Origin: Patescibacteria group bacterium
Lineage (GTDB): Bacteria > Patescibacteriota > Minisyncoccia > Phycocordibacterales > PALSA-1337
Reading direction: 5' to 3'
DNA length: 64,000 bases
Assembly: GCA_018970245.1 (NCBI GenBank)
Contig: JAGWWT010000002.1
Coordinates: 24,067 to 88,066, forward strand
Below the pieces are notes generated by a model, which saw only the letters and a list, made by a program, of their open reading frames with translations, did no database searches and was not told the origin of the DNA. Below are positions 1-64,000 of this stretch, in pieces. Both the position numbers and the translations under genes were made by a program. The stretch's first letter is position 1. Each line of letters opens with the position of its first letter.

Positions 1-135
1 TATTATTGAACAGGAAGTGCGAGAGCGGATTCTCTTCGATGCGATAGTGTTTCATTTGATATATAGCGGTCTAGAGAATTGATAATATTCAGAAAATGAT
101 ATCACACCATATCCCCAAGCTATCCACAGGGTTAT

Positions 136-594
136 CTACATATTTGGACGGCTGTCTTTCTTGAGCTCTTCCCTCAATTCCATCCATATCTTCCCCATCT
201 GATTCTCGCCTTCGCCATTCTTGCCGTCATCCCAGAATCCGTCGCCTGGCGGATACGTATCTATATGCTTGACGATCTCCTTGTCGCCAGAATCTAGAAG
301 CGCTTTCCTGACCTCTGCATGCTGCTCCATCTTCATGCGCATAAGCTTCTTCATCATCTCGCGCTTGTTAGGCCTGAATGACGGATCAGATTCGTCCTTG
401 TGCCTAGTCGATATCTCCCATGCTTCGACCGGGCTCTTGGCAGCCGATATCTCTGCGCGGATCTTCGGATCCGAATACCGCAGGCATTGGTAAGCATGCT
501 CAACGGTCGGATAGCGGATGCCATCCAGGTCTATCGCATGAGCGGTATATGGGGAGAAATATATGTAGAAGATGTGGAGCGGAAGGCGATTCAT
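136..594 (-). CDS. NADAR-domain protein (YbiA/DUF1768-like)
   Basis: 152-aa ORF; motif IRYPTVEHAYQ plus acidic C-terminal half, typical of the NADAR fold. Confidence 0.65.
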   Translation of the reverse strand: MNRLPLHIFYIYFSPYTAHAIDLDGIRYPTVEHAYQCLRYSDPKIRAEISAAKSPVEAWEISTRHKDESDPSFRPNKREMMKKLMRMKMEQHAEVRKALLDSGDKEIVKHIDTYPPGDGFWDDGKNGEGENQMGKIWMELREELKKDSRPNM

Positions 595-599
595 ATCGT

Positions 600-1121
600 T
601 TATTTCGGCGGTTGGTATCCGAGCTCGTTCAGGTGATCGCTGATGTCTTGATATGACTTTCCGCAGAGCATGCCTCCGGCGAATGTCTCGTCATCGGTGA
701 CGTCAGCCAGACAGAAATCTGGCATGCCGAACGCTTTCATGTCCCTCACCGATTTGAATTCGACGTCCACAAGGACCAAGCCTTTTAACCCATCCTGGAA
801 TACGGCTACTTCCGCATTGGCTTCCTTATATGGATAATCGTACCTGATCTTCCTGACCTTTTTCCCTGCCGTCTTTGCCAATGAATCGAATTCTTCTTTG
901 GTAAGCCTTATCGTGTGCTCTGTCTGGATCGAAGCATCGCCCGACTGGTCAGGCTCCTTCTTCGTCATCTCGTATCTATCTCCATTCTTGCGGAGGCGCA
1001 AGACCGGATGAGCCGCAGAAGGCGGATAATAGGTATCGAAGACTTCCCTGTGCTGGCATTTTTCCAGGCCCTCCGGCAGGCGCCTTGCTAGGTATGTTTT
1101 TTCCAGCTCGAGTTCAATCAT
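600..1121 (-). CDS. CYTH-domain protein (triphosphate tunnel metalloenzyme / class IV adenylate cyclase-like)
   Basis: 173-aa ORF; N-terminal ELEKTYL (ExExK) motif and size match the CYTH family; 8-nt overlap with upstream amidase gene. Confidence 0.6.
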   Translation of the reverse strand: MIELELEKTYLARRLPEGLEKCQHREVFDTYYPPSAAHPVLRLRKNGDRYEMTKKEPDQSGDASIQTEHTIRLTKEEFDSLAKTAGKKVRKIRYDYPYKEANAEVAVFQDGLKGLVLVDVEFKSVRDMKAFGMPDFCLADVTDDETFAGGMLCGKSYQDISDHLNELGYQPPK

Positions 1122-1854
1122 CGCGCTTCATTCTAGCGTCTAAGAGCTTCTGTTTCCACACCGAAAGGAACAGCTTGCCTGGACAGGTCCTTTTCTCATT
1201 TACCTCGCAATGCCCAAATATATGCTCTGGCTTTATCTGGGGATAATGCTCGCGCAAGATCCTGGCAGCTGCCTCGATCTCAACAGCCGTCGGTTCCGAA
1301 TCTTCATAGTCGTCATCGAACGCTATCGCCACGCTCCGGCGATTGATTTCCCAATCGCCTGCGTGCCAACCGATCTCATCATCGTTCAAAAGCCGCTCGA
1401 CTTCCCCATTCTTGCGCACGAACCAATGATACGGCCAGAAGACTTGGCGCCTTTTGCCACCTTCTTCGCGGAAATGGCCGGAATATATAGGCGCGCCTTT
1501 GACTTCTCTGTCAGCGTCATACGTGGGTTTCGCATACTGCGGTGCATAAAGCCTGACAAGCTCGATGGCCGATAAGCGATCTTTGCTCATCCCAGGAGGA
1601 TTGCTCGTGTGATGGATCACCGCCATATCGATCGGCAAACGCTCCGCATCGAAATCCTTTCCATCAGCGCCGAGAGCGACCTCGCCAGCGGCCAGCTTCT
1701 CCTCGAAGAAAGCATAGATCCTATCTTTCGTCTCTTCATATGCGGCTCTATCGATGTCATGCAGCTTCGAGAGATCCGCCATGACAGCCGGCACTGCCAT
1801 ATACCAATGAGGGTCTCTTATCTTTTCGGACCATGTTTCAGGGTCGAAAATCAT
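1114..1854 (-). CDS. N-acetylmuramoyl-L-alanine amidase (amidase_2/PGRP fold)
   Basis: 246-aa ORF with HHTSN..., GWHAGD and IFGHCEV motifs (zinc ligands of the amidase_2 family). Confidence 0.7.
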   Translation of the reverse strand: MIFDPETWSEKIRDPHWYMAVPAVMADLSKLHDIDRAAYEETKDRIYAFFEEKLAAGEVALGADGKDFDAERLPIDMAVIHHTSNPPGMSKDRLSAIELVRLYAPQYAKPTYDADREVKGAPIYSGHFREEGGKRRQVFWPYHWFVRKNGEVERLLNDDEIGWHAGDWEINRRSVAIAFDDDYEDSEPTAVEIEAAARILREHYPQIKPEHIFGHCEVNEKRTCPGKLFLSVWKQKLLDARMKRDD

Positions 1855-1902
1855 ATATGGCTATCATATCAAAAATCGGAAACAAAAAACCCGCTCCCTC
1901 TT

Positions 1903-2526
1903 TCAGGGCTTGCGGGCGATGAGCCTAGCCGAGACGTTCTGCATCTGCGTGCCGTCAGGATGGCACTTCCTGGCACTAGTCGTCCCTTCGAAATACCATT
2001 CGATCTCCCATCCGCTGTAGAGCTGATCGAGCTCGCCTAGCTTCGGGTAGAAGAGCTCGGCGCTTGCGACCGGGTCTTTCCTGAAGAAGTCGCCTTCTGT
2101 CGTGAATGCAGCGATCACATTGAGCCCTCGCCTTTCAGTGGACCGCTTCATCTTCTCGATGAGCTCCAGACCCTGCGCCCGTCCTATGTGATGCATGACG
2201 TAAGCGCAGACGATGAGCCGGAATGGACGATCCCATTCGAACCCGAGGACGTCTGACTTCTTGATCCTTACGCTCACTCGCGCCGCTTTGGCTTCTTTCT
2301 GGAGCTTGCGGAGGCCGACCTCTGAGAAGTCGACGGCCGTCACATCGAATCCAGCTCTGGCCAGATAGATGGCATTCCTCCCTTCCCCGGCTCCGAGGTC
2401 GAGCGTCGAGCATGGGGCGATGAGCTCTGCGGCTCTGATCACAGCATCGCTTGGGCCTCCCTTGAATGTCGGGCCGGGCTGAGAATACAGTCTGTCGTAA
2501 TAGTCGATAAGAGCATTGTCTTTCAT
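1903..2526 (-). CDS. SAM-dependent methyltransferase (TehB-like)
   Basis: LDLGAGEGRNAIYLARAGFDVTAVDFS motif I; start placed at internal ATG (MKDNALIDYY), since the upstream 60 codons of the ORF look non-coding. Confidence 0.65.
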   Translation of the reverse strand: MKDNALIDYYDRLYSQPGPTFKGGPSDAVIRAAELIAPCSTLDLGAGEGRNAIYLARAGFDVTAVDFSEVGLRKLQKEAKAARVSVRIKKSDVLGFEWDRPFRLIVCAYVMHHIGRAQGLELIEKMKRSTERRGLNVIAAFTTEGDFFRKDPVASAELFYPKLGELDQLYSGWEIEWYFEGTTSARKCHPDGTQMQNVSARLIARKP

Positions 2527-2785
2527 GGTAACCACCTTCCGCGAGGATAGCACAATCGTGCGGGCGGTCAATCGCAGGCATATCCTGCCCTGCCTTGCTT
2601 CGCACATGGCAGTAGCCATGTCTCTCGCATATGCTCCATTTCGAAATCTTACCCTGACAAGATTTCGAAATAGGGGTATATTTACCGACACGTGATCCGG
2701 CTGACGATTCATGGCTATAGATCGTGGTCAGATCGAATTTTCGTTCTGTTTATTGCGAATCATTGCGAACTTAATCTCAACAAAA

Positions 2786-3079
2786 ATGCACGAAATCATG
2801 TCACAGCAAGATTCCGACAAAGCCGAATTCAAGAAGCATTCAAGTCCTCTGAAAAGAGGCCTTCTAGAATTCATCATTCTCAAAGCTATAGACGCCGAGT
2901 CGATGTACGCTGACCAACTTTGCAGATTCCTCGCCAAGACCGCTTTTTCATGCCCTCCTGGCACGCTTTATCCCCTTCTTCGGAAGCTCACGAAATCCGG
3001 CTATATAGTGCATCATTCCGACGACGCTCGCAAGATCAGCCATGCTCACATCCAAGCCATGAGAGACAGATATCAGTGA
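2786..3079 (+). CDS. PadR-family transcriptional regulator
   Basis: LLEFIILKAI...YPLLRKLTKSGYI winged-helix signature; start at internal ATG (MHEIMSQ); convergent with ABC-2 pair. Confidence 0.7.
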   Translation: MHEIMSQQDSDKAEFKKHSSPLKRGLLEFIILKAIDAESMYADQLCRFLAKTAFSCPPGTLYPLLRKLTKSGYIVHHSDDARKISHAHIQAMRDRYQ

Positions 3080-3081
3080 GC

Positions 3082-3846
3082 CTACGCCTTGATCCTCGAG
3101 AATAGCCATCCGCCAACGACCACGAATAGCGCCGCGATGCAGTAGACGACTACGAAATCGGTCCAGAGCGAATATGTAGACAAAAGAGCGAGAGCGCCGC
3201 GCAATCCGTCGACTCCGTATGACAGAGGATTGACATCCGCGATGTACTGGATCCAGATAGGCGCAGTCGTTAGCGGAAATAGCGCCCCAGAAAGGAAGAA
3301 CAACGGCATGTTGACTAGGTTGACTATGAGCCCGAAGCCCTGCATATCTTCCATCGTCGAGGCGATCGCCGTGCCGAAGGCTGTGAAGACCAGAGCGATC
3401 CCGAACATGAAGACCAGAGCCGGCAGGACGAGCGCGATATCCGGCCTGAAGCCGATCACGAACGTGATGATGAGGACGATCACGCCCTGCATGAATGCCG
3501 TTGTGGCGCCGCCAAGCGTGCGCCCGAACATGATGGCCACCCTCGACACCGGCGCGACGAGAGTCTCTTTTAAGAACCCGAACTGCCTGTCCCAGATGAG
3601 CTCTATGCCCGAGAAGACGGCCGTGAACATGATCGACATGGCGATGATGCCAGGCGCCAGGAATTGGATGTAGTTGCCGCCGCCGGCCTTTGAGAAGATC
3701 GGCCCGAAGCCGAAACCGAGCGCCACTAGGAATACGACCGGCTGCCCCAAGGACCCGATCATGCGCGATTTCGAACGGAAATAGCGCTTGATCTGGCGGA
3801 GCCAGAGGATGTACATGGCGTAGAATGTGTTGGATGTCTGGTTCAT
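3082..3846 (-). CDS. ABC-2 type exporter permease
   Basis: 254 aa, about 6 TM segments, ABC-2 permease topology; 14 nt downstream of the ATPase gene. Confidence 0.75.
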   Translation of the reverse strand: MNQTSNTFYAMYILWLRQIKRYFRSKSRMIGSLGQPVVFLVALGFGFGPIFSKAGGGNYIQFLAPGIIAMSIMFTAVFSGIELIWDRQFGFLKETLVAPVSRVAIMFGRTLGGATTAFMQGVIVLIITFVIGFRPDIALVLPALVFMFGIALVFTAFGTAIASTMEDMQGFGLIVNLVNMPLFFLSGALFPLTTAPIWIQYIADVNPLSYGVDGLRGALALLSTYSLWTDFVVVYCIAALFVVVGGWLFSRIKA

Positions 3847-3862
3847 GCGATTATCAGGATGA

Positions 3863-4669
3863 TCAGCGGCGCCTCCCTCTCCAAGCGTTCCTCATCGAGC
3901 GCAGATGATCTATCGCTCCCGCTTCCTGCTCTCGGATGCTGCGTCCAGTGAGCTTGATGAAAGCATCCTCCAGAGTCGGCGTGCCTGTATCGGCCATGAT
4001 CGACTGCGGAGTGCCTGTCTTCATGATCTTGCCATGGTCTATGATGGCCACGCTGTCAGCGGTCCGCTCGGCCTCCTCCATATAATGCGTCGTGAAGAAG
4101 ACGGTGAGCCCGCGCTCCTTGTTGAGCTTCTTTATGTATTCCCAGATATGGTTGCGCGTCTGGGGATCGAGGCCGGTCGTCGGCTCGTCCAGGAACAATA
4201 TGGCCGGCGTATGCAAGAGCCCTCGGGCGATCTCGAGGCGCCTCTTCATGCCGCCGGAAAAGGTCTTGACCAGGTGGTCCTTGCGATCGGAAAGGTCAAC
4301 GAAATCGAGCATCTCGGCTATCCTTCCTGGCGTCTCGGCGCGAGGCACTCCGTACAATCCGGCGTGGAAATAGAGATTTTCATACGCTGTGAGCTCATCA
4401 TCGAGCGAAGGGTCCTGAAAGACGATGCCGAAAGAGTGCCTGACCTTGTGCGGATCGCGCGTCGGGTCGAAGCCGTTCACGACTATGCGCCCGGAAGTCG
4501 GCCGTTCCAGAGTCGTAAGCATCTTTATGCTGGTCGTCTTCCCGGCGCCGTTAGGGCCCAAGAATGCGAAGACCGATCCGGCAGGGACATCGAAAGATAT
4601 ATCGGAAACGGCCTTTATGGGGCCGTATTCTTTTACTAGGTTTTTGACGGATATCCGCGATTCCGACAT
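3863..4669 (-). CDS. ABC transporter ATP-binding protein (DrrA-like)
   Basis: Walker A GPNGAGKTT, signature SGGMKRRL, Walker B ILFLDEPT. Confidence 0.9.
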   Translation of the reverse strand: MSESRISVKNLVKEYGPIKAVSDISFDVPAGSVFAFLGPNGAGKTTSIKMLTTLERPTSGRIVVNGFDPTRDPHKVRHSFGIVFQDPSLDDELTAYENLYFHAGLYGVPRAETPGRIAEMLDFVDLSDRKDHLVKTFSGGMKRRLEIARGLLHTPAILFLDEPTTGLDPQTRNHIWEYIKKLNKERGLTVFFTTHYMEEAERTADSVAIIDHGKIMKTGTPQSIMADTGTPTLEDAFIKLTGRSIREQEAGAIDHLRSMRNAWRGRRR

Positions 4670-4714
4670 TAGGTTGCTTAATATACTATCACAGCGAGCC
4701 GAATGGTGCGGCGC

Positions 4715-5098
4715 TTAGATCGAGAATGGCCAGGGCATCGAGATAGCGAACATCATGGCCACAGCTCCGATCAGGCCGATATTCTTCCAGAAATTTATCG
4801 ATTGGGCCATCTTCATGTTCGGATCAGCCACATTCCAGTAATCATGCATCTTGAAGGTGACGGGGATGAGGAATACGAGAAGGCAGACCAAACCGACGGC
4901 CGGCCACAGACCGAGGACCATAGACAAGCCTCCGGCGAGGAGGAGCAGCCCTGTAACGATTATGGCGAGCTTGGCCGCTGGGACGCCCTTAGAAGAGGCG
5001 TATGCGACCGTGCCCTGAAAGCCGCTGAAGTGCCTATAACCGTTCCGGAGCCAGTAGAACCCGAATATGAGACGGCCGATGAAGAATATCGTAGTCAT
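4715..5098 (-). CDS. DoxX-family membrane protein
   Basis: 127 aa, 4 TM helices, DoxX-like hydrophobic pattern. Confidence 0.6.
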   Translation of the reverse strand: MTTIFFIGRLIFGFYWLRNGYRHFSGFQGTVAYASSKGVPAAKLAIIVTGLLLLAGGLSMVLGLWPAVGLVCLLVFLIPVTFKMHDYWNVADPNMKMAQSINFWKNIGLIGAVAMMFAISMPWPFSI

Positions 5099-5193
5099 GA
5101 TGAAACGTTTTTATATGAACGCTCGTAATAATTACACTGTGCCCATATATTGTGCCTTTTAATAGATACGAAATCAACTAATCATTCACAAAT

Positions 5194-5646
5194 ATGCCAA
5201 ATAACATACACAGGTTCAGCCCCCATATCCGCTTCCCCAACGGAAAATGCCGCGAAGGGATGGAATTCTATAAGAGCGTGTTCGGCGGAAAGCTAGACTT
5301 CATGACGGTCGGGCAAGCGCCGCAGGATGTGATCAAGAACATGCCTAATATCCCGAAAGATAACGTCATGCACGCCTCCCTCGACAGCGAAGGATTCAGC
5401 ATCCTGGGAGCAGACCAGATGCGCGATCCGGTAGTCAAAGGCGACCAGGTCACGATCATGGTCGAGCTCTCGAACCAGAAGGAGGTCGACGACAAGTTCG
5501 CCAAGCTATCTGTCGGCGGACAGGTCTTCATGAAGCCTGAGAAGATGTTCTGGGGCGGATACTACGGCTCCCTCACCGACAAGTACAGCGTCGAATGGGC
5601 GCTGCATTGCAGAAGCAAGGAGGAAGGAGTAAGGAGGAAGGAGTAA
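5194..5646 (+). CDS. VOC/glyoxalase-fold protein (PhnB-like)
   Basis: NGKCREGMEFYKSVFGG motif typical of PhnB-like VOC proteins; C-terminal tail created by a 14-nt tandem duplication. Confidence 0.55.
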   Translation: MPNNIHRFSPHIRFPNGKCREGMEFYKSVFGGKLDFMTVGQAPQDVIKNMPNIPKDNVMHASLDSEGFSILGADQMRDPVVKGDQVTIMVELSNQKEVDDKFAKLSVGGQVFMKPEKMFWGGYYGSLTDKYSVEWALHCRSKEEGVRRKE

Positions 5647-5658
5647 GGAGGAAGCGAC

Positions 5659-5688
5659 AAAAAAGCCGCGGGATCGAAATCCTGCGGC
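5659..5688 (-). terminator. rho-independent terminator after pyrE-like/pyrF operon (coordinates approximate)
   Basis: hairpin GCCGCGGGA-N6-TCCTGCGGC followed on the minus strand by TTTTTTGTCGC. Confidence 0.55.
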
Positions 5689-5707
5689 ACTTACTCCCAA
5701 AAGAATA

Positions 5708-6397
5708 TCAAGCTTTTCCTGTCAGTTGTGCCCAATTCGTTTTTGGCCGAACTCGTACCGAACCGCTCTTGCAAAACGGACATTCTGCCGGATCCCAAAC
5801 CTTGATGTCGTAATGCGCGTATGGCACGATCCTCGTCTGTTCGATCTCGGTCACATCTGACCGATGGACGAGGACACCGGCCACTGGCGCGAATTTGATC
5901 GGGTACTCATGGAAGGCTCGGATGCCCTTGCGGACTTCTTGGAATGTGAGGGCCGTTGTCATGAGCTCTTCGACTTGGAGAACGACCTCGTTCTCCTCGA
6001 TCTTGAACCTCTTCCAAAGCTGACTCTTCCCTTCTCCTTTTTCAGTGAAGTCGTGATTGGCACCAAGCCAAACCGCCACGTTCTGCGAAAGGGTCGCGCC
6101 GGCGTGGTCGGAGCCGACGACCCAGTCTATCGGACCATCGTACGCACTGCGGATCGCGAGTGTCAATTCCCGCGCCAAGAGAAAACCGATGCGCGAGAAT
6201 CGAAGCAACCGCAATACGTCGGCAAAGCCGTCGCTGCACTTGCCCGATGTCAGCTCGGCATGCGGTGCTTGGGGCTGGCCCGAATGCAGCCAAAGCGCCT
6301 CTGCAGATTCGAGCATCTCTCGAAACTTATCGAGAGTGACAGAATCGACATGATAGAAGGCTGGCTCAAGACTACGCTGGAATTCCAAGAGGTTCAT
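5708..6397 (-). CDS. pyrE: type I phosphoribosyltransferase, orotate phosphoribosyltransferase-like
   Basis: PRPP-binding-like motif VVLQVEELMTTALT; 4-nt overlap (ATGA) with the upstream OMP decarboxylase gene. Confidence 0.5.
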   Translation of the reverse strand: MNLLEFQRSLEPAFYHVDSVTLDKFREMLESAEALWLHSGQPQAPHAELTSGKCSDGFADVLRLLRFSRIGFLLARELTLAIRSAYDGPIDWVVGSDHAGATLSQNVAVWLGANHDFTEKGEGKSQLWKRFKIEENEVVLQVEELMTTALTFQEVRKGIRAFHEYPIKFAPVAGVLVHRSDVTEIEQTRIVPYAHYDIKVWDPAECPFCKSGSVRVRPKTNWAQLTGKA

Positions 6398-7293
6398 ACT
6401 GTCACCTCCTCTAAGCAGGATTTAATGGCCTTATGTAACTTTAGTGTCTCTCTCCGCGCCGCTTCAGCGTAGTCTTCGCCAGAAGACGCGTACAGGATCG
6501 ACCGCGACGAGTTGATGATCATACCGCGGCCGCGGCTGTCCTTACCGGCTGCGACCGTCTTCTCGAGATCGCCGCCCTGAACGCCTATTCCCGGGATCAG
6601 GATCGGCAATTCGCCGACGATCTGTCGCACCCGAGCCAATTCGGCCGGATACGTAGCGCCAACTACCAATGCGCAGTTGCCATTCGCATTCCATTCATGT
6701 GCCACTTGAGCCGCGACTATTTCGTATAGCTTCGCGCTGACGATGCTGCCTGGTTCAGAGCCGACCGTTTGGACTCTGATGTCCTGGAACTCACCAGCGC
6801 CTTTGTTAGAGGTCCGGCAAAGGACGATGATGCCTTTTTCTTTGCGAGCCAGGAAAGGCTGGAGCGCTTGCTTTCCGAGATACGGATGGACAGTGATCGC
6901 GTCGGCGCCCAAGAGGTCGAAGGCCGATTTGATATAGCCCTTGTTGGTGTTGTCGATATCAGCGCGCTTGGCGTCCAGGATCACAGGTACATGCGGAGCT
7001 AGCTGATGCGCTGTGCCGATGACCTCTAAGAGCGCTTCTATGCCGCTATGACCTAATCCTTCAAAGAATGCGGAGTTCGGCTTATAGGCACAGACGAGGT
7101 CCTTGGTCGCCGCTATTATCGATTCGCAGAACTCGACTACTGTCGAAGGATCGGGTCTGTGGACAGGGAGCTCTGCTGATCTGCAGCGCTCCTTCAGGTG
7201 TTCGGGCATCCTGTCCATGTCCGGATCCAAACCGACGCAGACGAATTTGCCTTCGGCCCATCGGGCCTTGATCAGATCGTGGAAGTTTCTCAT
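6394..7293 (-). CDS. pyrF: orotidine 5'-phosphate decarboxylase (type 2)
   Basis: 299 aa; FVCVGLDPD, ILDAKRADIDNT and catalytic Lys region match long-form PyrF. Confidence 0.75.
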   Translation of the reverse strand: MRNFHDLIKARWAEGKFVCVGLDPDMDRMPEHLKERCRSAELPVHRPDPSTVVEFCESIIAATKDLVCAYKPNSAFFEGLGHSGIEALLEVIGTAHQLAPHVPVILDAKRADIDNTNKGYIKSAFDLLGADAITVHPYLGKQALQPFLARKEKGIIVLCRTSNKGAGEFQDIRVQTVGSEPGSIVSAKLYEIVAAQVAHEWNANGNCALVVGATYPAELARVRQIVGELPILIPGIGVQGGDLEKTVAAGKDSRGRGMIINSSRSILYASSGEDYAEAARRETLKLHKAIKSCLEEVTV

Positions 7294-7396
7294 ATTTCAA
7301 TCCAGAAGTGCGTTGTTGTGAATGTCCTCTTCCTGGCACGCGCCAGACTGACATCTGGGGCTGATACTACTCGCAGGGGCAAGCCTGTCAATCAGA

Positions 7397-9763
7397 TCAT
7401 CTACCGTTATACAACCTCTTCGCGCCCTCCCCTACCTGCATCCACGCGAACGACCAGCCCCAAACGAGCGCGGCATAGCCGATCGAGATCGGCGCCGTGA
7501 ATAGCCCGAAGACCGACATCGCCGTGGCGATGAGCTGCGTCAGGCTGGTCGCCAGGATGACCTGCTTCGAGGGCAGGAACTTGTACCATGGCTTCTCTGT
7601 GTGCGCTATATATATGAGCATATGCCCCGAGACCGTCAGCTTGAGGAAGAACAGCGTCTGGACTGCCGCCCAAGGCGCATGCAGGACCGCTACGGCGAAC
7701 CAGAGCAGGAACATGCTATTCGCGATCCCTACGAAACCGAAGATCGTCGAGAGCGTGAAGCGCCGCCTCGCGTCGATCGAAGCCGGCGCCTGCGGCACGG
7801 TGACGCGATCGTACGCGAGAGTGATGATCGGGATGTCGTTCAAAAGGGCTATGAGGATGATCTGCACCGGCGACAGCGGATATGTATGGAAAATGAAGCC
7901 GATGACGGCGATCGTGACGATCAAACGGAAGCTCTCCGAGATCCTGTAGACCGAGTAGTTGTACAGGCGCACGAATATCTTGCGAGCCTCGATTATCGCG
8001 TCCTTGATCACCGCGATGCCTGATGACGACAAGACTATGTCAGCCGCGCCTTTCAGAGCATCGACTGCGTTCGATACAGCGATCCCGACAGTAGCCGCTT
8101 TGACTGGCGGTACATCGTTCACGCCGTCGCCAGTCACAGCCGTGACGAAATCGCGCTTGGCCAGCGTGACTATGTCGTACTTATCCTTCGGCATGACTTC
8201 AGCGAATCCAGCGACGCCGCTGAAGCCGCTCCTCACCCCTTCCGGGTCGCGATCGAGCTCGGACCGTTTGACGATCCGGCCGGAAAGGCCCAGCTCGGAG
8301 GCCACCTGGACGGCGACGTCATACCCGTCTCCCGTGACCATCTTGACCGACACGCCATGATCGGTCATGAAACCTATAGTCTCCTTGGCTTCAGGCCTGA
8401 TCTCGTCTGCCAGGAAGAACACCGCCAACGGCAGCATCTTAGCTTCGCTGCCATCCGGCGAAACGGCCAGCGCCAGAGCGCGGTAGCCCTTCTTGGCCGC
8501 TTCTGATACGAGCGAGTCGTATCTCACGGCCGCCTGCGCCTCCATGGCCGACAGCTCCCGGATGGTCTGCGGCGCCCCGAGCGAGGCGGCCACTCGGCGG
8601 CCATCATGATCGAAAAAGACGGTCGCCCTCTTCCTTTCGGAATCGCCTGGGATGAAATCAGCGACCGTCATCGCAGATGCCCCATGCTTCTCGGCTTCAT
8701 CGGCCACGGCCGCCGCCAGCGGATTGATATCGGTGCGAGGAGCGGCTGCGGCGGCGATAGACCATATGGTCTTCTCATCCCAGCCTGTGCCAAGCGGCGA
8801 TGCGAGGAGCGATACGCCAGCCACGGTGATGCGGTTCTCGGTGAGCGTGCCCGTCTTGTCCGACAATAGCAGGTTCACGTTCGCCAGATCCTCGAGCGAA
8901 GAGAGCCTCCGGACTATGACGGACTTCTTTGCCAGCTCCATCACCCCCACCGATATGATGAGCGTCATGACCGTAGGCAGAGCGACCGGTATGCCGGCTA
9001 TAAGGAGAGAGATGTCCAGCGTGCCTATCTCCGAGATCGGCAGCCGCGCCGCCAAGAGCACGCCAGTGAGCGCTATCATGACGATGATGCTGATCACAGA
9101 CAGGAATCGCGACACAGAAAGGATGTCCTTCTCGAGGTTGCTGCGCCCGCGCGACGGATCGACCATCGTGAGCGTCTTGCCGAAATAGGTCCGGCTTCCG
9201 GTGGCCGTCACCTGCGCCAATGACAACCCTGTGGAGATGAAGGAGCCTGAATAGGCCGACTCCCCCACCGCCTTGCTCTTGGGAAGCGACTCTCCGGTCA
9301 CCACCGAATCGTTCACTGTCAGGTTCCTGGCCTGAAGGAAGGACACATCGGCCGGCACGAGGTCGCCGACGCCGAGCCTGATGACGTCGCCCAAGACTAA
9401 GTCGGCCGAGCGGATCTCCTTCCACTCTCCGTCGCGCATGGCTTTGACGATGACCGCGAGCTTAGCCTTGAGCTTCTCGATGGCGGTGTCGGCCTTGGCT
9501 TCGTGCCAGGCGCCGACGCCGACGTTCATGACGAAGAGCGCGCCGATGATCCAGGCGTCTTCTTCATGTCCGCCGAAGACGGAAAGGCCGCCAGCGGCGA
9601 TGAACATGACTGACATCGGCGACGCCACCCAGTGCCATATGCGCATCAGGATGGATTGCTTCTTCTCCTCTATGAGGTTCGGTCCGTATTCCTGCAGGCG
9701 CTTGGCCGCTTCTGCAGAGGTCAGGCCTATGTTTTTTTCGATTGGCGGCATTTGTCGCGTCAC
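7397..9763 (-). CDS. P-type ATPase, type III (H+/Mg2+ transporting-like)
   Basis: 788 aa; DKTGTLT phosphorylation site, GDGVNDVPPVK hinge, 10 TM layout, N-terminal GLTSAEAAKRL typical of PMA1/MgtA-like pumps. Confidence 0.85.
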   Translation of the reverse strand: MTRQMPPIEKNIGLTSAEAAKRLQEYGPNLIEEKKQSILMRIWHWVASPMSVMFIAAGGLSVFGGHEEDAWIIGALFVMNVGVGAWHEAKADTAIEKLKAKLAVIVKAMRDGEWKEIRSADLVLGDVIRLGVGDLVPADVSFLQARNLTVNDSVVTGESLPKSKAVGESAYSGSFISTGLSLAQVTATGSRTYFGKTLTMVDPSRGRSNLEKDILSVSRFLSVISIIVMIALTGVLLAARLPISEIGTLDISLLIAGIPVALPTVMTLIISVGVMELAKKSVIVRRLSSLEDLANVNLLLSDKTGTLTENRITVAGVSLLASPLGTGWDEKTIWSIAAAAAPRTDINPLAAAVADEAEKHGASAMTVADFIPGDSERKRATVFFDHDGRRVAASLGAPQTIRELSAMEAQAAVRYDSLVSEAAKKGYRALALAVSPDGSEAKMLPLAVFFLADEIRPEAKETIGFMTDHGVSVKMVTGDGYDVAVQVASELGLSGRIVKRSELDRDPEGVRSGFSGVAGFAEVMPKDKYDIVTLAKRDFVTAVTGDGVNDVPPVKAATVGIAVSNAVDALKGAADIVLSSSGIAVIKDAIIEARKIFVRLYNYSVYRISESFRLIVTIAVIGFIFHTYPLSPVQIILIALLNDIPIITLAYDRVTVPQAPASIDARRRFTLSTIFGFVGIANSMFLLWFAVAVLHAPWAAVQTLFFLKLTVSGHMLIYIAHTEKPWYKFLPSKQVILATSLTQLIATAMSVFGLFTAPISIGYAALVWGWSFAWMQVGEGAKRLYNGR

Positions 9764-11400
9764 GAGCTCTTCACCAGATGGGCGAACGCATAATCGAGCG
9801 TCCCGCCGACTTTCTTCCCCGGATTGAAGATGCCCTTCGGATCCCAGATCTTCTTGACCTCTTCGAACAAGCGGTAGACCTCTTCACCGTACTGCATCTT
9901 TATGAAAGGCGTCCTGATGATGCCGTCATTGTGCTCGCCTGTTATGGAGCCGTGGAACTCGTGGACGAGCTCGTAGACTTTCACCGACAGATCCTTGATG
10001 ATCTGGTGCGCGCGCTCGTGGTCGTTCAGATTCATGAGCGGTATGATATGGAAATTGCCGTCCCCGACGTGGCCGGCGATCGTGTATGTGAGCTCTTTTT
10101 TGTAAGGATCTAAGACCTCATAGAGCCTCGGCAAGAATCGGGGCAGGCTCATCGGCGGCACGACGAAGTCGTCTATGAACGGCGCTGTGCGCACGCCATG
10201 GACATGCTTCCGGAGCATATTGAAGCTCTCGCGGCGGATGACCCAGTACTTGTGCTCGTCTGATTCCGTCTTGGTGACTCGCGTCTTTTCGTGGAAAGCC
10301 TTTAGAGACATCTGCGCATCCATGGCTGCCTTCAATGCTTCCTCGTCAGTGTCGGCAGTGAACTCCGCCATGAGGACCAGCTTCGGCAGCCTGGCCGATT
10401 CGAGGACAGCCAGCATCTCCGGCACGAATTCCAATCCTAAAGTGATGACATTGCCGCCCATCTGCTTCATGAGCTGCGGCAGGAATTTGATCGCCACCTT
10501 CAAGGTCTGATCGTCATACGACTCGAAGCTCTCCGGCTTGTACTCGAGGATGTGCGTCGCCGTCTCTCCGAGCTGGTCCAGGCTGTTCAGGAAGACGACG
10601 AGAAGATGCGAATGCGTCTTCGGTTTCACGAGCCCGAACTCGATCTCCGTCACCATGCCGAGCGTCCCTTGAGAGCCCACGATCATTCTGCACAAATCGA
10701 ACAACCCGTCGTGCTCGACGTTCCACAGATAATAGCCGCAGGAATTCTTGGAGACGATCGGCTTGGCTTTGGCGAGGAGGTCGCGATTGCTGTCGATCAG
10801 CGCGCGCATCTTCCCATAGACCTCCGCCTCGAATCCCGCTCCTTCCTCCTTCCTCCTTGCTTCCTGCTCCCCCAACGGCTTGAACTCATGCTCCTCACCA
10901 TCCGCGCATACCATCTTCAGCCGCCGAATGTATCTTTCCGTCTTGCCATAGGTCAAGGTCTTCTCTCCGCCGGAATTGTTGGCGACCATGCCGCCGACCG
11001 TGCAGAGCTCGCGCGAAGCTGGATATGACGGCAAGATCTGCCCGCCCTTCTCGAGCGTGGCCTTGTCGAAGTCGCGATAGTAGACGCCCGGTTCCGTGAC
11101 CGCGAAGCCGTCGCTGACTTCCTTGATATGGTTGAAATATTTCGTGAACGAGACGACGACTGACTCAGTGAGCGGGCCGCCGCCCATATCGGTGCCAGCC
11201 GAACGCGCCGTGAGCGATACGCCCGGATGGGCGTCTGCGTACTTCACCAGCGCCTTCACGTCGTCGGCATCTTTCGGCGAGACTACCGCCTGGGGCCGGA
11301 CCTCGAACAGGCTGGCGTCATGGCTGGCCGCAGCCAATGCCTCGTCGCTCGCATCGACGTCGCCTTTGACCAGCTTCGAGAGATCGTCTTGAATGGACAT
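9760..11400 (-). CDS. FAD-linked oxidase (GlcD / D-lactate dehydrogenase-like)
   Basis: 546 aa; FAD_binding_4 N-terminal region (ARSAGTDMGGGPL) and FAD-oxidase C-terminal domain; 4-nt overlap with the ATPase gene. Confidence 0.8.
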   Translation of the reverse strand: MSIQDDLSKLVKGDVDASDEALAAASHDASLFEVRPQAVVSPKDADDVKALVKYADAHPGVSLTARSAGTDMGGGPLTESVVVSFTKYFNHIKEVSDGFAVTEPGVYYRDFDKATLEKGGQILPSYPASRELCTVGGMVANNSGGEKTLTYGKTERYIRRLKMVCADGEEHEFKPLGEQEARRKEEGAGFEAEVYGKMRALIDSNRDLLAKAKPIVSKNSCGYYLWNVEHDGLFDLCRMIVGSQGTLGMVTEIEFGLVKPKTHSHLLVVFLNSLDQLGETATHILEYKPESFESYDDQTLKVAIKFLPQLMKQMGGNVITLGLEFVPEMLAVLESARLPKLVLMAEFTADTDEEALKAAMDAQMSLKAFHEKTRVTKTESDEHKYWVIRRESFNMLRKHVHGVRTAPFIDDFVVPPMSLPRFLPRLYEVLDPYKKELTYTIAGHVGDGNFHIIPLMNLNDHERAHQIIKDLSVKVYELVHEFHGSITGEHNDGIIRTPFIKMQYGEEVYRLFEEVKKIWDPKGIFNPGKKVGGTLDYAFAHLVKSS

Positions 11401-11524
11401 GCGCTAATTATACCGTGAATGGGCCTTGAGATAACAGGATTTTAGCTCTTGATTTCTGTCCCGATTTGTGATATAATACAGTCAGGCATAAACGGAACGA
11501 TCTTGTCAAAGAAAGGAAAGAAAA

Positions 11525-12130
11525 TTGAAAACTATAGAGATCTACCTCGGCATCCTGTTGCCGCTCGTTTCCATCCCGCTGGCTCTATTCGAGATCTGGT
11601 TGGAGGAAAATAGGAAGACAGGACCTTGGGGTAAGACCTACTTCAAGGACGCCTGGTGGGGCAAGAAATTCTGCGGAAACAATCCGATCAGCAGATTCCT
11701 TATCAGGACAGTGTCCGGGCATGATTACATCGAGAGGTACCATATAGTGATGTTCTTCATCGTGATCCCGGCCTGGTTCGCCGCCATCTACTTCGCTTTC
11801 TGGTTCTGCTCAAATCAGACTGGCTGGAGCCTGACGATCTTCCCGATTTTCGGGACAAAGACCTTCGCGCCGCTCTTCTTCCTGGCCATCGGGGTCGGGA
11901 ATATGGTAGCCGAGGATTTCCTATACTTCGCCATCCAATCTGTGACCGGCCGGCTGTTCGGCTGGGGCAAAGCGGATGCGCTGTGGAGATTCTTGCATGG
12001 CGACCATGCTTGGACGACCGATTGGCTGCCGAAAGTCTGCGGCTATACGATTCCCCGATCATACCTGATCGGCTCGGCGGTAGTCGCCATCATGCTCTTC
12101 ATCGAGCACGGCCTCGCAAATCGGTTCTGA
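11525..12130 (+). CDS. hypothetical integral membrane protein
   Basis: 201 aa, 5-6 TM, Trp-rich loops; no family recognised. Confidence 0.45.
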   Translation: MKTIEIYLGILLPLVSIPLALFEIWLEENRKTGPWGKTYFKDAWWGKKFCGNNPISRFLIRTVSGHDYIERYHIVMFFIVIPAWFAAIYFAFWFCSNQTGWSLTIFPIFGTKTFAPLFFLAIGVGNMVAEDFLYFAIQSVTGRLFGWGKADALWRFLHGDHAWTTDWLPKVCGYTIPRSYLIGSAVVAIMLFIEHGLANRF

Positions 12131-12363
12131 CATCTAGGCATCGTCAACAAAAAACCCATAAAAGCCCGTTTCAGAGAAGCGCGTCAATCGCCTCTCCGAG
12201 ACGGGCTTCTTCTTTGTCTGCTTTCCATTTGGAAAGCAGCTGCAACCAGAACGTCCGACCCCGCCTCCATTCCGCGGCCAAGAATCGCCCCGCCTTCATC
12301 GGCCCGCTCCACCTTTACTGCACCCACCTCTCCTGCCAGACCGATTCGTAGTAATATATACCC

Positions 12364-13155
12364 ATGGATCACCACATAAGGACAATCGTCATTGCGGCCG
12401 CGATCGGCGCGATCGCCTTCATCGCAGGCCTGGCCACCGCTCCTCGCCAAGCCGCCGCGCCTGGGACCGAAGCCCTGCCTTCCGGAGCTGGCCTGCCTGC
12501 CGGCGCTTTCGTCATACCGATGGACATCGTGAGCATCCATGAGCAGGCCTCCACCTCGCCGACTGTCATGATCGAGTATCCGCGATTCCCGACTCTCTCA
12601 GCCGACCTGAACAGCCAGATAGCCTCGACGACCCTGAACGGCCTCGCCGACTTCAGGCGAATGGTCGCCGAGAACGATGCGGCGCGCAGAGCCACCGGCA
12701 GAGGATATCCCCCGGCCCCCCTCTCATCCATGAGCGACTATTCATTCTTGGCTTCGTGGCAGCCAGTGCAAGCGAACAGCAGATACGTGAGCTTCATCGA
12801 GCGATACGACTCGTTCAGCGGCGGAGCCAATGAGAATCAGACCCTCCAGACTTTCAATTACGATGTCCAGGCCAAAAAGGTCATCGGCCTCGACGATCTT
12901 CTAAAAAGCTACCTTGATTATTTGTCCAAGATATCGTCGATAGCCCGAGAGCGCCTGGACGCTTCACTTTCCGTAGCATCCGATGGTCATGTCCCGACAC
13001 AAATGATCGCCGCCGGCACCGCTCCCGATCCTGCCAACTTCCAGTACTTCACCTTCACCGATTCGGCCATAACCTTCTATTTCCCGAAATACGCCGTAGC
13101 CCCGGGCGTCTTCGGTGAACAGCATGTCACTATCCCATTCAGCGACATCAAATGA
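12364..13155 (+). CDS. DUF3298/DUF4163-domain protein (RsiV/PdaC-like extracytoplasmic domain)
   Basis: N-terminal TM anchor; C-terminal QYFTFTDSAITFYFPKYAVAPGVFGEQHVTIPFSDI matches the DUF3298 signature. Confidence 0.55.
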   Translation: MDHHIRTIVIAAAIGAIAFIAGLATAPRQAAAPGTEALPSGAGLPAGAFVIPMDIVSIHEQASTSPTVMIEYPRFPTLSADLNSQIASTTLNGLADFRRMVAENDAARRATGRGYPPAPLSSMSDYSFLASWQPVQANSRYVSFIERYDSFSGGANENQTLQTFNYDVQAKKVIGLDDLLKSYLDYLSKISSIARERLDASLSVASDGHVPTQMIAAGTAPDPANFQYFTFTDSAITFYFPKYAVAPGVFGEQHVTIPFSDIK

Positions 13156-13669
13156 CCGCGGATCAGCAGATGATGCGGGCCGCCTGAACCACCGCCTCTT
13201 TTTGATATCGGTCATCACGAAGGGATTCGATTCCCTGCTCGAGATCGTCGGCGGGATCGCCTTCTTCTTCGCCGGCCCGCTTTCTAAGGTCATAAGCTAT
13301 CTGGTCGATTCCGAGCTCGTCGAGGATCCGAATGACCTCGTCGCCCACACAGTCAGGCACTACTTGCCTCTCGTGCTCAACCAATCTACCTTCGCGGCGT
13401 TCTACCTCCTGGCGCACGGCATCGTCAAAGTCGGCCTGGTGATCGCCCTCCTATACAGGAAGCTATGGGCATATCCGACTTCGTTGATCGTCCTCGGTCT
13501 GTTCATCGTCTACCAGGTCTACCGATGGACGCAGTCGCACTCTATATATATGATCGCTCTGTCGTTCTTCGATGCGGTCGTGATGATCCTCATATTCAAA
13601 GAATGGCGCCGCCTGAAGTCGGAGGCCAGAAGAACGGAGATCGGAAATGCGGGCGCTATTTCTGGATGA
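13124..13669 (+). CDS. DUF2127-family membrane protein
   Basis: LVEDPNDLV...YLLAHGIVKVGLVIALLYRKLWAYP pattern; start uncertain (GTG 13115 or ATG 13124); overlaps the end of the previous gene. Confidence 0.5.
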   Translation: MSLSHSATSNDRGSADDAGRLNHRLFLISVITKGFDSLLEIVGGIAFFFAGPLSKVISYLVDSELVEDPNDLVAHTVRHYLPLVLNQSTFAAFYLLAHGIVKVGLVIALLYRKLWAYPTSLIVLGLFIVYQVYRWTQSHSIYMIALSFFDAVVMILIFKEWRRLKSEARRTEIGNAGAISG

Positions 13670-13994
13670 ACGGCTCCAGCTCGGACAATAGCGCCTCCTT
13701 CGGCCTCAAGCCTATGAATTCGTGGACGACCTGGCCGCCCTTGAATAGCTTCATATTGGGGATGCTCCGGATCTCGTATTGCATGGCGAGCGCTCCGTTA
13801 GCACGGTCTTCGACGTCGACTTTGGCGATCTTGGCCTTGCCGGCAAGCTCTCCTGATATCTCATCGAGGATAGGAGCCATCATCTGGCACGGACGGCACC
13901 ACGGAGCCCAGAAGTCCACGAGGACGGGCAGATCGGACTTCAAGACTTCTTTCTCGAACTCTGGCGCGGATATCTCCTTGGCTTTTGATGGCAT
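13656..13994 (-). CDS. trxA: thioredoxin
   Basis: 112 aa, thioredoxin fold with active site WAPWCRPCQ (CRPC instead of CGPC). Confidence 0.85.
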   Translation of the reverse strand: MPSKAKEISAPEFEKEVLKSDLPVLVDFWAPWCRPCQMMAPILDEISGELAGKAKIAKVDVEDRANGALAMQYEIRSIPNMKLFKGGQVVHEFIGLRPKEALLSELEPFIQK

Positions 13995-14086
13995 TTGGGT
14001 TGGCGTTAGATGTTAATGCCCTGCCATCATACAGACATCGCTTTACTTTGTAAAGTATTGACTGCAGCCGCCCGACGTGAGACGAT

Positions 14087-14422
14087 GTGGCCATGTTCAG
14101 GACCAGGAGCCAGCGCCGCAAGAATTGCTGGGAATGCCCGGTAGCCCGCACCGCCGACTTGGTGGGCGACACTTGGTCTATCCTCATAGTCCGCGACCTG
14201 CTTCGCGGCCCCAAGCGCTTCACGGACCTCCAAGATTCCCTTTCCGGCGTCTCTTCTAGGACGTTGGCCAAGAAGCTCCAGTTCCTGGAGAGCCAGTCTC
14301 TTCTCGCACGGCGCGCGTTCGCCGAAAAGCCTCCTCGCGTCGAGTACCGCCTGACCGCCAAAGGCCGGGAATTCAGCGGCATCATCTCGGCCATGCGCCG
14401 CTACGGCGAGAGATACCTCTAG
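14087..14422 (+). CDS. HxlR-family (DUF24) transcriptional regulator
   Basis: CPVARTADLVGDTWSILIVRDLLRGPKRFTDL...VEYRLTAKG matches the HxlR HTH; divergent from thioredoxin. Confidence 0.8.
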   Translation: MAMFRTRSQRRKNCWECPVARTADLVGDTWSILIVRDLLRGPKRFTDLQDSLSGVSSRTLAKKLQFLESQSLLARRAFAEKPPRVEYRLTAKGREFSGIISAMRRYGERYL

Positions 14423-14489
14423 CTTGCGCTTTTCCGGTCTGCGAATATACTTCGTGCAGACAAAAACAGCAGAAAGCAAAAGGAAAATT

Positions 14490-15473
14490 ATGATCTTACG
14501 CGGCATAGATTTCGGCCCCGTCTGGGGCGCTTCAGGCGTGCAAGGCTTCTTTGGCGAGGGCTACCCGATACATCGGGCTTTGCGGCTGATGTTCCCCGGC
14601 CTGTTCACGTTCAAAGGCATGACATTCGTGGCCAAGACTATCACGCTCCTCAAGAACGAGGGCAATATGCCTTTGAAAGCTGACGGCATCACGCCCGTGG
14701 AGCTGGCACCGCGCTGCATATACGCGGACTTCCGCAACTGCCTGATGCTGAACGCGGTAAGCCTCTCTAATTTCGGCGCGCGCTTCAGCTTCGACCAAGG
14801 CCTGTGGCAAGAAAGGACCGAGCCGTTCTTCCTGTCATTCATGGTCCTAGGCAGCGACAGGAGCGACGGCATGCGGCAGCGCCGGGATTTCGTCAGGCTC
14901 TTCAACCAGTATAAGAGCGGGTTCAGAGCGCCTGTGGCCCTGCAAGAGAACTGGTCTTGTCCGAACGTCGGCCACGACCTGAGGCACTTCCTGGACCAAT
15001 TCGAAGAAGGCGCTGAGATCATGTCAGAGCTCGGCATTCCATACGTGCCGAAGTTCAACGCTCTCATCGATCCACGCTGGGTCCGGGACATGGCTTCGCG
15101 GGCCAGGTGCGATGCGATCTGCGTATCGAACACCATCCCGTTCGGCGAGATACCGGACAGGATCGCCTGGAAGAGGTTCTTCCCGAACGGATCGCCTCTC
15201 CTCAAAAGAGGCTTCAAGCAGCCCGGCGGGCTCTCGGGAGGGCCGCTCTTCGACATCCTCCGAAGCTGGGTGCATGAGTATGCGAATTCCTACCCCGATG
15301 CGCCCCTGAATGCCGGAGGCGGGCTGACGCGGCCTGGCGACATCGACCAGCTCATGCTCAACTACCCTTCGGTCAAGTCTGTCTCCCTCGGCTCGGTCGC
15401 GACGCTCAGGCCGTGGCGGATGCGCTCTATGATCGGGGCGGCGCACCGCATGCGCTTGATCCGCAACTTCTGA
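14490..15473 (+). CDS. pyrD: dihydroorotate dehydrogenase-like flavoprotein (class 1-like)
   Basis: NWSCPNV (NxSCPN active-site motif with Cys base) and GGLSGGPL motifs; start at internal ATG preceded by AAAGGAAAA. Confidence 0.55.
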   Translation: MILRGIDFGPVWGASGVQGFFGEGYPIHRALRLMFPGLFTFKGMTFVAKTITLLKNEGNMPLKADGITPVELAPRCIYADFRNCLMLNAVSLSNFGARFSFDQGLWQERTEPFFLSFMVLGSDRSDGMRQRRDFVRLFNQYKSGFRAPVALQENWSCPNVGHDLRHFLDQFEEGAEIMSELGIPYVPKFNALIDPRWVRDMASRARCDAICVSNTIPFGEIPDRIAWKRFFPNGSPLLKRGFKQPGGLSGGPLFDILRSWVHEYANSYPDAPLNAGGGLTRPGDIDQLMLNYPSVKSVSLGSVATLRPWRMRSMIGAAHRMRLIRNF

Positions 15474-15487
15474 ACGATCGTGCGTCG

Positions 15488-15513
15488 GCAACCCGCTAAC
15501 GGGTTGCTTTTTT
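15488..15513 (+). terminator. rho-independent terminator
   Basis: perfect 8-bp stem GCAACCCG/CGGGTTGC, loop CTAA, then TTTTTTGTCGCCG. Confidence 0.75.
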
Positions 15514-15566
15514 GTCGCCGCTCGGCTAGTCTCACCGGCAGAAAGCAGTCAACAAAAAGGAAAAAA

Positions 15567-16679
15567 ATGCTAGACAAGATAGCCATTCCGTACCTCTACA
15601 ATATGCACGGCCATTTGCGCCAGGGACGTACCCTTGCCCTCACCGTAAAGATAGCCTCCATGTGGTGTTGGTTCTATGCGGCCATGGGAAATACGCGGCC
15701 GCCGATACGCACGCTCGACGATGCCATCAAGTACGATGAGGAGATCACCAGCCATGTACCATCTGAATTTCGCAAGAGATTCAAGGCTCTCGTCGTCGTC
15801 AAGGTCAGCGTGTACAGCGACCCGGAAGCGATCCAGGCTCTGCTCGACCGCGGATACATGCTCTTCAAATTCTATCCCTTCGCCCGCACCACCAACGCGG
15901 ACGATGGCATTACGAATTACATGATCCCGAATCTCCGCGCAATCTATGAATTGATCGCCAGTGCTGGCGGCTACGCCATGTTCCACGCCGAGCACCCGAA
16001 TAAGCGCTGGGACGACATGGAGTGCGAATATGCCTTCTTCGGCATCTTCGAGCAGATATACAATCTGGTGCCTGGCCTCAATATGACTTGGGAACATCTC
16101 TCCGACTCGCGCGTCCTGCCATTCCTGTTGGACATGGATGATCGAGTCGCCTGCACGATATGCCCCCATCATTTGGTCCTTCGCTTGAACGACGTGCTCG
16201 GCCAGAACCACAATCTTTGCCGCCCGCCGGCCAAGACGCTCCTCGACCGTGAGACTCTGCGCGACGCCGTCACTTCAGGTAAGAGCCACAAGATCCTGCT
16301 CGGGCTGGACGATGCGCCCTGGAAGCGATCCGACAAGGAAGGCGCTCACGGCCACTGCGGATGCTGGACTATGCCGGCCGCACCCCAAAGGATCGTTCAG
16401 ATCTTTGACGAAGACCGCAGGCTGGAAAGTGCCCAGGATATGGCCGCCCTGAACGATTATGTCGCCTGGAATGCGGCGGCGTATTACAAGCTTCATCGGA
16501 CCGATCAGTCGATCGAACTGGTCCGTAAGCCATTCACGATCCCATTCGCTTATCGTCTCTCGAAAGACGACGAGGTGGTAGAGGTCACGGTCGCATCAGA
16601 TCAGCGCCCTGATGACTACGTTCCCTTCATGGCCGGAGCGACGCTCAATTGGTCCGCCGGGGCGTCTGACCAAGATTGA
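15567..16679 (+). CDS. pyrC: dihydroorotase, type II
   Basis: Alignable by eye to E. coli PyrC: HGHLRQG (HxH), KFYPFARTTNADDGIT (carboxylated Lys region), CTICPHHL, LGLDDAPW...HGHCGCW, VPFMAGATLNWS; start at internal ATG. Confidence 0.8.
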   Translation: MLDKIAIPYLYNMHGHLRQGRTLALTVKIASMWCWFYAAMGNTRPPIRTLDDAIKYDEEITSHVPSEFRKRFKALVVVKVSVYSDPEAIQALLDRGYMLFKFYPFARTTNADDGITNYMIPNLRAIYELIASAGGYAMFHAEHPNKRWDDMECEYAFFGIFEQIYNLVPGLNMTWEHLSDSRVLPFLLDMDDRVACTICPHHLVLRLNDVLGQNHNLCRPPAKTLLDRETLRDAVTSGKSHKILLGLDDAPWKRSDKEGAHGHCGCWTMPAAPQRIVQIFDEDRRLESAQDMAALNDYVAWNAAAYYKLHRTDQSIELVRKPFTIPFAYRLSKDDEVVEVTVASDQRPDDYVPFMAGATLNWSAGASDQD

Positions 16680-16701
16680 ATCGTCACCGCCTACAGATCA
16701 C

Positions 16702-16730
16702 GCCGACGGACCCGTTCCGCCGGCTTTTTT
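16702..16730 (+). terminator. rho-independent terminator (copy A of a 30-nt exact repeat)
   Basis: GCCGACGG-ACCCGTT-CCGCCGGC hairpin plus TTTTTTGTCGCCG. Confidence 0.7.
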
Positions 16731-16803
16731 GTCGCCGAGATTTTGACATCGAGGCTCGAGCAGGATAATCTGCTCCAAAAGGCTCTTTGATCATAAACGA
16801 TAT

Positions 16804-17220
16804 ATGAGTGATATGAGCGGACCGTTCGTGCTTTTCATCGTGCTCACCGTCATCCTGACCAGCATCCTCTATCGACGCGGGCCCATGAAGCCGCGCGTCT
16901 CCGTCGGGCTATCCGCATACGAGTATGTAAAAGCCCTCCGGTCTCACGAGTGGAGGTCCGAGAGGCAGGTCAAGGACGAGATGCAGCTCTTATTCAAGCG
17001 CCGGATCAGGCGCGACGAGATGATCCATGCGCTCAGCATCCTTGAATCGGCCGGATTGGTCCAAGAGCGGATCGGCCCCGGCACGCGCCTCTTCCTGGTC
17101 ATACTCAATCGGCACATAGTCCTTCCTTGCCGACAATTCAAGCTCTCAGGCGAATGGAATGACCGGCAACAAGAGGTCCCGCAAGCCTCGCAGCCGATCT
17201 TTCCTGCCAGATCGGGCTGA
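16804..17220 (+). CDS. hypothetical small protein (N-terminal TM, basic)
   Basis: 138-aa ORF flanked on both sides by identical terminators; no family recognised. Confidence 0.35.
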   Translation: MSDMSGPFVLFIVLTVILTSILYRRGPMKPRVSVGLSAYEYVKALRSHEWRSERQVKDEMQLLFKRRIRRDEMIHALSILESAGLVQERIGPGTRLFLVILNRHIVLPCRQFKLSGEWNDRQQEVPQASQPIFPARSG

Positions 17221-17238
17221 GATATCAACGCGACCCTC

Positions 17239-17267
17239 GCCGACGGACCCGTTCCGCCGGCTTTTTT
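17239..17267 (+). terminator. rho-independent terminator (copy B of the 30-nt exact repeat)
   Basis: identical 30 nt CGCCGACGGACCCGTTCCGCCGGCTTTTTT as at 16701-16730. Confidence 0.7.
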
Positions 17268-17534
17268 ATGAACAGATAGCCATATCACTCGACTAGAAGG
17301 TCGGCCGACAACTAGCTTCGGCTGGGGGTACGGCTACTCTCTTTACTGGATTTTTTGCAATTGAGAAAATTCCTCTATTTTTCAACGAAGTTAAGCCGCC
17401 ATTTTCCGATATTTTCTCATTTGCAAAAAATCAGATTTCGAATATGCCAACGCCCGCCGGCTTCTCGCCAACCACATCTAGCCGCCAGCTTCTCGCCGCC
17501 CGTTTCTCAGTCGCCCGACCTTCCAATTCCATCT

Positions 17535-18326
17535 TCACTGATCGAGCTTCAATAATAATCCCCTCTCCTTGACCTTTCTGAACATCGAGTAGAAGAACCA
17601 GAAGACGAGCGCCATATAGGCGGCATTCAAGGCGAACGAGATGAGCAGCGCCATTCCCGACACGGCGCCCGACGAGACTATGGCTCGCATGCCTTCGAAT
17701 ACATATGTCGACGGAAGCATATAAGACAGCCACTGGATCCACTGAGGCAGGGCTGAAACCGGATAGAAGACGGCCGAGAACGGCTGAATGAGGAAGATCA
17801 CCCCGAAAGCGAGGACTTGAGCTGTCGTGCCGAAGCGCAGGATGATCGCCACGACGAAAAGCCCCATTATCCAGCCGAACCAAAGGAGCGAGATCACGAA
17901 TGGGATCGTGTATAGCCCGTACTGGAATATATTGAATCCGTATAGTATGAGCGCCACGACTCCCAGGATGACCCCTTGCATGACGATGCGGATCAAGCCG
18001 AGCGCCGCGCCCGAGAGCAGGAATTCGATCACCCGCACCGGCGTGACGAACAGGTTGAGAAGGTTCTTCTCCCAGACGTCCTCGAGGAAGCCGATGGTCA
18101 CGGCGCTCTGCGAGCGATTCAGCAATTCCCAAAAGATCATCGCGCCGAGGAGGAGCGCCAGAATGTTCACCGTATTCAGATTGAGCCTCTCAAGATATAC
18201 CGACAGGAATCCCCAGACCAAGAGCTCTAGGATCGGCCACAGGAAGACGTCCATGAGGCGCGGAAAGCTCCTCGGATAGAGGTAGAGCTGGCGGATGATG
18301 AGAGCTTTGATGCGATGCCACTTCAT
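17535..18326 (-). CDS. ABC-2 type exporter permease
   Basis: 263 aa, 6 TM, ABC-2 family layout; downstream of its ATPase. Confidence 0.7.
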   Translation of the reverse strand: MKWHRIKALIIRQLYLYPRSFPRLMDVFLWPILELLVWGFLSVYLERLNLNTVNILALLLGAMIFWELLNRSQSAVTIGFLEDVWEKNLLNLFVTPVRVIEFLLSGAALGLIRIVMQGVILGVVALILYGFNIFQYGLYTIPFVISLLWFGWIMGLFVVAIILRFGTTAQVLAFGVIFLIQPFSAVFYPVSALPQWIQWLSYMLPSTYVFEGMRAIVSSGAVSGMALLISFALNAAYMALVFWFFYSMFRKVKERGLLLKLDQ

Positions 18327-18369
18327 TGCGATGCGATTATACTAAATACTAGATACCAAATACTAAATA

Positions 18370-19128
18370 CTAAATACTCTCTCTAGCGATCGCCAAGAAC
18401 ACTTCATTCAGATCCTTGCGCCCATGCTTCGCGACTAGCTCCTTCGGCGTGCCGTCGTCGCGGATCTTGCCTTTGTTGATGAATATCACGCGATCGCAGA
18501 TCTCCTCTATCTCCTCCATATTGTGAGACGTGTAGAGCATGGTTATGCCGCGCTCTTCCTTTATCTTGACCAGGAGCTTCCTGGTGCGGTCGGCGATATC
18601 CGGATCGAGCGAGGCAGTCGGCTCGTCCAATAAGAGGAGCTTCGGATCATTCAAGAGCGCCTTCGTCAGGTTCAAGCGCGTGAGCTGGCCGGTCGAGAGC
18701 GAGCTGGTCATTCTCGGCAACAGATCGCGGATCGCGAAGAAGTCCGCCAGCTCATCGACCTTCGCCCTGACATCGCGGACGCCATAGAGGCGCCCGAACG
18801 TGTAGAGATTCTCCCAGACTTTGAGATTGGACGGCAGCGATACGTATGGCGAAGAGAAATTGACCTTGTGCAGGATCTCTTCCCGGTGACGCTTCATGTC
18901 CAATCCGAAGACTTCGATCTTCCCTGAAGTCGGCGTGATCAGATCCAATATCATCTGGATGGTCGTAGTCTTGCCGGCGCCATTCGGGCCGAGGAGGCCG
19001 GTTATGGTCCCCTCCGCGATATCGAACGATATGCCATCGACAGCGGTCACTTCCTTGGAGTTCCGCCCGAACTTCTTGACCAGGTTTTGTACGGATATGA
19101 TCGATGCCATGAATGGTATGACGGCCAA
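18370..19128 (-). CDS. ABC transporter ATP-binding protein
   Basis: Walker A GPNGAGKTT, signature LSTGQLTRL, Walker B LLLLDEPT. Confidence 0.9.
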   Translation of the reverse strand: MAVIPFMASIISVQNLVKKFGRNSKEVTAVDGISFDIAEGTITGLLGPNGAGKTTTIQMILDLITPTSGKIEVFGLDMKRHREEILHKVNFSSPYVSLPSNLKVWENLYTFGRLYGVRDVRAKVDELADFFAIRDLLPRMTSSLSTGQLTRLNLTKALLNDPKLLLLDEPTASLDPDIADRTRKLLVKIKEERGITMLYTSHNMEEIEEICDRVIFINKGKIRDDGTPKELVAKHGRKDLNEVFLAIARESI

Positions 19129-19211
19129 AATGCCGCCGCCTCACATCATACAAGAAAAATCCCGCCTCACGAAGAGACGGGATGCATTAGACAACGGACT
19201 TTGCCTGCTCG

Positions 19212-21011
19212 CTATATGCCGACCAGGGCTTCCTGCCTTTCTTGCCTTTCAGCCTGGGCCTGGCATTTTTGCCAGAAAGCCTGGAAAGCCGGGCAGCTGC
19301 GTATGAGCTCATCGAGCGATCCCTCGCCGACTATCCTTCCCTTCTCGAACATATAGATCCGATGGAAGAGAGGCAAGAGGTGCAGCTTGTGCACGGACGA
19401 TATGATGGCCGCATCCTTGAAGCGGTCGAGGATGCGATCATAGATCATGCGCTCGTTCGAGACGTCGACGTTCGACGTCGGCTCATCGAGAAGGATGATC
19501 TGCTTGTCCCTGCAGGCCAGCAAGCCTCGGGCCAGAGCCAATCTCTGCTTCTCACCGCCGGACAGATTGACTCCCTTTTCGTTGATGGCGGAATCGAGGC
19601 CTTTCGGGAGCTTCTCGATGACGTCGCCGAAGCGGGCCACCTCTGCGAATTCGGCTATCGCCTCATCCGGGTAGTCTGCGCCGAGCGTTATGTTGTCGCG
19701 GATCGTCGAAGCGAATATCTCCGGGTCCTGCGGCACCAGAGCGATGCTGCGGCTTATCTCCACGAACCCTTCCGGGACAAGCCGCCCATCTACTGTGAGG
19801 GTCGGCTTGGCTTGGGGATATAGATTCCTGGTGACCTTCAGACAGGTCGATTTTCCGCTCCCGCTCTCGCCGACGAAGGCGATGCGTTCGCCGCGCCTGA
19901 TCGTGAAGGAGATGTCGGACAGATGGCGCTTGGTGCCGTCATCGCCGTCATACGAGAAGTCCAGCCCCGAGACCGATATCTCCTGCCAATCGGCAGGCAG
20001 CACGCGGTCGTCCAGGCTTTTCTCTCTGAACTCCTTCGAAAGGACTTCGGCGTTCTGGATCTTGGTCTTCCAGATCACGAGCTCGTTGTACATGCTGCAG
20101 AATTGGAACCCCAAGTCCCTGATCCTGTCCAAGTACCTCATGAGCAGATAGACCGTGCCGATCTCGACCGTGAGGCCGGACATGGCGGTCCTATAGAAGT
20201 AGATGCCCATGATCGAGCTCGTGGTGATAGTGCCCACTAGCGAGACCAGAGACCATTTGATCTCGTTAAGGATCGCCGTCCTCTTGAAGAGGCCGTATGG
20301 CTCGTCTATGCGCTTGGATATCGCCTGGAATACCAGGCGTTCGGCCCGTAGGATAACGATGGTCGTTATGTTCCCGATCGAATCGTAGACGCTCTCCGAT
20401 ATCCGGTTCTCGGCTCGGTTGAGGTCCCGGTACATAGGTATCAGGTCTCGATCGAAGCGCATCACTATCCAGGCGACGATCGACAGCATAGCCAGAGTGA
20501 TCGCGCCATATAGCGCGCCCACGCAGCTCAGCATGACGATGCAGACGACTAGCTGGACGAGGGAGGAGATCGGCAAGAATGAGCTCTCCGAGAATCCCAT
20601 GAGAGCCTGCGAGCCCTTCTCGACCTTGTCTATCGTATCGCCGGAATGATGCTCTGCGTGCCATTCGAGATCTAGGCCCATGACGCCGCTCACGAGAGCC
20701 TTGCGATAATCGGCCTTGGCCCTGAATGCGTTCAGGCATTCCTTGATCCTTGCCGGGCCATGGAACCCCCAGAAGAGGAGGTCGATGGCGATAAGGACGG
20801 CCATCTGCAGATATAGCAGAGGGGCGCTCTTAGGCGTCACTCCGCGCTTTTGGATGGTATCGATCGTCCAAGCCAAAGCGAGCGGATGGCAGACTAGGCT
20901 GATCGAGTTCGCGAAGATGAACATGATCCAGTAACGGACTATGTCCTTGCGGTTGCCCGCCGAATACTTCCAGGTCTTTCCGAATAGGAAAGGAAGCGGA
21001 TTTTCATTCAT
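19212..21011 (-). CDS. ABC exporter, fused permease/ATP-binding protein (MsbA-like)
   Basis: 599 aa; 6-TM N-terminal domain, then GESGSGKST, LSGGEKQRLALAR, ILLDEPTS. Confidence 0.85.
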   Translation of the reverse strand: MNENPLPFLFGKTWKYSAGNRKDIVRYWIMFIFANSISLVCHPLALAWTIDTIQKRGVTPKSAPLLYLQMAVLIAIDLLFWGFHGPARIKECLNAFRAKADYRKALVSGVMGLDLEWHAEHHSGDTIDKVEKGSQALMGFSESSFLPISSLVQLVVCIVMLSCVGALYGAITLAMLSIVAWIVMRFDRDLIPMYRDLNRAENRISESVYDSIGNITTIVILRAERLVFQAISKRIDEPYGLFKRTAILNEIKWSLVSLVGTITTSSIMGIYFYRTAMSGLTVEIGTVYLLMRYLDRIRDLGFQFCSMYNELVIWKTKIQNAEVLSKEFREKSLDDRVLPADWQEISVSGLDFSYDGDDGTKRHLSDISFTIRRGERIAFVGESGSGKSTCLKVTRNLYPQAKPTLTVDGRLVPEGFVEISRSIALVPQDPEIFASTIRDNITLGADYPDEAIAEFAEVARFGDVIEKLPKGLDSAINEKGVNLSGGEKQRLALARGLLACRDKQIILLDEPTSNVDVSNERMIYDRILDRFKDAAIISSVHKLHLLPLFHRIYMFEKGRIVGEGSLDELIRSCPAFQAFWQKCQAQAERQERQEALVGI

Positions 21012-21072
21012 TCTCTATCCTTTGTCGTTGGTTGTTGTCTAAGTCAAAGAGCTGGCTGAAAAGAACTAAAAA

Positions 21073-21092
21073 CATCGTGCTTTGGCACGATG
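21073..21092 (-). terminator. terminator-like hairpin downstream of the giant protease gene
   Basis: perfect inverted repeat CATCGTGC-TTTG-GCACGATG flanked by A5 on plus (T5 on minus). Confidence 0.45.
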
Positions 21093-21297
21093 TTTTGAGG
21101 ATTCGATCCCTCGTATAGCATGAAGGGATTCAAATGCTCACAACATCATGCCGCGACGCGGCAATGCCTGAAGCCGGCGCGGACAGTCGCGCCATGCGAT
21201 CGTTATGCGGCTCGTACATGAATTCGATCATGACAAGGCAATGATATCACAGATTTTTGATATCAGCAAGTCCTTAGAGGCCTATGGGCAGCTGCGA

Positions 21298-24200
21298 TCA
21301 CCTGCCGAGATCGAAGATCGTGCCGACTAGACCGATCCATGACTGGAAGGCAGCGCCGAGATACTGTCCGCCATTGAAAGCCGAAGGGCTCGGCGATGCG
21401 GACGGTGATGTCGAAGGCGCGGCATAAGTAGACTGGACCGGCGACGGCGTCGGCGATGCCGATGGGCTGGACACCGGAGACGACGAAGGCGAAGCTGCAG
21501 GTGCTGGCGAAGATACAGCCGTCGGCGAAGACGCTGGGGTCGCGACAGGCGTAGGCGAAGAATAGACGGGAGAATATGTCGGCGAATAGGTATAGGTCGG
21601 GACCGGAGAATAGATAGGATTATAAGTATATGACGGCGAAGGCGTAGGCGATGCGACTGGCGTGGCAGAGTAGGCCGGCGCACTCGTCTGTTGCGGGGAC
21701 GAAGTGTCGCTCGGCAGCGGCGTAGGCGATGCGGCTACGAGCGGCGCTGTCACCTGCAGCGGCACCATATTGCTGTTGCCGGTCTTTTGGTTGACCACCT
21801 GAACATTATAGTATCCCGGATCCGCGTTCGGCACGAATCTCATGCTCTTTCCGTCTGAGCTTTGGGCATAGCGAGTCGCGCTTGCTTGCGACCTGGGATC
21901 GGTCAGGGTTATTTGGTTCATGCCTGATGTGACGAACCTGACGCCAGTGACCGTTACCGGCTGATCGGCAGGCACCGGATTCGGAGCGATCGAAAAGATA
22001 TAAGGGGAAAGCTCGCCGATGATGGTGACCGGATCGGTAGAATTCGGCGTCGGCACGGAGATGTAATTGTATCGGCCAAGCGGATCTATCGTCCACATCC
22101 TGTCCAATATGGCCTTATACGACCCCGGGAACATGATCTTAGGGTTCATCTTCATGGTCACTGTGAATTCGGCGGTCGAACCGGCAGGAATGGTGTCTCT
22201 AAGGTTGTCGCTGGTCACTCCTGGCGGCAGAGCGAATTGCTCCTGATCGGACATTATGTCCCTACCATCGGTGGCGTAGAGATTGAATGGGAAATAAGCC
22301 GGTATGATGAGATCGGCGGAGCCCGCGCTCACATCGACTTTGAATGTGGCAACCAGCGTTGCTTCATGGCCGGATGGGTCATACTGCAGCGCGAGAGAAG
22401 ATGAGGCGACTGTCACCGAGGCAGCTGACGATGTCGTTGCTGTAGTAGTAGCTATAGATTGGCCGAATGAGGTCCACGCCGCGCAATGATAGCAACCTGT
22501 ATTATGGTAATCGCTGAGCAATGACGGCCAATCGAATCCCGCCCAAGCTGCCGTCGGCGTCGGCGACGGAGAAGGCGCCTTCGGAGACTCAGCTTTTGGC
22601 ATACGGCCGACGTCGAGAGCGTACAGATTCATGTTATATGTGTTTCCGAAACCAAAGTGGAAGTTTTCCGGTATTTCCAGCGAAGCGGCGAAAACATCGG
22701 CATCTCCGTTCAAGGAATCGACCAGAGGAGCAGTGAGCTGATCTTGAGCACCCATCGTTGGTATGACGATATTCCTCGTGACAGAGCCTGACCCATTCAA
22801 TATTTCGATCCCCGATGGAGAGCCGTCCATATTGATATTGTTATAGCTGGCGATTATCTGAGAGCTCCCCGTCCCTTCTACATCAGCCAGGGATATCCCC
22901 TCGATCCGATCATTCTCTGTATGTGTGAAGATGCTATTCAGCGAGCTGTCGAAACCGGCGATCTGATCATTCATAGACGCCCAGGAATCGCCGAGTACCG
23001 CGACTATATCAGGCGCACCATTGCCTATATCGCCAACAGCTAGCTGGTTCATGATGTACCCTCGTATCGGTTTGGAAAGCGCAAGGACATTGCCGCTGCT
23101 ATCCAGTTCGGTCATATACGTCGTATAGGCATCAGGATCATACATATTCGCGTTAAATAGGCCGGCGTCGACAGCGGTGAAACCGAAGATCATCTCGGTC
23201 TTGCCATCGCCATGCAAATCGGCCGCTATAGGATACGATCCCATTAGTCTATATGATTTGCCAGTGCCATCGAAAAGCTTTTCAGTCTTTATGAGCTGGT
23301 TCTCTGCCGAAAAGACGTCCACATACAGCTTGAGATCATTAAAGAATTGGCCACTTCCAGTGTATGTGCCGGTCACGACAGCCAGGTTCTGCTGCTTTCC
23401 GCCTGAGATGAAGACGGGATGCAAAAAGGCGATCTGGTGGAGAGGCACATCAGTAGGTTGAGGAGACGGAGATAGCTTTGTGCCGGCGATATCGTATGGC
23501 ATCGGTACATTGATCGGAAATCCTTTGAGAGCATTCCCATTTAAGTCATACCCGTTGATCTGCACAGCTCCAGTATTCATATCTTGTGACACGGCATAGA
23601 GTCCGAGACCGCTACCATCCCTATTGAAGACCGTGAAATCTGAATTGATCACCGGTTTCCCAGCACCCCAAGACGAGATGACCTGCCCATCTGGCTTGAA
23701 GATCGCCTTCCTGTTATCGCCAAATGCTTCAGCAGCGGCGATCGCATTTCCTTGCTGCATATGCACCTGCGCCGCCATCCAATCATAAGGCATCCGGTCG
23801 CCGTTCGACAGCGACGAAACCAGTGTGTGTGCGCCGTCAGCGGAGTAGTACAAGATCGTTGGCGGACCGCCGCACATGCCTGGAATGCTGCAATCTGAAT
23901 AATACGGGACTGCGAGCTTCGAAGCGCTCCCCGGTTGATGGATCACCTCCGGCATGCCTCTCGCCCAGCCAGGCATCGTCTGCGGCCAACCGCTCATGAG
24001 CTCCTGGACATAGGCGAACTTGAATGGGACCGAGACCCTCCAGGAACCGTTGTACTGGGCCTCCAGATATAGGCTGTGGATCCCATCCTGAAGCCCTTTG
24101 AAGCTCGGCGAGCAGATCACTGATGCTTGCACAGCGGCGACATTGCAGACCGTTTTGCCATTGTTGGGATCGTCGACCACCACCCGGTATGATGTTACGC

Positions 24201-26367
24201 CCTGTAAGACCGAGAATCCGAAGATCGGTACTGGATCGCCGTTGGCATAGTTCTGGTTGCGGCCGACTGCGGTGATGCCGATATTGTCGACGTTGAGCAG
24301 CTGATAGGCGTCGGTTTCGTCGCCGTTCAGATCGAAAACCGCCAGCTTCATCATGTTGACGCCCTCGTTCATCATGGTCGTATCCAATCCTGAATAAAGC
24401 ACTCCGTCGGTAACAGGCTTCGAAGAAGAGTAGATGGGCACGAATTGATGCGTCGGATTAAGCCCTTCGGCATACGAGATCGTATAGCGGGAGAAGCTAG
24501 ACGGGGTCAGCCCAGCAGCGCTGCCCGTGATCGAGATCTTATTTTGCCCTATCGGCAAAGCATCGAGCCTAGCTATCGACGGATGCCAGACACCGGATGT
24601 GGCCGCCATAGCGTCTATGCGTCCGGAGCCAAAAGCTTCCCACCGACCAGTTCCCGTGTATCCCAGCATGTTCGAGCTATGCATGATCACATCTTTGACC
24701 AGAGCAGGGCTCCAATCTGGATGGAGCTGGAGGATGAGAGCCGCCTCGCCAGCCACGTGTGGAGTGGCCATGGACGTCCCGGAGAGAGCGATATGCAAGT
24801 TGTCATGGTAGCAATTCGCATCGCCTTCCCCTTCGAAGGCGTGATCGAAGCGGGCGGCGCAGATATTGACGCCCGGGGCGGCGACATCCGGCTTCATGAG
24901 ATATCTTTCGGACCCATTCTGATCAGTCCACTCGACTGGACCGGCTGAGCTGAACCATGCCAGATAATCGGATTTATCTGTTGCCGCTACTGTGATCGCA
25001 TCCGCAGCAGTACCCGGAGAATCTATCGTATTCGGATTCGGACCATCGTTGCCGGCAGCTACCGTGACGACCACGCCTGCGGCTACGGCATTGTCCACCG
25101 CTTCTGCTACCGGATCATCTGGCGTGCCAGGACCGCCAAGGCTCAAGCTCGCAATGTCCAAGTGATCGGACACATCGCCGTCATTGTTCGGATCGGTCGC
25201 GCGCTCTATGCCGGCTATGACCGTCGTCCAGTCGCCTGATCCTCTCGAGTCTAGAACCTTGTAGGCGTATATCGATGCGCCCGGCGCGACTCCTTTGGGC
25301 ATGCCGTTGCCTGCGGCGATATCCGCCACATGCGTGCCGTGGCCCTGGTCATCCATCGGATCAGGCGTATTGTTCACGAAGTTATATCCGCCCACGACCT
25401 TGCAAGGGGTCGTCGTGCCATTGACGACATGCGTTCCGAAGCAGCCGCCCAGATCAGGATGCAGATAATCCACGCCGGTATCAATGATGGCTATGCTCAC
25501 CCCTTTTCCAGTGCTGCCATCCGGATTGCCGAGATAATTGCCAGCCCAGACTTGGGGCGCATTGATGAGCGGGACCGAATCCATGAGTGTGGCACGGACT
25601 TTGCCCACTGGCACCACCCGCTTCACATCCCGCATGCCTTTGACGGCTGCCGCTTCGGAGCCATTCATGTTCAAGACGACCGCATTTATGACGTCTTTGA
25701 ATCGCTTGGTCGTGCCAGCCTTCGGGCCCATCACCGATCTGCCGACGCTCTTATTCTTGGCCTGGATCGCGCCAGGCAGAGAAGCCAGGAATGAATCCTG
25801 CTCGCTCTGGACGGCCTGGCTCTGGGCGGCCAGCTGGCTCTTCACGTCCAGGCGGGCTTTCGTGCCTGCACCCGCTTGTGCCTTGAGCCTGGCATAAGTG
25901 ACAGCCACAGGCTCGGCTCGGAGCTCTACTATATATTCGTCCGGCACGACACTCGCATCCTTGGCTGATCCTGAATACACCGAACCTCCCGACTGTGACG
26001 GCTTCTGGCCAGGATATGAGACGATGTTATTCGCAGGCGCGATGGCGCTCTGGTATGGAGAGAGCTTCAGAGCTCCCGCTCCGCCAGACGCTTGATCGTA
26101 GAACACCGGATAATATGGATGTTTTTGAGAGGCCTGGCTAGAACCATCCGATGCCGGCTGACCCGAAGATCCGTTGGAAGATCCGCTCGAGGATCCGCCG
26201 AAAACGGACGAGAACATGTCGCCTATGGACGTGAAGATGTTAGCCATCTGATCCTGCGGCGGCGCCGCCCTCGCGACGAAGATGGAGGATCTTATGCTCG
26301 CAGCCAGACAGACTATCGAGAAGACGACGAGAGCGGCCGTCAATACAGCCTTGGGCTGTTTTTTCAT
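21298..26367 (-). CDS. secreted subtilisin-like serine protease (S8), 1689 aa, with Pro/Ser/Thr-rich C-terminal tail
   Basis: N-terminal signal/TM; catalytic triad motifs IIDTGVDYLHPD, HGTHVADIAAG, GTSMATPHVAG; long beta-rich middle; C-terminal about 170 aa of P/S/T/Y low complexity. Confidence 0.85.
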   Translation of the reverse strand: MKKQPKAVLTAALVVFSIVCLAASIRSSIFVARAAPPQDQMANIFTSIGDMFSSVFGGSSSGSSNGSSGQPASDGSSQASQKHPYYPVFYDQASGGAGALKLSPYQSAIAPANNIVSYPGQKPSQSGGSVYSGSAKDASVVPDEYIVELRAEPVAVTYARLKAQAGAGTKARLDVKSQLAAQSQAVQSEQDSFLASLPGAIQAKNKSVGRSVMGPKAGTTKRFKDVINAVVLNMNGSEAAAVKGMRDVKRVVPVGKVRATLMDSVPLINAPQVWAGNYLGNPDGSTGKGVSIAIIDTGVDYLHPDLGGCFGTHVVNGTTTPCKVVGGYNFVNNTPDPMDDQGHGTHVADIAAGNGMPKGVAPGASIYAYKVLDSRGSGDWTTVIAGIERATDPNNDGDVSDHLDIASLSLGGPGTPDDPVAEAVDNAVAAGVVVTVAAGNDGPNPNTIDSPGTAADAITVAATDKSDYLAWFSSAGPVEWTDQNGSERYLMKPDVAAPGVNICAARFDHAFEGEGDANCYHDNLHIALSGTSMATPHVAGEAALILQLHPDWSPALVKDVIMHSSNMLGYTGTGRWEAFGSGRIDAMAATSGVWHPSIARLDALPIGQNKISITGSAAGLTPSSFSRYTISYAEGLNPTHQFVPIYSSSKPVTDGVLYSGLDTTMMNEGVNMMKLAVFDLNGDETDAYQLLNVDNIGITAVGRNQNYANGDPVPIFGFSVLQGVTSYRVVVDDPNNGKTVCNVAAVQASVICSPSFKGLQDGIHSLYLEAQYNGSWRVSVPFKFAYVQELMSGWPQTMPGWARGMPEVIHQPGSASKLAVPYYSDCSIPGMCGGPPTILYYSADGAHTLVSSLSNGDRMPYDWMAAQVHMQQGNAIAAAEAFGDNRKAIFKPDGQVISSWGAGKPVINSDFTVFNRDGSGLGLYAVSQDMNTGAVQINGYDLNGNALKGFPINVPMPYDIAGTKLSPSPQPTDVPLHQIAFLHPVFISGGKQQNLAVVTGTYTGSGQFFNDLKLYVDVFSAENQLIKTEKLFDGTGKSYRLMGSYPIAADLHGDGKTEMIFGFTAVDAGLFNANMYDPDAYTTYMTELDSSGNVLALSKPIRGYIMNQLAVGDIGNGAPDIVAVLGDSWASMNDQIAGFDSSLNSIFTHTENDRIEGISLADVEGTGSSQIIASYNNINMDGSPSGIEILNGSGSVTRNIVIPTMGAQDQLTAPLVDSLNGDADVFAASLEIPENFHFGFGNTYNMNLYALDVGRMPKAESPKAPSPSPTPTAAWAGFDWPSLLSDYHNTGCYHCAAWTSFGQSIATTTATTSSAASVTVASSSLALQYDPSGHEATLVATFKVDVSAGSADLIIPAYFPFNLYATDGRDIMSDQEQFALPPGVTSDNLRDTIPAGSTAEFTVTMKMNPKIMFPGSYKAILDRMWTIDPLGRYNYISVPTPNSTDPVTIIGELSPYIFSIAPNPVPADQPVTVTGVRFVTSGMNQITLTDPRSQASATRYAQSSDGKSMRFVPNADPGYYNVQVVNQKTGNSNMVPLQVTAPLVAASPTPLPSDTSSPQQTSAPAYSATPVASPTPSPSYTYNPIYSPVPTYTYSPTYSPVYSSPTPVATPASSPTAVSSPAPAASPSSSPVSSPSASPTPSPVQSTYAAPSTSPSASPSPSAFNGGQYLGAAFQSWIGLVGTIFDLGR

Positions 26368-26444
26368 GGCGTAATGATAGCGCGTCCCAGCCTCGCTTTC
26401 TAATGCTCGAAGTGGATAACGGCTCCGCGTGATAGAATCGAGCG

Positions 26445-27269
26445 ATGAGATACCGGCTACAGATAACGAAAGCGGTGCGGATCGCTCTCATCTCGGCCGT
26501 TTCCGTCTTCGCGGCCATCGGCCTGGCCGCCCTGGGCGCCTATGTCGCCATATCGCTCCACTGGACCGACGTGCAGGGCGTCGTCGATGCCCAGAGGCAG
26601 AGCTTTTCGAGCGACATAGCTGGAAGCCGCGCGTGGATCGACAGCCCGGAATGGCAAGCCCTTAAGATCGCCATGCTCAAGGACCAGAGCGATATCGACA
26701 AGGCTGCCAAAGAAGCCGGCGTCTCTCCCCGCTTCATCATCGGCCCGCTCATGGCCGAGCAGCTCCGTCTTTTCAGCGACGATCGCGAGCTATTTAAGGC
26801 CGTATTCGCTCCGCTCAAGATCCTCGGCGTGCAAAGCCAATACTCTTGGGGCGTGCTGGGCATGAAGGAAGGCACCGCCAAAGAGATCGAAGCCGGCCTC
26901 GCGGATCCGTCGTCCCCATTCTATCCTGGGCCTTCATATGCCCATCTGCTCGATTACTCCGCCACGACCGCGACCGATACGGCCAGGTTCGAGCGGCTGA
27001 CAGATCCGAACAGCCGGTATTATTCGTACCTCTATGCCGCGCTATATGAGAAAGAGATCCTCAGCCAATGGAAGCGCGCAGGCTTCGACATATCCGACAG
27101 GCCTGAGATCGTGTTCACGCTGTACAATATCGGCTTCGATCATTCCGTGCCCAATGCGGACCCGCATTCTGGCGGCTCCGAGATAGATGTGGGCGGTCAT
27201 GCCTATAGCTTCGGAGAGCTGGCTGCGGATTTCTACTATTCCGACGAGCTGCCGGGATTCGCCCGCTAA
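26445..27269 (+). CDS. hypothetical membrane-anchored protein
   Basis: 274 aa, one N-terminal TM, no recognised domain. Confidence 0.4.
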   Translation: MRYRLQITKAVRIALISAVSVFAAIGLAALGAYVAISLHWTDVQGVVDAQRQSFSSDIAGSRAWIDSPEWQALKIAMLKDQSDIDKAAKEAGVSPRFIIGPLMAEQLRLFSDDRELFKAVFAPLKILGVQSQYSWGVLGMKEGTAKEIEAGLADPSSPFYPGPSYAHLLDYSATTATDTARFERLTDPNSRYYSYLYAALYEKEILSQWKRAGFDISDRPEIVFTLYNIGFDHSVPNADPHSGGSEIDVGGHAYSFGELAADFYYSDELPGFAR

Positions 27270-27368
27270 TTACGTGCGAAATGCGTGTGAATCTTGACAA
27301 AAGACTGACATTCTGTTAGGAAGAGTCTAGTGAACCCGACCGAATAACGGTCAAAAAGAGAGGAGATA

Positions 27369-28358
27369 TTGAAAATGAAGATGAATCTAGTGGCCGCGCT
27401 CGCAAGCTCGGTCCTATGCCTAGCGCATCCATCGTTCGCCGCTCCGCCAATTGCGCCGATGACCGCTGATAGCGGGGACGGCACAGTGTCTGCGGACAAG
27501 CCAAGCTCGCAACCAGCGAGACCGATCGTGCAGTTCCGCCATCGTCTGGCCACATCGACTGAAGGGCCAGTGCGGATCAGGATCGTGGCCCTGCTCGGTC
27601 CCGACATCAGCAATCCTGGCTACCAAAGCTGGGGGAGCAACGCGGTGTGGGCTATCCGAAACCACACGTTCTCGAGTGCGCTTAACTACCGGCTTAAGGA
27701 CACATATATCGTCCAGCCGTCGGACCTTTCGGGGACGAGCCTCTGGTTCGCCGTAGACGTGCAGTCCGTGAACCCGGGGTACACGTTCTATCCGGGCCAG
27801 CTCACGTTCGTCGAACGATCGAGCGATACTGGCAGCAGCGCCGATTCGCTCGGAAAGACGAACCCGTTCGACAGCCCGCTCTATGTGTATGCGGATTGGT
27901 CGTCGATCGGCAGCACCGGCGGGACCGTCGCGAGCGGCTACTGGTCGGACACGCCCATCGACCACTTCACGTTCATCGGGTCGATGAGCAAGTACTTCGT
28001 CATAGGCAGCGGATTCAGTATGATCGACGTCGACCGCTACATCAGCTACTTCCCGGACTTCCATGTCACGGGAACGTGGGATCTGGCCGATACGAACCTG
28101 AATGTAGTGGCTCACGCATCCAAGACGCTGTATCTGTCGAGCACGCCGACGCAACCGACATTGGCTGTCATCCCTCAATCGCCTACGAGCGTCGCCTTGT
28201 CGATCATAGGGGCGACTGCCGATGATACGTGGATGCTCCAATTCACGCCTAGCTTGGTCCAGCCCTCGTGGTCGGACGCAGCTTCCATGAATTCCGGCGA
28301 CACCGTCATCCGCGCCACGCCAGGTTCGCAAGGCATGTGGCGCCTGATGCTCGAATGA
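27369..28358 (+). CDS. hypothetical secreted protein
   Basis: Signal peptide MKMKMNLVAALASSVLCLAHPSFA; 329 aa, beta-rich; terminator follows. Confidence 0.5.
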   Translation: MKMKMNLVAALASSVLCLAHPSFAAPPIAPMTADSGDGTVSADKPSSQPARPIVQFRHRLATSTEGPVRIRIVALLGPDISNPGYQSWGSNAVWAIRNHTFSSALNYRLKDTYIVQPSDLSGTSLWFAVDVQSVNPGYTFYPGQLTFVERSSDTGSSADSLGKTNPFDSPLYVYADWSSIGSTGGTVASGYWSDTPIDHFTFIGSMSKYFVIGSGFSMIDVDRYISYFPDFHVTGTWDLADTNLNVVAHASKTLYLSSTPTQPTLAVIPQSPTSVALSIIGATADDTWMLQFTPSLVQPSWSDAASMNSGDTVIRATPGSQGMWRLMLE

Positions 28359-28390
28359 TCCTGTACCTTGCGACCTGCCCTGCCCCCTGC

Positions 28391-28420
28391 GCACCGCCAT
28401 CCTATGCGGTGCGCTTTTTT
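28391..28420 (+). terminator. rho-independent terminator
   Basis: GCACCGC-N8-GCGGTGC hairpin followed by GCTTTTTTGTC. Confidence 0.7.
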
Positions 28421-28538
28421 GTCATTCCAGGCTCGGATCGCCGCAGACGGCGACAAGCCTTGACATCCACTCAAGAAAGTAGTAGGGTCCAAATGCAACG
28501 TCAACCACGGCGCTTAGCAAGATAAACATCACACATAT

Positions 28539-29597
28539 ATGAATACCCTTAATGATTTCCGCAAGATCTCGTTCGTGATCGCTTTCATGGCGGCCTCCGT
28601 GCCTGTCGCGGCTTTTGCCATGGTCTCTGAAGCGACGGCCAGCCCCGTCCCGACCGCTGCCCCGACCGCTCCGGCTACATCTGGCTCTTCAGCTACCGGT
28701 TCCGTCTCGCCTAGCGCTACAAGCGGCACAGCCTCTTCCGGCACAGTCACCAGTTCAGCCGCGGCTCCGACCGTCCCTACCGGCGGCGCTGACACCACAG
28801 GCGCTGTCATAGGCTCCCCGACGACCGGCGGCTCGGCTACGACCGGCGCAGTGACGAGCTCCCCGACGACCGGCGGCTCGAGCACCAATGGCGCTGTGAC
28901 TAGCTCTCCTACCACCGGCGGTTCGAGCACCAATGGCGCAGTCACCGGCTCGGCTCCTGCCCCTGCTCCCGCTCCGTCTCCTGCTCAGACCAGCAGCTCC
29001 GGCAGCAGCGTTTACGGCATGTCGGGAGGCTACTCGTCATTCCTGCTCGCCCCAGCGTCGACCGGCTATTCCACCACTTCCTGCCCGCTCATCACATCGT
29101 TCATGAAGAAGGGCGCCGCCAACGACCGCAGCCAGGTCGTCAAGCTCCAAGCTTTCCTCAAGGATGCCGAGCATCTGAATGTGCAGGTGACAGGAATCTT
29201 CGACCAGCAGACTGAGAACGCTGTCAAAGCTTTCCAGCGCGCCAATCTCACGGCCGTCATGGGCCCATGGAGCGCAACGCGGCCTTCAGGCATCGTCTAT
29301 ATCACTACCGCCAAGAAGATCAACCAGATCGCTTGCGCAGCGCCTCTCACGCTGAATCCCTCCGAGCTGGCCATCATCAATGCATACGTCGCCGGCCAGA
29401 ATACGGCTTCCATCGCGGCCGGCCAGTCTGGATCATCCGTCGGTTCCGAGGCTTCTATCGGCTCCGCCTCGAGCACGGAGACGGCGGTCGCCACCGGCAC
29501 TATCGAGACGAGCGCATCGCAGACGGCCAGCGCCGCTAACGCTAACCCTTCCATCTTCCAGCGCATCTGGAACTTCATCGTAGGCCTCTTCCGCTAA
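28539..29597 (+). CDS. secreted Thr/Ser/Gly-repeat protein with C-terminal peptidoglycan-binding domain (PG_binding_1-like)
   Basis: Signal peptide; three protein-level tandem repeats SPTTGGSxTxGAVT encoded by about 48-nt DNA repeats (28.80-28.95 kb); C-terminal VKLQAFLK...VTGIFDQQTENAVKAFQ. Confidence 0.6.
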   Translation: MNTLNDFRKISFVIAFMAASVPVAAFAMVSEATASPVPTAAPTAPATSGSSATGSVSPSATSGTASSGTVTSSAAAPTVPTGGADTTGAVIGSPTTGGSATTGAVTSSPTTGGSSTNGAVTSSPTTGGSSTNGAVTGSAPAPAPAPSPAQTSSSGSSVYGMSGGYSSFLLAPASTGYSTTSCPLITSFMKKGAANDRSQVVKLQAFLKDAEHLNVQVTGIFDQQTENAVKAFQRANLTAVMGPWSATRPSGIVYITTAKKINQIACAAPLTLNPSELAIINAYVAGQNTASIAAGQSGSSVGSEASIGSASSTETAVATGTIETSASQTASAANANPSIFQRIWNFIVGLFR

Positions 29598-29709
29598 TCT
29601 TGACATCTGGCTCCGATTCATATATAATATAAAGAGTCAGATTGCCCCGGAAAAACAGACTAGGCTCGTAAAAATCAGAGACTGAACCCCACAAAGAGAA
29701 AGGACTAGG

Positions 29710-30213
29710 ATGAGAGCTCGAATGCACATCCTTCTTTTCTTGGCCGCAGCGCTCCATGCGCAGTGCGCCGAGGATCGAGGACCGAGCGATCGTTTGATCG
29801 CAGCCCTAATCCAAGTGGAGTCAGTAGGCAAGGACGACGCCGTCGGAGACTTGAATCTGGAGAACCATGCCTATGGCCCTCTCCAGATCCGCCAACCCGT
29901 CTGCGACGACGTCAATGAGCATTTCGGCACGAGCTTCCGTGCCGATCAATGCCTCGGGAACAGGAGCCTCTCCATCCAGATCTTCCGCCGCTATGTATCA
30001 TTGCACGCGACGAGGAGATCGCTCGGACACGCGCCTCGAGACGAGGACTACGCCCGAATATGGAATGGCGGGCCGAGCGGATGGCATAGAGAGTGCACGA
30101 AGAAGTACTGGGAAAAAGTGCTCTCCGTGGGGAGGCCTGAACATAGACCGAAGATCAGACGGGCGCATAGAGGGCGCAGCCGTCACCGAAGCATACGAGG
30201 AACTAGGAGGTAG
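29710..30213 (+). CDS. lytic transglycosylase (SLT/lysozyme-like domain)
   Basis: LIQVESVGKDDAVGD...AYGPLQIRQPV (E-S...GLMQ-type SLT motif), signal peptide, basic C-terminal tail. Confidence 0.6.
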   Translation: MRARMHILLFLAAALHAQCAEDRGPSDRLIAALIQVESVGKDDAVGDLNLENHAYGPLQIRQPVCDDVNEHFGTSFRADQCLGNRSLSIQIFRRYVSLHATRRSLGHAPRDEDYARIWNGGPSGWHRECTKKYWEKVLSVGRPEHRPKIRRAHRGRSRHRSIRGTRR

Positions 30214-30352
30214 ATCTATCCCGCCCATGGCCAGCGCCATCGGGCGGGATTTCTCATTGTGAGCGTTGAGAGCCGTTGTAAACAGTGAGACGCTGTAAGC
30301 GCCGTCCGGCTCGGCCGTCAGACCAATAGCACAAGGTACTTACCAGAATCCC

Positions 30353-32158
30353 ATGAAAAAAACTCTCATCATCCTCGCTATCGCCGCCGCTGCCAGCTCC
30401 GCCCCTGCCGTCTTCTCGCCTGGGATCGCCAGCGCGTCGGTCTCCGACTGGCAAAAAGGAGTCTCGCTGTATCCCCAGAACCCTGGGGATTTTTCGTCCA
30501 GCGCCTTCGACCAGTCCCTCTCGAATGCCCACGCTGCTGGCGCGGATACCGCCGTCCTCATCATCCCCCTCTATCAGACCGATGACAATTCTTCGAGCAT
30601 ATTCACCGGCTACAACACGCCATCGGATGCAGACATCGTGAGCGCCGGGAATTACGCCAAGTCTATCGGCATGAAGGTCGTCCTCAAGCCGCATGTCGAT
30701 CCGCTGAACGGGGATTGGCGAGCCAACATCAATCCCTCGAATCGCGACCAGTGGTACGGCAGCTACGGCTACTGGCTGAACCATATCGGCGACCTCGGGA
30801 CGCAAGTGGGCGCCGCCGGCATCGTCGTCGGCACAGAGCTCATCTCGACAGCGGACTACACGGTCAATCCGGACAACACGGAGCGCTGGCAGAAGCTCAT
30901 CTCCGATCTGCGCCAGCATTTCTCCGGCTTCCTGACTTACAGCGCCAATTGGGGCTCGGGCTCTTATGCCGAAGAGCCGCCTCACATCGGCTTCTGGCCG
31001 TCGCTCGACTATATCGGCATATCGGCATATTACCCTCTCGCTTCCGGCGTATCGAACCCGTCTGTGAACGACCTCACGGGCTCCTGGAGCTACTGGGACA
31101 CAGCCAAGCTCCAATCCCTTCATACGCAATACGGCAAGAATATCATCTTCACCGAGATCGGATATCGGAGCGTCGATAACGCTCACAACTTGCCTTGGTA
31201 TTCCAATCCTGGCGGCAACTACAATCCGACGGAGCAAGTCAACGACTATACCGCCCTCTTCCAGTATTGGAACAACCAGCCTTACATGAGCGGCATATAT
31301 GCCTGGAATTGGGGCACGAACCCGAATGACGGCGGGTCCGGCAACACCGACTACACGCCGCAGAACAAGCCGGCACAGGCCACTCTGACGTCGTGGTTCG
31401 GCGGGAGCGGCTCGGCTTCGAATCCGCCGCCGAACAATCCGCCCCCGAACAATCCGCCGCCAGGCCCGGGTCCATCTTCCGCGAGCGGCAACTGGACGGT
31501 GAGCGGCCAAGCGCCTTCCCTATCGGCAGGCCAAAGCGCGAGCATCTCGGCGGATGTCGGGATCTCCGGATCAGCTTCGAACGCGACAGTAGACATGGAG
31601 ATATACGACTCATCAGGACATCAGGTCATGCAGCAATTCTTCTCCGGCAAAGATATCGGGCCGACACCGAGCCAGTTCACGATCTCTTGGACGCCGCCGG
31701 CGAACGACGCCTACGAATTGAAGGTCGGCATCTTCAGCTCCGACTGGTCAAAGCTCTACTATTGGGATGATTCGGCTCTCGCCTTGGATGTGGGCGGGGC
31801 GAGCTCCGGCGGCGGCGCAGGTAGCACAGGCGGTTCGCCATCAGGCCCAGCTATCCTCGACGTCTGGTGGCCGTCAGACGGTTCGACAATCTCCGGCGTG
31901 CAGCCATTCAAGGCCATAATAGAGGACCAGCCGCTCTCCGCTTACACGATGTATTGGCAAGTCGACGGCGGGGCGCTGAACCAGATGTCTGACAGCCAGA
32001 CGGATTATCCGCACAAGGAAGCCGATGTGGACGTAGGCCCGTGGTCTTGGAGGGGCGCGAATGGCAGCGGGCCGTATACGGTCACATTCGTGGCCAAGGA
32101 CCAGAATGGGAACGTCATCGCGCAAAAGACTGCCAGCATATCGGTCGCGCACTGGTGA
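30353..32158 (+). CDS. secreted glycoside hydrolase (TIM-barrel, clan GH-A-like) with C-terminal beta-sandwich domains
   Basis: Signal peptide; candidate catalytic glutamates in GTELIS and IFTEIGYRS; PPNNPPPNNPPPGPGP linker then two Ig/CBM-like domains. Confidence 0.55.
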   Translation: MKKTLIILAIAAAASSAPAVFSPGIASASVSDWQKGVSLYPQNPGDFSSSAFDQSLSNAHAAGADTAVLIIPLYQTDDNSSSIFTGYNTPSDADIVSAGNYAKSIGMKVVLKPHVDPLNGDWRANINPSNRDQWYGSYGYWLNHIGDLGTQVGAAGIVVGTELISTADYTVNPDNTERWQKLISDLRQHFSGFLTYSANWGSGSYAEEPPHIGFWPSLDYIGISAYYPLASGVSNPSVNDLTGSWSYWDTAKLQSLHTQYGKNIIFTEIGYRSVDNAHNLPWYSNPGGNYNPTEQVNDYTALFQYWNNQPYMSGIYAWNWGTNPNDGGSGNTDYTPQNKPAQATLTSWFGGSGSASNPPPNNPPPNNPPPGPGPSSASGNWTVSGQAPSLSAGQSASISADVGISGSASNATVDMEIYDSSGHQVMQQFFSGKDIGPTPSQFTISWTPPANDAYELKVGIFSSDWSKLYYWDDSALALDVGGASSGGGAGSTGGSPSGPAILDVWWPSDGSTISGVQPFKAIIEDQPLSAYTMYWQVDGGALNQMSDSQTDYPHKEADVDVGPWSWRGANGSGPYTVTFVAKDQNGNVIAQKTASISVAHW

Positions 32159-32230
32159 TGAGGCAGCGAGGAACAAGAAGGAGACAAAAAATCGCCCTCC
32201 GAAGAAGGCGTGGTGGGCGACGAAAGGCAT

Positions 32231-32884
32231 TCAGATCCCGACTTTGAGCTCAGAGAGCTGGTCGATGACGATGTGAGCGCCGGCGTCGAGAAGGACTTGG
32301 CGCGTGGGGCGGCCGCGCGTTATGCCGACGGCATTCACCCCGGCAAGGCGCGCTCTGACCATGTCGTCGGCGAAGTCGCCGAGGTACGTGGCTTGATCCA
32401 GATCGACGCCATAAGCCCTGCAGAGCTTCTTCATCGGGTCGGTCTTGTCTAGGGAATCGCCGATGAATTGGCTGATATTCCTGGCGAGGCCATGGATCTC
32501 GCAGCGCGACCGTACCAACGATTCCTTGTTTGCGCTCAAGATGCAGACTATGGCCTCTTCCGAGAGCCTCTTCAATTCTTGGCGCACATCCGGGAAGAAT
32601 GAGGAGATCTGATGCGACTTGAACATATCGTACCAAGCTCTTATCTCTTCCTTGGGCATGAAGACTCCCCTGGCCTCGTAGAAAAGCTTGTATGGCGGAT
32701 GGAAATCCCTGGCGAATTCCATGTAGCTCGGCATTGGGCGGCCGCTCATCATGAAGATGCTGGTCATAGCCAGGTAGGTGATCCTCATCTGCACGAGCGT
32801 GCCGTCGAAATCCAAGATGACCATCTTCTGCCTTTTCGGCGGCCATCCGTTTAGATCGTTTTTCATTTTGAACTCCGTGGGCAC
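32231..32884 (-). CDS. HAD-family hydrolase
   Basis: ILDFDGTL motif I (DxDGT), downstream S/T and K/D motifs. Confidence 0.7.
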   Translation of the reverse strand: MPTEFKMKNDLNGWPPKRQKMVILDFDGTLVQMRITYLAMTSIFMMSGRPMPSYMEFARDFHPPYKLFYEARGVFMPKEEIRAWYDMFKSHQISSFFPDVRQELKRLSEEAIVCILSANKESLVRSRCEIHGLARNISQFIGDSLDKTDPMKKLCRAYGVDLDQATYLGDFADDMVRARLAGVNAVGITRGRPTRQVLLDAGAHIVIDQLSELKVGI

Positions 32885-32977
32885 GTTATCACGCCTTCGA
32901 TTAACAAATCAAGCGCGCGTTCTTGTATAAAAAACCAGCCGACATGATCGACTGGCGTGTAAGTAGATTTCAGGCGA

Positions 32978-34171
32978 TTATCCCTCAGGTCTGATCTCGA
33001 AGACCTTGCCGCTGAACTTCGATATGACTTGGACATAAGGCTCGCCGCCGCACTTGATGATTTGGCCGGCATTCTTGGAGGGCAAGCCATACTCGTCAGC
33101 GCTTTTCACGAATGCCTGCTCGTCCTCCTGTTCTATGACGACCAAGGCGCCTTGGCCGCCATTGAAGGTGCGGTAAGCCTTCTCGTCGCTCATTTTGGCA
33201 TGGACGACGCAATGCTTGACGACTTCCGGCGGCTCATGCAGATTGTCGAGGACAGCGCCAAGCCCTCTCGGAAATAGGAGCGGTTCGGCGAACTTATCCT
33301 TCAATCCGCCGCCGCTCAAGTGAGCGATAGCGTAAGCCTTGATCTTCGGACGCCATTCGGGGTCATGCCAACCGTTCAGCTCGGTCAGGAATCTGTCGTA
33401 AAGGACAGCCGGCTTGGCCGCCTCCTTCATGTACTTCTGCGCAAGATCTGAACGCGTCAGCCACCATTCCTTGCCGAAGAGATCCCTAAAGAACTTCCTG
33501 ATGGCGCTCGCTCCGTTAGAACGCAGAGCGTCCCAGAGAGCCATGACGACGAGACCCGGTCGGAGAGATGAGCCGTCGATGAGCTTTTCGGGATGATTGA
33601 CTCCGATCATCGTGCCAGTCCAGTTGAAGGCCAGACAGGCATCCCTTATTTCGGAAGAAACGCAATCGCTCATTTCAGCCGTCTCGCCGCTATAGATGAC
33701 ATAGCCTTGCTCTTTGGCGCAGTCTCCGAGGCCATCCATAGCCGCTTTATAGGCCATGAATGAAAAGCTGTCGAGATCGCCGAGCTTATTCACCTCGAGA
33801 CTATCCATGAACAGAAGCGGCAGGCCGCCCCATCTGGTGATATCTCCGGCGCACATAGCCAAAAGATTCCTGGCGACTCTTCGCATCTCCCGAGGCTCGC
33901 AGTCGATCATGTCCGCGGCGGTCACCAGGATCGTCTTCGTGCCGATTCCGTCGGCTCCACCTACGTTCTTCCGTCCCGCGGGCAGGCCGGTGAATTCCCA
34001 GCCGCGCGGCCCGCGAAAATGACCCTTCGACCAATCGGTGATGAGGACATGCGGCGAGTTCTTGTATGAAGCCCGGCAGATATCCCCTGAATACTTGCTG
34101 AATGCGTCGCCGGCTTCGAGGTCGACTCCAGAGGCCTTGTAAAAGTCAGCCCCGCTGCTTTGATTGTTCAT
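32978..34171 (-). CDS. PurM-like protein (AIR synthase-related)
   Basis: YKASGVDLEAGD N-terminus and VGGADGIGTK match the PurM N-domain; longer than canonical PurM; start at internal ATG. Confidence 0.6.
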   Translation of the reverse strand: MNNQSSGADFYKASGVDLEAGDAFSKYSGDICRASYKNSPHVLITDWSKGHFRGPRGWEFTGLPAGRKNVGGADGIGTKTILVTAADMIDCEPREMRRVARNLLAMCAGDITRWGGLPLLFMDSLEVNKLGDLDSFSFMAYKAAMDGLGDCAKEQGYVIYSGETAEMSDCVSSEIRDACLAFNWTGTMIGVNHPEKLIDGSSLRPGLVVMALWDALRSNGASAIRKFFRDLFGKEWWLTRSDLAQKYMKEAAKPAVLYDRFLTELNGWHDPEWRPKIKAYAIAHLSGGGLKDKFAEPLLFPRGLGAVLDNLHEPPEVVKHCVVHAKMSDEKAYRTFNGGQGALVVIEQEDEQAFVKSADEYGLPSKNAGQIIKCGGEPYVQVISKFSGKVFEIRPEG

Positions 34172-34390
34172 TAGCTGTCTTTCTTTTGATTTGTTTGCTG
34201 CAGTTCTGGTGCAAAGACTACCGGTGCGCCGCACAAAGTCAAGCGCAAAAAATCCCCGGCCGATGTCGTCGGGCGCGGAGATCGGGTGACAGTGTCACGA
34301 GAAAAGGAATTTAGGTCTAGGAGAGCATATCACTTTTGCGGCCATTCTGGTACAATGCCTTCAACTTATTCTGATCAGAATCTCTCGATC

Positions 34391-34807
34391 ATGTCCAATG
34401 TCGTAGTCCAAGTCGGTCCGATCGAAGACCTAGACGCAGGCAAAGCCGGCGGCAGGAAGCTCCTCCGCGCTGTGATCGGCGGCACGCTAGGCAATAGCGA
34501 CGTGCCGGTGCTTTCAGCTTGGGCAGAGGGCTTGAACAGCTCCGTGAATTCCGTGGCTGGCGGCAAGAAGCAATCCGTCTGCGTCCTCATCGATATCCGC
34601 CGTATGGAAACGTACAGCGATCCCCAGGTGATCACCATCCTCGCTGAGCTCATGAAAAAAGACGACCCGTTCGTCTACAAGACCGCCACATACGGCGGGA
34701 CCGCCCTTCACCAGATGATCGAAGGCGTCATCCGCGGCATGGCCGGACGCAGCAACCTGATGAATTTCCCTACGGAATCAGAAGCTTTGAGATGGCTCCG
34801 GGAGTGA
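34391..34807 (+). CDS. hypothetical protein (possibly STAS-like)
   Basis: about 138 aa; start uncertain; convergent overlap with putative anti-sigma gene. Confidence 0.3.
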   Translation: MSNVVVQVGPIEDLDAGKAGGRKLLRAVIGGTLGNSDVPVLSAWAEGLNSSVNSVAGGKKQSVCVLIDIRRMETYSDPQVITILAELMKKDDPFVYKTATYGGTALHQMIEGVIRGMAGRSNLMNFPTESEALRWLRE

Positions 34808-35147
34808 AGCCGTAGCGCCTGACCGTCTTTACGGAATTTACGAGAACTGCGCCCGCAACCAGCACGAGGAGCGATCCCAGGACCTGCACGATCGTGCGCG
34901 CATGCAGGAATGAAGAGAAGAAGTATGAAAGATCCGCACGGACATCCGAATGGGCCAACGTGTTGGAAACGACGCTGCCCAAAGAGACCATCGAGCCGAT
35001 GGCGAAGACTATGGCTAGAGCTCCGAGCATGGCCGCCGACGGCGATCCAAGCCAGGCGCGCACGCCATGCACCGCGCGCACGCGCTGCATTATCTCTTCC
35101 TGCGAATTCGAAATCCGGTCATTGGTCATATTCTGGTCATTAGTCAT
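34770..35147 (-). CDS. putative anti-sigma factor (small membrane protein)
   Basis: 125 aa, one TM, immediately downstream of and overlapping the ECF sigma gene. Confidence 0.4.
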   Translation of the reverse strand: MTNDQNMTNDRISNSQEEIMQRVRAVHGVRAWLGSPSAAMLGALAIVFAIGSMVSLGSVVSNTLAHSDVRADLSYFFSSFLHARTIVQVLGSLLVLVAGAVLVNSVKTVRRYGFTPGAISKLLIP

Positions 35148-35739
35148 ATTTGAATAGGGCGGCGTTGGCCACGTCCAGTTGCCGCAGCTTCGAGCGTGCC
35201 CTTGACAGGCGCGTCCTCACAACGCCATAAGAGACGTTCTCTATCTTCGCGATCTCCTTTTCGGTCTTGTGGTCGAAGACGTACAGCTCGACCGTGCGGC
35301 GCAAAAGGACTGGCAGCTTCGAGATGAGGGACAAAAGATAGCTGGCATCGAAGCCGTACTCGCGCAGCTCCCTGGCCGAGAAGTCCTCGATCTCCCCGAC
35401 GACTTCCGGATCCAGGGTGAAAGTATACTTGCGCTTGTTGCGAGAATATATGGTGAAGCAGACGCGCGTCAGTATGGAATATGCCCATGAGGAGAACTTG
35501 GCGCCGTCTTTCTTCGTATATTTCCTCGCATGGATGTATATGCGTACGAATGATTCTTGGACTGCGTCTTCGGCGTCATCCGTCCCTAATATGCGCCTGG
35601 CGGCCTGGCGGAAAGACGCCTGATACCTATCTACAAGCACTGAAAAGAGCTCCGGCTCTATGAGAGACCGCTCAAGGATCTGCTCATCAGGCATTCCTGC
35701 GTACATTCCGAGATTGGAACCCAAATTGGCCTTATTCAT
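35140..35739 (-). CDS. RNA polymerase ECF-type sigma-70 factor
   Basis: sigma-70 region 2 (ESFVRIYIHARKY) and region 4 HTH (EIAKIENVSYGVVRTRLSRARSKL). Confidence 0.8.
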   Translation of the reverse strand: MNKANLGSNLGMYAGMPDEQILERSLIEPELFSVLVDRYQASFRQAARRILGTDDAEDAVQESFVRIYIHARKYTKKDGAKFSSWAYSILTRVCFTIYSRNKRKYTFTLDPEVVGEIEDFSARELREYGFDASYLLSLISKLPVLLRRTVELYVFDHKTEKEIAKIENVSYGVVRTRLSRARSKLRQLDVANAALFKYD

Positions 35740-35804
35740 AGTATGTTTGCTCCGTTCACATCAGGTATAACTTCCAATACGACCCGAATGTTACATCTGG
35801 CGCA

Positions 35805-37703
35805 TCATTTCCTGAGATCGTCCTTGCGCAGCCTTCCCGCCCGCAGAGCATTGCCTATCGGGATGAAATCAGTCAGGAAATTGAAGGCCGCTGCGCCGGA
35901 AGGGCCGAGAACGCCCAGGAATGGCAGCCCCGCCGTGGCCCAGACCAGGCCGACCGCATTGGTGACTGCCCAGATGACGAAGCACTCCCACATGATATTG
36001 CGGAGCGTCTTGGCCGTCCTCATGGTCTGGGGCAGCCTATATAGGCGGTCCTTCATTATCGTGATATCGGCGGCTTCTATGGCCGCATCAGAGCCGATAC
36101 CGCCCATGGCGATCGATACGTCCACTAGAGCCAATGAAGCTGCATCGTTCACGCCGTCTCCTATATAGGCGACGACTTCAGGCTCCTTCTCCCTCTCGAA
36201 TCTCGTGGCGAACTCGACCTTGGACTGCGGAGTCATATTGGCGTGGAAATGCCTGATGCCGAGCTCTCCAGCAACGGCCGCCGCCGCATGCTCGTTGTCT
36301 CCGGTGAGCATATGCCACTCTTTGACGCCCATAGCCTTCGTCTCGGCGATGATCTCTTTGACCCGAGGCCGGAGCTGATCGATATATGAGAGCAGCCCGG
36401 CGACATGGCCGTCCACTGCCAGGACCACGATACCGCGTCCGGCGTCCTTCTCCAGTTCGATGTCCCTTTCGACGCTCTCCGGCACATGGATCTTCTCGCC
36501 CTTGATGAATGACAAGCGGCCGAGGAACATCTTCTCGGTCCCATGCCTGAATGACAGGCCTTGGCCCGACACTTCTTCGAGCTCGTGCGGGACATGGACC
36601 TTGGCGCCCTTCTCGCGGAGATAGTCGAGGATGGCCCTGGACACGGCATGCTTGGACTCGCTCGCGCCCATTCCGGCCAGCTCTATTATCTTGGATGCCG
36701 TATAAGGCTTGTATGCCTTCACGTCTATTATCTTGGGCTTCCCCTTGGTCAAAGTCCCGGTCTTGTCAGTGAGGACGTACTTCACCCGCGAGAGCTGCTC
36801 GTAGGCGGCCGAGCCTTTCACGATCACTCCCCTTTTGGCCGTCCTGGCTATCGCCGCCGTGAATGCGAGCGGTACGGCAACGGCGATGTCGTCAGCGCAC
36901 ACGACGAGGAGGATGGAAAGTATCTCGATAGACGATAGGCCATATAGATAGAGCGCGACCGAACCGATCAGCATGATGGCTATGTACCATTGCGTGAAGG
37001 TATCGGCCACGCGCTCGGCCTTGGACTTGTGGCGGCTGGCTTCCTCGACGAGGGCGATGATCCTGGCCAGCGTCGTATCGTCGCCGACCTTCTCGGTCCT
37101 GACTATGAGCGAGCCTGAATCGTTGACCGTCGCAGTGAAGACCTTATCGCCGGGCTTCTTGGCGATGAGCTCGCTCTCGCCAGTGAGAGACGACTCGTCG
37201 ATGTCAGCTGTGCCGCTCACGATCACGCCATCGACCGGCATGCGGTCGCCGGCCTCGACGATGACCAAGTCGCCCGGCTTCACAGACTTGATCGGCGCTT
37301 CCCGGACCGTCTCCCCGTCGCGGATGCGGACGCGCTCGACATGGTACTTCATGAGGCTCTGGATTATCTTTTTCGCCCTTACATCGGTGGCATGATCGAA
37401 GACGCGGGCGAAGGCCAGCATCAAGGTGATGAAGGCTGCCGAGGCCCACTGCGCAGATAAGAGCGAGAATACGAGCGCGATCGAGGCCAGGAGGTCGACG
37501 GAGACGCGCTTCTTCATGAGAGACCTCGCGGCGCTATATAGGACGGGCAGGAGCCCGAGGAACGAGAGCACGGCCAGAGCGGCCTGGGTCCATGCGTTGC
37601 CGGACACGGTTCCAGCGATCAAAAAGACGGCGGTAGCGCCGATGAGGAAATAGTCGAAGATCGGAAGGATCTTGCTCTCAAGGCCCTTCAAGCGTCCTGT
37701 CAT
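35805..37703 (-). CDS. P-type ATPase, P1B-like but lacking CPx motif and N-terminal metal-binding domain
   Basis: 632 aa; DKTGTLT, GDGVNDAASLALVDVSIAMG, TGES motif; TM6 reads VVCADDIAVAVP where CPC/CPH is expected. Confidence 0.8.
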   Translation of the reverse strand: MTGRLKGLESKILPIFDYFLIGATAVFLIAGTVSGNAWTQAALAVLSFLGLLPVLYSAARSLMKKRVSVDLLASIALVFSLLSAQWASAAFITLMLAFARVFDHATDVRAKKIIQSLMKYHVERVRIRDGETVREAPIKSVKPGDLVIVEAGDRMPVDGVIVSGTADIDESSLTGESELIAKKPGDKVFTATVNDSGSLIVRTEKVGDDTTLARIIALVEEASRHKSKAERVADTFTQWYIAIMLIGSVALYLYGLSSIEILSILLVVCADDIAVAVPLAFTAAIARTAKRGVIVKGSAAYEQLSRVKYVLTDKTGTLTKGKPKIIDVKAYKPYTASKIIELAGMGASESKHAVSRAILDYLREKGAKVHVPHELEEVSGQGLSFRHGTEKMFLGRLSFIKGEKIHVPESVERDIELEKDAGRGIVVLAVDGHVAGLLSYIDQLRPRVKEIIAETKAMGVKEWHMLTGDNEHAAAAVAGELGIRHFHANMTPQSKVEFATRFEREKEPEVVAYIGDGVNDAASLALVDVSIAMGGIGSDAAIEAADITIMKDRLYRLPQTMRTAKTLRNIMWECFVIWAVTNAVGLVWATAGLPFLGVLGPSGAAAFNFLTDFIPIGNALRAGRLRKDDLRK

Positions 37704-37727
37704 CCCGATATTATACCTTATGCGAGC

Positions 37728-39017
37728 TTATGTGAGCTTGGTTATGTCCCTGGGATAGAAGGAGTTGATGGTCCAGTCTATGGCGATCCTTATGCGCTTC
37801 TGCCATGAGGCGAACTTGAACAGATACACTGTGCGCCATATCCACCAAGCCAGCGATCCAGCTATATGCAGAGAATATATCTCCCCTATGGCGAACCACT
37901 GGCCCACTGAGACCATGCTGCCTTTTGATTCGAAATGGAAATTGCGCAAAGGCCGCCGGCGGATCGAGGCGATGACGTTGTGCGCCACGGCCCTAGACTG
38001 GGCCACAGCCGCCTGGGCGAGCATGGGGACAGGCCTGGTCTTGGCTGAATCCTTCTGGAATTCATGGGCATCCACATAGGCGGCGGCGTCGCCGAGCACG
38101 AATATCCGATCGCTCATCTGCAGCCTGAAATACTGGTCGACGACCAGGCGGCCTCCCGAAAGCGCCGGCGTCGTCCCGACGAAAGCAGGCGCTGTCGCCT
38201 TGACTCCGGCCGCCCAGATGACCGTCCCTGCTTCGACCGTCGTGCCATCCGACATCTTCAATCCTGACGGCGAGGCCTCGACCACCGTCCGCCCCAAGAG
38301 GAGGTCGACCTTATTCTTGCGCAAGCGCTTCTCCGCGGCCAGGCGTAGCTTTGGAGCGAACATCTCCAATAGCTCCTTGCCTGTGTGGATCAGGCTGACG
38401 CGCGTCTGCAGGCCCGCCTTGCGGAAATATTTCTTCTTCATCTCGCGCACGAATTCAGCGAGCTCCGAGGCCGCCTCTACCCCGGTCGCGCCGCCGCCGA
38501 CCACGATGAACGAGAGGTCGCGAGCGAGCTCGTCCGGCGACTTTGCCAGGACGCCGAGCTCGAAAGCGTCGATGATCCGCGACCGTATGGCTATAGCATC
38601 CCAAAGGGTCTTGAGAGGAAGCGTGTTCTCCTTGGCTCCAGGTATGCCGTAATAATTGGTTTCTGCCCCGCTCGCGAGGACGAGATAGTCATAAGGGATG
38701 ATGCAGTCCTCCTGCTCTCCGCTGACCGTCACCAGGCGCTTCTCCGGATCTATGGATCTTATCTCTGCTTGGACGATCTTCGTCCCCGAATCGCGGAATA
38801 TCTGGCGGAGCGGCTCAGCCACGTTCCTGGGACCGAGGCCTCCGGTGGCAACTTCATGCAGGAGCGGCGTGAACAGGAAATAGTTCGTGCGATTGACGAT
38901 GGTGAGGTCGATCAAGCCCTTCTTGGCCAGGCGCTTCAGCCGCCGGCCGACATAGACTCCTCCGAATCCGGCCCCGAGTATGACAATGCGCGGTTTCATT
39001 TGCGTATAGTATAACAC
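37728..39017 (-). CDS. ndh: type II NADH dehydrogenase (NDH-2) / FAD-dependent pyridine nucleotide-disulfide oxidoreductase
   Basis: IVILGAGFGGVY and VVGGGATGVEAASEL dinucleotide-binding motifs; 429 aa. Confidence 0.8.
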   Translation of the reverse strand: MLYYTQMKPRIVILGAGFGGVYVGRRLKRLAKKGLIDLTIVNRTNYFLFTPLLHEVATGGLGPRNVAEPLRQIFRDSGTKIVQAEIRSIDPEKRLVTVSGEQEDCIIPYDYLVLASGAETNYYGIPGAKENTLPLKTLWDAIAIRSRIIDAFELGVLAKSPDELARDLSFIVVGGGATGVEAASELAEFVREMKKKYFRKAGLQTRVSLIHTGKELLEMFAPKLRLAAEKRLRKNKVDLLLGRTVVEASPSGLKMSDGTTVEAGTVIWAAGVKATAPAFVGTTPALSGGRLVVDQYFRLQMSDRIFVLGDAAAYVDAHEFQKDSAKTRPVPMLAQAAVAQSRAVAHNVIASIRRRPLRNFHFESKGSMVSVGQWFAIGEIYSLHIAGSLAWWIWRTVYLFKFASWQKRIRIAIDWTINSFYPRDITKLT

Positions 39018-39045
39018 TACGACGGGAACGCCCTCATCGGTCCGC

Positions 39046-39774
39046 TCACAGGTTAGCGAGCTTTATGGCTGCGAAGAGGACGGCAGCGCCGACGAGCGTC
39101 ATGGCTGTCGTCAGGAATTTCGGATGGGCATGATGGCTCTCTGGCACGAGATCGCTGGCGCCGATGTACATGAAGAATCCGGCGAATAGCGAGAGGATGA
39201 TAGCGAGAGACTGCTCTGGCAGCCTGAAGAAAAGGGTCGAGGCAGCGCCAAGGACCGGAGCCATGGCGTCGACGATCAGCCATCTGAAGGCGAAACGGCT
39301 CTGGCCTTGGTTCTTTAGTATGAGATTGACAGTATTGATCCCGTCAGAGAAGTCATGGACGAGTACGGCGACCGCGACGACCGCGCCGACAGCGGCAGAT
39401 AGCTGGAAAGCCAATCCGATAGCCAAGCCGTCGAGGAAGCTGTGGAATGAGAGGCTCCCTGCTCCAAGGACGCCCCGCTCGATGTGCGCTGCTTCATGCT
39501 CGCCGTCTTCATGGGCATGGGAATGGAGGAATATCACTCTGTCGAGGATGAGATAGAAGAGGAATCCGGCGGCGGTTATCGCGGTCACAGTGGACAGGCT
39601 GTAGAAATTCGAGCCGAGCCCGATAGATTCCGGCAAGAGATCGAAGAAAGCCACCCCGATCACTGCCCCAGCCGAGAATCCGAGGATGAGGTGCAGCTTG
39701 TCCTTGAATCGCAGCGCCAAAAGGCCGCCGGCGAAGGTGGAGACGAATGTTGCTAGAGCGATGATTATGACCAT
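39046..39774 (-). CDS. ZIP-family metal transporter (ZupT-like)
   Basis: HSFLDGLAIGLAF and HDFSDGI motifs, His-rich loop HSHAHEDGEHE; start at internal ATG. Confidence 0.8.
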   Translation of the reverse strand: MVIIIALATFVSTFAGGLLALRFKDKLHLILGFSAGAVIGVAFFDLLPESIGLGSNFYSLSTVTAITAAGFLFYLILDRVIFLHSHAHEDGEHEAAHIERGVLGAGSLSFHSFLDGLAIGLAFQLSAAVGAVVAVAVLVHDFSDGINTVNLILKNQGQSRFAFRWLIVDAMAPVLGAASTLFFRLPEQSLAIILSLFAGFFMYIGASDLVPESHHAHPKFLTTAMTLVGAAVLFAAIKLANL

Positions 39775-40079
39775 GTGTCTATTCTGATCTTGTGAGCTAT
39801 CTGGTAAGCCGGCTTTTTTCGGCCTAAGTTCAGCTGCCGTACCAGACCGCATTCTACCAATTTATCTACCGATCGGTAAATCATAGCCCGACTGCACTTT
39901 TCTTTGAGCTTCTCCGTGATCTCTGCGAGCGAATATGGACTAGCATCGTCATTCAATGCTTTGAGGAGTTCTATCCGCCTGCTCGATGCTTTTAGGTGGC
40001 AAGACCACAATTCTACGCGGAACTCTGCATCGGGACCTTCTAGGAGGTGATCCTCGAAATCATCGTTAATTTTGGGCAT
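39765..40079 (-). CDS. Fur-family-like transcriptional regulator, DNA-binding domain only
   Basis: LKASSRRIELLKAL...PYSLAEITEKL...AMIYRSVDKLVECGLV matches the Fur N-terminal wHTH; no C-terminal metal-binding domain; start at internal ATG (MPKINDD), because upstream codons are encoded by the repeat array. Confidence 0.55.
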   Translation of the reverse strand: MPKINDDFEDHLLEGPDAEFRVELWSCHLKASSRRIELLKALNDDASPYSLAEITEKLKEKCSRAMIYRSVDKLVECGLVRQLNLGRKKPAYQIAHKIRIDTWS

Positions 40080-40083
40080 GGCA

Positions 40084-40169
40084 GATAATGGATCGGATTG
40101 ATGGCTGATAATTGGGCGATTATGAACGATAATTGGACGATTATGGACGATATTTAGGCGCTTATGAAC
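40084..40169. repeat. about 4 tandem copies of a 21-nt palindrome-containing unit (GATAATTGGNCGATTATGRAC), Fur-box-like
   Basis: GATAATTGGGCGATTATGAAC / GATAATTGGACGATTATGGAC / GATATTTAGGCGCTTATGAAC plus one degenerate copy, immediately upstream of the Fur-like gene. Confidence 0.7.
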
Positions 40170-40216
40170 GGTCACTGAACGGTCACAGTGTCCCCTCTCG
40201 ATATATGCCCTTTCTA

Positions 40217-40300
40217 CAGATGAGACGAATTCTCATTTGATCCCCAAAATACGGCTTATATTCGTCGAGTAAATGAGAAAAAGTCTCATCTGCGGTTTTT
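40217..40300 (+). terminator. nested inverted repeat (CAGATGAGAC...TCTCATTT...AAATGAGA...GTCTCATCTG) followed by a T-tract
   Basis: 10-bp outer and 8-bp inner complementary arms with about 30-nt internal loop, then GCGGTTTTTCGTGTTTTCG. Confidence 0.4.
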
Positions 40301-40418
40301 CGTGTTTTCGAATGTATCTACCGCCAGCACTAACAACCGAGCAGACCACCGGCACGAACGACGATTTCGCGGCTGAATGATATCAAGATCGGCTCACAAA
40401 ACCGGCTCGCAAGACCGC

Positions 40419-41486
40419 TCACAAAACCGGCTCGCCTTCCCTCTGCCTCTGCACGACCGCCATCTCCAGCGTGTACTTGTCATAGCCGTGGAAGAAGAGG
40501 GTCAGATTGACGCCGAATAGGATGATGTGCGGCCAGACCGCCTCTCCGAAGAATAGGATCGAAAGCGTCAGGAAGAAAGTGAAGAAGATGGCCGCGAACC
40601 GTATCTCGAACCCGAAGGCGAAGCACAGACCCAGAAGGGATTCGATGATGAACGCGCCCAAGACCAAGAATAGCGGCGTGAAGTGGAAATAGTTCGTCAG
40701 ATGATAGTCATTGACCGTCGCCAGCGCCAGATCGCTGTGCAGGAACTTGGCGTAGAACGAGGCGAAGAACAGAGCCAGACCGAAGAGGACGCGCAAGATC
40801 AAGAAGCTGTACTTTTCGAGCCGTTCAGCCACGGATGCGAACAAGCCCTCGATCTTGGCCAAAGCCGGAATGGCTTTGTCGAACGACCACATACCGCCTC
40901 CGAGTATGAGGAATAGAATGAGCTCGCCTAGATAATTGACGTAAGTGAGCATATACAGATGGTATTGGTATATGAGGACCGCGAACAGGCATATCCCAAG
41001 GAATGAGATGAGCCTGGTCAGGAATCCCAGACAGACCAATGCCCCGGCTACGAGCAGGATCAGGCCGAGAGCGTGCGCCGCGGCCGGCGGGAATGAGGCG
41101 TCCATCGGCAGTTCCGGCCCAAAGAAGGAGCTGAAATAGCCGGATGCCATGATAGACAGGCCTAAAGTCGCGCGGCCAATGAGCGGCGCGTACTTCTTCA
41201 GCTTCATAAGGAATGGGTCGCAAAGCCGCTCGAAGAACGGCGAGACTGATGCGGTCATCACGAGGAGCATGGCCACGGCCGTGATCGTTCCCCATATGAG
41301 GAACAGCTTCTCGTGGGCAGGCACTGCTGTGAATGGATCGGGCGATGACGCGGCCAAGCCCTGAGATATCTGCTGAGGCGTGAGGACATAGACCTCGTGA
41401 GCCGAAGCCGCCATGGGGGCCGCGAGAGCCCCGATATAGAGACCGATCGTTAGGAAGGCGGCTATCGTTGCGAGCCTTTTTGACAT
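40419..41486 (-). CDS. DoxX-like polytopic membrane protein
   Basis: 355 aa, 8 or more TM, DoxX-like hydrophobic repeats. Confidence 0.5.
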   Translation of the reverse strand: MSKRLATIAAFLTIGLYIGALAAPMAASAHEVYVLTPQQISQGLAASSPDPFTAVPAHEKLFLIWGTITAVAMLLVMTASVSPFFERLCDPFLMKLKKYAPLIGRATLGLSIMASGYFSSFFGPELPMDASFPPAAAHALGLILLVAGALVCLGFLTRLISFLGICLFAVLIYQYHLYMLTYVNYLGELILFLILGGGMWSFDKAIPALAKIEGLFASVAERLEKYSFLILRVLFGLALFFASFYAKFLHSDLALATVNDYHLTNYFHFTPLFLVLGAFIIESLLGLCFAFGFEIRFAAIFFTFFLTLSILFFGEAVWPHIILFGVNLTLFFHGYDKYTLEMAVVQRQREGEPVL

Positions 41487-41513
41487 GCATCCAGTATACC
41501 AGCTAATCCCCAG

Positions 41514-41966
41514 TTATTCGATCTGCCCAGGGTCATCCAGGATCATCTCGGCCGACCCTTCGTAAGAGCGGATGACGCCAGTGAGAGTGACAGGCCGGAC
41601 ATATGACTGCATATCGCCGAAAGCTGCGGCATTATCCTTGAAGATTACGGCCGAGAATGGGCACTTGCTCGTCTTGCAGAAATCTAGGAAGGTCACGCCG
41701 CTCTGAGACGTGAAGGCTTTGAGGACGACGCCGCTCACGGCAGCCTTTTCTCCGATATGATCGGGCGCTTCCGTGAAATCATATTCTGGAATGCCGCTCT
41801 CCCCCAGCCTGGACGGAGCGCCTGCTATCGCCGGCGGCCGGTCCACCGTATCCGCGCCCCTGCTTCCCCGTGCCGCGAGCGCGCCTATCCCGAGCGCTGA
41901 CAGGATGACAGCTCCTGCAGCGGCGCCTATCGCCAGACGCCTGTTATCTTTGATGAATCTTTTCAT
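41514..41966 (-). CDS. membrane-anchored hypothetical protein (possible OB-fold / BOF-like)
   Basis: 150 aa, N-terminal TM, beta-rich C-terminal domain. Confidence 0.35.
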   Translation of the reverse strand: MKRFIKDNRRLAIGAAAGAVILSALGIGALAARGSRGADTVDRPPAIAGAPSRLGESGIPEYDFTEAPDHIGEKAAVSGVVLKAFTSQSGVTFLDFCKTSKCPFSAVIFKDNAAAFGDMQSYVRPVTLTGVIRSYEGSAEMILDDPGQIE

Positions 41967-41972
41967 GGCTGG

Positions 41973-42515
41973 TCAGAGGTTATTCGTAAGCAGTCTCTTT
42001 ATTATCTCCAGGTACTGGTCGTGGACATTCCTGTCGGTGCCGATCTCGAGCACCTCATCGTTGGCTTCGGTGGCCTGATCCGTCCAGTTATAGCTCCCCG
42101 AAGCGTAGGCTTTGTCGGTCACCAGGGCCTTTATGTGCATGATGCCATCCTGGTGCTTTTGAGTCTCGACTGGGATGCCCGCGGCCCGGAGCTTCTGGAC
42201 GACGGCCTTGTTGCTATCGAGGCTGGCAGCCGCATCGGTGATGCCGCGTACATCTATGCCGCGCTCCTTCGCCCTGACGAGAGCGTCAGCGATATCGCCG
42301 CGAGTAAAATAGTAGATAGCGAAATATGCGTACTTGTCGGCCTCATTCAATAGCCTGATGATCTCTCTGTCGTTCTGCCTCAGATCGAGGGAGTAGACGA
42401 CCTTCGTATCGGAGACGCTGGCATGAGCGGCATATATGGCCGCGGATGCGAGGAGCAGGACGAAGATGGCATACGTCCAAACAGCCCGGCTGCGCCGGAT
42501 GATATGCGTGAGCAT
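41973..42515 (-). CDS. secreted PLD-family nuclease/phospholipase D-like protein (Nuc-like)
   Basis: HKD motif MHIKALVTD plus GSYNWT; signal/TM N-terminus; 180 aa single-HKD as in the Nuc endonuclease. Confidence 0.7.
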   Translation of the reverse strand: MLTHIIRRSRAVWTYAIFVLLLASAAIYAAHASVSDTKVVYSLDLRQNDREIIRLLNEADKYAYFAIYYFTRGDIADALVRAKERGIDVRGITDAAASLDSNKAVVQKLRAAGIPVETQKHQDGIMHIKALVTDKAYASGSYNWTDQATEANDEVLEIGTDRNVHDQYLEIIKRLLTNNL

Positions 42516-42783
42516 TTCGGATTATGTTAGCTCTTAATGCGCGCTGTCCCGCAACATCGCGCCTTTATAGATCACAGGAATATATGAATTCTACCTCTGC
42601 CCAGCCCGGCCGCAAGCTCACATGAGCAAAAAAGTATTTCGTAATGAGATCGGCCAGCCTTGGAAGCCGCCCTGTAATGATGCACCAGCATCGTCCGTCA
42701 AACCGTATTATTCGCCAGGCATGGTGCGGATCGCAGATGATGCTTATCCTGCGCCATGCTCATTATTTCCTAAATGACACAGC

Positions 42784-43671
42784 ATGAAAAATAAGATGAT
42801 CGCCGGCGTCGCAGGGGCAGCCCTCCTAGCCGGGATTTGCGTGCCCGTCTTCGCCCAAGTGGGCGTGAGCGGCCAGGCAGATATAGATGTCCAAGGTCCG
42901 GGAATGAGAGCCGGGTCGCAGGCAAGCGTAGACGTCCAGATGAGCCGTCCTGCGCCCGCAACACAAGGCCAGAATGGCTGGGCTAGGGGCGGGTTCGGCG
43001 GTTCGATCGGCGTACGGCCGGCCATAGTCGGCATCGTCACCGCCGTGAACGGCACGACTATCACAGTCGCTTCGCGCGGATTCGCCTATCGGGGCGGCCA
43101 GGGCGCAGCTGACCAAGCGACGACGACCTTCACTGTCGACGCTTCGGGCGCCGTAGTCATCAAGGACAATGCGACCAGCACGCTGTCGAGCGTGTCGGTC
43201 GGAGACCACGTATTCGTCATCGGCACGCTTTCGGGCACGAGTGTAACAGCCACGCTCATCCGCGACGGCATGATACCCAATCCTCGCCGTGGCGGTCCCG
43301 GCGGGAACGGCGCTTGGGCTTATGGCTCGAGCACAGCTCCATTCAAGGGCAACGGCCAGCCGATCGTGGCAGGCACAGTCCAATCGATCTCAGGCAGCAC
43401 GATCACGATCACGACGTCGAGCGATACTAGCTACACTATCGACGCTTCTTCGGCCGCAGTGGCCAAAGGCGGAGCTACGAGCACGATATCGTCGATCTCG
43501 ACCGGAGACTACATCGTCGTCCAAGGCGCAGTGAACGGCTCGAACGTCACGGCTTCCTCTGTCATCGACCAGAGCGCGAGCCTCGGCGGTCCGGGCATGA
43601 ATGGGAACGCGCCGCATCAAGGCTTCTTCCAGGCCATCGGCAATTTCTTCCGGCACCTGTTCGGCTTCTGA
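42784..43671 (+). CDS. secreted DUF5666-repeat protein
   Basis: signal peptide; three repeats of the V..V....ITV.....T.T.D.....K pattern. Confidence 0.55.
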   Translation: MKNKMIAGVAGAALLAGICVPVFAQVGVSGQADIDVQGPGMRAGSQASVDVQMSRPAPATQGQNGWARGGFGGSIGVRPAIVGIVTAVNGTTITVASRGFAYRGGQGAADQATTTFTVDASGAVVIKDNATSTLSSVSVGDHVFVIGTLSGTSVTATLIRDGMIPNPRRGGPGGNGAWAYGSSTAPFKGNGQPIVAGTVQSISGSTITITTSSDTSYTIDASSAAVAKGGATSTISSISTGDYIVVQGAVNGSNVTASSVIDQSASLGGPGMNGNAPHQGFFQAIGNFFRHLFGF

Positions 43672-43761
43672 CGGCCTGGGCAGCATCGCATCAGCGGATA
43701 TGCACAGGGATCCCCGCCATCGCGCGGGGATTTTCCGTACTTATGATAAAATCCAGGGACC

Positions 43762-44871
43762 ATGAGCAAGGAATCGCCGAGGTCAGGGATAATAGCCTCG
43801 ATCGTTTTTGCTTGCATCCTGCTCGCATTGACCGCATTCATCATGTACGAGTCGATCGTATACAAGCCGCTCACAGTCTCATACTCCCCCGCTCTCGTCA
43901 TAAAAGCGCCGCGAGTGCCGCCTCTGGATATCAGGGCATATAACAAGAAGATGATAGAGCTGGCCAACTTCGGGACGACTACGCTCGAGACTGGGATAGC
44001 GGCCACATCGAGCGCCTGGCTGTCCACGTCTTCCTCCATATCTTCGCCGTATCATCGGTGGCCGGCGCCTGCGCCATATCCTCTTCCGGGCGCCATCCTC
44101 CCGTTCAACCGCATCGTCGCCTATTATGGCAATTTCTATTCGGCTCAGATGGGCATCCTCGGAGAGCTGCCGGAGAACGAGCTCATCGACCGGCTGCTCA
44201 CGACCGCCGCAGATTGGCAGATCGCCGATCCGTCGACGCCGGTCATACCGGCCATAGACTATATAGCCGTAGTGGCCCAGGGATCTGCCGGGACGGATCG
44301 CGCCTACCGCCTGCGCATGCCAGACAGCCAGATCGAGAAGGCTATAGCCATGGCCGATCAGATCCACGGCCTGGTCTTCCTGGACGTGCAGGTCGGGCTG
44401 AGCAGCTTGCAGTCCGAGCTGCCGCTCCTGGAGAGCTATCTTGAGAAATCTAATGTCGAGCTGGCTATCGACCCGGAATTCTCCATGAAGTCGAGCACTC
44501 CTGGAAAAGTCATCGGCACGTTCAACGCCGATGACGTCAATTACGCCGCCTCATTCCTGGCCGACATCGTCCGCAAGCATGGCCTAGCCCCCAAGATCCT
44601 GCTCGTCCACCGCTTCACCCGTGATATGGTCACCGGATCCGCCGAGATCAGGCCTCTGCCGGAGGTCGAGATCGTCATGAATATGGACGGCTGGGGCGCT
44701 CAGGACAAGAAGATCGGCACATACGGATCCGTGATCACGCCGTACCCGATCCAATTCGCCGGCATAAAGCTCTTCTACAAGAATGACGCCAGACCCCCTT
44801 CGACGGGCCTCCTCACGCCGTCGGAAGTCTTGTCTCTCAAGCCGCAGCCTATCTTCATCGAGTACCAGTAG
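43762..44871 (+). CDS. hypothetical membrane-anchored protein
   Basis: 369 aa, one N-terminal TM, extracytoplasmic alpha/beta domain, no family recognised. Confidence 0.45.
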   Translation: MSKESPRSGIIASIVFACILLALTAFIMYESIVYKPLTVSYSPALVIKAPRVPPLDIRAYNKKMIELANFGTTTLETGIAATSSAWLSTSSSISSPYHRWPAPAPYPLPGAILPFNRIVAYYGNFYSAQMGILGELPENELIDRLLTTAADWQIADPSTPVIPAIDYIAVVAQGSAGTDRAYRLRMPDSQIEKAIAMADQIHGLVFLDVQVGLSSLQSELPLLESYLEKSNVELAIDPEFSMKSSTPGKVIGTFNADDVNYAASFLADIVRKHGLAPKILLVHRFTRDMVTGSAEIRPLPEVEIVMNMDGWGAQDKKIGTYGSVITPYPIQFAGIKLFYKNDARPPSTGLLTPSEVLSLKPQPIFIEYQ

Positions 44872-44964
44872 CGCGGGCTGGATGTAATTTTACTCGTGCG
44901 GAGCGTCTCATCTCGTGTGAGACGCGCTTCGAGTCTCGAACATTTATCAATAAAGAATAAACGC

Positions 44965-45357
44965 ATGAGCAAACATCTGGCTTTTGGGGCAATGGCTGCA
45001 GGTTTCATCGCCCTTGTGATAAGCATCGGAATAGCTGAACGAGCCTCTGCCGCAACACCGGTCGGTTCCTGTTCCTATCCTGCAGCAGCAATGGTCAGCC
45101 CGTCATGGGCCGCGACCACCACCTCTGTAGCCATCCTCGGAAATGGCTTCAACTGGAACGATTACGTCGAATTCCGGCGCGATGGGATCATCAGCGGCCT
45201 GGGCGGGAAGAGCTTGTCCTCGGTCACTCCGAACGTCATCCGCTTCAACATCAATGGCTTCTTCATGAAGCACATGAAGCCCGGCGCATATGACATAGGC
45301 GTCGCCCCGTACTACGGCGGACCAGTCACGGATTGGCAGCCATTCACTGTGCGGTGA
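44965..45357 (+). CDS. hypothetical secreted protein
   Basis: start at internal ATG (MSKHLAFG), signal peptide, about 130 aa. Confidence 0.4.
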   Translation: MSKHLAFGAMAAGFIALVISIGIAERASAATPVGSCSYPAAAMVSPSWAATTTSVAILGNGFNWNDYVEFRRDGIISGLGGKSLSSVTPNVIRFNINGFFMKHMKPGAYDIGVAPYYGGPVTDWQPFTVR

Positions 45358-45456
45358 TCATAGGAAGGATACGTCCGTTCAAAAACAGCTTGCGGGCTGT
45401 TTTTCGGATCATCACTATGATCGTCAGATCACAGGCATATCGAAGACCCGTTCTCA

Positions 45457-45861
45457 TCAAAGACCCGTTCTCATGTCGTCGAACAGCTTTTGCTGATCTT
45501 GCATCATCTGATCCATCTGCCGATTAAGATAAGCCTGCTCCTGTGCGGCTTGCGCCTGCATCTTATCGAAATCCGCCCGGCTGATAGCCGTCGTCGTCGC
45601 ATAGGTCTTTCCATTCTCGCTCACAATACGGCTCTCCACGCCGTAAGGAGCATCCATAGTCAGCGCTGTAGTCGTGGCGCCGCCGTCTTTTATTATGACC
45701 TCGGTCGATCCAGTCGATGATGCTGACGGCATCGATCGGCTCTCGATGCTGACATCGCTTGAGATCCCGGTCGGTATAGAGAAGCTGGACGGCTGCTGGA
45801 TCCTGCTAGGCATGCTGCAGAATACGAACGGCAGAAGGCTGCAAAGTAATGTGTTGAACAT
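45457..45861 (-). CDS. hypothetical secreted protein
   Basis: 134 aa, signal peptide, Gln/Met-rich C-terminus. Confidence 0.4.
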   Translation of the reverse strand: MFNTLLCSLLPFVFCSMPSRIQQPSSFSIPTGISSDVSIESRSMPSASSTGSTEVIIKDGGATTTALTMDAPYGVESRIVSENGKTYATTTAISRADFDKMQAQAAQEQAYLNRQMDQMMQDQQKLFDDMRTGL

Positions 45862-45966
45862 GGCTTTGTTTTATTCTGTTCTTATGGCTTGATAATGGCC
45901 TGATCATATGAATCTACGATCGAAACGGACAAGTGGTTCAAATCAAACGGTTCAAAAACAGAGGCA

Positions 45967-48111
45967 TCAGCTGAGCTTCGCTCTCCGCAGGAGGAGCGCA
46001 TTCAGCACCACTATGACCGAAGAGGCGCTCATGAGCAGTGCCGCCCATTCTGGACGGAGCAGGATACCGAACGACGGATAGAGGATGCCGGCAGCTATCG
46101 GGATGGCGAACACGTTGTATCCGGCAGCCCAAGCGAGATTCTGAACCGTCTTTCGGTTGGTCTTCTTGGACAAAGAGATGGCCTTGACGACGTCGAGCGG
46201 GTCGCTCCTCATGAGGACGATCTCCGCCGACTGGACCGCCACGTCGGTCCCGGCGCCTATGGCAATGCCCACGTGCGACTGGGCCAGAGCGGCCGCATCG
46301 TTCACGCCGTCGCCCACCATGGCGACCACATGGCCTTCGTCTTGAAGCTGCTTGACCTTGTCCACTTTGTCCTCCGGCAGGACGCGCGCGAACACAGTAT
46401 CGATCCCCAAGCCTTCGCCCACTTCATCGGCCACATCCTCCGTATCGCCAGTGAGCATGGCCGTCCGGATGCCCATGCCGTGGAGCTTCTCTATAGCCGC
46501 CTTCGATTCTTCTCGCACGACGTCTTCCAGGAATATAACGCCGGCGAATGCACCGTCTATCGCGACATATGCAGGAGTGCCGGTCTCGTCGCTCTCTGAA
46601 GCGGATACCGCGATCTCCTGCTCATCTAATAGGCGCTTATTGCCGACCAGGACTCTCTTGCCATCGACCGTCGCCGAAGCGCCCTTGCCAGAGAATGACC
46701 TGAAATCCTTGGCTTCGGGGACAGACAATCCCCTCTTCTTGGCTTCGTCGACTATGCCCGCTGCTATCGAATGCTGGGAATGCACTTCGACTGCCGCAGC
46801 CAGCATCAGCAATTCATCCTGACTTTCGACTTTATGGACTTTGTGACTTTCGACTTCATTATCCCGGCTTTCGATTATTTTTTTGACTCCGAATTCCCCT
46901 TTCGTGAGCGTCCCTGTCTTGTCGAAGACTACATAATCCAGCTTGCGAGCGGCTTCCAGACCCTTCATGTCTTTGATGAGGATGCCATTCCTCGCGCCTA
47001 AAGCCGAGGTTATCGATGTGACGGTCGGGATGGCAAGGCCAAGAGCATGAGGACATGCGACGACGATAGCGGCCACCGCCACGGTCGCGGCGAATATCGC
47101 TCCATGCGGCGAGGCGAAGCACCAGAATATGAAAGAGCCGATGCCCGCGGCTACAGCTACATAGAAAAGGACCGCTGCCAATCTGTCTGCGACCAGTTGG
47201 ACTCGGGGCTTGGAAGCCTGGGCACCGCGCACGAGGTCCATGATCTGCGAAATGGCCGTGTCCGAGCCGACCTTCGATACTTCGACGGTGAGCGAGCCAT
47301 CCTCGTTGAGCGTGCCGCCTATGACGGCGTCTCCGGGCTTCTTCGCGACGGGCTTGGACTCTCCTGTGATCATGGCCTCGTTCACCGAGCTCTCCCCCGC
47401 CATGGCCTTCCCGTCGATCGGGATCTTCTCGCCAGGCTTCACCAATATACGGTCGCCTATCTTGAGCTCGCCCGTTCCGACATCGACGGCGTCCCCGTCC
47501 CTCAACAGATGCGCCGACGGCGGGATCAATCTCGCCAATTCGGTGAGAGCTCCAGTCGCTCCTCGCACCGCCCTCATCTCCAGCCAGTGGCCGAGAAGGA
47601 AAACAGAGATCAGGGTGGACATCTCCCAATAGAGCGATTCGCCTGGGAAGAGGAACGTCGTCGCCACAGAGAAGGCATAAGCCACGGCTATGCCGAATGC
47701 CACCAAGGTCATCATGGCTGGAAGCTTCCTGGAGAGCTCGCCTCTGGCGCTCTTGAAGAAAGGCCAGCCTCCATACAAGAAGACGACTGTGCCGAGCGCG
47801 AAGGTGACGATCTCTTTGCCAGCGAACGGCACGCCAAACCCTAGCCACTTCTCGATATTCGGCGACAATGCCATGACGAGGAGCACGAAAGGCAGCGTCA
47901 GCCAGAATCTCTGTTTGAAATCCTGCTCTGCGCCTTTGCCATGCCCGGCATGGCCTTCTTGGCTTTCCTGTCCGCCATGCATCCCGCCTCCCATATCCAT
48001 CAGCACGAGATCCATGCCGCATTTCCGGCATTCGCCTGGAGCATCGGATATCACATCCGGGTCCATCGGACAAGAATACAATCGCTTATGGCCAAGATGC
48101 CCGCGCTCCAT
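45967..48111 (-). CDS. copB: copper-translocating P1B-type ATPase (CopB-like, CPH motif)
   Basis: N-terminal YSCPMDPDV...PGECRKCGMDL metal-binding motif, His-rich stretch, TM6 ACPHALGLA, DKTGTLT, GDGVNDAAAL. Confidence 0.85.
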   Translation of the reverse strand: MERGHLGHKRLYSCPMDPDVISDAPGECRKCGMDLVLMDMGGGMHGGQESQEGHAGHGKGAEQDFKQRFWLTLPFVLLVMALSPNIEKWLGFGVPFAGKEIVTFALGTVVFLYGGWPFFKSARGELSRKLPAMMTLVAFGIAVAYAFSVATTFLFPGESLYWEMSTLISVFLLGHWLEMRAVRGATGALTELARLIPPSAHLLRDGDAVDVGTGELKIGDRILVKPGEKIPIDGKAMAGESSVNEAMITGESKPVAKKPGDAVIGGTLNEDGSLTVEVSKVGSDTAISQIMDLVRGAQASKPRVQLVADRLAAVLFYVAVAAGIGSFIFWCFASPHGAIFAATVAVAAIVVACPHALGLAIPTVTSITSALGARNGILIKDMKGLEAARKLDYVVFDKTGTLTKGEFGVKKIIESRDNEVESHKVHKVESQDELLMLAAAVEVHSQHSIAAGIVDEAKKRGLSVPEAKDFRSFSGKGASATVDGKRVLVGNKRLLDEQEIAVSASESDETGTPAYVAIDGAFAGVIFLEDVVREESKAAIEKLHGMGIRTAMLTGDTEDVADEVGEGLGIDTVFARVLPEDKVDKVKQLQDEGHVVAMVGDGVNDAAALAQSHVGIAIGAGTDVAVQSAEIVLMRSDPLDVVKAISLSKKTNRKTVQNLAWAAGYNVFAIPIAAGILYPSFGILLRPEWAALLMSASSVIVVLNALLLRRAKLS

Positions 48112-48124
48112 ATGATTATTGCGA

Positions 48125-48817
48125 TCATTTCTTCGCGCGCTTCAGAGCCCATCCGACGATGACGACAGCTCCCACCAAAGCCAGCGCCCACAGGACCGCC
48201 ATGAATATCGTGCCGCCCCAGCCCCAGCCGTATCCGAATCCTGGCATACCGAACGACGATCCCCAACCCATCATGCCATAGCCTCTGCCGAAGCCATTCC
48301 AGCCCATCATGCCGTATCCGCCATCGCTTCCAAATCCGCCCATCATCGGCCCGAAGCCCATCATCCCGGCCGGGAATGAGACATTCTCGTCGCAGCCGGA
48401 GAAGCGCTCCCCCATGGCGATGTGCATCTGGTCGTCGTAAGACTGCCCGTAGCGGCTGACGATATAGGCGTCCATGGCGTCGTGGCCTGATCCCATCATC
48501 AAGCTCATATAATATTCTCCGAGCGAGCTGTAGTCGCTCTGTGAAAGGCTGCTGCATGAGACGGACTTGGCTTGGAGCTTCTCGGCGAGAGCCTGGCCTG
48601 CGAGCTCTTCTGCATCCATAGCCGTGCTGGTCCCGGAAGAGGCGGCGGTCGATGTGGCTGAACCATAGTATCCGCCCATCATGCCTTGGCCGTAGCCATA
48701 TCCAGAGTCTCCGTCATAGAACCCGCCCATCATCTGAGCGTGAACCGCCTGCGTGGAAAGGAGCCCGACCATGGCCGCGAACGAAATCGATAATGCGTAC
48801 GCTGTGATCTTCTTCAT
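48125..48817 (-). CDS. secreted Gly/Met-rich protein with C-terminal TM anchor (putative Cu-binding)
   Basis: signal peptide; repeated MMGG/YGMMGW motifs; 4 nt before the copB start. Confidence 0.5.
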   Translation of the reverse strand: MKKITAYALSISFAAMVGLLSTQAVHAQMMGGFYDGDSGYGYGQGMMGGYYGSATSTAASSGTSTAMDAEELAGQALAEKLQAKSVSCSSLSQSDYSSLGEYYMSLMMGSGHDAMDAYIVSRYGQSYDDQMHIAMGERFSGCDENVSFPAGMMGFGPMMGGFGSDGGYGMMGWNGFGRGYGMMGWGSSFGMPGFGYGWGWGGTIFMAVLWALALVGAVVIVGWALKRAKK

Positions 48818-48866
48818 GTGATCTTTGCGATAAAAATGGATTATTAAAAGCGATCTATATTCGGCG

Positions 48867-49133
48867 CTATTTCTGCGCCAATCTATAGACCTTCAGGATC
48901 TCTTCGGTCGCTCTCTTCTCGTGCCCGTGCCTGATGTCATGGGCGACATGGGTCTCTAGATGGTTCCTCAGGATCAGGCTGCCGACGCCGGCCAAGGCCT
49001 CGCGGACCGCTTCGATCTGCGTGATTATATCGACGCAGTATTTTTCCTGATCGACCATCTCTTCTATGCCCCTTATCTGGCCGCCTGCTATAGACAGGCG
49101 CCTCTTCGCGCTCTTTTTTATATCCTTCTTCAT
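48867..49133 (-). CDS. csoR: CsoR/RcnR-family metal-sensing repressor
   Basis: RLSIAGGQIRGIEEMVDQEKYCVDIITQ...H..H pattern of CsoR (DUF156); start at internal ATG. Confidence 0.8.
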   Translation of the reverse strand: MKKDIKKSAKRRLSIAGGQIRGIEEMVDQEKYCVDIITQIEAVREALAGVGSLILRNHLETHVAHDIRHGHEKRATEEILKVYRLAQK

Positions 49134-49431
49134 GTCCTGTATGATACCCCCAGGGGTATCGGCGTCAAGCAGGCCTGTGGATAGGTGCAGGCCGTCGGCG
49201 CACGAACCGAAAAGGCTCGGCTGACCGGGCCTTCCGGTACCTCTGTTCCCGGCCCGCGTAACCTGACGCACCGGGAGCTAGGCTCAATAAATGGCGACAG
49301 ATGGACCTCAAATGTAGGTCGACCTGCCGTATGACACCGCTAACAATCCTTTCAAAAACCGCACCTTGCATTACTGCTTGGCCGTCCCCAGGATTGCGTC
49401 CCCTGGGACCGCGATGCCATATCTAACCTAC

Positions 49432-50046
49432 CTACGTTAACACCTGAGACGACCGGAGGTTTCGGTGCGCCCCGGCCTGCGCCTTGGGCTTGGCTTTGGC
49501 CTTGGTTTGCGGCATAGTCCCGCATTCCTGTCTGATCTTGTTCCTGATCCTGAAGAGGAGCAGCTTGGCGCCAGAGACTGTGCGGTGTATGCGCTGCGCT
49601 ATCTCCTTGTTGTGCATGCCGCGGATGTAGGCCATGCCCAGGACGGACCGCTCGAATGGCGAAAGATGCTCGATGGCCCGGACCAAGTCCTCGCGCTCCA
49701 GATAAGCCTTGATGTCGCTCTTCTCGTCGGCCATTTCCGGCATCTGCTCTTTTTCGATATGGCTCCATGGCACGCTCTTTATGCGCCTGTAGTGATTGAC
49801 GAGCAGGTTGTGCGCGATGGTCATGAGATAGGTTATGTATAGATATCCCTCTTCCCTGAAAGCCGGAAAATGCTTCAAGGCGCGGAGGAACGTATCCTGG
49901 GCGAGATCCTCGGCCAGCTCGTGGTCATAACCGACGCGATTCAGGAAATAGCCGTACACGCGCCCGTAATACGCATCGTACAAAGCCCCGAAATCGCGCG
50001 GGTGCAAGGATGACTTATGAAGGATGGCTGGATCGGCGGCTCTCAT
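49432..50046 (-). CDS. RNA polymerase ECF-type sigma-70 factor
   Basis: region 2 DLAQDTFLRALKHF, region 4 HTH NKEIAQRIHRTVSGAKLLLFRIRNKI; Lys/Ala-rich C-terminal tail. Confidence 0.8.
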   Translation of the reverse strand: MRAADPAILHKSSLHPRDFGALYDAYYGRVYGYFLNRVGYDHELAEDLAQDTFLRALKHFPAFREEGYLYITYLMTIAHNLLVNHYRRIKSVPWSHIEKEQMPEMADEKSDIKAYLEREDLVRAIEHLSPFERSVLGMAYIRGMHNKEIAQRIHRTVSGAKLLLFRIRNKIRQECGTMPQTKAKAKPKAQAGAHRNLRSSQVLT

Positions 50047-50177
50047 GCCACCAATATATGCCGTCTGCGGAGATTGTTAACGATTTTTAAGGCATCGCGC
50101 CGCCCTGCCTATTCCAGCTAGGCAGAGAGCCGGATATCTCTTCTTGAAATACGACGATCGCGTCGTCTATGGCTGTC

Positions 50178-50909
50178 TCAAACCGATGTCTGCCACATGG
50201 ATTCGAACAGCAGCTTCATGGTCCCAGCGATCGCCTGGTCCTTTATGAGTATGCCGAATGGCCGCTTCTCATTCATGGAAATCATGGCGGTCGTGTCGGC
50301 GTATATGAGGTTGGCATTCTCGATGCGCGACCCTTGGGGCAGGAACCTGGTCAGCCGCAGCTCCTTCGGGTCGGCGGATCTGAGCTTCGCGGAAGCCGGC
50401 GTCTTGTCGGTGATGAGCCTCATTCGCAAGAACCGCTTGCGCCGCCGCTCTATGAGATCGGATACGTAGTCTTCCCCGAGGAGATCGATCCAGCTGTCCC
50501 AGGGCAAGAATGCCGATATCTCGTGCTTGGTCTCGATCATGTCGTCGAGTATGAGCTTTATCTCTCCGGCGCCGGTATATGTGATGATCCGCGGCGCAGC
50601 AGCCTCTGCGGTCTGCTTGGTCCTGAGCTTCGGCACTATCCCCTCGAATGCTTTGAGCTTCTCAGCCAAGCCGGCAGCGATCTTCTCTGGATCGACGGCC
50701 ACCCAGTGGAGCCTATGGCGCCTGGTATATGAATTGACGAGGCCGTGCTTGTGCATACGGCGGAGCACTTCCTCGGCTGTGGTAAGAGGTATGTCGGTCC
50801 TATCAGAAAGCTCGGCCGTCGTGCTGTCGCCGGACTCCAACGCCGAAATATAGAGCTGTATCTCCCTAGGATGGAACCCCACATATTCCATTGTGGAGCG
50901 CACATTCAT
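50178..50909 (-). CDS. TrmB-family transcriptional regulator
   Basis: N-terminal HTH LYISALESGDSTTAELSDRTDIPLTTAEEVLRRMHKHGLV plus C-terminal effector-like domain. Confidence 0.6.
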   Translation of the reverse strand: MNVRSTMEYVGFHPREIQLYISALESGDSTTAELSDRTDIPLTTAEEVLRRMHKHGLVNSYTRRHRLHWVAVDPEKIAAGLAEKLKAFEGIVPKLRTKQTAEAAAPRIITYTGAGEIKLILDDMIETKHEISAFLPWDSWIDLLGEDYVSDLIERRRKRFLRMRLITDKTPASAKLRSADPKELRLTRFLPQGSRIENANLIYADTTAMISMNEKRPFGILIKDQAIAGTMKLLFESMWQTSV

Positions 50910-50955
50910 AGCCTAAGCCTATACCCGGACCCAGTAACTTGCAACCTCTAGAGAT

Positions 50956-51420
50956 CTATTGTGGAACGGCCTGTTTCTTGCGCATCAGCCAGAGGACGAT
51001 GATGACGGAAGCTATCGAGATCGCGAAGCTGCCGACGACGTCTGCCGTGTGATGCACGCCTACGTAGACGCGGCTGACAGCGACGAGGATCGCCAGGACC
51101 CAGAGCGCCGCTCCCATCTTCCTGTTCCAGACGGTCCCTATCATCGCTATGGCGGAGACGAGGAGAGCATGATCTGACGGGAATCCGTTGTCTGCCGCGT
51201 GCGGTACGAGGGGCACGAAGTTCCCGACGACGAACGGCCGAGGATCATATATGAGGAGGCTGCCGATCTTGGCGAGAATGAAGGCCAGCACAGCCGAGCA
51301 GACCGCGAATATGATCATGCGCTTCCAGCCGGCCCGAGGCTGCATGAAGAAATAGACGGCCAGAATGAGCGCTGGCAGAACGAACAGGTATTTGGCGCAG
51401 AAGATGAAGAAAGAGTCCAT
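50956..51420 (-). CDS. PAP2-family phosphatase (BcrC/YbjG-like undecaprenyl-diphosphatase candidate)
   Basis: PAP2 motifs PSDHA and SRVYVGVHHTADV; 4 TM. Confidence 0.75.
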   Translation of the reverse strand: MDSFFIFCAKYLFVLPALILAVYFFMQPRAGWKRMIIFAVCSAVLAFILAKIGSLLIYDPRPFVVGNFVPLVPHAADNGFPSDHALLVSAIAMIGTVWNRKMGAALWVLAILVAVSRVYVGVHHTADVVGSFAISIASVIIVLWLMRKKQAVPQ

Positions 51421-51425
51421 ATATA

Positions 51426-52004
51426 TTGTTTGATGTGGGATCGTTTGATGCGGATAGTGGGCCCATTATATCAGGACTGGCTGAAACGCGTTATACTTTG
51501 CAGATGCGCGATTCCCCATTTGCGACCAATACAGCGGCGACGATATTCACGGCGATCGTCTATCAGCTATTCACAGCCCTGGATATCGGCAGCTCGATGA
51601 TGATTCTGAAGGAGAAAATGGCCTCCATGGAACATGCGGGAACTTCTCGGTTCGAACCGGTCATGGATTTCTTCAAAGACTGCAAACAAGCCGCGGTTTT
51701 AGCGAAAAGCGGCAAGCCGAAGGAATTACGCGAATTCTTCCAAAAAGTCGGTTCGAACCCGCTCGTCCTCGACCGCGCCCTGACCGCAACCGCCCGCGCC
51801 CCCTTCGCCCTGGTGAGAGCCCTTCCGGAAAACGCCAAGGGACATGCGGGCGGCGCGGCAGGAGGGGTCTGGGGAGGAATGCCGCGCCGCCCTCAATCAT
51901 GCGATGCGACTGCGTCTTTTTTGGGCGATTCCGAGTTTTTTGCGAAATTGCTGGAATTTTTGAATGATGTTCGAACTTTTTTCGCCGAGAATCCTCGCAC
52001 CTGA
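51426..52004 (+). CDS. hypothetical protein (start uncertain; strong RBS AAGGAG before internal ATG near 51618)
   Basis: only plausible frame in the region; internal repeats EFFQKVGSNP / EFLNDVRTFFAENP. Confidence 0.3.
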   Translation: MFDVGSFDADSGPIISGLAETRYTLQMRDSPFATNTAATIFTAIVYQLFTALDIGSSMMILKEKMASMEHAGTSRFEPVMDFFKDCKQAAVLAKSGKPKELREFFQKVGSNPLVLDRALTATARAPFALVRALPENAKGHAGGAAGGVWGGMPRRPQSCDATASFLGDSEFFAKLLEFLNDVRTFFAENPRT

Positions 52005-52184
52005 ATGGTTGCGCCTCGCATTCGCTCGGCGCTCGGATAGGGCGGACGGCGGCCTGGGGGTGTGGGGGGAGGTCGCCGTCCGCCCTTACTGCATTTTTGA
52101 CGCCTCCCTGGCGTTCGCGGGGGCGGTTCAAGATCAATCATAGCAAATCTCAATCGTCGCAGGAATCGCAAGGTTAAGTGACTC

Positions 52185-52268
52185 GAAGCGGCCCACTTCT
52201 TGAAGAAGTCGGCCGCTTCTCTATGGAGCTTGTGGCTCATTTCATAGATTTGAGCCACAACCGTTTTT
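52185..52268 (+). terminator. about 35-nt near-perfect palindrome followed by a second hairpin plus T5 (terminator)
   Basis: GAAGCGGCCCACTTCTTGAAGAAGTCGGCCGCTTC then TTGTGGCTCA-N11-TGAGCCACAA CCGTTTTTG. Confidence 0.55.
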
Positions 52269-52287
52269 GAGTGATCCACAGAGTTTT

Positions 52288-53055
52288 TCAGCGCACAAAG
52301 CGGTATTTTGCGTGTCTTGGAGATCCTTCGCGGACTAGACGTCCTTGCCTTACGAGATCGACGAGATATCTGGTCGCTGTGGCGTCAGATACCCTCGTGA
52401 GCTTCTGGACTTCATCGTTGGTGACGATTTGGTGTTGTTGGGCATGTTCGATAACTATTTCCAGTTTCTTTTGCCTGTGTTCTTGGATTTTCTGGCGTTC
52501 TTTGGTTCTGATTTCGTTCAGATGTTGCAGATCAGGGTTTGTTGCAGGAGTTTGTGATGTTGGCGCTGGATTGCTCGGCGCAGGCGCAGGCGTTGCCGGT
52601 GTTTGCGGTGATGGTTGGGTCGCTTGTGTCGGTGTTGGCGTCTCCGGTGTTGGAGCCTGTGGAGGTTGCGCCGGCGATTGCGGCTGTGGCGCTAGCGTAG
52701 TCTGTGCCGCCGGCGCAGACGCAGAAGATTCAGGAGCTTGTTGAGGAGATTCGGTCGGAGTTTCTGATTGAGCCGGCTCAGTTGGTGACGCGTCCGTGGT
52801 TTCAGGCGTTTGTGGTTCACCGCTGGTATCGTCGATCGGTTGAGGCTCGGATCCTGGCGCAGGTTCTGGCTCTTTCGGCGGTTCATCAGGAGCCGCCGGA
52901 CTCGGGTTCGGTTCTAGACTTGGCTGCGCAGGCGTTGATGGCTCTGGAGCAGGTCCGGCGGGCACGGCAGATGCCGGAGCTGGCGCGAGCGTAGAGGTAT
53001 CTATATTTTGGTCCTTGTTTTCTTCCATATTTTGCTTGTAATTCCAACGGCTCAT
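52288..53055 (-). CDS. Pro-rich low-complexity protein with C-terminal winged HTH
   Basis: N-terminal about 170 aa P/A/T/E/Q-rich; C-terminal IVTNDEVQKLTRVSDATATRYLVDLVRQGRLVREG wHTH; likely true start is the internal ATG 27 nt downstream (MEENKDQ). Confidence 0.5.
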   Translation of the reverse strand: MSRWNYKQNMEENKDQNIDTSTLAPAPASAVPAGPAPEPSTPAQPSLEPNPSPAAPDEPPKEPEPAPGSEPQPIDDTSGEPQTPETTDASPTEPAQSETPTESPQQAPESSASAPAAQTTLAPQPQSPAQPPQAPTPETPTPTQATQPSPQTPATPAPAPSNPAPTSQTPATNPDLQHLNEIRTKERQKIQEHRQKKLEIVIEHAQQHQIVTNDEVQKLTRVSDATATRYLVDLVRQGRLVREGSPRHAKYRFVR

Positions 53056-53078
53056 CGGCGTTGAGCCGTTAAAACCCT
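53044..53078 (-). promoter_or_regulatory. conserved palindromic element, copy 1 (AACGGCTCA-N7-TGAGCCGTT)
   Basis: about 35-nt block shared with 58874-58908; overlaps the annotated start of 52288..53055. Confidence 0.55.
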
Positions 53079-53296
53079 TGTATTTTTTAGTGGAATGCGA
53101 TTAACTGTCAGCCTCTATTATACTGAACATTATGCCTCTGCAAAATACCTTGATCATTCAATGCCCCTACATTATTCTACGAATATGAACAGGCCGTTTA
53201 ATGCAATCTGCTGAGCCACAGACCATTGACAATTGACTGATTATCATTTATATTATTTTCAGTGCTCGTTAACAACAGAATAGGAGAAATCACAAA

Positions 53297-53842
53297 ATGA
53301 AAACAAAGGACAGACAGGCTTTCAACGCCTTGAATGGGAAAGGCTCGGAGCGCGCTGATCGTTTGCATCGATTTCTCATGGAATCGGGCTTTGATTTCGC
53401 GACGGGTGTGCCGTGCGGAGTGTTGAAACATATCATAGCCAATTTGGTTGGCGATAAACGGGTATGTCATGTGCCCGCCAATCGCGAATCGGAAGCTATA
53501 GGACTTGCTGCCGGAGCATATCTGGCCGGTAAGAAACCGCTGGTGTATATGCAGAATTCGGGATTATTCGCAGCGTCTAACGACATCGCTTCATTGCTAG
53601 TGCCGTATGGAATACCGGCGTTAATGCTGATATCTTACCGCGGTTGCGAAGGAGAAGACGCCGTTCAACATCTGACTACCGGCCATGCGACGGAAAATCT
53701 GATCCGATCATTCAATCTGCCATATGAAGTGTTTGACGGCCGGAAACGCGACATAAACGCCTGCGTTTCCGTCTTGATCGGTCTGATGACCGAAAGAGAG
53801 CTTCCGGCGATACTTCTGCTGAAGAGAGGATGGTATGTATGA
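53297..53842 (+). CDS. TPP-dependent sulfopyruvate/phosphonopyruvate decarboxylase-like, alpha subunit (ComD-like)
   Basis: 181 aa; TPP-enzyme N-terminal (pyrimidine-binding) domain pattern GFDFATGVPCGVL...ANRESEAIGLAAGAYLAGKKP. Confidence 0.7.
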   Translation: MKTKDRQAFNALNGKGSERADRLHRFLMESGFDFATGVPCGVLKHIIANLVGDKRVCHVPANRESEAIGLAAGAYLAGKKPLVYMQNSGLFAASNDIASLLVPYGIPALMLISYRGCEGEDAVQHLTTGHATENLIRSFNLPYEVFDGRKRDINACVSVLIGLMTERELPAILLLKRGWYV

Positions 53843-54411
53843 AAAGAGCCGACGTCATTGAGATCGTAGCGACTTCAACACAATGCGACGACGTCATCGT
53901 TGCGACTACCGGGTTGATATCCAGAGAACTATTCGAAAGATTCGACTCCGAGAGGAACGTGTATATACCGGGTTCAATGGGATTGGTTTCATCCGTGGGA
54001 TTAGGCATAGCCTTGTGTGACACAAATCACAGGGTGGTGATAATAGACGGAGATGCTAGCCTACTCATGAACTTGGGTTCAATGGTAACTATTGGATCAA
54101 GGAGACCGAAAAATCTCCTCCATATAGTGTTGGACAACGGCGCATACGCGTCGTGCAGCGAGGAATCATCCATGTCCGGAACGGCAAACTTCGGATTATT
54201 GGCTAAAGATGTAGGCTACAAATATACCGCTACCGTTGGCGACAGAGAAGCATTAAAACGTGCTATACTGTCGTTCAAGGGCGGCCCGGGATTCTTGTCT
54301 GCCATAACGGAACTTGGAGGACGGCGAGATTTTCGCCGGCCGCAAAAGCTCAAAGAGATCAAAAGACGGTTCATGAGATTCATGAGCCGGCAACCAAAAG
54401 GAAAAATATGA
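53830..54411 (+). CDS. TPP-dependent sulfopyruvate/phosphonopyruvate decarboxylase-like, beta subunit (ComE-like)
   Basis: TPP-binding motif GSMGLVSSVGLGIAL...IDGDASLLMNLGSMVT...LDNGAY; 13-nt overlap with alpha gene. Confidence 0.7.
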   Translation: MVCMKRADVIEIVATSTQCDDVIVATTGLISRELFERFDSERNVYIPGSMGLVSSVGLGIALCDTNHRVVIIDGDASLLMNLGSMVTIGSRRPKNLLHIVLDNGAYASCSEESSMSGTANFGLLAKDVGYKYTATVGDREALKRAILSFKGGPGFLSAITELGGRRDFRRPQKLKEIKRRFMRFMSRQPKGKI

Positions 54412-55250
54412 TGTTTCAAGGAAAAAAAGTATTCAACGCATCGTTCGACGCCTATGCCGACGATTATCACGAAGTCCGGCCGGGATATCCCGACCAGATG
54501 TTCAACGATATCAAGGCTCAATGCGGCATAACCGGTGACTCTAAGCTCCTGGAGATAGGGGCCGGCAGCGGCATAGCCACGAAAAAGCTGGCCGAGTTCG
54601 GTTGCAAGATAACCGCGCTCGAGCCAGGATCGAATCTGGCACGCATCGCCAGAAAACACACCTCCAAACTGCAAAATGTGGAGATAATCGAGGACACATT
54701 CGAATCCTTTCAACCGAAAGGAAAATTCGACACCGTCTTGGCGTTCACGGCGTTTCATTGGGTTCCCGGAAACGACAAATACGGAAGAGCTATGGAACTG
54801 CTCAATGATTCCGGGAGCTTGGTGATAGTATGGAACAGCTTTCTACAGGATCATTCCGCCGTGACCGCCGAAGTCAACGAGGCCTACGACAGATTGTTGC
54901 CGACGGTCTACGGTAAGATCGGGGACTCTTCGGAAATCAACAAGAGGGTCTTGGCCAAGCTGACTTCAAGGGAAAGGGAAATATTTCTCAACGATCGCCT
55001 GTATCCGGTATTCTTGCGGAAATACACCGCCAGATACAACTACGACGACAAGACCTATCCTCAACTGCTCAATACGTTCCCGAAGATAGTCGGAACCGAG
55101 GATTCCGTGCGCAGCTCGTTTCTCCGAGAAGTGTCAGGGATCATCAAGCGCCACGAGATGATCACGGTACCGGTCCTCACGACAGTCGTGATCTGCAGAC
55201 GCAGAGAGTCATTCTTGCGAATGACCGTAAATGAAGACAGAGAGGAGTAA
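54408..55250 (+). CDS. class I SAM-dependent methyltransferase
   Basis: motif I LLEIGAGSGIATKKLAEFGCKITALEP; 4-nt overlap upstream. Confidence 0.7.
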   Translation: MMFQGKKVFNASFDAYADDYHEVRPGYPDQMFNDIKAQCGITGDSKLLEIGAGSGIATKKLAEFGCKITALEPGSNLARIARKHTSKLQNVEIIEDTFESFQPKGKFDTVLAFTAFHWVPGNDKYGRAMELLNDSGSLVIVWNSFLQDHSAVTAEVNEAYDRLLPTVYGKIGDSSEINKRVLAKLTSREREIFLNDRLYPVFLRKYTARYNYDDKTYPQLLNTFPKIVGTEDSVRSSFLREVSGIIKRHEMITVPVLTTVVICRRRESFLRMTVNEDREE

Positions 55251-55252
55251 GT

Positions 55253-56344
55253 ATGATAGACACAGAAAGGCTATTGCAGCTTTCGCGGCAATACAGAACG
55301 CCGCTGGAAGATACGATGTTTATATCGCTCAACATGAGCGGTGTGAGCTTCAAATGCGATTACAACAGGATGCGGACAGCCGTAAGGCTGGAAAATCATG
55401 AGCTGTTCGGATATGCGGAGGAACGAAATGAACTTGAATATTATTTCGCCCTGCCGATAAACGACTCTAGCCCGTTCCGGATATCCGGCGACGTTCTGTC
55501 GTTAGGAGACACGGCGATAGGCTCCACCGTCGGAGCGACGGAAGATATCTGCGATTCGCACTATCCGAGAAGGCGAGGCACTTCGCTGAATCTTAACCCC
55601 AATTCTCGGACATCTTGCCGCGGTTGCGAATTCTGCTACACCGCGTATCAAGTGCCGTGCGACAGGAAAAAACTGAGGGATCGCCGAGATCTCGAGGAAT
55701 TTTTCGAGGGGTGGATGAAAGGACGATGCTTATCGGATCTGTCCGGTCTCATCCAAGTATCAGTCGTGACAGGATGTTACGACGGCGGCAAGGAAGTATG
55801 CCGTTTCATCTTGGAACTAAGGAGCGTATTGAGCCGATACGGATTCAACGGTTCGATATTCTATCTTGGTTCTCAGTTGACGACGGAAGACGAATTGAGC
55901 CGCTTGGAAGCGGCCAAGCCAGTCAGTGTATGTTATTCGCTGGAGACGTTCGAGAGACGCGAGTTGTTGCGAGATAAAAAGCGCTTACTCAGCCTTAATA
56001 GAGCCGTTGAGCTCATGGATTTCTCCAGGGAGTCAGGATACGAGACCAGCTTTTCCTATGTCATTGGCTTGGAGCCTTTGCACATAGTGGGCAAGCACTT
56101 CTCTTATCTGAAAGATCACATCAACAAATTCCCCATCATCAACACTCTGCAGATACACAAATATCACAGAGCCGAATTGGCCGATCCGAGCGTTGACGGA
56201 CCGGAATATTACTTGAGAGCGAGACGGCTTCTTGAGCAGATATTCTCGGATACGCCCATGAGGCCGCTGGTTTGGGAGAATTATCGCAGCTTATGGTTTC
56301 TGACCTTCAACAACGAACCGCTATATGGTTGGAGAACGCCTTAG
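55253..56344 (+). CDS. radical-SAM-like protein with non-canonical CX2CX2C cluster motif
   Basis: SRTSCRGCEFCYTAY (Cys triad with aromatic before the third Cys) about 120 aa from the N-terminus; 363 aa. Confidence 0.4.
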   Translation: MIDTERLLQLSRQYRTPLEDTMFISLNMSGVSFKCDYNRMRTAVRLENHELFGYAEERNELEYYFALPINDSSPFRISGDVLSLGDTAIGSTVGATEDICDSHYPRRRGTSLNLNPNSRTSCRGCEFCYTAYQVPCDRKKLRDRRDLEEFFEGWMKGRCLSDLSGLIQVSVVTGCYDGGKEVCRFILELRSVLSRYGFNGSIFYLGSQLTTEDELSRLEAAKPVSVCYSLETFERRELLRDKKRLLSLNRAVELMDFSRESGYETSFSYVIGLEPLHIVGKHFSYLKDHINKFPIINTLQIHKYHRAELADPSVDGPEYYLRARRLLEQIFSDTPMRPLVWENYRSLWFLTFNNEPLYGWRTP

Positions 56345-56364
56345 ACCTAAGCTTGGACACTAAC

Positions 56365-56397
56365 AGCCATGCGACATCCGTCCGCATGGCTTTTTTA
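56365..56397 (+). terminator. rho-independent terminator between convergent units
   Basis: AGCCATGCG-N9-CGCATGGCT then TTTTTT. Confidence 0.75.
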
Positions 56398-56409
56398 TGT
56401 TCTAATTAT

Positions 56410-56871
56410 CTAAACATCTATCTCCTCGCCATCCGGAAATATTTCTGATATTTTTTCAGACGTTTCGCGCAATTGTCCGTCGAACAGCAGGTAATTCCCC
56501 AATTGCGTAAATGGCACCCATGCGTACGACCTCACTTCGCCTTTCTTCGGTCTGACATCGTATGTACCGACCAAGCGAAACCCGAAAAAGTATCTTTCCG
56601 AACCGTCGTATTTTTTGCCGTCGCGATTCATTGTGATCACCTTGAATCTGAAACGCACGGGTACATGACTCCGTCCGACTAACTCGAGGGAACTTTTTTC
56701 TATGCCGAGTTCCTCGCGCACTTCTCGATACACGGCATCTTCCAATGTTTCTCCCTGCTCGACTCCGCCGCCCGGAACGGCGAAATACTTATTTTCAAAA
56801 GACTCCAGATTGACAAGGAGAAATTCCTTATTACTGTTCATTATGAGAGCTGATACGCCTTTTCTGTACAT
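56410..56871 (-). CDS. NUDIX hydrolase
   Basis: Nudix box GGGVEQGETLEDAVYREVREELGI. Confidence 0.8.
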   Translation of the reverse strand: MYRKGVSALIMNSNKEFLLVNLESFENKYFAVPGGGVEQGETLEDAVYREVREELGIEKSSLELVGRSHVPVRFRFKVITMNRDGKKYDGSERYFFGFRLVGTYDVRPKKGEVRSYAWVPFTQLGNYLLFDGQLRETSEKISEIFPDGEEIDV

Positions 56872-56901
56872 GGCGATAGTATAACAAAGTAGTAATTACA
56901 G

Positions 56902-57654
56902 TTATATTCTCCTCCTCAACACCGTAATGTTCCGCCCGCCTGGATAAGGTTTCTTGGCCGCATCGAAATCGCTGAAGTCGGAGACGTGTTCCCATTTACT
57001 GGTAGCCTCCGCTTTGGCGATAAAATCATTGATTCTATATAATTTCCTTGTCTCGGTATGTTCTATCACTTTTTTCTCGCCGTTCTCCTCTATCTCCAGT
57101 ATTATCCTTGCGTCAGATAACCCATTTCGCTCATCTATCCATTTAGGATCATAAGTGGTGATCACCTTTACACCGTCTCGCTCCATCTCCCATGTCTGGA
57201 TTCCGAAATCTTCCGGAAAGAAAAGTACGGCTCCGTCCAGAAAGTACAGACCTCCGCCCCTTACAGAGTGTGCCACCGAATCCATATGGCTCTGCAATTC
57301 ATGGTCATCAGTCACATAGAACGAGCCCAGGAAAAGCAAAGCGCAGTCGGCTTGTTTATTCGTGCGGAAGTTTCTTAAATCTCCTCGGATGATTTCGGCC
57401 TTGAGTCCCAAATCTTCTATAGTCTTTGTTGAATATTCGATCATCTCCTCATTCTGTTCCAAACCGACATAGTCGTAGCCTCGCCGGCACAACTCGCTCA
57501 TGTGCGGACTATTACCGGACGCTATCTCCAAGACTGTCTTTACCGGTATCAGCGATTCATTCTTTATGATTTGCTCGAGGAAATCTACTTCCTTCGCGAT
57601 ATCTCGGAATGAAAAAGCTATATCGTAATATTTTGGATTATCGTAGACATCCAT
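56902..57654 (-). CDS. class I SAM-dependent methyltransferase (TylM1/small-molecule N- or O-MTase-like)
   Basis: YYDIAF...VLEIASGNSPH motif I, acidic motif II. Confidence 0.7.
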   Translation of the reverse strand: MDVYDNPKYYDIAFSFRDIAKEVDFLEQIIKNESLIPVKTVLEIASGNSPHMSELCRRGYDYVGLEQNEEMIEYSTKTIEDLGLKAEIIRGDLRNFRTNKQADCALLFLGSFYVTDDHELQSHMDSVAHSVRGGGLYFLDGAVLFFPEDFGIQTWEMERDGVKVITTYDPKWIDERNGLSDARIILEIEENGEKKVIEHTETRKLYRINDFIAKAEATSKWEHVSDFSDFDAAKKPYPGGRNITVLRRRI

Positions 57655-57675
57655 AGGGTCGTAATATTTACAGCT

Positions 57676-58203
57676 CTATACTAAATACTCTCTAATTTCC
57701 TCAAAATCCTCGTATGAGTGATCGTCGCCTTTGCACACAATAAGATCCAGTGACCCAAATTTTCCCTCAGCTTGCTCTCTCCTTATATCTTCCGCCGAAG
57801 CCACGGGATCATGATCATTCTGAATGAGCGTCGTCGGCACGGAATAATCAGATGACCAAGCATCAATATCAAAACGGTTCTTCCTAGCCCATTCCGGAGG
57901 CAAACCTAGAAATACGCACCTGCCTATGCGTTCCGCCGCAATCGTTTTCGAATGAATGGAAAGCATGAACAATACGGTACCTATGGACTTGGCAAGAATA
58001 GCAATATCTCCACTGAAAGATCTCGCCGTATTTGTCAATTTCTTCAGTTCAATCTCCATATCTATCAACTCGCCGCCACTTGCCCAGTGGTCATAATATT
58101 GGACGGAAATTGATTTGAAATCGTCGGCAAAATAATCGCGCGCTTTTTCCGCCCATTCCTTATTTGACGCGCCGTTGCCTGGAATGATCATGAGGTTGCT
58201 CAT
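57676..58203 (-). CDS. alpha/beta-hydrolase (YdeN/RBBP9-like serine hydrolase)
   Basis: 175 aa; IIPGNGAS start and AKSIG nucleophile-elbow-like motif. Confidence 0.55.
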   Translation of the reverse strand: MSNLMIIPGNGASNKEWAEKARDYFADDFKSISVQYYDHWASGGELIDMEIELKKLTNTARSFSGDIAILAKSIGTVLFMLSIHSKTIAAERIGRCVFLGLPPEWARKNRFDIDAWSSDYSVPTTLIQNDHDPVASAEDIRREQAEGKFGSLDLIVCKGDDHSYEDFEEIREYLV

Positions 58204-58212
58204 AATTTCGTG

Positions 58213-64000: not shown

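Follow-up and report, generated by a model that had tools for sequence, protein, structure and literature searches.

Does a protein with a single cysteine cluster, one residue short of the radical SAM motif CX3CX2C, belong to the radical SAM enzymes, or is it a different Fe-S protein? The initial annotation of an open reading frame in the window, as we call a 64,000-nucleotide stretch of a Patescibacteria contig (JAGWWT010000002.1), left both answers standing. We favor a divergent radical SAM enzyme, on the basis of aligned relatives with the CX3CX2C motif, the lack of a conserved fourth cysteine, and matches to the Pfam profile PF04055. We estimate the probability at roughly 65% that the ORF product truly belongs to the superfamily, has a SAM-cleaving cluster, and acts in a pathway linked to a TPP-dependent enzyme. 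The protein, referred to here as the rSAM protein, is a member of a previously undescribed family of ~350–400 amino acids, in which a novel N-terminal domain is joined to a beta/alpha core.

Operon structure in the window

The rSAM gene is the last gene of a four-gene operon, which lies between a promoter-like site and a terminator and encodes a ComD-like protein, a ComE-like protein, a methyltransferase, and the rSAM protein, in that order. The features of the operon are as follows.

53226..53254, + strand: promoter-like site TTGACA-17-TATATT, with 11 of 12 consensus matches, from a consensus scan only
53297..53842, + strand: 181-aa ComD/RhiE-like protein, the alpha subunit, with the PYR domain, of a split TPP-dependent decarboxylase (PF02776, E = 2e-5)
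53830..54411, + strand: 193-aa ComE/RhiF-like protein, the beta subunit, with the PP domain, of this decarboxylase (PF02775, E = 4e-12)
54408..55250, + strand: class I SAM-dependent methyltransferase MT1, 280 aa (Methyltransf_11/25/23 at residues ~45–140), C-terminal half unassigned
55253..56344, + strand: putative radical-SAM-superfamily gene with a Cx2Cx2C motif, ATG-to-TAG ORF, 363 aa
55253..55567, + strand: N-terminal domain of the rSAM protein, residues 1 to ~105, two helices and a beta sheet, family-specific
55559..56242, + strand: predicted radical-SAM beta/alpha core, residues ~103–330 (secondary structure, structural alignment, and motif conservation)
55613..55639, + strand: codons of S-C122-R-G-C125-E-F-C128-Y, the proposed [4Fe-4S] ligands (translation and conservation)
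56365..56397, + strand: intrinsic terminator, hairpin AGCCAUGCG...CGCAUGGCU followed by U6, common to the operon and a convergent NUDIX gene

The promoter-like site is ~40 nt upstream of the first gene, and a GGAG ribosome-binding site precedes the ATG at 53297. The beta-subunit gene overlaps the alpha-subunit gene by 13 nt, the MT1 gene overlaps the beta-subunit gene by 4 nt, and the rSAM start codon is 2 nt past the MT1 stop, with GAGGAG just upstream. The RNA fold of the terminator had an energy of −16.7 kcal/mol (z = −4.96), and none of 200 shuffled sequences folded as well. This hairpin was not reported by the scan that gave the promoter-like site.

The two decarboxylase subunits scored under the cutoffs of the curated models that they match best, those of phosphonopyruvate decarboxylase (TIGR03297) and of the sulfopyruvate decarboxylase ComDE (TIGR03845 for alpha, TIGR03846). 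The alpha subunit reached 113.5 bits with TIGR03845 (cutoff 148) and 109.6 bits with TIGR03297 (cutoff 312.5), and the beta subunit 156.2 bits with TIGR03297 (cutoff 312.5) and 137.3 bits with TIGR03846 (cutoff 221.5). Judged from these sequence scores, the subunits belong to the wider ComDE/Ppd clade and are neither equivalog. Like ComDE and RhiEF/Ppd, the enzyme is split into an alpha (PYR) and a beta (PP) subunit, each of ~180–190 aa and encoded by overlapping genes; unlike them, the pair accompanies a radical SAM enzyme and is substituted by a phosphoketolase-family protein in other lineages. The nearest solved relative of the beta subunit was RhiF (PDB 9IZ3_B, E = 3e-24), the beta subunit of phosphonopyruvate decarboxylase (PMC12141560). 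No coenzyme M genes were found near the ComDE-like pair. The nearest PDB matches of MT1 were generic class I methyltransferases.

Cysteine motif and predicted fold of the rSAM protein

The rSAM protein contains 10 cysteines, at positions 35, 100, 122, 125, 128, 136, 159, 175, 183, and 227. As the initial annotation had stated, SCRGCEFCY is the only place where three of them are close in sequence, and the translation reads C122-x2-C125-x2-C128, one residue under the canonical spacing. If 10 cysteines were placed at random over 363 positions, the expected number of C..C..C patterns would be ~0.008 by our own arithmetic. The triad was invariant in all 120 close homologues and present in 71 of 73 divergent full-length representatives; it is a selected feature and neither a chance arrangement nor a sequencing error. 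The aromatic residue noted directly before the third cysteine also holds up across the family, F127 being F in 67 of the 73 representatives; Y129, which follows this cysteine, is not conserved beyond the close clade.

The motif types of the 73 representatives bear on how the short spacing is to be read. The Cx2Cx2C form occurred in 62 of them and CX3CX2C in eight, and in three (P0212, P0229, and P0260) the triad was lost altogether. In the alignment, the eight CX3CX2C members share every column of the motif with the others and differ by one extra residue between Cys1 and Cys2; Cx2Cx2C is therefore the radical SAM loop minus one residue at this place. These eight members are found on deep branches and are also nested within the Cx2Cx2C clade. 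Since both spacings occur in one family and one operon type, the deletion seems to be functionally tolerated. The family thus provides a naturally occurring comparison of how the length of the loop affects the geometry of the cluster and SAM.

Among the 73 representatives, no fourth cysteine is conserved as a ferredoxin-type cluster requires: the cysteines of the triad were the only ones conserved at ≥ 97%, and the next two reached 74% and 68%. C35, C100, C175, and C227 were considered as ligands of an auxiliary cluster and dropped, as they are near-invariant in the close clade and unconserved family-wide.

The profile search that the initial annotation had proposed gave a divided result. Among close relatives, 74 of 120 matched PF04055 at E ≤ 0.01 (best 2.9e-7); the rSAM protein itself scored 19.6 bits, under the gathering cutoff of 29.5. 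NCBIfam models matched neither this protein nor four distant relatives, and searches of PDB chain sequences with the protein and the family alignment, by sequence and by profile, returned nothing useful. The family is missed both by filters for the CX3CX2C motif and by the Pfam threshold, and its members are therefore mostly annotated as “hypothetical protein.”

We examined the fold in a structure model of the rSAM protein (pLDDT 88.8, pTM 0.89). The predicted structure contains the partial or full (beta/alpha) TIM-barrel core of the radical SAM superfamily; the non-TIM-barrel fold named in the initial annotation as grounds for rejection was not what the prediction gave. The best Foldseek matches were LipA (E = 1.6e-7), SuiB, AprD4, BioB, MqnE, viperin-like enzymes, and NosL, and ~220–230 residues of the core superposed on LipA, MqnE, HydG, PylB, and BioB in structural alignments. 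C122, C125, and C128 come after strand 111–114, which is beta1 of the predicted structure; the cysteine loop is modeled with the lowest confidence (pLDDT 55–68, residues 120–140). The core also carries the conserved motifs VTG(C)F at the end of beta2, T/S-x-E-x-F-x2-R-x6-K after beta4, Y-x2-G-x-D/E at beta5, and F-P-x2-N/Q at beta6. Within these, T173-G174 (beta2 end), T/S229-x-E231 (beta4), G272-x-D/E274 (beta5), and P294 (beta6) are at the places expected for the SAM-binding motifs of the superfamily (GGE-like at beta2, ribose motif at beta4, GxIxGxxE at beta5, and the beta6 motif), and by analogy with known enzymes they may provide the SAM contacts. A profile comparison with E. coli BioB by hhalign gave a match too weak to serve as evidence (E = 0.006, probability 5.9%).

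Ahead of the core, the ~120 residues described earlier as preceding the motif and as having no recognizable family were counted as 121 before Cys1, and indeed had no Pfam or NCBIfam match. The N-terminal ~105 residues were confidently modeled, yet the structure search found no structural relative for them.

The structurally nearest canonical radical SAM enzymes (PF04055) are LipA (4U0P), MqnE, HydG, PylB, NosL, ThiH, and BioB. The rSAM protein differs from canonical members in that its first spacer has two residues and theirs three, its sequence identity to them is only 10–18%, and its N-terminal domain is unique to the family; it also has no counterparts of the cysteines that serve the auxiliary clusters in LipA, BioB, and HydG. 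Variation in spacing is accepted inside the superfamily (PMC9477430). In non-canonical families such as the HmdB/HcgA type (CX5-), the distance between Cys1 and Cys2 varies and the C-x-aromatic-C end and the fold are kept, as here. However, the superfamily survey lists only longer first spacers (the RadicalSAM.org megaclusters with CX4-, CX5-, CX6-, CX7-, CX8-, CX9-, and CX11-CX2C; PMC9477430), so those variants lengthen the spacer that this family shortens. ThiC (CX2CX4C) shares the two-residue first spacer, but it carries the cluster in a separate C-terminal domain and differs in active-site architecture (PMC4389238). In the literature searched, we found no radical SAM enzyme whose cluster motif is CX2CX2C and no biochemical precedent for SAM binding by one. 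If the present reading is true, the range of the radical SAM cluster motif extends below CX3. A literature match from C. perfringens was another enzyme, of 418 aa and with the canonical motif.

Family distribution and gene linkage

Homologues of the rSAM protein were found in Patescibacteria, in DPANN archaea, and in Treponema lecithinolyticum, and also in plasmid gene clusters of Clostridium perfringens (30 plasmids), Streptomyces, Nocardia, and Mycobacterium. The plasmid clusters look biosynthetic, containing adenylation domains, an ACP, exporters, and an APH-type kinase. A search of phage genomes gave no match. Several hosts are in culture (N. farcinica IFM 10152 with pNF1, S. goshikiensis NBC_00909, C. 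perfringens, and T. lecithinolyticum ATCC 700332), which makes the function directly testable. Homologues from these four species include WP_011212325.1 of N. farcinica, WP_331735037.1 of S. goshikiensis, WP_004456851.1 of C. perfringens, and WP_021687687.1 of T. lecithinolyticum.

We analyzed the neighborhood of the rSAM gene in 43 distinct loci. A TPP enzyme was encoded within 6 kb in 37 of them, of the ComDE-like type in 26 and of the XFP-like type in 11; in the other six no TPP partner was present in this range. The four-gene order of the window recurs in CPR loci with unrelated flanks, which are housekeeping genes that vary by locus, and the alpha-subunit gene keeps the same cassette position in related loci. 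MT1 is co-conserved with the rSAM gene in cassettes of both types, and an archaeal member with the canonical motif (P0159) has the same ComDE-like partner. P0144 is another member with the canonical motif. The XFP-like partners contain the XFP_N, XFP, and XFP_C domains (E down to 1e-80), are 679–751 aa long, and scored 347–513 bits against NCBIfam phosphoketolase cutoffs of at least 777. Compared with xylulose-5-P/fructose-6-P phosphoketolase (XFP), they form a divergent branch that occurs in biosynthetic-looking clusters and not in central metabolism.

That the rSAM gene is paired with either of two unrelated TPP enzymes points to a compact, undescribed small-molecule pathway, and the literature searched contained no paper on the gene cluster. 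The pathway would be present in DPANN archaea and in CPR bacteria with reduced genomes, two groups that keep few biosynthetic operons, and also in plasmid clusters of the major pathogen C. perfringens and of Streptomyces.

Nucleotide-related genes also recurred among the neighbors and included NUDIX (the window, L007, L025, and L037), a nucleoside hydrolase with pyrF (L043), weak GGDEF-like proteins (L043 and L044), and HADs resembling nucleotidases. ORFs of ~150 aa beside DPANN homologues (L029, L030, and L038) were considered as diadenylate-cyclase-like, an assignment that Pfam did not support and that we dropped. These ORFs and the 147–155-aa ORFs of actinobacterial loci are lineage-specific, and are related neither to each other nor to the C-terminal half of MT1.

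Proposed function and rival explanations

The analysis shows the fold, the motif homology, the lack of a fourth conserved cysteine, the structure of the operon, and the linkage of its genes. For the preferred reading, we infer Fe-S binding, SAM cleavage, and the following order of steps. C122, C125, and C128 would hold three irons of a [4Fe-4S] cluster, and because there is no fourth protein ligand, the fourth iron would be open to chelate SAM. Reduction of the cluster would lead to cleavage of SAM and to a 5'-deoxyadenosyl radical, which would take a hydrogen from a small-molecule substrate. The enzyme would act in a compact pathway together with a TPP-dependent enzyme that cleaves C–C bonds and, in most cases, a HAD phosphatase, a SAM methyltransferase, or both. 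The part of the TPP enzyme would be taken by the ComDE/RhiEF-like split 2-oxoacid decarboxylase here and by the divergent phosphoketolase-family protein elsewhere. In our working model, the TPP enzyme may produce or consume an aldehyde or acyl unit of two carbons (X-CH2-C), and the radical enzyme and the methyltransferase may then elaborate this unit.

A bolder version of this reading is offered tentatively, as a possibility that we do not expect to hold. It states that the family supplies the radical enzyme of an undescribed pathway, coupled to TPP chemistry, that leads to a small bioactive metabolite, and that it would be the first radical SAM family shown to bind SAM on a cluster in a sub-canonical CX2CX2C loop. 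A minimal version (decarboxylase, methyltransferase, and radical enzyme) would have spread among Patescibacteria and DPANN symbionts, and elaborated plasmid versions in Clostridium perfringens, Streptomyces, Nocardia, and Mycobacterium would have added adenylation enzymes, an ACP, exporters, and a resistance-type kinase. The radical enzyme may act directly on the TPP-derived enol/enamine or on the aldehyde product, and either, if true, would be new radical chemistry.

Two rival explanations question what the cluster does. CX2CX2C is the classical spacing of 4Fe ferredoxins, in which it binds three irons of one cubane. Accordingly, the protein might have a radical-SAM-like fold, no SAM cleavage, and a ferredoxin-type redox centre, taking electrons, for example, from hydroxyethyl-TPP of the neighboring enzyme in a minimal pyruvate:ferredoxin-oxidoreductase arrangement. 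The constant adjacency of a TPP enzyme would fit such a partnership, as would the Pfam score under threshold, and the spacing has been described as a 4Fe ferredoxin motif (PMC9431491). We nevertheless consider this explanation, including its electron-transfer example, unlikely. The spacing is identical to that in the ferredoxin motif CX2CX2CX3CP, but the family has no conserved fourth Cys or Cys-Pro, the fold is the radical SAM barrel and not that of a ferredoxin, and the motif occupies the site of the radical SAM loop. Moreover, the aromatic residue before Cys3 is kept, and relatives with CX3CX2C occur in the same operon type. Phosphoketolase-type chemistry is non-redox, and yet XFP-like proteins stand in for the decarboxylase. 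Alternatively, the shortened loop might alter the seating of SAM, so that another C–S bond is cut (to a 3-amino-3-carboxypropyl or methyl radical, as in Dph2) or SAM is used in some other non-canonical way. Dph2, ThiC, and PhnJ are exceptions without the canonical motif and with unusual cluster geometry (PMC9477430 and PMC4389238), the loop is shorter than every variant in the survey (PMC9477430), and a SAM methyltransferase is co-conserved. However, the two spacings interchange even between sister sequences and in the same gene context, which argues that the spacing is mechanistically neutral, and the overall core matches ordinary 5'-dA-forming enzymes; we therefore hold this explanation to be improbable.

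The remaining rivals concern the biological role. The TPP subunits match the phosphonopyruvate and sulfopyruvate decarboxylase families best, and the nearest structure is RhiEF of rhizocticin biosynthesis; the pair might thus decarboxylate phosphonopyruvate or sulfopyruvate, with the radical enzyme replacing PEP mutase or modifying the aldehyde. In known PepM–Ppd pairs, Ppd adjoins the enzyme whose unfavorable equilibrium it pulls. We regard such a phosphonate or sulfonate pathway as quite improbable: both subunits are under the curated cutoffs of both families, and the decarboxylase is swapped in 11 loci for a phosphoketolase-family protein, inactive on 2-oxoacids. In addition, a crude regular-expression scan (not a profile) for the PEP mutase signature EDK-x2-7-N-S/T gave no plausible PepM in the window and 44 related loci (586 kb), and the PEP_mutase family was absent from the precomputed Pfam lists of the neighbors. 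It is very doubtful that the protein serves a mobile defence or antagonism module as a viperin-like enzyme that modifies nucleotides. The occurrence of homologues on plasmids of cultured bacteria, the recurrent nucleotide-related neighbors, the viperin-like enzymes among the Foldseek matches, and the lower GC of this part of the window than of the remainder would all be consistent with it. However, neither the rSAM protein nor two distant relatives nor the TPP subunits had a match in PADLOC, the phage genomes were negative, the housekeeping flanks of the CPR cassettes differ per locus, and the plasmid clusters look biosynthetic. On neighboring genes, PADLOC reported generic methyltransferase and NUDIX domain matches only. 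Finally, we consider it extremely unlikely that the triad binds zinc or is purely structural in an inactive relic of a radical SAM enzyme. The three representatives without the triad suggest that some members manage without it, but its presence in 71 of the 73 representatives, the conservation of the core residues T173, G174, E231, R236, K243, and G272, and the strict operon partnership indicate an active enzyme under selection.

The rSAM gene and its operon

The putative radical SAM gene (rSAM) is the last of four closely packed genes, which together form a cassette with a split TPP decarboxylase (the ComDE-like pair) and a methyltransferase (MT1).

Features of the cassette (window positions)
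53226-53254: near-consensus promoter-like site, TTGACA-17-TATATT
53297-53842: first gene, ComD-like TPP alpha subunit
53830-54411: ComE-like TPP beta subunit, overlapping the alpha gene by 13 nt
54408-55250: class I SAM methyltransferase (MT1), overlapping the ComE-like gene by 4 nt
55253-56344, + strand: rSAM gene, ATG to TAG, 363 aa, 2 nt after the methyltransferase gene, GAGGAG upstream
55613-55639, + strand: codons of the cysteine motif SCRGCEFCY
56365-56397: strong hairpin followed by U6 (-16.7 kcal/mol, z -4.96)

The initial annotation described this protein correctly in all details. Translation of 55613-55639 gave C122-x2-C125-x2-C128, and no other three of the protein's 10 cysteines are closely spaced along the chain, so that SCRGCEFCY is indeed its sole cysteine cluster. 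The stretch of about 120 residues said to lack a recognisable family comprises 121 residues before the first cysteine, which matched no family in Pfam or NCBIfam. By our own arithmetic (10 cysteines placed randomly over 363 positions), about 0.008 C..C..C patterns are expected by chance; conservation of the triad across the family weighs more heavily against a chance origin.

When 5.8 billion proteins were searched, 199 relatives were identified, nearly all of about 363 aa and mostly from Patescibacteria/Paceibacterota MAGs; one, 100% identical, bears the annotation [quoted passage not shown]. An exhaustive search of 1.84 billion representatives with the family profile detected 318 proteins at E ≤ 1e-3, of which 92 reached E ≤ 1e-30. 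When one genome per species was scanned, the family was found in several CPR lineages, in the DPANN archaea Aenigmatarchaeota and Micrarchaeota, and in gut MAGs with the label Clostridia; the same scan found it, at 28% identity, in a cultured spirochaete, Treponema lecithinolyticum ATCC 700332. Tblastn with a divergent member as the query identified 39 plasmid records: 30 from Clostridium perfringens, 5 from Streptomyces, 3 from Nocardia (including N. farcinica IFM 10152 pNF1), and 1 from Mycobacterium intracellulare. All four cultured homologues that were translated contain Cx2Cx2C.

Six MAGs whose CPR-type cassettes show 49-60% identity (L012, L015, L017, L019, L020, L031) are titled "uncultured Gammaproteobacteria", and three with a phosphoketolase-type partner (L021, L023, L034) "uncultured Clostridia". 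These labels may be erroneous or may be a sign of horizontal transfer.

Cluster motif, fold and family assignment

C122, C125, C128 and Y129 were invariant in 120 aligned members (49-66% identity), and the three cysteines remained invariant in an alignment extending to 18% identity. Of the 73 full-length sequences compared (72 representatives plus the window protein), 62 had Cx2Cx2C, 8 had CX3CX2C and 3 had no triad. The motif had been described as one residue shorter than canonical; in the alignment, relatives with canonical spacing (e.g. P0144, CKGGCRFC; P0159, CIGKCTFC; P0238, CPGGCVYC) carry exactly one more residue between the first and second cysteines. The aromatic residue noted before the third cysteine is F in 67 of the 73. 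The triad alone reached 97% conservation in this set; at 74% and 68%, the next-best cysteine positions provide no universal fourth ligand. On these sequence grounds, the motif is homologous to the cluster loop of radical SAM enzymes after loss of one residue, and a triad of this kind fits a putative cluster that leaves one iron free for SAM. In ferredoxins, a CX2CX2C sequence is known to ligate three of the irons in a cubane, and we infer that SAM could bind productively on this loop. In a rough midpoint-rooted NJ tree, six canonical members lay on deep branches, and P0144 and P0159 nested within the Cx2Cx2C clade, each sister to a Cx2Cx2C sequence; the spacer thus changed more than once, in a tree insufficiently robust for counting the events. 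The RadicalSAM.org survey lists variants from CX4- to CX11-CX2C and none below CX3 (PMC9477430), so the motif of this family is shorter than every catalogued variant. In the literature searched, no radical SAM enzyme was described with CX2CX2C.

In P0135 and P0201, an additional cysteine lies four residues upstream (N-C-R-S-x-C-x-G-C-x-F-C), so that CX3CX2C and CX2CX2C overlap in the same stretch. The three full-length sequences without the triad (P0212, P0229, P0260) lie in one subclade and may be inactive paralogues or faulty gene calls or alignments.

The initial annotation had left a choice between a divergent radical SAM enzyme and a different Fe-S protein. The AlphaFold2 model of the window protein, built from the family alignment, had a pLDDT of 88.8 and a pTM of 0.89, with alternating strands and helices from about residue 103 on; confidence was low only near residues 120-140, the cluster loop, as expected for an apo model. 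In a Foldseek search of the PDB, lipoyl synthase was the top hit (E = 1.6e-7) and SuiB, AprD4, BioB, MqnE, viperin-like enzymes and NosL came next; no departure from the TIM-barrel type of fold was seen. The PF04055 profile gave a divided answer: the window protein scored 19.6 bits, under the Pfam threshold of 29.5, whereas 74 of 120 relatives matched at E ≤ 0.01. A ferredoxin-like role is disfavoured by the predicted fold, the missing fourth cysteine and the relatives with a canonical motif. The radical SAM identity is supported by the fold, the profile matches among relatives and the canonical-motif members. The window protein represents a new, uncharacterised family within this known superfamily, distinguished by a cluster motif below the catalogued length range, a novel N-terminal domain and a conserved TPP-enzyme partnership.

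Association with TPP enzymes

The four-gene order was kept in every CPR locus with a homologue at least 49% identical and sufficient flank, and the genes around these cassettes differed and were unrelated between loci. In more divergent lineages, a phosphoketolase-family protein (XFP) replaces the ComDE-like pair. The XFP-like proteins scored 347-513 bits against phosphoketolase cutoffs of at least 777, indicating a divergent branch.

Gene orders with XFP (HAD, HAD phosphatase; MTase, methyltransferase)
Three gut MAGs: XFP-MT1-rSAM
L028: rSAM-HAD-XFP
Treponema: rSAM-XFP-HAD
L037 and Streptomyces goshikiensis: HAD-rSAM-XFP-enolase-like-HAD-MTase-creatininase-PhyH-Sua5, adjoining an APH-type kinase
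N. farcinica and M. intracellulare: rSAM-enolase-like-HAD-(GGDEF-like)-XFP-MTase
C. perfringens plasmids: rSAM-XFP-PHP-MTase, 3' of genes for an ABC-2 exporter, a BtrH-like protein, adenylate-forming enzymes, an ACP and a HAD

A TPP enzyme was located within 6 kb of the rSAM gene in 37 of 43 distinct loci (26 ComDE-like, 11 XFP-like); of the remaining six, two were contigs with < 1 kb of flank, two were DPANN loci and two were the deepest branches. The ComDE-like pair also follows the archaeal, canonical-motif member P0159. The partnership extends from CPR and DPANN symbionts to gene clusters on plasmids of cultured pathogens and actinomycetes. Replacement of one partner by a non-orthologous enzyme of the same cofactor provides good evidence that the two are functionally linked, and suggests that the pathway requires either a two-carbon intermediate bound to TPP or the product of that intermediate. 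An X-CH2-C(OH)=TPP species can be formed by either enzyme type; any choice of the species used, and any order of steps proposed for the cassette pathway, would be an inference.

The TPP subunits best matched phosphonopyruvate and sulfopyruvate decarboxylases, with scores under the curated cutoffs of both, and the closest solved structure was that of RhiEF, which acts as a split phosphonopyruvate decarboxylase in the rhizocticin pathway (PMC12141560). A classical phosphonate pathway is argued against because no plausible PEP mutase signature was present in the window or 44 related loci, and because XFP takes the place of the decarboxylase elsewhere. Searches of PADLOC and a phage collection gave no match for the rSAM or TPP proteins.

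Other gene arrangements were observed. Two CPR loci that are unrelated to each other (L003, 1-2095; L005, 14528-16681) each have, no more than about 8 kb from the cassette, a canonical radical SAM/SPASM protein (439-473 aa) together with a TehB/UbiE-like methyltransferase. In the L010 MAG (4577-6001), the ComE-like subunit and methyltransferase form a single 474-aa ORF, which may be a natural fusion or may stem from a frameshift in the assembly. On N. farcinica pNF1 (L043, 15850-17950), XFP-MTase is immediately followed by two more genes annotated "radical SAM protein" and by another methyltransferase gene; upstream lie a nucleoside hydrolase gene and a plasmid-borne pyrF, which hint that the actinobacterial version involves nucleoside-related chemistry.

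Genomic surroundings

The GC content drops at about 52 kb, from about 0.55-0.60 (1-52000) to 0.42-0.52 (52001-64000), and the cassette lies in the low-GC part, possibly an acquired island; no tRNA or integrase was seen in the window. The 53-59 kb block is flanked by two ORFs that have in common a winged-helix-like segment at the C-terminus, containing an "ATATRY" motif, and that gave only weak DUF977/AbiEi_4 matches. Past the operon terminator lie convergent genes, including one for a NUDIX hydrolase; NUDIX genes also occur near the cassette in L007, L025 and L037, and a loose association is possible.

Features around the cassette (window positions)
52288-53055, - strand: flanking ORF, N-terminus of about 180 residues highly enriched in P, A, T, Q and E
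56410-58857, - strand: NUDIX hydrolase, second class I methyltransferase, alpha/beta-hydrolase-like protein and histidine phosphatase
58908-59321, - strand: flanking ORF, hydrophobic N-terminus
59469-61291, - strand: three ORFs (137-236 aa) without a Pfam match, preceding the helicase
61313-63658, - strand: ResIII/SNF2-type helicase, 781 aa
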